Program-made: the position numbers and the translations under genes
Shown: piece after piece, positions 1 through 56,945 of the stretch
Numbering within the stretch: the stretch's first letter is position 1
Layout of the letters: each line of letters opens with the position of its first letter
Notes under the pieces: model-generated
What the model saw: the letters and a program-made list of their open reading frames with translations, nothing else
What the model was told of the DNA's origin: nothing
The model's database searches: none
Origin: Balamuthia mandrillaris
Taxonomy: Eukaryota
Assembly: GCA_031835245.2 (NCBI GenBank)
Contig: JAVKOQ020000093.1
Span: 124,001 to 180,945, forward strand
Direction: 5' to 3'
Length of the DNA stretch: 56,945 bases

Positions 1-1314
1 AGGAGGAAGAAGCAGAGAAGAAAGAGAATCCAAAGTTGATGGAAGAGGAAGATTTTCTCTGGCAAAACTTGGCTCGTTTTGAGAAAGAAGCTGCTGCACG
101 AGCAAAAGACGAAGAAGGAGAAAAAGGAACAGAAGCCAAAGAGGCGGCAGGGAAGAACATTGTCACAGAGAATGTTCTTCCCGCCAGTGAAGCTGCAGTC
201 GTTAGAGACATGGAAGAGAACGAAACTGTAGTGGATCCGCAGCAGCAGCAACCACCACAGCAGCAGCAGTCATTGCAGCTCACCACCACCACAACAACGA
301 CAACAACGCAAGGGACGAAGAAGAAGAAGAAAAAGAAGAAGAAAGAGGTTGGCTTTGGGGATGAGTACTTTCGGGACACGTGGCCCAAGTACAGCAAGCA
401 CATTTTTATTATGAGCAGCGCTGGCAAGCCGGTTTACTCCAGGTTTCATTGCCTTCCTTTGTTCTCGCGCTTTGTTGTTGTGCTCTTTTTTTTTCATGCT
501 TCTCTTATTGTATCTTTCTTTCCCGTTTTCTTTTTTTTTTGTTTGTCGTTTCTTTCTTGTCGTATGTTTTGCGTTCTTTCTTCTTTCTTCTTCTCTATGC
601 TCTCTTCTCTCTTCTTTCGCGTTCTTCTTCTTCTCCTCCTCTCCTTCTTTTTCTTTTTTCTTTTATCGTTTGCATAGTTTCCTTCTTTGTGCTTTGTTTG
701 TTTTCTTTTGGTTATTTATTGTTTGCTCATTGAAGACTATCTAATGTGGTGGTGCTGTTAAAGGTATGGTGACGAGCAAAAGCTATGCTCGTTCATGCCT
801 GTTCTCTCTGCTATCTCTTCTTTTGTTGTGGATGCTGGCGATACCATCAAGTTAGATCTCTCTCTCTCTCTCTCTCTCTCCTCTCTTGCTCTTATTTCAA
901 CTTTTTTAATCTGTCGTACTAACAACAAACCTCACACCATTATTTACTATGTTGCTTCTTTAGGACCATTATTGCTGGCCAACACAAGATTGTGTTTCTA
1001 TTCAAGGGACCGCTCTACTTGGTCGCTGTCTCTAAAACGCCCGAGGTACAATTTAAAGCTCCCTTTCGTTCTCGTTCTCGTCTTCTTGTTTTGGTTTTCT
1101 TGTTCTGTTCTAATGCTCTTTTATCGATTTCTGCATGCTTGCTATGACCTTTTCAGCCTGCATGGGAGTTGGAACGTCAGTTGGAGTACATCCACTCGCA
1201 AATAATCAGTAGTTTGACCAGTGGAGTCAACAAGATATACAAAACCCGCCCTCACTTTGACATTCGTGATCTTCAAGGAAGTACGTTAAATTTGAGAGAG
1301 AGAGAGAGAGAGAG

Positions 1315-1353
<39 letters not shown>

Positions 1354-2537
1354 AAAAATTGGATTTCAAAGAGATAACACCGTGTTAAAAGGCTCAAACA
1401 AACTATTGGACAATATGATGAATTTGTTGGATAACGAACCTTCTTTTTTGGCCTCATTTCTGTTGGACTCCATTCGTTGCCTTCGCCTTCCCTATGCTGC
1501 CCGTTCTGCCATCGGCACTGTATTGCAATCCTTTCGCATGGAAGATTTAGTGTACTTTAAATCTCTCTCTCTCTCTCTCTCTGTCTTTGTTATTCTTATT
1601 GGGCGCCGTACTATAGATATGCAGTATTACTCGCCGATGGTCAACTTGTAAGCCTTGTGTGCCTTAAGAAACACGTACTTCATCCTCATGGTTGTAACTC
1701 TCTTCTCGTTTCTTCAACTTTTGGTCAAACAGCCATAAGCTCACTTTGTCTTTTTTTTAAAAATTCGAATAGACTTTCATCTTATTCTCAACTTTATCAA
1801 TTCTTCGCCTTCAATTTATGCCAACGGGGCGTCCACGGTGCCCATCTGCCTTCCCAAATTCAACGATCGGGGTTACCTCCACTCCTACGTATGTTACCTG
1901 GTAAAAGGCGTGCGCTTGCTTTTGATTGCCACCAAAGCAGGCAACCTTGAGCATGGTATCTTTATTCTCGCTTTTTCTCTTATTCTCTTGTTTGTAACGT
2001 TGTTTTTGCTTTTTGCAGGCAAAAACCAAATAGAGAAAGGTTTGGCTGCAGTGGGAGCACTGCGGAGCATTGCAGAGGCACAAGAGAAACGCTATTATAA
2101 CGTGGATGATGTTGGAGTATCCATCAAGTCGCTGTTGCTGCACTTCCTTTACAAGGACAAACGGCTGAGTCAGTTCACATCACCCGCGTTGGAACCACCT
2201 TACAACGTTCCATCGGTTAGTTGTTTGTCTGCTTCTCTGCTCTTTTTACTTACTGAAATGATGTGCATAGGAGAGGCAGCGGCTGTATCGATTGTATGAA
2301 CGAGTACATCACACGGTGAACATGACAGGGAGCGGCAAGGAAGGACCTCACAAGATTTACTATCACATAAGCGCCAGGGAGAGCGTGCTGGCGTGGGTCA
2401 CCCAAGGCTTCGAGCTTTACGCCACCTTTGGGCCGTTGGTGCCAAAGGCCGCTTCCATAAAAGCTTGCAACGAGTTGCTTCGCTGGCTACGCGGCGAAGA
2501 GGAAAACTTATTTATGTTGGACTCTCTAACCTGGTAA
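1..2537 (+). CDS. MON1: Vacuolar fusion protein Mon1 (Mon1-Ccz1 Rab7 GEF subunit); multi-exon, 5' end probably outside the window
   Basis: Exon peptides KHIFIMSSAGKPVYSR|YGDE, LEYIHSQIISSLT, FDIRDL, PICLPKFNDRGYLHSYV, LLHFLYK...SQFTSP and AWVTQGFELYATFGPLV are Mon1 longin-domain motifs. The frame is open from position 3. Stop at 2535-2537. Confidence 0.93.
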
Positions 2538-2708
2538 AAACTAACACACAAACAAGACGAAAGAAAACCAGAGAAGATGAAGAATGGTTGGAGGTTATTT
2601 TTTTCAAAAGAGAAAGTTACAAAAAAAGTACAGAGTGTACACACAAAAAGAAAGTGACTTGAGCGTTCAACCAACCACCTTGCATCACACAAGGTTTGCT
2701 TTTGTTTT

Positions 2709-5700
2709 TCAGTCACTTGCATAGTCACTGTCGTCAGAACTGCTGAGGAAGCCCTTTTCTTCGACTTGCTCAGCGGAGTGGGATACCTGAGGCAAAACCT
2801 GAACCGCACCCGCGCCGGCCTTTTGCATTGGCGGCAAGCTCCTCTTCCCTTCGGCAAATTGCCTTTGCTGCTCCTCATCCAACGAAGCAGCTCTGTCCAA
2901 CTCGGGGTTGAATGCTGAAGAGGCTGTTATTTATAGGAGGAGAGAGATGAGTTTGAGCCGAACGTCAATGCAGACATGAATAGGTACCTGAGAATTCATC
3001 ATGGGAGTGTGCTCGCCTAGGCTTTTCTCCCGAGGGAGGAACCTGCAAAGCCGATCCATTAGAACCAGAGGGGCGGCGTTGAGACCCGTCGCCATGCGTG
3101 CCCGAGTCCTGAGGTGGTGCATGAGGTCCCGCTGCGTGTGGTGCGTATCCTTGTTGTTGTGGAGGATACATGGCAGCTTGAGGAGGATAGGCCATAGGAT
3201 AGCCACCTGCTTGAGGTGGATAGTAGGGATGTTGTTGCGGGTGGTAGCCTGGAGGCATATATCCTTGTGGAGGATAGCCTTGTTGAGGGAGAAAACCCTG
3301 CGGTGGCACGCCATATGGGCCGTTAGAGGCTGCGAGCGGATAGGGTTGTTGTGGTTGTTGTGGCTGCTGCTGTGCTAATGGAGGTTGGTGGAATCCTTGC
3401 GGAGGAGACAAAGGGGTGGTAGCGTCTTGGCTAGATTCGCCGTTGACATCCTCCGCTCCTTGGTCGTGCGCATAATATTGTTGAGGAATGGCGGCGTTGG
3501 TCTGTGGGTTGACGCTAAAGTCTACATCGCGCAAAAGGATGGGCTCACCAAAGCTTGGCAGAGAAACAATGTCCCCTGGGTAACGCACGGATTGTTTCTT
3601 TACCTCAAGGCCTCCACGTCTTAGATTTTGTGAACAGAAAACAAACAGCAACCAATAAAACGTCAGATATGTTTGATACAAGGTGATGTAATAGGGGAGT
3701 GATAGGCAGGACTTACTTGAGAAGCGTTGTTGTGAACTTGGCATCCAACAAATCTATGAACTCGGCTTTCTGAGAAGAGGACTTTCCAAAGTGTCCGTAA
3801 CACTCCAACAAAGTCAACATTGCTGGATCCACTCGCTTTTGTTGAAACTCGCGCAGCATTTGCTTGTTCAAAAACTCTCTCTGGCCGTGTACTTCCCACA
3901 TGTAATCCATCATGGCCTGATTTTGAGGGATAGCGTTCTTGAGTGGCACCCACCATATCTTCGTACCATGGAACTGATGAACTCGTTCAAAGAAACGGAA
4001 AAGACAAACGCCTAACATTTGGAAAGAATATGTGTCAACCAGAGAACGAAGAGAGAGCAAAACCAAAAAAAAAAATACAAACCAGAAATAGGTTTTTCGA
4101 CAAAAGCGTCCAAAAACTTATCTGTGTTCCTGCTAATTTCCAAAATATAGAGATCCTCTCTCTTCGTCCATTTGTTGGGTAGACGAAACACCACCCCTAC
4201 GTGAGAGTAGTTCGAGTTGGAAGAAAGTTTGTTGATGGAATGCAGAAAACCGATGCCGGAGTAGGCGATGAGGTCTCCGGTCTTGAACCTATCAATGTAA
4301 TCATCGTAAAAGAAAATCTGTTGGCCTTTTTCGTGCACAGGTCTTGTTTCCTATATGGGTAATGTTTTTCGTTCCAACGGTTAAAACGGGAGACAAGGAA
4401 AAAACAACAAAAGAAACCAAGAAAAAGAAAAGAAAACAGAAAAGAGAAAGCTCAGTTGACAACTGTTCACAGCACTAAAAGTTTTGAATGGGGTTGTACG
4501 GCCCCTCTCAGACCGCCCGACGTTGTGCAACTCATCATAGCAAACAAAAACATATACTTTTCGCCCTCCTATAAGAAAGGAGTGCACCACTATCATCATC
4601 ATCCTCCGTATAAGAGAAACGATTTGGCGGTTTTGAGTGCGATTCCTTTCCCTCTTCCTGTTCATTGTGGGTTTAAACTATGCACAACCACTGCACAACC
4701 ACTGCACAACTTGACGAGGAAACCACAATGGCGGAGAAGAAAAGAGAGACACGCAGAGAAGAGAGAGAACAAAGAGAGAACAAAGAAGAGAGAAGAGAGA
4801 AGAGAGAAGGGAGGTACCGGAGAGGTGGAGTAAACGTAGCGAACGTGGATCTTGCCAGCAGCTTTCTCCTTTTTGCCGCGGGATTCCAGGTCCAGCCAGA
4901 GGTCGACCACCTCCTCCTCCTCTGGGCCGTCGCCGCGCCACTGGCTGCTGCGAAAGATGGTGGCATGGCCAAAGGGCACATCGGAGCCCAGTTTCTTCGT
5001 CTTGTAGAGCTCAATCGTGAGGTCGAATGACGTCTCCACCGCACTTTGGTTTTTGTTATTTATTTGTGGTCTTGGTAAGCCAGGAGAAAGCCAAAGAACA
5101 ACAACAGGAACAAGAAATAGAAGAAAGAAACAAAAATAAAAGAAGCAAAGAAGAAGGACAGAACCCCAAAAAAAAGGAGAACAAAAGAGGAGGAGGAGGA
5201 GGAGGAGGAGGAGGAGGAGGAGGAGGAGAAAGAAAAGAAGGTAACAAAAAGGAATTAAAAAAAAGAGGTGCATACAAGAGAAAGTACTCGTTCCAAACGG
5301 GCTGCTGGGTTTTCTTCTGGACAGAGGTCGTCTGCTTCTGTTTGCCCCATTTCAAGCTGCAATAAAGAGAAGGTGCTCCTATTCATGTTGTTATTGCTTT
5401 TGTTATTATTTTTGTTGGATGAAAAAAAAAAGTTGCCGTTCACTGTACGGCACAAAGGAAAAAAAAAGAACTGCTTTACCTCCTTGCGAGACTTCAGAGC
5501 TGCAACCCACCACTAAGACGGTTCTTGTTAGCAAAGAAGAAGAAGAAGAAGAAGAAGAAGAAGAAGAAGAAGAAGAAGAAGAAGAAGAAGAAGAAGAAGA
5601 AGAAGAAGAAGAGGACATAAGAAAGAAGAACACAAAACAAAAAAAAAAACCAAACCCATCACAGCCAATTTTTGCTTGGTCCCATCCCAAATGTGCTGCA

Positions 5701-5749
5701 GGTCCCTGTAGGTTACCTTTCGGTCGCTTGGCATAGGCTTGTACGACAT
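2709..5749 (-). CDS. C2-domain protein fused to a permuted NlpC/P60 (YaeF/YiiX-like) domain, with a Pro/Gln/Tyr-rich tail; multi-exon
   Basis: C2-like segments: LKWGKQKQTTSVQKKTQQPVWNEYF, LTIELYK...FGHATI, DLWLDL...AGKIHVRY. Permuted papain-like segment: FKTGDLIAYSG...SNYSHVGVVF...LYILE. Tail of PPQGY-type repeats. Confidence 0.75.
5535..5612. repeat. (GAA)n microsatellite, intronic in the C2 gene
   Basis: Perfect GAA tandem run. Confidence 0.95.
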
Positions 5750-5986
5750 GGTTCGTTTTTATGTGTGTGGGCGTTGTTGTTGCAGCTCCTTCTTCTGTTT
5801 CTGTGTGTCTACGAAGAAGAATGAACTTTCTTTTTTTTGTTTTTGGGTTACATATGTATTGCACAATTTGGCCTCAAGCCTTGCTCGTCAACCGGAGATC
5901 TTTTCGGGTTTTCTATGAAAATTCGAAATTAGCCTATTTATATATTACCCTATTAACCTGTCCAATCCCTTTTGCCCATGAATTCT

Positions 5987-6022
5987 TTCATGACGTCCTG
6001 GTAATATTCATGACGTCATGAA
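5987..6022. promoter_or_regulatory. Tandem CRE/ATF-like sites in the divergent C2/GST promoter
   Basis: TTCATGACGTCCTG at 5987-6000, followed by the perfect 16-bp palindrome TTCATGACGTCATGAA at 6007-6022, which contains TGACGTCA. Confidence 0.55.
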
Positions 6023-6124
6023 GTAATGAACAAAAAAGCAAAAAAAATAGGTCAGACAAAAGGGATTGGGGAGGACCGGTGCGTTCTCGCTTGTGGGGGG
6101 AAACGCGAAAGAAAAAGAGAGAAA

Positions 6125-6790
6125 ATGGATGCCTCCTCCTCTTCTTCCTCTTCTTCTTCTTCTTTGGTATTGTATGACCTTGCTGGAGAGGGAAACCTGC
6201 TCTTCAGTCCCAACTGTTGGCGCACCAGAGCGGCCTTGCTGTTGAAAGGTTTGGAGTTCAGGTTTGACTCTTCCTTCCATCCCTCTTTTTTTTTGTGTTG
6301 CCAGTGTTTGAAATCTTTTGCTGTCCAACCTTTTTTTTTTTTGCCTGGTCTGCTGACCAATGGATGTGATCAACAGCACCGAGAGCATAAAGTTCACCGA
6401 GATCAAAAGCAAAGTGTACGCAGCTCTGGGCGCCAAGGTCAATCCCAAGTGTGGCCAGGAAACCTTGCCTGTTCTCAAACATGGTGACAAGGTTAGAGAC
6501 AGAACATTGCCCTCACTTTGATAATGGTCACTGACCTTTTTTTTATAAAAATTCAATGTTGGCATGCATGGTAGGTTATTGTTGAAAGCTTTGATATCGG
6601 TACACACTCGCCTCCTGTTATTCCTCCTCCTCCTTCTCCTTCTCCTTCCTTGTAGCTTTACCTTCTATCTTCCCCAGCTGAATACCTAGAAGCTACATTT
6701 CCGGATCGGCCTAGTCTCTTCCTGAGTCCTCAGCTCAAAGAAGCTTGCCGTTATTTCAACTGGCAATGCGGGTATGCCGTTCTCTTTCAT

Positions 6791-6867
<77 letters not shown>

Positions 6868-6891
6868 TCACCTCTACCACTCACTCTCACT

Positions 6892-6944
<53 letters not shown>

Positions 6945-7460
6945 TCACTCTCTCACTCTCGCACTCTCTCACTCCCTCCCTTTTTCTGTTTATCTTGTTA
7001 ACCATCAACACCAGCCAGCTTGCAGGTACCATCTTCATAACCTGTGCCAAGAACATCTATGATATCTTATGGGAGGACGATAAGGAGTACTTCAAGCGCA
7101 AGGTCAAAAGAGCAACAGGAGAGGATATGGAAGCCCTCCATGCCAAGAGAGACCAGTCAGCAAAGAGCGTCTGCCAGATGATAAACGGCTACAGCCGCTT
7201 TTTAGAAGAGGGTGGCAACAACTTTCTCTTTGGAGACAAGATGTGCTATGCTGACTGCGTGTTATTGGCGGTGCTCAAGTGGTTGGTCCTGGTCACCCCT
7301 GAGGGCGAGCATTGGCTTCACACCGAGGATGGTTTGCATCCTCGCTCGTCTGTTTGTTTGTCATTATGAAGAGCGACTTTTCGTATTTGCACTGACATCA
7401 AAAACAAAAGGCGCGTTAGAAAAGTGGTGGCAGCGAGTGCACGCCCAACTGCACCTGTAG
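6125..7460 (+). CDS. Glutathione S-transferase (GST_N_3 type, resembling GSTFuA/LigE); multi-exon
   Basis: LVLYDL...[37 protein letters not shown]-terminal [20 protein letters not shown] and LEKWWQRV. Confidence 0.85.
6793..6960. repeat. (CTCACT)n hexamer microsatellite in a GST intron
   Basis: Two runs of CTCACT. Confidence 0.95.
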
Positions 7461-7907
7461 CTTGCTAAAAGCATTCTTGGTTCTATGGATGGGTGTGATG
7501 TTCCTCGCCATCAACGTTATCTTCCCTCTCGAGCAGTTTGTGTCTTTGTGGAGATGTCTTTTGAAAGACCCCCCTCCCTCCTTTTCGTTTCACGGCGACC
7601 CAAAACAACCTCCCAGTCTTACTCGTTTTTTTAGAGACCATTTTTTTTCCGAACGAGAAGAAGAATATACAGAACAAGGTGAAGTGCTGTTTTTTTTTCA
7701 AACCAATAATAAAGAAAAGAAGAAAGAAAAAAGAATCCTTATTGACTACAACTGAACTTACAACCAAGGGTAATGATGAACATAACGACTTATACAAATA
7801 ACCGCTTATACCTTTGTTGTTGCTGCTGCTGTTACATGTTACAACTAATGAAGAGAGAAGGAAGAAGAGGAAAAACAAAAGAGCAGAAAAAAAGGAGAAA
7901 GGGTGCG

Positions 7908-8875
7908 CTATTGAGGAACGCAAGTGGGATGATCTTCAACCGTGTAAGGCTGCCCGGAATCGCCGCCATGTTGCTGCTGTAGATGGGAAGAAGAAGAGGA
8001 AAGCTGGTTCATACCGTTGTTGTTGTTGTTGTTGTTGTTGTTGTTGCTTGACATTTGTTGTGGTGGTTGTTGTTGCGGAGAAGAAGGATAAGAACCATTA
8101 CTGCCACCGCCACCGTTTGCATAGTTACTATGTTGTTGCTGTTGTTGCTGTTGTTGAGATGCTCCTCCTCCTTCTCCCCCTCTTGCTTCTCCAGCGCCAC
8201 CAAACGTGTTGGGAAACTTGACGGCGTTCAACAAAAAGTCTCTCATGGAGTTGAGCTGCTCCTTTATGACCTTGTTCTCCACCGTCAAAAGGTCGATGCG
8301 CGACGAGAGGGAGGCGTTCTGAGTGGACAAAGTCTTTGCCTCCTCTTCCAGCTGCACGATGTGCGCCCGCCGCCTCTTCCTAAACTCTCTGGCTGCTTTG
8401 CGGTTCTTCATCAGCCGCTTCTCCTTCTTGTCGGAGCCGTCCGCCTCCTCCTCCTCGCTTCCAATGTCGTCCTCATCAGAGTCCTCTGCGTTGGCCGCCT
8501 CCGTCTTTCTCCGTTTGCTTGCTGCCTGTTGTTTGCTTTGTGCTGCTGTACGTCCTCCACTTTCTCCACTTCCGGCCGCTGCTGTTCCTGCTTTACCACT
8601 TGGTTGTTGCTTGTTTTGATTATGCAGCTGCTCTTCCGTACTGTTTGTTTGGCTTTAGACGAAAAAAGATTGCGAGAGAGAGAGAGAGAGAGAGAGAGAA
8701 CGAGAGAACGAGAGAACGAGAGAAGAGAGAAGAGAGAGAGAAAGAAGAAGAGAGAGAGAAGGAAGAGACGAGAGAACGAGAGAACGAGAGAACGAGAGAA
8801 CGAGAGAAGAGAGAAGAGAGAGAGAGAGAGAAAGAGAACAGAGAGAGAGAGAGAAGAAAGAAGAGAACGAGAGAA

Positions 8876-8953
<78 letters not shown>

Positions 8954-9295
8954 AGAGAACGAGAGAACGAGAGAAGAGAGAAGAGAGAAGAGAGAGAGAG
9001 AAGAAAGAAGAGAACAAGACCTGCTTGCAAAACTTGGTTGTTGAGAAGGATAGTTGTGAGGGGAGGAAGAGGAATGGGAGTTGTTGTTGTTCGGAGAAGA
9101 GGAAGAAGACTTTGGGGGAGGCATGTAGTAGGAAGCCACCATGTCGGTGCCTTGCACGTATTTCTCCACACCGCCGTAGCCATTTCCTGGCGGGCGTCCT
9201 CGTTCGTTTGCTGTTCTTTGCGGTTGCTGCTGGTTGCGATCGCCCTGGCTGCCGCCGCCGCCATCACCCCCACCGCTCGAAGCTGGCCCCATCAT
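7908..9295 (-). CDS. CREB/ATF-like bZIP transcription factor; 2 exons
   Basis: Basic region KKEKRLMKNRKAAREFRKRRR followed by leucine heptads (LEEEAKTLSTQNASLSSRIDLL). Removing a GT-AG intron at about 8655-9020 joins the two frames. Confidence 0.9.
8674..9015. repeat. GA-rich compound microsatellite in the bZIP intron
   Basis: (GA)n, GAGAAC and GAGAA units. Confidence 0.95.
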
Positions 9296-9541
9296 TGTTT
9301 TCCCAACAGGATTAAAAAGAGAGAGAGACAGCGATCCCCCCCCCCCTTGTGTTACGCTACGCTTTCAACAAAAAAAACAACGAATGCCTTGCTCCCAAAC
9401 AAAATAAATAAGGGGTGCGCTAGGGTTCTTTCTTTTTTGCAAACCCTAGAAAGAAAGAGAGCAGTGGCAGTGGCAGGGGAAGGGGGAAAAGACAAAAAAA
9501 AGAAGCAGAAAACGAAATGACAAGAGCAAAGCAATGTTCTA

Positions 9542-9588
9542 CTTTGCTTTGGCCTTTGCTTTGGCCTTTGCTTTGGCCTTTGCTTGGC
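9542..9588. repeat. 12-bp tandem repeat (CTTTGCTTTGGC), about 4 copies, upstream of the bZIP gene
   Basis: Three perfect copies plus one with a 1-bp deletion. Confidence 0.9.
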
Positions 9589-10126
9589 GTGCTACGTTGT
9601 TGTTGTTGTCGTTAGGGGCAACCCACCCACCTTCTCTTGCCACTTTGTGCAAAGCGCTGCGTCATCATTCGCCGAACTTTTTCCATTTTTGGTGAAGTAT
9701 CATGGATTGATCATGTGTTGATCGGATGCCAATGGGAAATCGAACCAGAGCGATCGGTGAAACTTGAAATTCGATGATCTAACCCTAACCTAGGGTTTAG
9801 GTATGGGAACCCTCATCAAGAATGGACCAATGGGAGAGCAGTTTCTTATCTGGCCATACTTAATTTGGTAAACGGGAGTGGACGGTTCGAAAAAGAAGAT
9901 AGACGATACAAAGGAGAGTTCACGTTTTACGCTTAAGCGGGGGATATAGAGAAGTATAAGGCATGTCAATAGCGGAGGCTGCGGTATGACAGCGAAGTTG
10001 ACCGTCACCGCTCAACATCTGTCTACAGCTCAAAGCTCAGAAAGAAGAGGTGCTACGCGGTCAATCACTCGGCCCGAAGAAAGAAGGCGAAAAGTGGAAC
10101 TCATAGGTGGCTCATCTGCTCACCCC

Positions 10127-12558
10127 ATGCGTAGAGAAATAATATTTTTATCTCTTATTGGGGTGGGAATCGCCTGTTGTTTACCTTTGTTTGGCGGTGA
10201 GCTGAAAGCGCTTCGGTGGTCGCTGCCTGGACAAACGGACAAAGGTGAAGAAAAGCACCTAGATAAGTTTTCAACAACCCTTCCGGTTGTGCCTGTTGAA
10301 CGGCCAGTTAACAAAAGCGAGTACCGGTTTTGGAAGACGTCCTTTCAGCCTTCCAATCAGACTAAGCACTTGTTAAGGCTTGGTAAGCGCTCTTCAACTT
10401 TTGATTTTTTCTTAACGCCATACATTAATGCATTAATTGGTGTGACAGAGGAACAAAGCGGTAAACGGGTGGAAAACCACTTCATTGGGCGGGTACAAGG
10501 CAAAAGCCAAGAATGGGATTCAAACACAGTGGTTGTACCGATGGACGCCTTCCTTTGGGCACGCAAGGTCGCAAGAAGCGCCAAAGTATCTCTCCGCGAT
10601 TCCCTGGTGATTGTTGGCTCTTTGTGGGATGGTTTCTTAGACTATGCAAAGGAGGTAAGGGAGCTTCGCCAAATGGAAGAAGAAGCAGGGACAGTGTTCA
10701 TCGTGTGGCACTCCCATCCTGCTTCTAAGGGACAATGTAACCACTCTTTTCGAAAGATTGCCCTTCCTGCGCTTGGTGTGTACCTTCTGGACTCAAACTG
10801 TTTTCCTCGTACGTTGCTTGTTTCTTTTCATAGCTTTAGTCATTTTTTTTTTTCGCTCACGCTTGTTCTCTTTGCGTTGTTCGAACAGCTGTTCAGCTGT
10901 TGGCGTTGATAGAGATTGCTGATACCTACATTGCGGTGGAAGGGGAAGGGGCCAAAAGCTCAGCTGGTGTGGAGACGGCAACCCTTGTCCTGCTCCCACG
11001 GGAGGTTTCTTCAAGCTCTACTCACACTAATGCGGCTACCAGCGAACTTCTTGTGGATGACGAGGAGGACGACGGCGAAGGAAGTCAGTCAAGGAGAAAA
11101 GAGAACAGTGAAATTAGAGAGGCAGAGAGTGAAAGGAAGAGTAACGAGGAAGAAGCAAAGAAAAGGAGAAACAAAGCAGGGTTGTGGATACAATGGATGG
11201 AGAGGTACGCTACTACCGCCTTAGCCCGAATTACTTTGGAAGTAATGAAGGAGGAGCGGGTGGACATCATCTTCGAGAGCTACCTAAACCCGTTGATGGG
11301 CTACGGCAGTTCGGCTGAGGACATGGCCCTCTCATTGGCACAGGCAGGCCTGACCGTTCGTTACGCTGAACTTGACCTGCATAAGCTGTACCAGTGGGAA
11401 AAAGTAATCAAGCCAGAGGTATGCCAGCCACCCAGCCCAAACGCTTTACTACATCCGAACTGCTAACCAAAACAATAACAATGAAACGCACAGACAAAGG
11501 AACTGTTGGCAAGAACCGGCCTCAGCGACTGTTATTTGGGCTACTTTGTACCACATGACTGGCCGGGCAACGTCGTGCCAAGACTAGCCCGCAAGGCCAA
11601 ATACTCCATTATTTATACTACCTTTGAAACCACCAAGGTCCCCTCCGACTGGGTCGAGGTAATCCGCTCTCTGTCTCTATCCCCTTGCCTCTCCGCTGCT
11701 CTTATATTCTTGTGGTACACAGATAATAAACAGATATGACGAGCTGGTGGTATCCTGTGAGACCATACGAAAGGCATTCGTCGAGACCGGAGTGACCATC
11801 CCGACCAGCGTGGTGCCTTTGGGCGTCAATACGGAAGACTGGCCGGCTCTCACCCGAACAGAGTTCTTCCCATTCCGCTTCCTCCTCTTTGCAGATGGGG
11901 CGTGGAACAACCATCGCAAGAACTATCAGCTGGTCTACGATGCCTTCCTCCAGGAGTACGCCAACGACTCCTCCGTGGAGCTCCATCTCAAGCTGACCAC
12001 CAAAACCAGCGAGCTGGAGGCCATCCAACGCACCGCACCGAGCAACGTCTATTTCTACGAGGAGCGGCTCGCCCAGAGGAAGCTCCTCACCCTCATGAAG
12101 AAGACGCATTGCCTGGTGTTCCCTTCGAGGGGTGAGGGCTTTGGACTTCCTCCAAGAGAGGCTATGGCCACCGGCATGCCCGTCATTCTTGCTGGTTTTG
12201 CAGGTCTGGAGAGCATCGCTCAAGAAGAGTTTGCGTTTCCTCTTGAATGGTTAGTTGTTCTTTCCATCCGCTCCTGCTGTCGCTGTCTTTTGCGTTAACA
12301 ATAACCCAAAGGGAGTGGACCAGAGCTGTTGGCTATGACGGGTGGAGAGTGTTCAACAAGGAATCAGATGACTTTGGATGGTGGGCTGAGATAGACATGA
12401 CCTCCTTGCGGCAGCGCATGCGGCAAGCCTCCAGCAACCCCAGAGCCACCCTTCGCAAGGGCAGAGCTGCCGCCAAGTACATCAGGGAGCACGAAGTTTA
12501 TGAGCACACTGCACGCCTCCTCATTCAGCTCTATCATGGCTGGTTGCCTTCTCCTTGA
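10127..12558 (+). CDS. GT-B fold glycosyltransferase (GT4-like) with N-terminal signal anchor; multi-exon
   Basis: Hydrophobic N-terminus IIFLSLIGVGIACCLPLF; MGYGSSAEDMALSL; YTTFETTKVPSDWVE; GT4 signature LVFPSRGEGFGLPPREAMATGMPVI. Confidence 0.85.
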
Positions 12559-12629
12559 AACCAAGCAAAAAGTACTATAAAGATAAAAAGATCTTTTCTG
12601 TAACATTCCTTTTCTTTATCATTAGTTGT

Positions 12630-12665
<36 letters not shown>

Positions 12666-12690
12666 CGAAAAGATAAAGGGGTCCCTTCTT

Positions 12691-15600
12691 TTAAAACTGT
12701 ACTTCCTGATAACCAACGGCCTGTATTTTAGGATCCACAAGGACAGCAAACATGGCCTCATACTTTGAGCCAGGACAGGGTCGCTTTAGGTAGAGTTCCT
12801 TGCGGTACCTCTGCATTAGCTCGTCTAGGCTGTCGCATTCTACTTTGCCTATAGCGTACTTGCTTCCTGGCCTGTGGGTTATCCTGTAGTGCTTCAGCTG
12901 TGCCTTCTTGTTAAGCACCGTTAGGGCGTAGCCACCGGCTTCAGAGCTGCTGAAACGCAGCAGGAATGTTCCCTTTTTCTGGTTGACGATTGCTTTCTCA
13001 GCTTCCCCAGAGGAGATTGGGCCATGGAAGAACCTGTTTGTTTACGGAAAGATAACGATCAGCAAGTTCCTTCTCTTCTCTCGTTCTCTCTTCTCTCTAC
13101 TATGGGTCCACAGGCAACAAACAACGTACGCTTTTTTCAGCAGATCGTGAATCTACAACAAAAAAGATGTGAAAGTTAGAATAAACAAAGCCAGAAGGAC
13201 TGAGAGAAAGTGATTCATAATACCCTATTAAGTATACCCTGCTCTTTCAAAGGCCCAAACCATTCCAACATCTTTGAAAAGTTCTCAATTGTAACTTGGT
13301 CGTCACCATCAGGGCACGTTACAGCCTTTAGGCATTGGAAGTAAATATCAGTGGGGTCGTTAGGCGGAGTGATGTTGGTGGTTTGACAAAAGGCCATCGC
13401 AAAATCCTTCCATGATACCACCCACTTGCCAAGAAAGCGAGAACGCCACAAAGCACGACCAACAGTGTCGTTGATGACACCATCCACAATGATTTCGTCG
13501 AATCGGGGGATGAGTTCCTCGAAGCTGGGTCGCTTCTCGGGCTCTGGATGCCAGCAGGCGTTGACAAGGTCACGAAGGCTCTGTGGAATACTTTTCGGTA
13601 GAGGAGGGCGTTTGTGCTCTAAACAAACGGCCTCCACCAAGTCAACCAGACTCTCAATTTCTTGCCAAGGGTCTTGGCCGCAGAGCAACTCCCAAAGAAC
13701 GATACCAAAGCTGTACACGTCTGCTTTTTCATCATATTCTTTGTTCATAAGTACTTCGGGAGCCTATTATGTTTGAGATTGTGCAAATATAAATAACAGA
13801 GATGAGAACAGAACTAGTACTGCCAAAAACACTTCTGACGTACCATCCAGAGCGGTGTTCCTATAGGTCCGTGCTTTTCTTTCTTCTCTGCGGCGTCTTT
13901 CTTAACCACAGAAAGACCAAAGTCAGCCACTTTCACGGTCCAATTACGGTCCACCTAAACGAGAATTGGAGTTAGTACATGCTGCGTAGAAAGAGAAACA
14001 CAAAGAAAGGAATAACGTGCCAACAAGTTAGCTGCCTTAAGATCCAAATGCAGGAACTGAGGCTTGGAGCGATGCAGCCAATTAACACCCAAAGCGGCGT
14101 CCTTGGCGAATATCATTTTGCGCTTGAAGCTAAGGTTAACTTCGGGCTTACGGAGCAGATCGTAAACACTGCCTCTTGGCATCAATTCTGTGACAATAAG
14201 CAAATTACCAGGCCGTGTGCAGGCTCCCATGAAAAGTAGTACGTTAGGATGTCGCAGAGTGCTGCATATGATATCGTTAGAATTCCAGAAAAATAATAAA
14301 TTAGAGAAAAGGGGGAACATTGCACCTCATTATAGCGACCTCCTTTCTAAAGTCTTCGAGAGTTTTGTCGTCGAACTTTTGGGTGGAGAGCTTTTTCACG
14401 GCCACTTCTTTACCATGCCATTCAGCCTTGAAGACCGTGCCAAAGCTGCCAGTGCCCAGCGAATTGCCGGGGCTCTTGATTTCGTCGGGGTCGATCTCCC
14501 ATCGGGCCAGCCCCGTGGGGTCCTGCTCGGCTTCTATGATGCGAGCACCTCTCCGCTCGGAACCAGCGATGCTGGCGGGAGCGCCTGCCTGGCCAGCCAC
14601 AGTAGTGAGCATGGTGTTTGTGCCCAGCACCGATTTGTCAAACTGAAAGCCACTTGCCGAGGGCGCGGCCAAAGTGGAATGGAACTGTTGGGTGGTGGTC
14701 ATGACGGTTCCACCAGGAACCAAAGGGGTGGCTGCTGAGGTGAGCGTGCATGCCTTCAGGGAGAGCTTGTATATGCAGATGCAGTGATCATAGGAACCAG
14801 ACCAGGCCATCCAGCAAGAATTCTTTTGGGTGTAGACTGGCAAACAGGTAGATACCGAGTCAGCATGGTAACCGGAGAGCTTGCAGATAGGTTTGCCGGT
14901 GGAGCTGTCCCACAGGCACATGGTTTTGTCCCACGAGCAACTCCAGACATAGGAACCAAACGACACCAACGAAAAGACGTATCCTTTGTGCTCTTTGCCC
15001 GAGCCTTCCTTCTCAAAGGTCTATTGTTTGAAATAAAACATATCGCGACAAGCCTCATCGTTAATACATGCACGTGAGAGAGAGAGAGAGAGAGGAGAGC
15101 TTGGGACAAAACGAAAGGAAAAATGAGGAAATAAAACCTTGGGGTTCCAAATACAGATGCTGTGATCATCGGACGCGCTCCACACCTTGGAGTCGGTCAC
15201 AAGTAGAGCGTTGACCTTGCGTGTATGACCCTCCAATTCTTTCACCAATTTGAGCTGTTTGGCATGCCATACACGTATCTTCTTGTCAGTGCATCCGCAC
15301 CACACGTACTTTCCATCGCTGGCCATGGTTAATATGTACGCCTCACTTGGCAACTCTTTCTTAAGTTCTAATGTCTGTTTTTAAAAACCCAAAATTTGGA
15401 AAAAGCATTAGTGAGAAGTCTTTGCAAACAAAGAAACGACCAAAAACAGAGATAAGGAATACCTTGGCATCGAAAATTTTGATGGTATCCTTGCAGCCAC
15501 ACCACACTTCTTTGCCAGCAACCAGCACCACGGAAAAGTGAGGGCCTTGCTCTTCCTTCAACAAGGTACCTCGCTCGTCACGAATCTGCAAGGAACGTTC

Positions 15601-16971
15601 GGAGCCGCTCCACATGTTTGTACCGATGCTTTTGATGCAAAGAATGCGTCCTTGCTCTGTGTTGATCTGTGCAAGGAGTTTCATCTGATCTGCGTCCCAA
15701 ATGCTGATGAAACCGTCCGAATCAGCACTCCATACGTGCCAGCCTGAGCCCGTTACCTCCATGCAATTTATAGACTTGGTGTGACCCACCAACTTTCTAG
15801 TGAAGCGAGCGTACTGCGTGACCTCCGGATCCTCCGAGCATCGCTCCTCCTCTTCAGCCTTGGGTAACAATCACCAAAATGATAAAAAAAGAAGAACCCC
15901 CCAAAAAAATAGTAAGCATAAATGAGGCTGTGGGGACAACAAAACTAATAAAATGACAACAAACCCCAAAGAGAAGAGGATATTCGTAGATCATCAGACG
16001 AATGGTGTCGTTGATGTGCACGTAGTCCTCAAAGGCGCCAGCCTTGTCCCTCTCTCCCTTTTTCCACAACAGATTCTTGGACATGAGGGACGAGAGGCTG
16101 CTAGCGTCCATCTTGGTGGAATTGGAGTTTAGATGGATGAGGTAGAGCAAGTGCATCAGTTCCCCTAATACGACCTGGTTCGCCGGAGGAAGTTGGTCTA
16201 TGAGCTCAGCCAGTGCTTGCAAGCATTCAACTGTGTCTTCAATCTCTGTTGCATCGCTTAGCCTCAGCATTACATGTACATCTGACGAACTAACCACACA
16301 GGAAGAACAACACTTCAAAAGACAAACAAAAACAGAATAGAGTAGAAGCCAACAAACAATAAAGCAAAGCAAAGAAAAAGAAAAAGAAAAGGGCATCAGT
16401 ACAAACCAGCAATGCTGACCCATTTGGAGTAAAGAGAGGAGGAAAGCAAGCAGTCAGGAAGGGCGTGGAGGAAGGCCTTGAGCAAGCTTGCCACCGTGTT
16501 AACATCCTGCACCTGCTCCAGGTCGATCTCCTCGCCGGCATTCAGCAACTCCTGGTACTTTTGTACCTCGGGACCAGAGCCAGCGAGCTTCAATATGCCA
16601 GCCACAGTAAGGCCTTTGCTGATGAGAAACTTTATGGTTTGGGCCAGGAAGAAGGGGGCGCGGAGGTGCGGCCTCATGGCCTGGTCCTGAGCCAACAGCT
16701 CTTCTAGGCTGCTGCCGAATACCGGAAGACGAGGAGCTGCCTTGGTGGTACTACTAGCGGTTTGCGGGGTGGTCTGTTGGGAACCCTCATCTTCAACCTT
16801 GGCCTTTCCTTTGTCTTTCTTTCTGGGGGATGGCGACTTGTTTGCTTCCGTCGTTGGGCTCTTTCCGCCCGTCTTGGTTGTGGACTGCTTCTTCGTGTCT
16901 TCGTCTGTCCGTTTGGTGGTGGGAGCGGTGGTGGTCTCCTGCGCCGCTTTAGGGGCTCGTTTGGAAAACAT
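12691..16971 (-). CDS. RhoGAP - WD40-like propeller - TKL protein kinase - SH2 multidomain protein (Shk-like kinase); multi-exon
   Basis: RhoGAP: VFGSSLEE, DVNTVASLLKAFLHALPDCL, LPPANQ, KMDASSL. WD repeats: GHTKSINC, GHTRKVNAL, WSCSWDKT, GYHADSV. Kinase: LGTGSFG, VAVKK, HLDLKAANLL, KVADFG, KADVYSFGIVLWE. SH2: FFHGPIS...GTFLLRFSSS. Confidence 0.9.
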
Positions 16972-17790
16972 GGTCGGTGGTCACAAGTGAGTACCGCCTA
17001 TTTGTGATTTTACACACAACAAAAAAACAACAACAACAATATGTTAAGGCGAGGAAGAGGGGAGCAGAGCTTTGCGCGCGGGGAAGGAGGGCGTTGGTGC
17101 TGCGAACCTCTTCTCTCCCTCTCGCTTGCCACTCTTGTCTCTCTCTAGAAGGGGGTTGTTTGTTTTTTTTTGGTTTGGGGGGCTAATTATTATTGGCAAT
17201 TCAACTCTTTTCTGTCGACATTCCGCGAACGTAAATTGCTTGAGGAGCACCTCGTTTGACATTCTGTCGACTTAAACAGCAGAAGTACTGCTATGAAGCT
17301 GCTGGATTTGTGCTCATCAGCCGTGATGGCGGAATAGCCCTCTGCTCTGCGCTGATGCAAGCGCGGGGGAAAAAAACTAATGTGAGGGGAGGGAGAGGTG
17401 AAAGAAGCCAAGTGTGGGTGGAGTGGCGGGAGAGTGAGATTACTGTTTTGTTTTTTGTTTTTTGTTTTTTTTTTTTTTTTGGAGTAGCGAAGGGGAGGTG
17501 GCCCCCTTTTATTTTGTGTTTGGTTAGTGTCCCGGAAGGAGTTTAAAAGAAAGACTAACACGGGGTGCAAATACAGGCCACGACTTGCGCACAAGGCAAA
17601 GGTAAAAAAAATCCCCTTGCTTTCGCTATTTAATCTCAGAGATTTCAACACTTCATCATGGCAGATGCTAAGCCTTCTTTTTCCAAAAAAAAAGTCCTTT
17701 GGAGTGTAGAGTGGCTCTAGCTGGTGAGAAACCACAACAACACTGCAAAAGAAAAACAACAAAACAAAAGGAGGCGCGTGCGAACAAAGA

Positions 17791-19625
17791 ATGTGGGCAA
17801 GACTGACAGGAGAAGGGGTGGACGTGGAGGCCCCACCGAATGGGGAGGGGTTGGTGCTTGGTCGCAAGAAAGACCCTAGCTCCTCCTCCGCTTTTATTCG
17901 AATCCCCAACGACAAGACCGTCAGTCGCAAGCACGCCCAACTCAAGTACAACGAGGCTAACCATCGCTGGCAGGTGAAGGTCTTTGGCAAGAACGGACTC
18001 TACGTCAACGATGTGTTGCACTACCCTGTAGACGAGGAGGCCGAGGAAGAGGAGGAAGGTGCTCAAGCGACGAGCGGTAAGGCATGGATCCCTTTGGCGG
18101 ACGGCTCCCTTCTACAAGTTGGAGACTTGGTGCTAACGTTTCGTTTGGCGGCCGACCAACAACATCACAACGGTATTAACGACAACAAAGCAAAAGGCAA
18201 AAAGAAGAAGGGAAGCTCGGAAGAAGAGGTCGGCCAACTTGCCAAGCCTCGTGTTGGTATGAGGACACGAAGCGCCACAAAAGCTACCAGCGGCGGCAGT
18301 AGGAAGGCCAAGGAGGAGGAAAAGAAAAAGAAATCTAAGGGTAAGTCCAGCGCTGCCACTGGAACGGGCGAAAGGAACGGTGCTCACTCGGGCCGGCGAC
18401 GGAAGAAAGCAAAGGAGGTAGAAGATGAGGATGGGAACGAAGCTGAGCTGGCCGTTATAGAGGAGGACGACGAGGACAACGGAGTGGATGAAGGAGCAAA
18501 AATGGAGGAGGAAGACGAAGAGGAAGAAGGGCAGCAGCTCATTATAGACGAGAGCTACGAGGACGAAGCTTCCAACCAGGCTTTCCCTAGCAATGGAGGA
18601 GGCGAAATGAATCTCAACAGCAACGGAGGGCTTAAACGCAAGCGCGATCATGAAGAAAAAGAGTGGGAACGGCGGCGGCAAGAAGAAGAAACGGAAAAGA
18701 AAAAGCAAAAAGAAAAGAACAAGAAGAAGAAAGGCAAAAAGAAAAAGGACTTATTCGATGACCTTCCCACGCCGGAGGGTTGGAATAAAGAGGACTCGCC
18801 ACCCTCCAAACGGAAGCGGCACACACACGGCATCAAACAGTACGTACCCGTCAAACGGGACAAGGAAGGCAACATCAAGTTTCCCATCGTTATCGGTGGA
18901 CTCAAGGTCTACAGCCTGGGTAGCATCGTATGGGACCGCAAAAAGTTCCACGCCAAGCGTTACATTTGGCCAGTTGGCTACAAGAGTACTCGCGTCTACC
19001 CGTGCATGGATGACCCCAGTCTTAAATGTGTCTACACCAGTGAGATCTTGGACGGCAAGGACGGGCCATTGTTTCGCGTCTCTCCTTCCGTTGGTGGTCG
19101 TGTTATCACCGCCAGCACTGCTAGCGGCGCTTGGACCGGTGAGTTTCTCCCTCTCTCTCTCTCTCTCTCACTCATTAGCTAAAAAGTAACACATAACAAA
19201 AACATAAAGAAATTGTAAAAACAGTGAACGGCTTAAAGTTGGAGAAAACAGGAAAGCGTCTCTTTACGACAGTGAGCGGACCTGAGATGTTTGGCTATTC
19301 CCATCCGACCATCGCCAAGCTCATCCAAGATCTGCCGGGGGCCGAAAAGTGTCGCAGGTACATTTTCCAGGAGTACGTAGAGAAGCAGGGTGCATTGGTG
19401 GGCGGAGGTGACGACGAGGAGGACAACGAAGAGGCGGAGAACGAACGAGCTGGCGAGGAGGAAGCCGATGAGGACGAACTGCAGGAAGACGATCTTGAAC
19501 AACAACAAATTGACACGGGAGGAGGTGCTGGTGCTGCTGGTATGTTAGAGGTTGAGGAAGAGGAGGAAGTCGAAGGCGGTTCCATTCCCATTCTTGCCAC
19601 TGCCCTGCATCACAACAACACATGA
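17791..19625 (+). CDS. FHA + FYRN/FYRC (TBRG1-like) nuclear protein; 2 exons
   Basis: FHA: LVLGRK...VSRKHAQL...GKNGLYVND. FYRN: LKVYSLGSI...YIWPVGYKSTRVY. FYRC: VSGPEMFGYSHPTIAKLIQDLPGAEKC. Intron at about 19139-19210. Confidence 0.88.
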
Positions 19626-19778
19626 CGACACAGCAACTTTCTTCTCTCTTTCTCATCTTTTTTTTTTTGTCAGTGTGTTGGTTGGTGCTTTTACCACAAA
19701 CACTCCCTTATTTATAAGTTAATACTTTTACAACAACAAAAAACTTTGTACATTCGCATGTTTGTCTTCTGGTCTCTT

Positions 19779-20002
19779 TCAGATGGATTCCTTGTTTCTC
19801 TCGAAAGAGAATAGGCTAAGTGAACCGTCGGCGGCCCCAACGAGGAGGCTGGCCTCGTCCATCGCCAAGGAGCGAACTCCATCCAAAAACCCAAACGCGC
19901 TGAGGCACGTGCCCTCCTCCACGTCGAATACCCGCAGCGTGTGGTCTGCTGACCCGCTCACTACTCGCCTGCAAAAGTGATTGTAAGTTTTTGAGGTAAC
20001 GA

Positions 20003-20036
<34 letters not shown>

Positions 20037-20801
20037 AAAAGAAGAGCACGAACCGGCCATCGCAAACAATGCAAGTTACATCTCTTCGGTGGCCCAAAAA
20101 TGTGCCGATTTGCTCTTCTTCGCCTTCACTGGTATCCCATACTGCACGCCACAGATTGTAAGACAATGATCAAAAGAGAGCAAACAAAGAAGTAGCAAGT
20201 TAACGTTAAAAACATCATCATACTTCTAACGGTGGAGTCCCGAGAACCAGAAACGAGGCGATCGTAATCATAGTAGGCCAGGCAGATCACTGGGCTGGGG
20301 TGCTGGTTTCATTGTCAATACAAAGATCCATAGAAGAGAAAAAAAAGGAGGAGAGCAGGAACGATTGAAATAAGAGATGGGAAAGCGGTACCTGCAACTT
20401 AGCGCAGCGACCCATTCGTGTATCGTGGCAGTATACAGCATTACCAGCGCTGGTGACCACCATATAGTCTTTAGTTTGGAGACAGGTTACGGGGCGCGGG
20501 TGTTTAAAAGCGAAAAGGTTGCTGCTGGCGAAGCCTTTGTCAGGGCTGCGTGCGTCCCATGCCTTTACGAAACCATCCATCGAAGCGCTCACTATGCAAC
20601 AGATGAGAATGCGAAGCAACTTAAACAACATAAAGTTGAGAAGTACAAACGGATGGTTTTGGTGCCCTGGCTCACGTGTACTTTTGTTATTGGTTCTGTG
20701 TGGCCGTTCCATACATGCACACATTGTCTCTCCTCCAAATCCCTGCATTTCACATTGATGAGAACGAGAGAGAGAGAGAGAGAGAGAGAGAAGAAGAAGA
20801 A

Positions 20802-20844
<43 letters not shown>

Positions 20845-21967
20845 CGAAGGAGAGATAGGGTACCATAACCGCAGGTCGTTGGCACCGCTGACCACATTGC
20901 GCTCATTCATAGACAAACACTCTGCGTTGGTGCATAAAGTGGTCACAGGAAGTAGATGTGAGTGCATGATACTTCACTTTGCTTTTTCGCTCCCCCACTC
21001 TTCCAAAAAGAAGGCAGCCAAAAGGACAATAGCGTACCAACGGCATGTCTGTGGCCCACTAACGTTGCTATGCATTCAGCAGAATCCGTTCTCCAGATCT
21101 TAAAAGGTGGATGTAAGACAAAGAAGCAAGTAATAACACAAACAGTAGCACATCATCGCCAATCCATCAGAAGAAGAAGAACAACAAGAAGAAAGAAGAA
21201 GAATAAGAAGAAGAGGGTTGGAAAACCTTGAGGGTGGAGTCAGCAGACGCGCTGACGATGCGTTGCCAACGGACCTGCATGGCGCGTATCTCAGCGGTGT
21301 GCCCTCTCAATGCAAGACAATGGGCGCCGTTGTGGGCGTCCCAAAGGTGAAGGACGGCATCAGCGCCGCCGCTGAGGGCCATGCTGCCCTCCACGTACAC
21401 GCAGTTGACGCTGTCCGTGTGCTCCTGCAGCTTAAACGTAGAGCAGAGGCCGGTCTCCCAACGGGCCTCCGCGAGGACGCCCCTCTTCACGGCGGCCTTC
21501 CAGTCCTGTCGGCACACGTTGTCGCGCTTCCAGTAGGTCATGTAGAGGCTCTTCCACAGGCTCTCATCTGTGATTAACCGTCGAAACTCTTTGCAAACGC
21601 ATGACCCAATGCTTAGCTGAGATTTTGGTGTTGTCCCATCATCACACGGATCAGATCTTAGCCTGGTACTTTGGCGAAAGAAGAAGAGGGGGAAGAAGAA
21701 GAAGGAACGGGAACGAACCTCGATGGGGTCCATGAATGAAAATATGTACAAGAAAAGCTCATCGGCCAGCACGAAGAGTCCTTTGCCTTCCTTTCGGCGG
21801 CAGTATTGGCCCAGAGAGCGCCTCCTTTGTTGATGGGTGGTGTTGTTGCTGTGGTTGTTGGCGTTGTTGTAGGGGTAGGTCGCTGGCGAAGAGGCCTTGG
21901 GTCTCCCTGTGGTGGATATAGTGGGCGAGTTCAACTCGCTCCAGCTGTAGTGCGGCGCCTGGCTCAT
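19779..21967 (-). CDS. F-box/WD40-repeat protein; multi-exon
   Basis: F-box LADELFLYIFSFMDP..L...VCKEFRRLITDESLWK. WD repeats: EHTDSVNC, GHTAEIRAM, GHTEPITKV, SASMDGFVKAWD, GHRRDVTC, VSGSADHTLRVFD. Confidence 0.9.
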
Positions 21968-22200
21968 CGCTTCTCCCACAAACTTTTTTTGTTTGGGCGG
22001 GAAAGCAACCACCCGGTGGAGCTATGTACGTGGTGGGTGGTGGGTGGTGGTGGGGTGGGTCCAATGCCCTGAAAGAACCTCCTTCTCCTCCTCCTCTTGG
22101 TGGTCTTGCTTCCTCTCCTGTTACCCTTTCTCGGGTCGACGCACTCCGCAGCCATGTCGTCTTGAAGTGATGCAAGTCCCACCCCAAGGGGCCTGGCGGC

Positions 22201-22330
22201 GAGAAGGAAGGTTGTTTTGGCGGGAAACATGCTCATTGGCCCAAAAGACTAATGTCGTGATTTCTTTTTTCGTTGTCCTTAGATCTTATGATCTTTGCGC
22301 CGCCTCCTTCTCCCACGTCTCTGAAGGCAA
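22201..22330 (-). mobile_element. Solo, internally inverted copy of the left end of the Fanzor mini-element
   Basis: 22201-22305 matches 48007-48112 with one substitution and one indel. 22305-22330 is the exact reverse complement of 47989-48014. Confidence 0.75.
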
Positions 22331-22595
22331 CCCTCCTGCCGTTTCCGGTGGGTGGTCCCAGGCCCCTTGAAAATGGTGATCAACAGAGGAGGAGGAGGAG
22401 CTACCAGGACAGACCACCAAGGGGAGGGTGGAGGACCCTTGCTTTTGCTGTGGTGCTTATTTTGTTTCATATTATTTATTCTAATGCACAGCTTCTACTA
22501 CTACTACTACTAATAACAACAACAAAAAAGAGGGAGCACACAATACTTGGGGGGAAGCAGGGAGTAGCTGCTGCGCTCCGCTGGAGGAGGCTATT

Positions 22596-24515
22596 TTAAT
22601 TCTTGAACTGGGTGTCGCCGTTCTGCTTGACCCAGCTGCCGTCGTCCCTCCTCTGGTAGATCTTAACCCTGGGAGAGGCTCTGCTTTTGGAGCTGTCGCA
22701 AGAGCCGGACGAGGTGCAGGTAAATATCTTAAACTTGTAGGTGTCAATCTTTCTGATCCTCCAGGGGTTGGTCTTGGCCAAGGTGTCGAAGTGCAGGTGG
22801 CTCTCGTCCCACGCCACTTGGTCGCTGGAGATGCAGTAACGGTTGTCGTCCACGTCCACGCTGCCGTACTCGGAGTTCTCGATGAAGACGTTGCAGAGCT
22901 TCAGGTCTGCCGTGAACTGCCACATCTGCAACCAGCTGTCCGCCTGGCAGGTGCTCCAAGTGAGCTTACAGCTGGAGGGGTCGTTGGTCGTGGCGCAGTT
23001 GGAGCTTGCGGAGAGGCACAGGCCGGACTTATCCCCAATGAAACGGTAGATGGTGCCGTCTCCTGGTTTGGCGCCGTCGCCAGCCCCAGATTTCTTCTTG
23101 CATTTGCTGCCAAACAAAGCGTTGGATACTTTACAGGCCAGCTTATTGACGGTGCTGACTCCCTTGGCCACTGCATCCTCGGTGAAGTCTCCAACATCGG
23201 CGGAGATACGGGCAATGTCCCTGCCGGTATCGAGGAAGAACTCGGTGGCCTCCTTGATCACCCACTTGACTCCGTCCCAAATGGCCGTGAAGAAGGAGTT
23301 GGCAAAGTTGCAGGACGCCTTGGCCTTGTCACCGTTGAATGCTGGGAACTTGAAGGTGCAGTAACAGTTCAGGCCGAATCCTCGGATGGAGAAGCCAGCA
23401 GCTGACCCTGTCACGAAGACGCCGAGGCCAGCGTCACTACCAGCCACTATCTTGGGCACGGGCACGCCGAGCTCCTTCAACAGGCCGTTGAAGTGAAATA
23501 TGGTCTTCTCTACAGCGTCTTGGAGGCTTTCAGCCACGTTGGTGTTGAGGTAGGCGTACACTCCCGCCTCCACGCCTGAGGTCCCCCCGCCGTTGCTGAT
23601 GAGGAGGTTAGCCCCGTCCACCGTGAAGATAAAGGCCTTCAAGAAATTCTTGGTGAGGTCATCCAGTTTGAGCGTGATAATGCCCTTAACATTAAAGTGA
23701 GTCTCCGTGGCGCCTTTCATTTCATCCAGCAGGGAGGACGCCTCTTCCGGCGAGCCCAGGGAGGTCAACGCGTCGACGAACGGCTGCGAGTCTGAGAAAT
23801 CAAAGATGCGGGTCGCTTCGCCCGAGATGTCGATGATCTTGTTGATGGTGTTGCTGCCCGCCCCCCAAAAGTTCGGCAAACTCACCCTCAACGAGTCAAA
23901 GTAGTGGCCCTGCACCGTGACCTCCTTTACCTCTGCAATGTTGTCCTTGGGCAAGGCCACATTGAATGTGTACACATAACGCCTTTCTCGGGACATACCA
24001 AAAGCCACATTGTTGACGACAGCCACTGCGTCGGACAGAAGGGCGCTCATGCCAGATCCTGTTGAGGCAATACATTTGAGCATCGCCTTGTTGAGGGAGA
24101 TGGCCACCGAGCCACAGTTGTCAAAGGTGAAGCACACGTTTGCATCGCTCCCAGCGGCACAAGCCGGCTTGCCGAAGAAGGACACCACCCCAGTCTTGGT
24201 GGACGTTGGCAACGGAAGATGCCAGCAGCCGCCGTTGTAGAGGTCGGAGTCGAAGGGAGTAAGCTCACTGCCCCAAAAGTCACCCACACACACCGACGGA
24301 TTGAACCATTGCTGGGTAATGGTAAGGATGGCGCTCTCGAAGAATACCTTGGCTTGGTCAAAATCGGGGATGACGGACGTTAGGGCGGTCGTGCTGGCGC
24401 ATTCCCCGGCAAACCCGTAGCCGCTGTTGCAGGTCGTCAGGTTTTGCTGGGCGGCCAGCACCGCCGCCAGTAAGTTTACAAGTATGCAAGCCAGCAAAGG
24501 CTTGACTGCCGCCAT
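22596..24515 (-). CDS. Intronless 639-aa secreted Cys-rich protein with a C-terminal ricin-B/beta-trefoil-like lectin region
   Basis: Uninterrupted ORF. Signal peptide MAAVKPLLACILVNLLAAVLA. C-terminal YRFIGDKSGLCLSA...TWSTC...LQMWQF (QxW motif)...RYCIS. Confidence 0.75.
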   Translation of the reverse strand: MAAVKPLLACILVNLLAAVLAAQQNLTTCNSGYGFAGECASTTALTSVIPDFDQAKVFFESAILTITQQWFNPSVCVGDFWGSELTPFDSDLYNGGCWHLPLPTSTKTGVVSFFGKPACAAGSDANVCFTFDNCGSVAISLNKAMLKCIASTGSGMSALLSDAVAVVNNVAFGMSRERRYVYTFNVALPKDNIAEVKEVTVQGHYFDSLRVSLPNFWGAGSNTINKIIDISGEATRIFDFSDSQPFVDALTSLGSPEEASSLLDEMKGATETHFNVKGIITLKLDDLTKNFLKAFIFTVDGANLLISNGGGTSGVEAGVYAYLNTNVAESLQDAVEKTIFHFNGLLKELGVPVPKIVAGSDAGLGVFVTGSAAGFSIRGFGLNCYCTFKFPAFNGDKAKASCNFANSFFTAIWDGVKWVIKEATEFFLDTGRDIARISADVGDFTEDAVAKGVSTVNKLACKVSNALFGSKCKKKSGAGDGAKPGDGTIYRFIGDKSGLCLSASSNCATTNDPSSCKLTWSTCQADSWLQMWQFTADLKLCNVFIENSEYGSVDVDDNRYCISSDQVAWDESHLHFDTLAKTNPWRIRKIDTYKFKIFTCTSSGSCDSSKSRASPRVKIYQRRDDGSWVKQNGDTQFKN

Positions 24516-24813
24516 CTGGTGGAAAAGAGCTTTTTTTTCGTGTTGGTTTTGTAAGTGTTACGATAGACTTAAAATAAACAAGCTTGCCTGCATTGGTTTT
24601 ATTTTTCGCATAACAGCCCGCTCTGCAACCGTGCTATTTTAACAATATAGCACATAATCCTCTTATGGTCAAAACTGGCGGACTGTCCTATAACCAGGTT
24701 GATTGGTCATTGGCTGTGGGGCGCAAATAGTCCCCAAACTTGGATAAATAAGAATATTAAACGCACGATTCACTTGTTTCGTGTTATTCGCAAACCAGTC
24801 TTTTTTTTGAACT

Positions 24814-24934
24814 TCACAAAAAGGCCAGCCCTTCATATTTCGTATCCGGTGAGACCTATGATCATTGGTCGTGGAAGGAGATAATTAGAACTGAAACAGA
24901 GAGCGGGAGATAAGATCAAACTGCGAAGACTCAA

Positions 24935-24981
<47 letters not shown>

Positions 24982-25806
24982 AGTTGTTGCCAAGAGGGCT
25001 CCAGACGAAAGTTTCCTTGCCGGTCAAAGACAGTGATCCATGTTTTGGTTGTGGAGCCGACTTCCATTGCTCGCAACGCTATGATCTCGTTGGTGTCAGG
25101 TACAAGCTTCATGGAGGTGAAGCCAGCTTCGGGAAGGAGCGGACCCACTCGCACCGACTCAACTTGGGAAAAGTCTTCACTGGCCATCAGTAGCAGGTTA
25201 GTGGCCATCCTCTCATCCGTGGCTTCGTCGTACGAGATGTTCTCACTAGCTTTGCGTGGTAGGAAGAGCCACTTGCGAAGGCCTGGATGCCATTCCACTG
25301 CTTCGTGGCTGGTGGTGTTGTGAACAAAATTTTTGTTGTCAGTTTAGGGGAAAATGACAGAGAATGAGAGAGAGGGAGAGAGAGAGAGAGAGAGAGAGAG
25401 CAAGAGAGCGAGATAGAGAGAGAAACAGATAAGTAATACCTTAGGTATCCAGGATAGGTTGTGTTGGTATGTTGACGAAGGGCTTGATAATTGGCGCCCC
25501 AGTCATAATTGTTGATGTGCCCATTCTTGTCCACTGTTTTGACCCACTGCGGATTGTAATGCACCATTTTCTGGCGAAGGGGGACATTTTTATTAATTTT
25601 GGCACATTTGATAACAAAGAGAAACTGAAGAGGAGAAGTGAGTACCCCATCTACCACCCATTCCTTGCCTATGGAACCGAGATAAAGCAAGTCATCCTTT
25701 ACAGTAGCCCACTCTGTTTTGAAGGGTTTTGGTTCTTTGCCATTACCGTCAGCCAATGCGTGCCGTTGAAACATTCTCGAGTCGGAAATTTGATAGACCT
25801 TCATAG

Positions 25807-25841
<35 letters not shown>

Positions 25842-26698
25842 GAATAAGTGAGAAAGAGAGAGAAAGAGAACGAGAGAGCATACAATGCCAGTGTAGTCAC
25901 ACATAGCAAGCAATTTGCCCTTAAACTTTGCCAGTTCGCTGAGCTCCATGGAACGATTCTTGTGAGCGGTGCTGGAGGTAAGGCGAATAGTGTCCTCCCA
26001 CTGAATGGTGAAGTTGGCACGTGCGTTTCTTATAAGCAGCCCTTTCTGAGGCCAACGAACAAGCGCTCATCAGTAACAGAATACAAAGCAGGTTCGAAGC
26101 ACATGAATGAACAAGGATACCATGTAACACCACGCAAAGAAGAGCAAAAGAAGACTCAGAGAAGACCAAAAGGGAAGAAAACCTTCATGAACGCGTGCCA
26201 AACAAATTCTTGAGGGTCCCGACTGAGTTTATCAAGGTCAGTCACAATAGCAAACGGGTACTGTTGAGGCATCGGCCGGTTCTGCCCTTCCTCCGTTACA
26301 CCTGGTTCTTCTTCTTCTTTCTGTTCCTGTTCGTGCTCATCGGGGAGCGTGAACGCCCAAAGCTCTTCTTCCGTTGATGGGTCCTGTTCTTCCCTTTGAC
26401 AAGAACAGGAATGGTTGTTCCGGGCAGCGAAGAACGGGAGGTGTGTAGCAAGAAGAGCCCCTAACAGAAACAGCAGCGACGCGGCCACCGCCAATGAGGG
26501 CCACCGCCACATCACGCCTGGCCCATCGTGCGTTCGTTGTGCTGGCCGAATGTTAGCGGTGGAGGAGCAATAGGTAGTAGCGCAAGCGGCGGCGGCGGTG
26601 GTGGTAGTAGTAGTTGCATGATGGCCGCGGCTACGTCTTTTAGCCCTCTGCTGCTTCTGCTTCTGCGGGCGGCTGCTCTCTTCCTCCTCTGCTTTCAT
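24814..26698 (-). CDS. CANT1: Calcium-activated nucleotidase / apyrase (CANT1-like), type II membrane; multi-exon
   Basis: FAIVTDLDK, MELSEL..FKGKLLAMCDYTGIV, LADGNG...FKTEWATVKDDLLYLGSIGKEW, YPGY..HEAVEW, WLFLPRKAS, GFTSMKLVPDT. The last exon reads VSPDTKYEGLAFL*. Confidence 0.92.
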
Positions 26699-26986
26699 GG
26701 CTTTCCCCCAACCAACCAACTGGCTTCAGCCCCTCCACCTATTAGATTGGATGCTCATAGAGTGCATTTAGGTTAATTGCTTGAGGGGTAGTTCTGCAGG
26801 ACATGGAAAAAATATGCCGTCGTTCGCCCCCCGCATCAAAGTAGCGGCGCCTCCCCTCTGCAGCACACCCACCCAGAGCTTAGTGCCACCCACCCACGCA
26901 AAGCTTTGTTTTTTTTGTTTTTGGTTGTTTTGTTGGCCGTAAAAAAAAGAGAGAGAGAAGAGACAAAAAAAAAAAGGGGGGGAAAG

Positions 26987-27492
26987 ATGTTGAGGAGCGG
27001 ACTGAACAGGGGCAGCGGGTTGTTGCAGAACAGCAGCGTCAATGCTGCTGCCATGAGAATGAACTACGCCACCGCTGCCGGTAAGCAGAGCAGCAAAGGC
27101 GGCTTCTTGGCCTCTCTCCTCAAGTCTTACACTCCAGGAGTTGATGGCTACCAACAGTATGGTACTTTTTTATTTTTTTTTTGAATTCCATCCATTCTCT
27201 TCTTTTTTTTTTTGCATCTTGCAATCTGACCCCCTTTTTTCGGGCAGGTTTGTTGCCGGACGATCTCATCAACGCAGAGACGGACGAACTTCAAGAAACA
27301 CTGCGCCGACTTCCCAAAGATGTGCTTGACAAGAGACAAGCCCGCATCAAGCGCGCTCTTGACCTTAACATGAAACAGTACGAGCTGCCGGAGGAGGAAT
27401 GGACCCGTCCTGAAGAGGAGGTGCCCTACTTGGAACCCTACCTCACTGAGGTTCACCAAGAATTCCAGGAGAGGCGTGACTTCCGAAAGTAA
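26987..27492 (+). CDS. QCR7: Cytochrome bc1 complex subunit 7 (14 kDa); 2 exons
   Basis: GYQQYG|LLPDDL..E...ETLRRLP....RQARIKRALDLNMKQYELPEEEWT..EEEVPYLEPYL. Intron 27162-27247. Confidence 0.93.
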
Positions 27493-27588
27493 TCCCCTTT
27501 GTTTTCCCTTTTAAACTAAACTCCTACAGTAGTTCGTTCTTAATTTATCCTTCACTGTTCCTTCTTTTGCCAGGTTTTATTCTTTTTT

Positions 27589-27637
<49 letters not shown>

Positions 27638-27872
27638 TCTCTTCACTTCACTTCTTCTCTTCTTCGTCGTTCTCATTCCTCTCCTCACCGCTTTTGTGTT
27701 TGGAGTTTTGTGGAGATCACCACGACTACCACCGCTATCACGTCTTTGAGCGTGCGGTGGGTAGCACGGGAAGCGATAGCGATGATGGTGCGCTTGGTCA
27801 GGGCGATGAGGAGCTCCTTCTAGGCCTTTTATGTCTGGTTACGCCATGACTTCCGAAAACAACCGTCATCAT

Positions 27873-29711
27873 TTACTTCTGGTGGGTGTTGCGCTGTTGC
27901 TGTACACGAGACTGACGACGGCGACGACGATTACGACGACGCCGAAGTTGCTGTGGATGAGGAGAGGACCTGCTGCTGGTAGATGAGGATGCCCGGCAAA
28001 CTGCAACCTGATCCTTTGCATCAGATTCATCAGCGGCGGCATCAGGTAGTTGGTCTGCTCTTTTACGTTTGTGTGTGAAGGCAGACGGAGAGGAAGAGGA
28101 AGACGAGGGAAGGGAATGAGATATTGGAGGTAGGTCGGTTGTAGAGGGCGTGCAGGGTGGAAGCCACCCCAAGTCGATGACTCTCTGGCCCTGAACGTCG
28201 TACTTGCGGGCCTTGAACCACGACTTACGGGTGGTGGTGTCCAGTCTCGTTTGGAGCGTGCGGTGACCCTTCTGAGATATCTCCCTGGATATCTGGTTTG
28301 ACAAATCCGCGATGCGAGCATGTAAAGACTCCTTCTTCTTCATCTCCTCCTCCGAGGTGCCTGTCTCGTAGTGTCTTTCGAAAGAGGAGGAGCAGTGCTT
28401 CTCCAGGTATCGTTTTAGGATGAGCACTTCAGCAGCACAGTCATAGCAGTGGTCCAAGCCAGCCACAACTTCTTGGTCTTGTGGCTGCTGTTGGTGGGTG
28501 GTAAGGCCGTGTTGGTAATAGCTCACTCTGGTGGCGGTATTGAAGTAAAACATTTGGTCACAGTACTGCAGGTTATCGTAGTGGGTGTATTCCAGCACGT
28601 CCCGCACAACTAGGCGAGACTCAGTGGTGGTCTGCGGACCCCACACAGGCAGGTAGAGCTCTCCCTTCAGATAGCGGTAGTGGCCTTCCCGCCATGGCAA
28701 TCTAAACTTTAGCATGCTGGCCTTTGGTCGTAGCACTTCCACCTTGCAACAACAACATCATAACACAAACACAATAAGAGCTTGTGAGTGCTTCTTGTGG
28801 ATGGAAATGGTTAGCCAGTTAGTTACCCATTCCATTTGCATGCCCATGTCACAAGCTACACTCGCTTCCACCTCCTCTTCGGTCATGACTCTGGGGTCCA
28901 CCGTTCTTACGTCGCTAATGAAGAGGAGTGTCTCTCCCTTCTCCATCAGCTGCTCTCTCAACTGCACGGCCACCTCCTTGGTGAAGAAGCGCTGGTGGAG
29001 GAGGATCCTTTCCGAAGGGACCACATTAAACTCGGCCGGGTCGTAGAGAAGGAAGCGCTTCACTTGGGGGAAGAGCCTCGCTAAGTAGGGGAGGTGAGTG
29101 CCAGGAGCAGCACCCACATAGAGCACAACCACCTTCTGCTCTTCCTCCCCATGCTGCTGAGCAATAAGGTGCTCCGTAAGGAACTCGATCTCGGAGAGGA
29201 GCAACTTTCTTTGTCCCCAGTGGTTAACGGTTCTCAGGTGGTGAGGGATCTTCCAGTATTTGCGTTGCGGCGCATCGCGTCGCAGCACACGCTGGAGCTC
29301 CTCCAACGGGTACACCGTAAACTTGCCGTTGAGGTATTTGCCCTGAACAACACCAGCATAACAGTCATTCCCCAGGTTCTCGAGAAGAAGGATAAGAGCG
29401 GGAGCTGCATGGTGCAGCTTGCTACCTGTTCTAAATGGGGTTCGGCAGCAAAGTCAATCTCTTCCGGTGAGAGCTGCTGTTTGCATGCATTGTAATGACG
29501 GGCACGGCATGCCCATGGGCAGCAGCAGCGTAGAAAAAACATGTGGAAGCAACGTTAAAAAAAAAACCAAAAGATTTCAAAAAAAAAAAAAAAAGAAAGA
29601 AAGAAAAGGGCAAGTAAGTGGCCGCACAGTGGAGAGGAGCTTCCCGGGTGTCCCCTCCCCTTCCTCCCCTTGCTTCTCTTGGGTGTGGGGCGCCGCCGCA
29701 GCAGCAGCCAT
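27873..29711 (-). CDS. Cap-specific mRNA 2'-O-methyltransferase of the poxvirus VP39 / poly(A)-polymerase regulatory subunit family; multi-exon
   Basis: HWGQRKLLLSEIEFL, VLYVGAAPGTHL, LFISDVRT, SMLKFRLPW, YLPVWGPQTTTESRL, DHCYDCAAE. The start codon is inferred through two small introns. Confidence 0.88.
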
Positions 29712-29937
29712 GATGGGTCTGCTATATATATATAGACCGCCTTGCCTGGGTCTTTTTGCCTGTGCAGCTTTGTTTCAGGACGTCGTGAACATGGGTTCCT
29801 TTTTGTCGACAAAATAAACCAACAAAAAAAAAATAAGAAAGAAGAAGGAAAGAAAGAAAGCAGTAGAAGAAGCAGAAGGGAAGCAGCAGGAAAAAGGGAG
29901 TGACTTTGCGAACGCTCAAGGCTTTTTTTTTTTTACA

Positions 29938-30484
29938 ATGAAGAGGAAGGGGAGCAATAGTACTGGCAGGGGTGGCGGCGGTACTAGGAGCAACTCGCGA
30001 GGAAACAAAAATAAATTGTGGGAGAAAGAAGAGCCGATGGAAGTGCCGGAAGAAAAAGAGGAGGAAGACGACGTGGAGGAGGAGGAAGAAGAGGAAGATT
30101 ATGGTGATGAGGAGGAGGAGGAGGAGGAAAATGGGGAGGAAGAAGAGTACGACGATGAAGAGGAAGCACAAGCAGGGCCGAGGCCACAGAAAAGAGCGCG
30201 TGCGTACGCTCCGCCTTCGCACGATGAACTGACCGATTTGAAGGAGACGGAGCAACTTTACAAGTCCAACCTTTTCCGGTTGCAGGTAAGTACTTAGACA
30301 CCCCTCTGTTCTTTTTTTTTTCGGGGCTTTGTCACTCTTTAACACTGGAACCTGCGTTGGTTGCTCAGATGGCGGAACTGTTAGCCGAAGTACGAGTCAA
30401 TCGAGAGAAGACCAAAGTGGCCGAGTATTTGGTGCACAAGCTCCGGAAGACCTTGGAGGCATTGCCCCGCTTTGAGGTACTTTT

Positions 30485-30528
<44 letters not shown>

Positions 30529-33500
30529 CGTATTTTGTGCTGATGGTGCTGGTGGACTAGGTCACATGGAGTGACGCTAAGGAATTACAAAGCTTGAAGA
30601 GCATACCGATTGCTGCGGAGGAGGCTCAACGTATTAAATTTACATTCGCTCCTCCAAAAACCTTTGCTGTGGTCGGAAGCTACATGCTGCAGACCTTAGC
30701 CCGGCCTAACCTCAACATCGACCTCGCCTTTGAGCTTCCCCAGGTTTATTTTCATTTCTCTCTCTTCTCTCTTCTCTCTTCTCTCTTCTCTCTTCTCTCT
30801 TCTCTCTTCTCTCTTCTCTCTTCTCTCTTCTCTCTTCTCTCTTCTCTCTTCTCTCTTCTCTCTTCTCTCTTTCTCTCTTCTCTCTTCTCTCTTCTCTCTT
30901 CTCTCTTCTCTCTTCTCTCTTCTCTCTTCTCTCTTCTCTCTTCTCTCTTCTCTTCTCTCTTCTCTCTTCTCTCTTCTCTCTTCTCTCTTCTCTCTTCTCT
31001 CTTCTCTCTTCCTCAAAAGCAAAGGATAACATGTTTATATGGGGACTTTATTAGGGGTTAGTAAGACGTAAGGACGTGCTCAATCATAGGTATAGTTGGA
31101 AGCGAGCGGCATATATGGAGCTGGTGGGCCGCCATTTGAAGAAAGAAAGCAACTTCGAGGAGGTGGAGGTTGAGGCATTTGCAGGAGATCCACAAAAGCC
31201 GGTGTTGGTGATACGTCCTAAAACCACGAAGCAGGATGGGGCGTCATGGGCTAACCTGAAGACAAGCTTTGTGATAAGGCTGCTGCCACAATTGCCCGCC
31301 ACCGCGTTCAAGCCACTTGCTCGACTCTCTCCTGATCGCAGTAACATCCACGTGAGTGCCACTACCACTACAAACACGGGAAATGTAGAAGACAAAGATG
31401 AGGATGACGAAGAAGAGCGCGAGGACGGAGAGGCGACACTGCCGACTCCTCTGTACAACAACAGATTGCTGGAGGACATGCGCTACCAACACCACCAGCA
31501 GTTGCTCCATCGTTATCTAACTACCGCTACTAGTCTTGCTGATGCCATAATTCTCTTCAAGGTATGCAATTGCTGTACTTTTATCTGTACTTTGTAATTT
31601 ACCATTGTCTGTAACAGGTTTGGCTGAAACAACGAGGAGTGCTAGATGTGGCTGATTCTCTCAATGGCTTTCAAGCCTCAATGCTTACGGTTTATCTCCT
31701 ACAAAGCAACCACCTGACCAATCACATGAGTGCTTACCAATTCTTCCGTGCAATATTGCTATGGCTTGGTTACTATCTCTTCATTGTATCTTTGAGATCT
31801 TATTTTCTGACTTTTCGAAACAGCGAACGATACAACGTTCAGTCAAAAAGGCATCGCTTTACACCCATCCGATGGTGCCCTCTCTGGACCGCAGGTATTA
31901 CTGGTCTTCTATTCGCGCTTATAATGTTGCCCTCTCATTGACCAACGCTGTATCCCTCAATGATTTAGCATCTGGCACTGTTTAGTAAGGCTTACGAAGT
32001 AGTTTTTTTAGATGACTCGGGCCTGCTCAACATAACCGCTCGTATGTCCAAAGATGCCTTGGCTGAGGTACTATTGCCCACTCTTCACCTATGACGTATG
32101 GAGACTCAAGTCTCCTTATTTCTATCACGCAGCTGCAAAGAGAAGCTAAACAAAGCATCGACTATTTTGAAGAAGGAGAACGAAGTTTCGATGCTGTGTT
32201 CATGAGTGCAGTGCCTTTTCACTTGCGTTATGATCAATACGTCCAGTTAGTACATTCTCCCTCTTTCTTACATTCCCCCTCTTTCTCTTCCTCTTCCTCT
32301 TCCTCTTTCTCTCCAACCTCCTTATCTTTAAGCTAGAAACGCTATGATTAGACTTTGGGTTGTCAATGTTATTCTCTTACACTCTGTTAATCTGTGCTAC
32401 TTGCGCCTTATATCTTTTTATCTCTTTTCATTAGCATTATATTGCCAGCATGCAGCGAGAAGGAAGAGGACAAGACCCACCTTCTAGACAAAGAATGGCC
32501 AATCTATCTCTGTCATAACATAATGTCAGTCCTACAGCGAGGCTTGCAACAACGACTTTTCTCTTTGCGGGCTCCTCGTGCAAAACCAGCTGCCTATCCT
32601 CTCGCTGACAAGCCACAACAGGTAATTATTGTTTGAGTTTATTTGTATGTTAGATATATCTTATTTACACTACATTAATTTTATCAATGCATCCTCGAAG
32701 GCTACACTTTCGTACGGAAAAAGCATAACGGTTGGCTTTGCTCTTGACCCAGCAACAGCATCCCGTATTCTTGATATGGGTCCAGCTGCTGATCAAACCG
32801 AAGCGGTACTCCTCTACCTTCTCTCTTTGCATCTCTATCCACCTCCCTGTCTCTGCTGCGTGCTAATACTAAGAATGGTAACGGTGAGCAGGCTGCCGAA
32901 TTTAGGAGGTTCTGGGGACCCAAATCAGAGTTGCGCCGTTTCAAAGATGCAAACATCAATGAAGTGTTAGGTACGTGTACTTCTGTTTTTTATCACTTTC
33001 TGTCAATTGCATTATTTTGCTAACATGTGTTGCTTATGTCATCACCATGTTCAGTGTGGGAATGTGACGGAGGAGCGCGTCATACGATATTGCGACAAAT
33101 GGTGGAGTACTTGCTAGAACGCCACTTCTCTATTCCTTCCTCTTCTGTTCTCTATATAGTAGATCAACTGGATTCCTTAATTAATCGCCACGGCTCAAGT
33201 ACTGCCTTCTTTACCTTCTAATTCTATTTGTTATTTGATAAATTAACTGATATAATGCCAACAAACAAAAAAAAGCACGGATAGTGGATACATCTGCCAG
33301 TATCATCACTTCGTTTGATCGACTGGCCCAACAACTACGAGAGGTAGCTGCTTCATCGATGCCGCTCGCCATTGCGGATGCGCACCCCATCAGTCCTGCT
33401 TTCCGTTTCACAGATGTATTTCCACCACAGCCGACTCCTCTGGCGATGCCAAAGGATGACGAAGTACAAACCAATAGGAGAAATAAAAAGCACAGGACCC

Positions 33501-35274
33501 ATAACAAGACAAAGAAGCAGCAGCAACCGGCGTCATCCCCATCATCCGCTCTTTTCAAGGGTGCACTTTGCGTGCAGCCTTTAGAAGTGGTGCTTGATGT
33601 ATGTTTTTAACCAGACCCTCTTATCTGCTCAACTCCTAACTCACCTTTACTGAAATCAACACTAGTTGGAGGGAAGCTCAGCGTGGCCTAATGACTTGCA
33701 AGCCATTCGTCAACTCAAAGCAGCATTTTATATCAAGTTGGCTCAAAGGTAGAACCCTCTTACATTCTGCATCCAATAGTTGCGCTTCCGTTCCTTACCA
33801 AATTCGTTTTAAAGCGTGGAGGAAAACTATGGCTATAAGTGCACACCTACCCCCGAGTTTGTGGATGTGCAATATGAAGGCTACGTTTTCCGTCTGTATA
33901 TTCAGCAAGCTCGCGAAAAGGCACTTCTGAAGAAGCAAAAGGGTATGTTGCGGTTTTGCTGTCCTCAAGTATTTATTTGACCTAATCATACCTCCAAAAA
34001 CAGCTGAAAGCGGTTTGGGTAGGCTATTTGAGAGTTGCTTGCGTAAGTCAGTGCATGCAAGTTCTATGCTGGGCTTTGCAAAGCGCTATCCATCTTTCGG
34101 ACCAACAGCCCGCCTGGCAAAGCGTTGGTTGCATTCGCACATGTTCAGCGGATTCTTTAGTGACGAAGCAGTCGAACTCATTGTGGCTTCGCTTTGGCTA
34201 AACCCACGACCCTTCTCTCCGCCAGCCTCCCCCTTGATTGCTTTCATGCGATTTCTCCACCTTTTGGCTTATTTTGACTGGGAGCACACGCCGCTCGTGG
34301 TCGACATTGATAACGAGATAACAGCAACCAAGAGGAAGGATATAGAAGCTAACTTTGAGCAATGCATGGGTGGCGTTACAGGTGAACCTAAATTCCCAGA
34401 CATGGCCCTCTTTGTGGCTACCCCCTCTGATAAACACAGCAAATGGACGCAACATGCCCCTTCAAAGCAGATCTTCCATAGGGCAGTAGCCTACGCCCGT
34501 CGTTCCTTGCAACATTTCAGTACTATCATTGGCTGTGCTGACAGCAAGCCCAAACAGTGGAAGGTAAACTTTGGTGGAGTTAATGTGTTTAATATGGAAG
34601 ATGGTGGTTAATGCTAGCTTGTTCTCCCTCTGCTGCAGGTCCCATTCCGCACCCCATTGCAACCATTTGATGTGTTGATCCATTTGAGAGACGAATCAGA
34701 AATCATCAGAGAAGAGCAAAACTTGGCCTCGTTGCCTCCGTCCTCCAAATACCGCAAACCGGCTGTCCCTGACCAGCAGGGACCCGGTCAGCTTTATGCG
34801 GGCCTTTCCTTGTTGGACTGCTATCTGAAAGATTTGCGACTTCGCTTCGGGGATTTAGCCGTTTTTTTCCACAACCAGCTGCAAAGCGATCTTGTTGGCG
34901 TTGTATGGAAGCCATCCGCTTTTGTCCCACAACCACTCGTGGCCAAAAATGCACACCATTCCATGCCTCTCCCCACCTCCTCTTCTTCTGCTCCAGAGAA
35001 GGAAGATGCACAAACTTCCACCAGCGCTAAAACAAGCAAAGCGAACAAGGGCAGCTCCTCTTCTTCGGATAATGCTGTCAACTACGTAATCCCAAACGTC
35101 TTTGAAATATTGCTGGAGTTCAAGACGGTAGGGAAGGGCCTGGTCCAGCGGATCGAGGTCAACCATGCCTCTCCTCTTCCAACCACTGCAGGTACACGTG
35201 GCAGCCCGTTACAAGCACCAACTGGCAAAGTTACCACCCAGCTCAAGCAGCGGAAAAGTGCTTCCCATCACTGA
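29938..35274 (+). CDS. NOL6: Nucleolar protein 6 / Utp22 (Nrap family); multi-exon
   Basis: LKETEQLYKSNLFRLQ..ELL, VVGSYML...NIDLA, LNHRYSWKRAAY, PTPLYN, FRRFWG.KSELRRFKD, LEGSSAWP, RLAKRWLHSHM, FLHLLAYFDW...PLVVD. Confidence 0.95.
30757..31010. repeat. Pure-pyrimidine TTCTC/TTCTCTC compound repeat in a NOL6 intron
   Basis: About 250 bp containing only C and T on the sense strand. Confidence 0.95.
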
Positions 35275-35441
35275 GAGCTTTGTTGAGGGCAAGGCTGGAG
35301 CCTTTTTATCATTGCATGCTCCATGATTCTATTGAGCAAATAAACAAGTACAATGTTGTGGAGAATAAACAGGCTGAAGAGGTTGAGAAAGCGGGAGGTG
35401 GCGCCAAGATCACAAGATGAAACGAAAAATCGTGCGATAAG

Positions 35442-40752
<5,311 letters not shown>

Positions 40753-41065
40753 GTTGTTGTTGTTGTTGTTGTTGTTGCTGCTGCCAGTATTATTAATTTT
40801 ATCGGTTTGACAGGGTCAATTCGGTTGTTTGTGGCGCCCAGTGGGGAGTGTGTTGGGCTATAAACTTGTCACTAATCTCCAGAGGCAGCAGCAGCAGCAG
40901 CAAGGCACAAACCACTTTGACCGGTAGCTACCCCCTGCTAACAAATAACCGTTGAACTCGGCCGCTCCCTCCCCTTCTCTCTCTCTCTGGTTTTCGGCGG
41001 CGTTGTGTCATCCAATTTTAGCCCCAAAGAGCACCCCTCAACCATTACCCATAAAATTAAGCAGA

Positions 41066-41098
41066 TAACCCTAACCCTAACCCTAACCCTAACCCTAA
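41066..41098. repeat. Interstitial telomeric repeat (TAACCC)5TAA
   Basis: Five perfect TTAGGG units on the minus strand, lying between the divergent CYFIP and LRR genes. Confidence 0.92.
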
Positions 41099-41163
41099 TT
41101 ATCCCAAACGAGGTGGGGTTTGTTGTTGCGCATTGCTTCCCTCTCGCGCGAGCAGCTCACAAG

Positions 41164-41736
41164 ATGGAGGAAGAACGGGCGGGACCCTCTCTGGTGGGGC
41201 TTTGCGTGCATGCCATTACCGCTGCCACCAACTGGCTGAAGCACTGGCAACCGATTGCCACAAACGCGGGGCCAATGATTACCACCCACGCAAGCAGCAC
41301 AACCACTGCCGCTCTCACTGGCAGCGCGTGCCGCAGGTTTCAACGCGAAGCAGCGCTATTTGGGATGCTGCCCTCTGAGTTGCGTGTCAATATCCTCTCC
41401 CAGCTCCTTCGCAAGAGCCTACTAGATTACCTCTCCATTGCATATTTCATCCAGCCCAACGTCGTCTCCTTGAAACTATCAGGTAGCGCAAAGCACCGCT
41501 TATTCTCCAGTGCTCTCTCTGCATTAACCATGAACTACACCCACAAACAACAGGCGGTGGCTCTACCATCACTGACTACACTATCAGCCGCATAACTACC
41601 ACTTGCACCAACCTCACTTCCTTAAGTTTGTACTCCCTCTCAAATGTATCTCCCAACGCATTGGTGAACCTCTTGCAGGTTAGACTCTCCTTTCTCTCGC
41701 TTTCATCTCTCTCTCTCTCTCCCTCTCCCCCCTTCC

Positions 41737-41767
<31 letters not shown>

Positions 41768-44700
41768 ATCCAATTTTGGTTTGAAAGACTGAAGGTTAAC
41801 CTGAACAGGGAGTAGGTCCACGATTGTTGTCCATAAACCTCTCCAAGTGTCCCGCCGCCACAACGGATGTGATACGTGGGCTCGCTCTTCATTGTACAAA
41901 CCTAGAGAGGTAAGCGTACTTGTATCTTGATAGATAGAACCCTTTCACCCTTCTGTCTCCATTCAGTGCTCATCCACAATTCCTATACCACTAAACCATC
42001 TCCAAATCACCAGCCTGATCATGAACCGAAGCGGGTTTGTCTGCGATGCCATTTTAACAGAGACGCTTCCTCGATGGCCTTCTCTGTGTGAGCTTTGTAC
42101 AAAATTGCCCTTTCCTTTTCCTTCTTGATGCTGTTTTTATTTTGTAGTTGTTTGTTTGTTTTGTTTTTTGTTAACCCCATGTTCTCTTTCTTTGTTTTGT
42201 TTTTGCTTTTGCCTTTTGTTTTGGTTTTTTTTTGGCGAGTTATTAACGTGCATTGATTTTACAGCCTTACTTTCTTGCTCTATATCAAGCACCACAATAG
42301 AGCAACTTGCCAACACTAACACTTGTCTCACCTCGCTCAATATATCAAGGTCGGCAAGACCTCCATCTCCTTAGTAGTGCAACACTAATACGCTATACAT
42401 AAGATGTACCAAAATTACGAAGGTTGGCCCTGTGGTCTCTCTTATTGACCGTTGTCGTCGGCTAACTTGTTTACGCATGAGTAATTTGAGGTTGGTAAGT
42501 GCAACTCCATCTCTCTTTATATCTTCATTCGTTCCTGTCTCTCCTCTCTCTCTCTCTCTCTCCTCGTAACCTTTGTTGATGCCATTACTCAATACCTTGT
42601 TGTTCACTAAAAGGCATCTTGACGACAGCATATTAAGAGCTATAGCAACGTACATTTTCTCTACCATTCAAGTTTTAGATCTTTCGTGTTGCGAACGTGT
42701 GTACTATACCCATTCTACTTTCATTTACCATTCTGACGGGCAATTTTTCTCTGTAGGCCTGTCAGAGATCGGCCTTGTGGCCCTACTGCAAGCATGTCCG
42801 GACCTCCGAACAATTCACCTTCCCAAAAGTACAGACGAAATTGTAGGCACTCTCAGTGATTGTTGTCCTAAGCTCGAAGAGCTTTACTTGTGCAAATCGG
42901 CACCGGTTTCACCGGAGGTAAGTGGAGGCATCAACGAATCTGTTTTGCAGAGTTTATTGATTGTTGTAAAAATTGTGAATAGGTTATTGCTATGCTTGCA
43001 AAACAATGTACTCAGCTGCGCGTTTTTTGGGCATCCAAAAGCCTCGGCATAACGGATTTCTCCCTCGCTAAACTGCTAAAGCACGGTACTCATTTACAGG
43101 AGCTGTATGTGTCAGGGCCAAACCTCACCGATTGGGCCCTGACATCCTACAGGGGGAGGAAACTAGCTTTAACGTTGTTCGAATCAAGCTCGGCTGAACT
43201 GGTAACGGACAGGTGAGACGTTTCTTGCGCTGCTGTCGGCTTGTTCGATTGATTAACATCTATCTAGTTCCATAGAAGAGATGGCCCTGTTTTGCCCAGA
43301 GATGAAGGAGCTTAATGTTTCAGGATGCAACCTACTAACCAACCTTGGGCTAAACTATTTGTGCACAGGATTTCCTGTGCTTCGTAGCCTCAACTTGGCT
43401 AACATTAATGTTAGAGACGAGCACGTTCTTTTATTGGCTGACAGCCCATGTGCTCAACATTTGCAGTATTTGGTCTTAAGGTTCCGTTTAACGTTCGTCT
43501 TGTGTTTGCATGGCCTGCCTATATCAGCCACTCACTGCTGCTCTTGTAGCAACTGCCCTGTTTCGCACAAGTATTTGCCAGACCTGTTGCAAAAAATGCC
43601 AAATATTTATAGCCTGAACCTATTTCAGTGCAACTATATTGGAGGGAGCGCCTTACTATCTGAGAAAGAGTTGGGCGATATTCCTCGAATCTCGGCTAAA
43701 GGAGAAGAGCATAATGCAAAGGGAACCGTGTTACAGGAGCAGCGGCTGGTCCTTCCTCCTCCTGAATACCCCACCCTCCTCTCGTTTTCTACTGTTGCTG
43801 TCTCTTGCCTCAACTCGATCAACTTCGGGAACTGCTCCAACTTAACCATGGATATACTCTTCTTCACGCTGACTCTTTGCCCAAGGCTTCAAGTGCTGCG
43901 CCTCTCCAACTGCAGCGCGTTACAAGCTATCGACTTTAAAACCTGCGCGTTTCCTAATTTACCAAACATTGTTGCGGACTCAAGGCAAGCAGGAGCGGAC
44001 ATGACTTCTGCGGAGGCACTCAGCTATGCAGATGGCGGCCTCTTACATCTAATAGGAACAATGCTGCCTACTCTCCATACATTGGACGTCAGCTTTCTTG
44101 GGAGTTGCGTTACGGATGTTGGCCTTGTGAAATTGGCGCGTAGCTGTACACGTTTGGAGTCTCTTAATGTGAGCAACTGTCCTCTGATCACAGATGGTAA
44201 CATCTCCTCTGTGTTCTTATCTTTATTGTTTGGTAGTCGTTACTGACTAATCCTTTCCTATTGGATGGGCCACCCGACGCTACAATTTCTTCTTCCTCCA
44301 TCGTCTGTTCTTCCGCTATTGATAGCTTCTGTCAAGGTGCTGTTTGAAGAATGCCAGTTGCTGCAAGTCCTACACTTGTCACAGTGTACATCTATAACTG
44401 ACGCCACCATCTCTATTTTGGAAGCGGCTGGGCTAGGAGCAGCACTCACCGAAGAAGAGAAACAGAAGGAAACGCAGCCGCATGTTCTGGTGCCATTTCT
44501 GCAAATTATCTCCTTGACCGATACCAAAGTCAGTGGTGAGGGCGTGGAATGGCTGCAAGGTCAACGCCCTCATCTCCAAATCCACTTTTTGCAGGCCAAG
44601 AAGAAGAAAGCTATCAAGGGGCAAGGCAAGGCGGAATGGGAACGCAGGAAAAGGGAAATGGAGGCAGAGCTAGAGCAGACCAAGATGTTCAATTCTTGGA

Positions 44701-44774
44701 ACTATTGGCGCCTTTTCCCTTCGTTACAAACGGAGGACGAGGAAGAAGATGAAGCTAAGCAAAAGGGCACATAA
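41164..44774 (+). CDS. Cysteine-containing leucine-rich-repeat protein (FBXL/AMN1-like); multi-exon
   Basis: F-box-like LPSELRVNILSQL. LRR-CC repeats such as CPEMKELNVSGCNLLTNLGL, CPRLQVLRLSNC, CTRLESLNVSNCPLITD and CQLLQVLHLSQCTSITD. Confidence 0.85.
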
Positions 44775-44800
44775 AACAATTGCATAATGATAACTGGATC

Positions 44801-46246
44801 CTAAGTCAAAGAAGATGTGCGGCCTTTAGAAAAATATGTGGAGATGTCTAAAGTCTTTGCACTTTTGGTGGATGAGGCGTCTGCCTTCTTGGATTTTCTT
44901 TGCTTGTTCGTCTTCTTCTTATGCAAAGTAGAAGTAGTGGTAGGGAGAATACTCGGAGTTTGGTTGCGATGGCTAAGGTTGGTCTCCTGTTTGTTGGCAG
45001 ACAGTGATGCATTCGCGTGATCTTCAGGCGACACGTTTGTGCCCTCGTCTGTTTCTTCATTGCTCGCTCTTTTGCGCTTCTTGTTGGGATTGTTGTGCTG
45101 ACGCTGAAAGAGGGTGGCCAGCAGATTGCGTTTAGACTGCTCGCTCTGTAACTTGAGCACCTGCCCCCAGTCATGTAGTTGTTGGGGAGGCAAAGTCTTG
45201 GCCAGCGCTGCGGCGTTCTGGATGCTCTGGTCCTCAAAGTTGGTATTCCAAAGCACGTACACTCGGCCTCCCTTCGTTTGCGCTCGTAGCAATTCCTGAA
45301 CTTGAAGATTCCAGCATTGAATCTCCTCTGGCGACAGCAGGCGGTGGCTACCGTGTCGCCTATGTATACGGATGTAGCAGAGAGTTGGCACCGTGATCGC
45401 ACATACAATGGGAACCAACCTCCCCGCTTCTTCTCCCCATTCTTGCTGGTGTTTTTGTTTGCCCTTCACAGAGACAATACTAGCAGCTGTTGTCTGGTTT
45501 GTATCGGTATCTTGAATTGCACTGGTTGTTCCTTCTTCTTTTTCGCTTCTTCCATTATGTTCCTTTTGCTGCTTGTATAGCTCTGAAGAGGCGGTCCTAA
45601 AGCTGCTTTTTGGTGTAGAAGTTGCAGTAGATGAAGAAGAAGCAGCGGTAACCGCAGCAGAAGGCGTGGAAGATTGTGCTGAAGCGAAGGAGTGTAGGGT
45701 TGCAAGCGGTTGTACCTTGTGGGGTATTCCATCTTCTGTTTCAATAAACTCATCTGTTGCAACAAGGACAAGTCCATGCTCTTTGGCCCAAGAGATGGTT
45801 TGGTCTCGGATGGTAAGGCCAGATGAAGTATTACCGGCTTCGGTACGGAGCTGAAACCATGTAGAAGAACGAAACTCGACCGCCATTGTATATTCGTTGC
45901 TGAGGTAGCTGCGGCACGTCAATACCCAGGCCTTGGTCTGTGGGGAGAGCTCAAAACCGGAGGGATACTGAAACAGGACGACTCCAAGTTTTGCGGCTTG
46001 ATGCATCGGCTCCAAACATGCATTGAATACATTCCAAAGCTGTTGCTGCAAGGACGCACTGAGGTCATTCCATTCCACCACTTGTTCCTCAGCCAATGGC
46101 TGAGTTGCACTCTCCACACGATAACGTTCCTTGATACAGGGAGGCAAAGCCGAAAAGCCCGCCTGCCGTTCAGCGGCATCAGGAACCGACATACCATGGT
46201 CAGAAATGAACTTAGGAGGCAAGAGGGAGGGAGGGAGGGAGGGAGG

Positions 46247-46289
<43 letters not shown>

Positions 46290-46643
46290 GGGAGAGCAGA
46301 GTACACTGCGTTGCGTGAACATGGCAAAGGCCTTGACATGGAAAATGAAGCCTGCGGGAGTGGCTTGTACCCAAGCTTGGCAGCGTTCACGAGGAGGGAT
46401 GGCGTAGTTGCTGCTATCAACTTCTACACAAGGAAACTTGGTGGCGTAAAAGCGCAGCCGGTCCAACGGCTTGCTACAGCCTGTCGTCGGGTAGAACCTC
46501 CCACAGCGGATCAAGTATGGATCTGTCCAGGAGCACTGTCCCATATGAACGGTTGGAGGATGGGGTTCAGCGTGCTCGCCCTCCTCCCCAGGGTGCGGGG
46601 AAGAGCCCAGAGCAGAAGTGGGGGCTGAAAAAGAACTCTCCAT
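44801..46643 (-). CDS. DUF72 (YecE/UPF0759) family protein; intron at about 46.2-46.3 kb
   Basis: GQCSWTD..., RLRFYATKFPCVEVDSSNYAIP...WVQATPAGFIFHVKAF, KLGVVLFQYPSGF, AVEFRSSTW, YIRIHRRHG, VYVLWNT...QNA. Confidence 0.9.
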
Positions 46644-46747
46644 CTCCCCTCCGAGCGGCTTGTGCAGGTGGTTGTCGTTGTTGTTCAAGGCAGCGGAGGA
46701 GGAGCAGGCAGCGCTGCTGCAGAGAACGTGCAGGAGGGGTGCCACAA

Positions 46748-46780
46748 AGGCGGGGCAAAGATCATAAGATCTAAGGACAA
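46748..46780 (+). repeat. 33-bp copy of the Fanzor-element terminus, inverted relative to 48080-48112
   Basis: AGGCGGGGCAAAGATCATAAGATCTAAGGACAA matches the reverse complement of 48080-48112 with 1 mismatch. Confidence 0.85.
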
Positions 46781-46923
46781 ACCCTCGAATATCCTGCCTT
46801 TCCGCACTATTTCTCACCAACCCGCCACCCCTCATGTCAATATTATTATCACAGAAAGAGAGGGCGAAAATTTACCCCCACTGAAGGGCCCCTTCTCTGC
46901 TTTTTCTCCCCCTACCGCCAAAG

Positions 46924-47321
46924 CTGACTTCCTTAAGAAAGCTCCCATGTTTTTGAAGGGCCTATATGATGAGGAGCTTCTTGATGAAGAACCCATTCTT
47001 GAATGGTTCACCTCCAGCAAATCTATGGACAAGGCGTTCCGCAAGGCTATCCAGCCCTTCTGCCAGTGGTTAAAGTACATTATCCCCCCCCCCAAAAAAA
47101 AAAAACACCCCATATTGATTGATCTGTTTTACAGGGAAGCTGAGGAGGATGGTTCTGAGGAAGAAGAGGAAGAGGAAGAGGTGGCAGAGCCTACTCCTAC
47201 TAAGTTTGCAAAACCTGTTGCGCCCTCCCCTTCCGCCGCGCCAGCTGCTTCGAGCAATGGCCATAAGCACGAAGATGCTGAAGAAACAGAGGACCTTGAT
47301 GATGAAATTGATGCCTTGTAA
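46924..47321 (+). pseudogene. EIF5: Orphan 3' fragment of eIF5 (W2 domain plus acidic tail); two exons, no 5' part
   Basis: KKAPMFLKGLYDEELLDEEPILEWF...FRKAIQPFCQWL|.EAEEDGSEEEE, ending in DLDDEIDAL*. Intron 47075-47134. The sequence upstream is the divergent DUF72 gene, leaving no room for the N-terminal domain. Confidence 0.75.
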
Positions 47322-47374
47322 AAGGAATCAATTCTTTAGAGGCCTAAGGAATTTATGTTGCCGTGAAACATCTA

Positions 47375-47540
47375 AGGCGGCGCCAAGATCAAGCCTGACC
47401 TGTTTCACAACCTTAATTTTCCAACAAAACAGTTTTTTGAACCAACACAACAAAAACCGTAGCAATCAAATTTTTTGTTTTGCGTGTTGCTCAGGCTCCT
47501 AAAGTACCACGTTTTTGCAGGGAACGCCAAGGTTTGGCTC
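47375..47540 (-). ncRNA. Candidate Fanzor omega-RNA scaffold
   Basis: Lies between the Fanzor fragment and the right terminus. Nested inverted repeats: AGCCTGA (47392-47398) / TCAGGCT (47491-47497) enclose the hairpin 47443-47489 and a weaker one at about 47419-47441. Confidence 0.5.
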
Positions 47541-47541
47541 C

Positions 47542-47721
47542 TTAAACTACGGGTTGGGGGCACCGAAAGGTCTTGTGGACTTGGCCGCACTTGCCGCAGG
47601 TCTTTGAAGTGTATTCCTCATCGCAGAGGCAGACCGTACAGGACGGAAATTGCTGGGCCTTGTTGAGGAGCCTCTGCCTGAAGCGATAGTGGGACCAGGT
47701 GAGCATGGCTCTGGCCGTTTG
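47542..47721 (-). pseudogene. Fanzor (eukaryotic TnpB) C-terminal RuvC/zinc-ribbon fragment
   Basis: QTARAMLTWSHYRFRQRLLNKAQQFPSCTVCLCDEEYTSKTCGKCGQVHKTFRCPQ fits the Fanzor pattern TARxMLxWSHYxFRQRL...ExYTSKTCxxCG...FxCP. The N-terminus and the final DRD.N motif are missing. Confidence 0.85.
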
Positions 47722-49397
47722 AACTGTAAGGAAGGGGGTCGCGCCACTACTTCTTCTACTCCCACTGCTACTCGGAAAAGAAGAGCGAGAAATACGGTGG
47801 TGCGTGGAGCTTTGTGGATGTGTGTCTGTGTTTACTTTTGAAACGAAAAGAAAAGAAGAGAAGAGAAGAAAAGAAAACGAGTAGCAGAAAAGTGTCAAGG
47901 CGACTGACGAGTACCAAAAGTTTATTGGCGGCAGCAGCAGCATGAGCATCCATTCCGTACACCCCACCCCACAACCCACCCTACCACTTTGCCTTCAGAG
48001 ACGTGGGAGAAGGAAGGGTTGTTTTGGCGGGAAACATGCTCATTGGCCCAAAAGACTAATGTCGTGATTACTTTTTTCGTTGTCCTTAGATCTTATGATC
48101 TTTGCGCCGCCTTAGGTTTTGTCCGTAAGGTTTTGTTTCGGTTTCCGTGCTAAATGCCACCGTAGGCCCCTGGGGTGGCATTTATTGTCGACAAAAAACA
48201 AAGAGAGAGTGAAGCCAAGCCGAGCTGCTTATGAAAGGGAGCGGCGAGCAAAAAAGAAACGAGAACGGGAGGAGAAGGAACAAGAGGAACAGCAGCGACT
48301 GAAAAAAGGCGAGAACAAAAGAATGCTTCAGACCGTCGTTGCCGAGCACGGCGGTTATCCAAAGCACCTTTCACCCAAGACCAACTACAGGAGGCTGAAA
48401 ATGAACACAGGCTGGGTTTTCCTTCAGGTTTGTCTTTATCTTTGCCTTGCCCTTGCTCTTTAACCTCACCCTCTTCACCCTCAGTTTCACCTTCACCCTC
48501 GTCCTCGTCCTCGCCCTCGCCCTGAGGAGGTCGGCGAAGAGGAGGTCAGCGAAGAGGAGGTTGGCGAAGAGGTCAATGAAGAGGGTGACAAAAAAGTTGT
48601 TGGCGAGTGGCTCAGGAAGGAGGGTACCATACATGCTGGGATGCTGAAGGAGCCTGCTGGTGAGTGACGAAGCAAGGCAGGGAGTGCAAACGAAGGTATG
48701 GTTAAAGAAGAGGAGGAGGTAAGCAAAGAGCTCAGTGACCCAGCAGCTTTCTTTTGCTGCGCTTTCTTTTCCTCCTCTTCTTTTAGGCACTTGTTTTGGT
48801 GGCGTTGCTTTCTTTCTTTCTGGAGCTGCCTTTTTCGCCGTGTCTTGGCTTCTTGTTCCTCCATTTCTTGTTGTTGCTGAGCTCGTTGACGCCTTTTGCT
48901 CTTAGCCTGCTGCTTCCGTCGTTTTTCTTTCTGGAGCTGGCACTGTTCCTTTGAGGACAAGGGCGACGGCGACGGCGAAGTAGAGGGCAAGGACAAGCAT
49001 AACTTGCAGAAGAAGCTGCTCGGCGACGCCGTTTTGATGCAGCTTGTTGTGCTCGCCTTCTTTGAAGTTTCTCTTGCGCTTTTTGTCGCTGCTGTTCCTC
49101 TCTTAACCTACCACACACAGCAGGCACCAAAACAACATCTCTCATCAAGAGCATTTCGTGAACAACTTGTTCACAGTTTTGTTTTGAAGGGATCTTAATC
49201 AACCACAACAATACCACTAAAAGCACAAAAGCGTCACCGCTGTGTTCAATGTTGGAAGGATGGAAAGGATAGGAAAACTTCTGTGGTTTGTGATGTTTGT
49301 GAAAAGCATGTTTGTTGTGCTTGTTTTCCTGTCTTTCAATTGTAGCGCCGCAGGGTGGACACAAGTATTGAGGAGTCATGTTTTTTCCCACAGAGCC

Positions 49398-49480
49398 AAA
49401 GGGGAGAAGCGTGACGTGTTAACTTGGTTCTGTGGAAGAAACATGAATTTAAAGGGGAATAGCGTGACGTGTTAACTTGG
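49398..49480. repeat. 30-bp direct repeat, 2 copies
   Basis: AAAGGGGAGAAGCGTGACGTGTTAACTTGG at 49398-49427 and AAAGGGGAATAGCGTGACGTGTTAACTTGG at 49451-49480. Confidence 0.9.
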
Positions 49481-49934
49481 CTTTGAACTTTTAATGAGAT
49501 CAGGGACGGCTGGTCACTTCTGACCCATACGGACCACCGTCAGTGGGTTAAAGACTAACTGCAGCTCACAGTTGTGCACTCCTGTAGTCAGTGCAGGTTG
49601 CTCGATGTCCACTACTTCCACTACTGGTACGCCGTACTTGACCAAATCGCCTTGAATCCCCCTCCACAGATGGTGAGAGTGGCAGCGGCCTCTTCACTGA
49701 TGGTGATGACCATGGATGAAGTCCAATTACAAATCATCGCAGTTGTCCTTGACTTGGGGCACCTGGGCAGTGAGGTCTTGAACGCAGGTCCAGGCAGACC
49801 GCCACAGTACCCAGGAATGCCTCCACGTGGAGGTTGAATCAAATGCAGCCCTGTCCCCTGCAAAGCAAATGTCCGTTGGTTGGGCGTTCCATCCTATCAC
49901 TATCCCCATTCACTATCACCTAACCTCCAGCAAA

Positions 49935-50014
49935 TTCTGCCAAGTTGGCAGAAGTTACCGCGTAACAGGGGTCTAATCGTTATTGGCGGACGCTACCGCG
50001 TAACAGTGGTCTAA
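49935..50014. repeat. Perfect palindrome followed by a 21-bp direct repeat, 2 copies
   Basis: TTCTGCCAA-G-TTGGCAGAA at 49935-49953; TACCGCGTAACAG(G/T)GGTCTAA at 49956-49976 and 49994-50014. Confidence 0.9.
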
Positions 50015-50174
50015 GATCCTCTGTGAACCCGAAAATAAAATTACCAATCTAACCCTCGACCAGAGTTGGAAAACGTAAACTAGTTCGGTCGGCTTATTAA
50101 TACAATTACAAAAATAACTAGCTACAAGTCACACTGTACACTACAAGAACACCCTTTCCACAAACATTTCCACA

Positions 50175-51484
50175 ATGGCCTCCTTTTTGGCCCTTTTCTG
50201 TATTGCAATGTGCATCTCTTCCTCCTTGGCCTGGCAGTCACCGTGGGAAAAATTGACTGTACGTTTTCCTTTTTCAAGCTTTGGTAGGCAGGTTCGGAGT
50301 TATTCCTAAACTCTCTCGTTTCTCTGTCTAGACAAATGCCAACCCTGTACCTAATGTTGGAGCTCACGAAGCCGTGGCGGTGAATTGGAAAATTTACGTA
50401 TTTGGAGGACTCACCGAGAATAGGACACTCGATTGGCCTGAAGCGTGGACGAGCATGCCCAACGTTTTGAGGTTTTTACTACCTTTTTTTCCAGAAAATG
50501 AACATTTTGCTGAACTAGGTTCTGCTTTTCAGAGTTTTTGATACCGTAACAAACCAATGGAGTGTCCCCACAACGACTGGACCAGTGCCCCCAGGCAGGT
50601 GAGCCGTTACATTTCAACCTCCCGCCTCTCGTCTTCTGTTTCCTTATAATTTTTCTGTTACATTATTTGTTGTTCCCGATAGAGCCTGGTTTGCAATGTC
50701 TGCTATTGGCTCCACCCTGTATGTTTATGGAGGTCAAGGCTTCGACCCGGTCAACCCATTTGGAGATTTCTATTCCTTCGACACACTCACCAACACGTGG
50801 ACCAACTTGACAAAGGAGGGCGGTTCCGAGATTTATCCAGTCCCAGCCCAAGGCCCCGCTCTCGTCCAAAGACAAGGCAAACTGTATCTGTTTGGAGGAT
50901 ACGGATCGAACGACCTCTGGGAGTACACGCCGTCCACCAACAGCTGGCGCGTGATGGAGACGACTAACGGAATTAAACCCTCTGTGAGGGCCTTGCCAGA
51001 ATTGAAGGTATGGCAGAACAGCTTGATGCTGTTCGGCGGGGAAGCCTGGGATGATTCCATCGGCTACTTGGCGTACAAGCAAGATATGTGGGAATACGAC
51101 TTCGGCAGCAAAAGCTGGCGCCAACGTGTCCCTGTCCAAGCGCTGGCCCGACGCAGACTACACTACGCCAGCATCATTGTGGGTAACCAGTGGCATTTCC
51201 ATGGCGGCGACTACGGTAGTTGCGCCGATTTGGATTTGTTGGTTCCGACTACAATGCTGTACGACCTGAGAGATGACCAATGGCGCGACGGATACTTGCC
51301 CTTCTATGCTGAAGGACCAGTTATCAAGAGGGCCAAATTCACACAAGTAGGCTTCAAGGTCTATATGACTGGAGGTTATGGAGGCATTAAATGCAGCAAT
51401 AGCCAACAAGAGTTCAACAATGACATGTGGACCTACGATCCTACCAATATGTTTGTTCCTCTTTCTATAGCCTTCCAGAACTAG
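50175..51484 (+). CDS. Secreted Kelch-repeat beta-propeller protein; 4 exons
   Basis: Signal peptide MASFLALFCIAMCISSSLA. Kelch GG motifs KIYVFGG, TLYVYGG, KLYLFGG, SLMLFGG, QWHFHGG and KVYMTGG, each followed by YD/FD...W. Confidence 0.88.
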
Positions 51485-52284
51485 ACCAAGATTGCCTGTT
51501 CTCCTCACCTGATGTGTTATCTGGCTACTATTACTGTGTATTATTTATTGTTATTATTATTATTTGACACATAAAAATCCTATATGTTTTTTTTTAACAC
51601 AGTGTTGCTGTATTCTGTTGATGTGTTATTATTGCCTGTGAGCTCTAAAGGCCGGGGAACACAAAGCTAGAGAGCTATGTTCCAGAAAGGACAAACACCA
51701 GAGTGTGACCATTCAGGCCAGGGAGAGGAAACAGCTGGAAAAGTGGTTTTCATGGAGGGCGTGTAGTGAGAATGAGCCAGAGCTGTTGATAGGGAATAAC
51801 CCTGCGGATCAAGAAAGGGACGGAACATAAGCGACTCTGGGTTTATTCACATGAAAAAGGGGTGTGGACCAAAGTGTGTGCTTTGAATGTGTCACGAGAA
51901 AAAGGGGAAAATAAAAAGGGGTGAGAGAATTTGGAGGAACCAGGGAGAGTGTCAACAGGAAGTCATAATGATGTGAATTGTTGGTTTTCCAACAGAGCAA
52001 CAAACATGTTAACAGTTCTTCTCTAGCTTTATGTCCATAGGTGCTGAATTCTTTGTAGTAGTAGTAATAAAAAGTTTATTTGCTCTGAGAGCAACACCAA
52101 TCTATACATAAAAGTAAGCCTTGTACATACATAGTGTACTCTTACTTTTCTTACTCCCTCATCCTCAATGCCTTCCCAATTGTTACTCAATTCACAAGTG
52201 AAAGGTGTTGAATGAGAATTCAGACCAACTTTGTATCATCTAGCTATCCTTTTCTTTCCCTTTCCTTTTTCCTCTTTTCCTTGC

Positions 52285-55200
52285 TTACATTACTTCCAAA
52301 GACTGATAAAATGCAGAAGAACTTCCATGCTTCCAACTTGCTCTTGCTGCCCATAATCTCCAGACTCGTTTACAACTTTTCTTACATTGTTCCATCTCTT
52401 GAGCTCTGTTACATTTCTTTCCACTTGACAGGAGCTTTGTTGTACAGTCTTCAATAATCAGCTTTCTGACTTGTTCTTCACTTCCATTGTCCACACTCCA
52501 GTTTCTAAAGCGATCTTCCCAAAGGTTAGGACACCTTAACAGGAAGTGTTCTGCTGTTTCTTCCTCAGCATCACATGCAGGGCACTTGCTATCCACCTCA
52601 GACTGCTGAATGGATCCCCACTTTTTTCCAATAGGCAGTCCACCACAGCGAATAGCATTCATCAAACGTTCTTTCCTTGGGTTGGTAATCACTAAGCTCC
52701 GTTGTTGTCCAACCAAACATCTTCCATTTGTCAAGAAGTTATGCCATAGCCATGCTCTTGTTCCTCTTTCTCCTTCAGCTGCATACTCCATCTTGGCTAC
52801 TCGAGTTAAGGCCCTCATCCTCTTGGCTTTCTTTTCAACAACTGTCGTTCCGGCACCTCCCTCACCTTCATTCTTCTCCCCTTCCTCTTCACTTGCTTGG
52901 CTTACCTCTTCAAGTAGCTCAAAGTGGCCATCTTGCCTCTCAGCATGATGAATTACTGCTTGTCTTTCCAACTCACAGTAGGCCTTGATGGTCAACCAGC
53001 CCAATTCTGCTCTACAAACCCCCGCCACAGTCCTTCGATGAACTTGCAATACACTTCTTGCTGTCTCATTCCACACAGCTTCGATCTTCTTCCACCATGA
53101 TTTGGAAAGCTCTGTCATGCATAGTCCATATGACAAGGTAGACTTGACAATAGCCTCTGCAACAATCTGGGCAGTGCGTGTACCAAGGCCTTGAGCAATG
53201 GCTCCCCGCTGCCTAAGGCTGTAGAGGGCTTGCTTGGCCTTGGTGATCCTCTCCTTGGCATGAGTTGTCCATTCCCCACTTTCTTCAAACCACAGTCCCA
53301 GGTACTTGGCCTCCTTCACCCGTTTCCCAGCCTCCCCCTTCAGTCTCCACTCTTGAAAATGAGCCTTCTTTCCTTGTACTAGCACCACTGATTTCTTTGC
53401 ATTGAACTGAAGTCCCAGAGCATTCACTGCCTCCACTGCTACATTCAATCTTCTCTGAAGCTCAAATGGGTCGCTGGCCACCACTGCCAAGTCATCTGCA
53501 AACAACAAGCAAACATTCCTTGCTTTATCTCATCTTTCCTTCTCCTCTGCAGCTTGTAGCTTTCTTGCCACCACATCAATGTATACATTGAACAAGAATG
53601 GAGACAAAACTCCTCCTTGCTTAACTCCTCTTTCCACCAGAAATTCCTCTGAAAGCTGCCCATTCATGCGAATAACACTCGTCATACCATGGTACCACTC
53701 TGTAATGATACCCCCTGCTGCCTCTTCTGCTCCTCTTTTGCGTAATGTCCTTGCCAGTATGTCATGGTCAAGCATGTCATATGCCTTGCTGATATCCAAC
53801 AGAGCAATATAGGTACGTTCTTTGCTTCTCTTCATCAGGCATTTCTTCAACCGCCACACCTGATCCATGACTCCCCTTCCTTTTCTAAATCCCCCCTGGC
53901 AATTACTTATCCACCCTTGCTCTCTTGCTTGTATGTTCAATTGTACCAAGATAGCTCCTTCAAACACCTTGGCTGCATTGCATAGGAGAGTAATACCTCT
54001 ATAGTTTGCTGGATTCTGGGGATCTCCTGCCTTATGCAAGGGAATAACCACCCCCTGTTTCCACTCCTTGGGGATTATGCCTTGGTTCTCAATGACCTTG
54101 ATCAGCGTCCAAGTTGCATCTTGCACATGTTTGCCTCCATACTTCATCATTTCCCCATCAATATTGTCCACCCCAGCTGCTTTGCCCACCCTCAATCTTT
54201 TCCTCCATGCAAGATTAAAACTCTCCTTCTTAAGCCAGTTACTACCAGACCACGGCAGTCCTTCTGGACCTGCTTCCTCTCGATGCAAGCTCCCAATGGA
54301 AGAATCCTTCCTTCCCAGCTTTGCCCAATGTTCCTTGAAGGCTGCCGTGCTACCGTGGTGCTCCCTAACTGCTTTGGGCTCTGCTCTACGCTTTGCCACT
54401 ATCCTCCACATGTTGCCGATCCATTTCTGCATTTCCTTGATGTTCTCTTGTCTTTTCCACTTCATCCAGTCCCATTTGTTGGCTCTCCACAACTTCACAA
54501 ACCTTTTCCTGAGTTCCACAAATTCCTCTCTGGCCTATCCATCATTCTTTCCTTCTCTTAGCCACTGAGCATGGGCTATCACTACCTGCTTGTTCAAGGA
54601 TGTTAACTCTGCTGTCCACCATGGCTTCCTTGCCCTGCTCGTTGTTGCTCCTATCAGTCTCCTTTCTCTACCAAACCATCTCATTGCACAAACCCACAAT
54701 CCTTTTTTCCACTTGCTCCAAAGATCTTCAACAGTAGCTGTTCCCTCCCGTGTTTTCTTGACCATGGCCTTCCATTCCTCTCCTTTGAAGAAACGCTTGC
54801 ACCCGCGTTTGTACTCCCTCCACCTCCTCTTGCGATCTTCCTCCGAGTAGGACTTCCACTTCCATCGTTCCATCCAAACCCCGCCACAATTATCTGCTGG
54901 GTCCTTCAACTCGACTACCAGTGGTCGATGATCGGTCCAAGCTTGCCATCTGTCACCAACTACCTTGCCCGGCCATCTCCATGCTACCACATAGTCCACA
55001 ATGCTCTTTCGTTTTCCAGCTCTCCATGTAAATACTGGCGCTTCCTCTTCGAGCTGAGGCAACGAGAGGGCCAGCCTTTTGAAAGCCTCCACCAACACCT
55101 TTCCTCTCGTGTTGTAAGTAGATTCACCTCTACCATTCCATCCCTTTCCAACCCTGGCGTTCCAATCCCCTCCAATAATCAGGGGTCTTCCTTCCTTGAC

Positions 55201-55590
55201 CACGTCCAGGATTCTTTTCTCAATCGCAGCCAAGGTGACCTTAAAGTTGTCCACGGTACCTCCTGGAGGGAGATACACTATACCGATTATAAAGATGCAA
55301 CCCTGTCCCGCCAGTTCCACCCAAGTGGAGTTGGGTGTTCGCCACTCTTTCCTTTCTCCGATGTTCCCCTTGAAGCCCTCTCGAACAAAGAAACCTGCGC
55401 CACCCCTTCCATAGCCACTCCTCCCTGGAGCAGCCCCTCCACCCATCCACCGATACCCCACCAATCGAGGGGCAACCATCCTCCTATGTTCGCACACTCC
55501 AATAATGTCAAATTGCTTACTGTCAGCCCAACAGCTGACCAATTCCTCTTGTCCCCAGCCCCTAGAGTTGACAAACGCTACTGAAGTCAT
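52285..55590 (-). pseudogene. LINE ORF2 (apurinic endonuclease, reverse transcriptase, C-terminal zinc finger) with two in-frame nonsense codons
   Basis: APE: FVNSRG, IIGVCE, VYLPP, GGDWNARVG, SIVDYV, TDHRPL. RT: KAAGVDNI, NYRGITLL, QGGFRKGR, LDISKAYD, GVKQGGVLSPFLFN, LFADDL, KYLG. Zinc finger: CPACDAEEETAEHFLLRCP. Stops are TAG 54535-54537 and TGA 53530-53532, and all three pieces share one frame. Confidence 0.93.
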
Positions 55591-56942
55591 TGGGTCTCCT
55601 CTCCTTCCTCCTCCACAATGTCAGACCAGTTGGCAGCACCATGATACTCCTCCTCCGCCAGCGCGATGCTTGAGAGTTCCAAAGAGCTGTCCAAGGCCAC
55701 TGTTCCAACATTCTCCTCCTTTTCCTTCTTCTTCTCCATCTTTCTTTGCTCTTTAGGCTTCCACAGCGGTTTACCTTCATTCTTGGCTTCTTCAATTCGG
55801 GCTTTGCCCACCCACCCGCGGGTAAAAGCATACAGCCTGGCTCTTTCCGCAATAATGTCTTCGGCAGCCTGGGCCGTCTCCAAAGTAACTCCCCAATGCT
55901 GCGTGCCATTCTTCTCTCCTACTTTCCACACTCCGACGTGCTTGAGCCCCAGCTCGAAGATCCTCTCACTTACCTTTTCCTTCTTAAGGTCCTTACCGCT
56001 CACCACAATCGATCTGCCCTCCACCGCCCCTACCTTGGAGTAGGGACTGGCAAAGCCATACTTTGGTTTTACTGTAGACCAATAGTTCGGGGCGGTTACT
56101 GTATCTTTGGTCCACGTCCTCCTGTATATGTTGGAGTTATCCTGCCAACATATCCCTTGTTCCTTTGCCATTTCTTCCTTCCAGTATTCCAAGCTTGGCG
56201 CGCTGACCGTAGTTGCCGGTGGAGGGAAATTCCTTTCCGCAGTAATCATATCACACCGCGGAGCTGATCCGACCACCTCCGCGTAAGACCGTTGGGAACC
56301 CAGAGTAAGGCCGCCTTTGGTACTATTTGCACTTCCTTTTTCCACCATAAGATTATTGATCTCCTTGTCGAGGGATTCAATCAGGTCCCTGAATCGTACA
56401 ATCACTGCGAGTGAGAGTACGCCTGCCTCGGAGAGCTTACCACACTCGTGAGAAACACGGCTAATACAATCAAACCGCAGCGCCACTTGACTATTGGTTC
56501 GCTCCTTAACGCCGTCTGCACTGACTGAGTCCGAATCAATCTTCCCCTTGGGCACAACACTTGTCCCTTCCTCTCGGCGGGGCGAATCCGCTACCGAGTT
56601 ACACTGATCCTCTGCCCCTCTGTCGTCCTCCTCCTTTTGGTTCACCCTGGGAGAAGGAATCTTGACTGTGGTAGTGTTCAGGTGCCCATACTTTTCCACC
56701 GCAAACTTGAACGCTTCCTCCAGAAACTGATTTAGCTTGTCCCCTTTGACAAAACACTCGGGGATCTTTGTCTCTTTTTGCACAGCTTGCAAAGCGGGCT
56801 TCCACGAACGATTACCGTTTAGGGTCCCCAGTCTAAGACGTTCCTTCATGGCCAGATCCACCCATCGACGTAGGACCTGTTCCCTCTCCTGACTGTCAAT
56901 CAATTCAGTGCTCTTGCGTGGCAGAGTCCTATTTTTCCGCAT
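55587..56942 (-). CDS. LINE ORF1 (putative nucleic-acid chaperone), possibly 5'-partial
   Basis: 451-aa ORF directly upstream of ORF2, containing SYAEVV (a common ORF1 motif) and a coiled coil. Its TGA overlaps the ORF2 ATG. Confidence 0.75.
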   Translation of the reverse strand: MRKNRTLPRKSTELIDSQEREQVLRRWVDLAMKERLRLGTLNGNRSWKPALQAVQKETKIPECFVKGDKLNQFLEEAFKFAVEKYGHLNTTTVKIPSPRVNQKEEDDRGAEDQCNSVADSPRREEGTSVVPKGKIDSDSVSADGVKERTNSQVALRFDCISRVSHECGKLSEAGVLSLAVIVRFRDLIESLDKEINNLMVEKGSANSTKGGLTLGSQRSYAEVVGSAPRCDMITAERNFPPPATTVSAPSLEYWKEEMAKEQGICWQDNSNIYRRTWTKDTVTAPNYWSTVKPKYGFASPYSKVGAVEGRSIVVSGKDLKKEKVSERIFELGLKHVGVWKVGEKNGTQHWGVTLETAQAAEDIIAERARLYAFTRGWVGKARIEEAKNEGKPLWKPKEQRKMEKKKEKEENVGTVALDSSLELSSIALAEEEYHGAANWSDIVEEEGEETQ

Positions 56943-56945
56943 TTT

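What the first reader, a model, noticed from the sequence alone, without database searches (positions are those of the whole stretch)
47373..48114. Miniature Fanzor (eukaryotic RNA-guided OMEGA nuclease) element with TIRs and TA duplication
Seen: a 738-bp segment whose ends are inverted repeats (AGGCGGCGC[C/A]AAGATCA), flanked on both sides by TA, encoding on the minus strand TARAMLTWSHYRFRQRLLNKA...DEEYTSKTCGKCG..HKTFRCP. Established: this is the C-terminal RuvC/zinc-ribbon region of TnpB-derived Fanzor nucleases, in which the ExYTSKTC glutamate is the rearranged catalytic residue. Fanzor1 genes ride in eukaryotic TIR transposons, often with TA TSDs. Inference: this is an internally deleted, non-autonomous member of a Fanzor family in this amoeba. 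It has kept both ends, a promoter and the RNA-coding tail, so an intact Fanzor may exist elsewhere in the genome.
Basis: partly seen in the sequence, partly recalled or inferred. Interest (0 to 1): 0.9.

Follow-up and report, generated by a model that had tools for sequence, protein, structure and literature searches.

The report
Broken Fanzor2 transposon, false inverted end
This is a broken, shortened copy of a multi-copy jumping gene for an RNA-guided DNA-cutting enzyme (Fanzor2), matching genes of the amoeba Balamuthia; other copies end inside its apparent right inverted repeat, so the family likely moves like bacterial IS607 elements rather than like a classic cut-and-paste transposon.

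Summary
The sequence is as described: 738 bp, a 17-nt inverted pair with 1 mismatch, TA on both sides, and a Fanzor C-terminal peptide. The peptide is 48/48 identical to Balamuthia mandrillaris 'transposases'; 11 gene models of this family are on record. The protein is Fanzor2, not Fanzor1. In two runs, 8 contigs stop matching at 47392-47395 and go on into unlike flanks, so 47375-47391 lies outside the shared end, where the guide would be. Both shared ends carry GG(C), the IS607 pattern. TA at the left end recurs in other copies and is likely a target motif (TAWGG), not a duplication. This copy is nuclease-dead: two of three RuvC motifs are gone, with deletions, filler DNA and an inverted 60-bp piece. 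No transposase, empty site or omegaRNA expression was found. None of the 11 gene models is complete in frame. Three contigs of one run may be further TIR-like copies. Verdict: a new member of a known kind (IS607-type Fanzor2), not found in print for Balamuthia in my searches.

The parts
48112..48114 (-). TAA just outside the left end; likely part of the target motif/TAM (TAW before GG), not a target-site duplication
   Evidence: run X2: 6 contigs match through 48114 and then differ (agreement 0.53); 4 contigs stop at 48111 and their consensus reads TAT here (agreement 0.58). The TAM role is inferred.
47788..48111 (-). Left end and 5' region; starts GGC, AAGATC twice within 30 nt of the end
   Evidence: 98% copy at 22201-22305; very high summed contig depth in 4 of 4 runs; 4 of 11 parent gene models hit this region in tblastn; motif positions
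47728..47787 (+). Inverted 60-bp fragment of the Fanzor 5' coding region (KEGGRATTSSTPTATRKRRA), sharing 5-7 nt with the minus-strand 5' region at its end
   Evidence: Same peptide in P0109 and P0111; loose ends before 47728 and behind 47787 run into parent coding sequence on the + strand; translation
47720..47727 (.). 8-nt filler at the deletion junction
   Evidence: Parent-like sequence stops at 47719 and restarts at 47728 (table 7)
47575..47718 (-). Fanzor2 fragment, 48 aa: end of RuvC-II with the alternative Glu and the first cysteine pair
   Evidence: 48/48 identical to P0001, P0107 and P0114; PF07282
47551..47574 (-). KTFRCPQP: zinc-ribbon remnant after an in-frame 18-nt deletion; the next deletion removes the last cysteine and the RuvC-III aspartate
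   Evidence: Loose ends before 47575 in X2, X5 and X12; parent C-termini in P0110 and P0113
47393..47550 (-). Right end shared by the family, ending TCAGG(C); predicted 3' part of the omegaRNA scaffold, cut at its 5' side and with small deletions against other copies
   Evidence: X1 depth 56 over 47340-47389, then 801-1732 over 47390-47429; 8 contigs leave at 47392-47395; other copies carry extra letters at 47432, 47466 and 47493. Terminal pairing with 47491-47497 in MFE and centroid, whole-fold z 0.80
47375..47391 (+). Apparent right TIR: an inverted copy of the first 17 nt of a left end, lying in the flank (guide position), outside the family's right end
   Evidence: Covered at flank depth only in X1; bin arithmetic fits a start at 47393 better than 47375 in X2, X5 and X12
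47373..47374 (+). TA beside the inverted left-end piece; likely that piece's own target motif (TAAGG)
   Evidence: Sequence; inference from the left-end flanks
46914..47321 (+). 3' part of a host W2-domain gene; its stop lies 72 nt from the element's right end
   Evidence: PF02020 E 4.4e-11; a spliced contig of X4 runs from this gene into the element to 47550

Best explanation
This is a nuclease-dead, internally deleted copy (47393-48111, 719 bp, minus strand) of a multi-copy Fanzor2 family matching Balamuthia mandrillaris genes, whose shared ends carry GG(C) rather than inverted repeats, so the family likely moves by IS607-type recombination. Shown: family membership, the Fanzor2 protein type, the right end at 47393/4, the broken gene, and the same right junction in several samples. 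Inferred mechanism: a serine recombinase (TnpA), supplied in trans or since lost, excises a circle and inserts it at a TAWGG(C) site without duplication. Full-length copies make an omegaRNA from the right end plus flank; it cuts the empty site (TAM predicted TAWGG, against TCAGG at the element's own end) and homologous repair restores the element. Error-prone repair (short-homology deletions, filler, template-switch inversions) likely broke this copy and set an inverted 17-nt left-end scrap beside its right end, which mimics a TIR with TA.
For: Family: top hits are B. mandrillaris 'Transposase' P0001 and P0002; 10 members in P0001's cluster; 48/48 identity to 3 of the 8 models that hold the start motif. 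Fanzor2: PDB sequence search best hit 9B0L E 6.5e-19, no Fanzor1 among 13 hits at E<=1. Fold search: 9B0L E 1.2e-18, TM(target) 0.68, against SpuFz E 2.6e-5, TM 0.23 (model mean pLDDT 61.6, core mostly 70-90). DPG, Pro and alternative Glu present. Right end: of 19 contigs laid in X1, 2, 3 and 1 leave before 47392, 47393 and 47395 with unlike letters; 2 of 2 in X12 leave before 47393; 7 of these 8 keep GGC. Left end: 10 X2 contigs leave at 48111 or 48114. IS607 termini contain GG and make no duplication (PMC6188088 introduction); the TAM ends in the core and differs from the right end upstream (10.1101/2023.11.20.567912 passages). 29 of 30 tested ORFs at viral-contig relatives are IS607 TnpA. 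Two more inverted or truncated left-end pieces and one variant lie in this window.
Against: No TnpA was found: not in the window or in the 11 parent models, and no Balamuthia name among the 120 of 4402 and 15 of 15 hits shown (weak tests). No empty site was seen. Three X2 contigs (depth 31.6, 25.2, 13.3) join onto 47372 or 47377, and how far they run on is not shown (table 5c); they could be further copies with the repeat at the right end. Contigs are not copies one for one, and 264 loose-end rows and 1 were not shown. The left flank 48117-48193 is almost uncovered in all 4 runs, no listed contig spans the element, and X4 continues differently after 47550 at this locus, so the copy as a unit is not independently verified. 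Whether the core is GG or GC is unresolved. TAM, cleavage and homing are untested.
Confidence: 0.78

Rival explanations
1. A TIR-bounded, TA-duplicating miniature element (a Fanzor2 captured by a Tc1/mariner-like cut-and-paste transposon, 'Fanzor2*'), at least as a minor subfamily: the first reader's architecture with the clade corrected.
For: The 17-nt inverted pair with TA on both sides is real. Fanzor2* elements exist in an alga and in molluscs (PMC10711439 section 24). Three X2 contigs join onto 47372 or 47377. TA recurs outside left ends.
Against: 8 contigs in two runs end at 47392-47395, and X1 depth over the repeat equals flank depth. Bin arithmetic favours a start at 47393 in 3 of 3 runs checked. 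4 X2 contigs lack the terminal A of the left repeat. TA is palindromic, and the symmetry runs on to CTA/TAG, as an inverted copy would give. No empty site was seen.
Confidence: 0.1
2. The 738-bp unit is partly an assembly or single-strain chimera: a real right junction joined to pieces of other copies.
For: No listed contig spans the element. The left flank has depth 1.26, 0, 0 and 0. X4 carries other letters after 47550 at this locus.
Against: The right junction is bridged without differences in X1, X10, X2, X4 and X5. Filler and short shared stretches at the joints look like DNA repair (inference). Another parent model, P0110, also has a large internal deletion.
Confidence: 0.07
3. A kept 'ghost' guide locus: the right end makes an omegaRNA whose guide matches the family's own left ends and steers full-length Fanzor to them (self-restraint or self-breakage).
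For: The 17-nt piece sits exactly at the guide position and is unchanged in samples S1-S4. Ghost omegaRNAs work for SpuFz1 (PMC10432273 passages).
Against: On the strand this guide would match, no GG motif precedes the match in the left end. The scaffold has lost its 5' part and 10 nt against other copies, and folds no better than shuffles (z 0.80 and 0.15). The RNA-like contigs over it belong to the host gene on the other strand.
Confidence: 0.04

Closest known systems
IS607-type Fanzor2 elements: Acanthamoeba polyphaga mimivirus Fanzor2 (PDB 9B0L) and the ACa-1/-2, ISvMimi group (PMC3627910 passages)
   Same: Best sequence and fold match; DPG plus alternative Glu; no shared TIR or TSD; HTH_OrfB + OrfB + zinc ribbon
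   Different: No TnpA seen in the parent models or the window; N-terminal C2H2-like motif in 2 of 11 models (Pfam zf-C2H2 E 0.015, below the cut-off) and an acidic low-complexity tract; this copy is dead
Bacterial IS607 elements with TnpB (IS607, IS1535, ISXfa1, CboIStron)
   Same: GG at both junctions, short repeated motif near the left end, fixed base after the right end, end-pairing in the right-end RNA
   Different: Eukaryotic nuclear host; predicted A/T-rich motif TAWGG(C) rather than the TGGG of CboIStron; transposase not found
Fanzor2* of Chloropicon primus and molluscs (PMC10711439 section 24)
   Same: Fanzor2 protein; this one copy looks TIR-bounded
   Different: There, TIR and TSD are family features; here the right repeat is outside the shared end
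Ghost loci of the SpuFz1 element (PMC10432273 passages)
   Same: Ends kept, most of the gene lost
   Different: Those have conserved 30-nt IRs, 134 loci and working RNAs; this is Fanzor2, individually broken, with no RNA function shown

Membership tests
Fanzor (TnpB family) | RuvC1 DPG motif | tested here: met
   In 8 of 11 parent models; deleted from this copy (tblastn covers only the C-terminal part and the 5' leader)
Fanzor (TnpB family) | Alternative Glu six residues before the zinc finger; Pro or Gly at the canonical site | tested here: met
   E587/C593/P534 in P0114; the Glu motif is in the window peptide; definition
Fanzor (TnpB family) | Complete D-E-D triad and C4 ribbon in one frame (active nuclease) | tested here: not met
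   This copy keeps only the Glu; 0 of 11 annotated models hold all motifs. Whether those frameshifts are real or assembly errors could not be told.
Fanzor (TnpB family) | omegaRNA-guided, TAM-dependent DNA cleavage | not testable with these tools
   Needs biochemistry
Fanzor1 | Closer to Fanzor1 proteins, with an enlarged REC region | tested here: not met
   No Fanzor1 among 13 PDB sequence hits; fold match SpuFz TM(target) 0.23 against 0.68 for Fanzor2
Fanzor2 | Closest to Fanzor2 and IS607/pro-Fanzor TnpBs | tested here: met
   In a 74-protein FastTree the Balamuthia pair lies inside a 34-row group (SH-like 96) that holds two TnpA-linked proteins; that tree has no Fanzor1 or Fanzor2* reference, so it does not test the split.
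IS607-type element | No family TIR or TSD; matching GG-containing core at both junctions | tested here: met
   Right end TCAGG(C) in 7 of 8 diverging contigs; left end begins GGC, 10 X2 contigs diverge outside it
IS607-type element | Serine recombinase TnpA encoded by the element | tested here: not met
   No TnpA profile hit in the window's six frames or the 11 models. Full-length copies could not be read as DNA, so an overlapping frame there is untested. Filed as a non-autonomous, IS607-like derivative, not as an autonomous IS607.
IS607-type element | Empty site with a single core | tested here: inconclusive
   No empty allele among 7 runs laid
IS607-type element | Right-end RNA with stem-loops and a pseudoknot at the 3' end | tested here: inconclusive
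   Terminal TCAGG pairs with an internal CCTGA about 100 nt upstream, but z is 0.80 and no covariation test was run
TIR transposon with TA TSD (Tc1/mariner-like, Fanzor2*) | TIR shared by family copies at both ends | tested here: not met
   three unexplained X2 contigs are the only possible exceptions
TIR transposon with TA TSD (Tc1/mariner-like, Fanzor2*) | TA duplicated on insertion (empty site with one TA) | tested here: inconclusive
   No joint 47374-48115 among the joints listed
TIR transposon with TA TSD (Tc1/mariner-like, Fanzor2*) | Cognate DDE transposase with the same ends | not testable with these tools
   No genome held for this window

The most novel reading that the evidence does not exclude
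An IS607-type Fanzor2 caught making terminal inverted repeats out of itself. Breaks 13-15 nt inside left ends (47391/2 here; 48094 in an X2 contig), about where a Fanzor2 would cut if its guide matched its own left end, release short left-end pieces that are re-joined, inverted and with their TA, beside right ends. If the three X2 contigs are further such copies and they move as TIR/TA units, this would be a route from IS607 Fanzor2 to TIR-borne Fanzor2* and Fanzor1 without capture by a foreign transposon.
Probability: 0.07. Interest if true: 0.8.

Novelty: new member of a known kind. Interest (0 to 1): 0.38.

Why it matters
It adds a multi-copy Fanzor2 family in the nuclear genome of an amoeba where I found no published Fanzor. 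The ends give testable predictions for a compact eukaryotic RNA-guided nuclease: TAM TAWGG(C), scaffold end TCAGG(C), and a possible N-terminal C2H2 finger. The family seems to lack its own transposase and leaves inverted end fragments at rearrangement junctions, one near a truncated host gene, so it may reshape this genome. It is also a caution: one copy can fake a TIR plus TA duplication, which matters when Fanzor2* evolutionary intermediates are called from single loci. The copy itself is a dead fragment.

Tried and rejected
No whole genome is held, so copies were judged from public runs only. Empty site: no joint 47374-48115 in 4 runs and no loose end there in 4 runs; this is not evidence of absence. 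The left flank 48117-48193 is nearly uncovered. Expression: no RNA holder was listed. RNA run X19 gave 18 reads on both mate strands from 3% of the run, fading by 47450; they fit the host gene's tail and say nothing on an omegaRNA. Rfam: 13 matches at E<=10, none near its gathering score. The 17-nt pattern in viral contigs gave 14 loci, none with a Fanzor or further similarity: chance. TnpA hunt: no Balamuthia name among the rows shown; only 120 of 4402 near-length hits were visible. The promoter scan is bacterial and uninformative here. The maximum-likelihood tree timed out and FastTree was used. Only this copy's right end was folded; a family-typical right end was not held as a sequence, so it was not folded and no covariation test was done. 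Earlier-finding look-ups by place, DNA and words were empty. Rejected: Fanzor1; TA as a TSD; the right repeat as a family TIR.

Full report
Observation. The letters are as reported. 47375-47391 and 48096-48112 form a 17-nt inverted pair with one mismatch, TA lies outside each, and the span is 738 bp. Five such motifs occur in the window against 0.03 expected. The minus-strand peptide hits PF07282 at E 7.8e-8.

Family and host. A search among longer proteins returned 105 hits of 110 candidates, led by two Balamuthia mandrillaris 'Transposase' models. P0001's cluster holds 10 B. mandrillaris proteins, so 11 models are on record with P0002. The 48-aa core is identical to three of them and 45-46/48 to four more; P0113 has a gap there and three lack the region. 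Several models begin in sequence that lies in this element's left part. The host is inferred from this identity; the window itself is unnamed.

Fanzor2, not Fanzor1. P0001's best PDB sequence match is 9B0L (E 6.5e-19), with no Fanzor1 among 13 hits. The model of P0114 (mean pLDDT 61.6) matches mimivirus Fanzor2 at E 1.2e-18 and SpuFz only at E 2.6e-5. The parents show DPG, Pro at the canonical Glu site, and the alternative Glu six residues before the ribbon, the Fanzor fingerprint of PMC10711439 section 23 and PMC10530073 (passages). I picked 30 ORFs overlapping or adjoining the Fanzor start from 52 of the 79 viral-contig loci; 29 of the 30 pass the IS607 TnpA cut-off. The other 22 loci were not tested. 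In a FastTree of 74 proteins the Balamuthia pair is a long branch inside a group that includes two TnpA-linked proteins; the tree lacks Fanzor1 and Fanzor2* references.

Anatomy. In gene direction the copy holds a left end and 5' region (48111-47788), then an inverted 60-bp piece of the N-terminal coding region (47728-47787), 8 nt of filler, 48 codons of RuvC-II and ribbon, an in-frame 18-nt deletion, 8 more codons, a second deletion, and 158 nt of right end. The breakpoints come from loose ends that run into parent sequence. RuvC-I and RuvC-III are gone, so no nuclease can be made from this copy. None of the 11 annotated models has all motifs in one frame: DPG in 8, Glu plus first cysteine pair in 8, second pair in 2, last Asp in 2. 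I cannot tell decay from assembly error. An intact gene is therefore plausible but not shown.

The ends. On 47280-47556, run X1 has flat depth 56 over 47340-47389 and 801-1732 over 47390-47429. Of its 19 contigs, six leave the window sequence before 47392 (2), 47393 (3) or 47395 (1), with unlike letters (agreement 0.68 and 0.57 in the multi-contig rows). Both X12 contigs leave before 47393. The family's right end is thus TCAGG(C), and the claimed TIR lies in the flank, where the guide would be. Bin depths fit a start at 47393 better than 47375 in X2, X5 and X12: observed 362, 152 and 8; predicted 381, 136 and 8 against 596, 196 and 13. At the left end, X2 contigs leave at 48111 (4) or 48114 (6), and both groups read TA two to three bases outside GGC. 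So both junctions carry GG(C), and TA behaves as a target preference. This fits IS607: GG at the termini and no duplication (PMC6188088 introduction); a fixed base after the right end and a pseudoknot (PMC10711439 sections 25-26); a TAM ending in the core and differing from the element's own end (10.1101/2023.11.20.567912 passages). The predicted pair here is TAWGG against TCAGG. Terminal TCAGG pairs with an internal CCTGA, but the fold is no better than shuffles (z 0.80).

Against this reading. Three X2 contigs join onto 47372 or 47377, with depths of 13-32 where single-copy depth is about 10. Their extent is not shown; they may be more copies with the repeat, a C-variant left end like the one at 35396, or library chimeras. 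X1, from the same sample, shows none. No TnpA was found and no empty site was seen. The left flank is almost uncovered, no listed contig spans the element, and 264 loose-end rows were not displayed. Summed contig depth is not a copy number, so I give none beyond the 11 models.

Age. The right junction (flank, 17-nt piece, right end) is bridged without differences in samples S1 (X1, X2; possibly the window's source), S2 (X4), S3 (X5) and S4 (X10), and by a few reads in S9. In S2 the same contig goes on after 47550 with letters like those of other copies (X12), so the deletion at 47550/1 likely came later than the insertion.

Mechanism. Shown: a dead fragment of a Fanzor2 family with non-TIR ends. 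Inferred from known IS607 biology: excision and insertion by a serine recombinase at a GG-containing core, with Fanzor cutting the empty site and repair restoring the element. Inferred here: error-prone repair produced the deletions, filler and inversions, including the inverted left-end scrap that mimics a TIR. Similar scraps at 22201-22330 and 46747-46780 show that such events are not rare in this window.

Literature. Fanzor plus Balamuthia: 0 papers. No Balamuthia count among the 25 of 310 listed for IS607/TnpB/IS605. (listings only) showed nothing on this family. 'Balamuthia' was absent from the supplements searched: PMC10711439 (1 file), PMC10530073 (2 files) and PMC10432273 (9 files; file 2, a picture PDF, unreadable). 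Figure S3 of PMC10711439 with the Fanzor2* ends is a picture, so those ends could not be compared, and subscription papers are not searched. PMC3627910 and PMC10432273 were seen as passages. IS607-type Fanzor2 is known from Acanthamoeba-associated elements and giant viruses, so this is a new member of a known kind. The piggyBac, retrotransposon and methyltransferase labels under 'noticed in passing' are recalled, not tested.

Verdict. Observation confirmed; interpretation partly supported; interest 0.38.

Noticed in passing
window 22195-22330: A 105-bp left end (98% identical) lies inverted between its own neighbours: GGCGGCG before it, and the next 26 nt of the left end after it in the other orientation. 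It looks like a short template-switch inversion.
   Followed up: partly
window 46747-46780 and 46914: A 34-bp left-end remnant lies 130 bp before a junction at which a W2-domain gene starts abruptly. X2 spans the junction with no difference, while X4, X5 and X12 carry other sequence upstream of 46914-46917 (coding-like in X4), so the rearrangement may be strain-specific.
   Followed up: partly
window 35396-35430: A diverged left-end variant with the same C as the false right TIR; perhaps a second subfamily and a candidate source of the 17-nt piece.
   Followed up: partly
window 48240-49345: A second multi-copy element (high contig depth from about 48240 to the end of the laid stretch at 48800 in 4 of 4 runs). 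It has a cysteine-rich tail at 49199-49342 that recalls piggyBac transposases (recalled; Pfam gave only DUF2180, E 0.029) and a 35-bp direct repeat at 49398/49451.
   Followed up: partly
window 47336: One X1 contig (depth 11.8, against 56 for the window's form) leaves the sequence 37 nt before the claimed terminus and continues with an AATAAA-containing stretch; possibly another allele or paralogue of the host gene's 3' end.
   Followed up: no
P0002, P0111 N-terminus: C2H2-type motif at the start of the Fanzor2; Pfam zf-C2H2 E 0.015, below the cut-off. One paper listing held all four search terms and was about a red alga genome (not read).
   Followed up: partly
L015-L093, about positions 2300-3150: In many viral-contig relatives the IS607 TnpA frame overlaps the first 150-200 codons of the Fanzor/TnpB frame.
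   Followed up: partly
window 52285-55620, minus strand: Three consecutive in-frame ORFs split by stops that read like endonuclease and reverse transcriptase domains of a non-LTR retrotransposon (label recalled, not scanned).
   Followed up: no
window 27873-29453, minus strand: ORFs that recall poxvirus-type cap 2'-O-methyltransferases (label recalled, not scanned).
   Followed up: no
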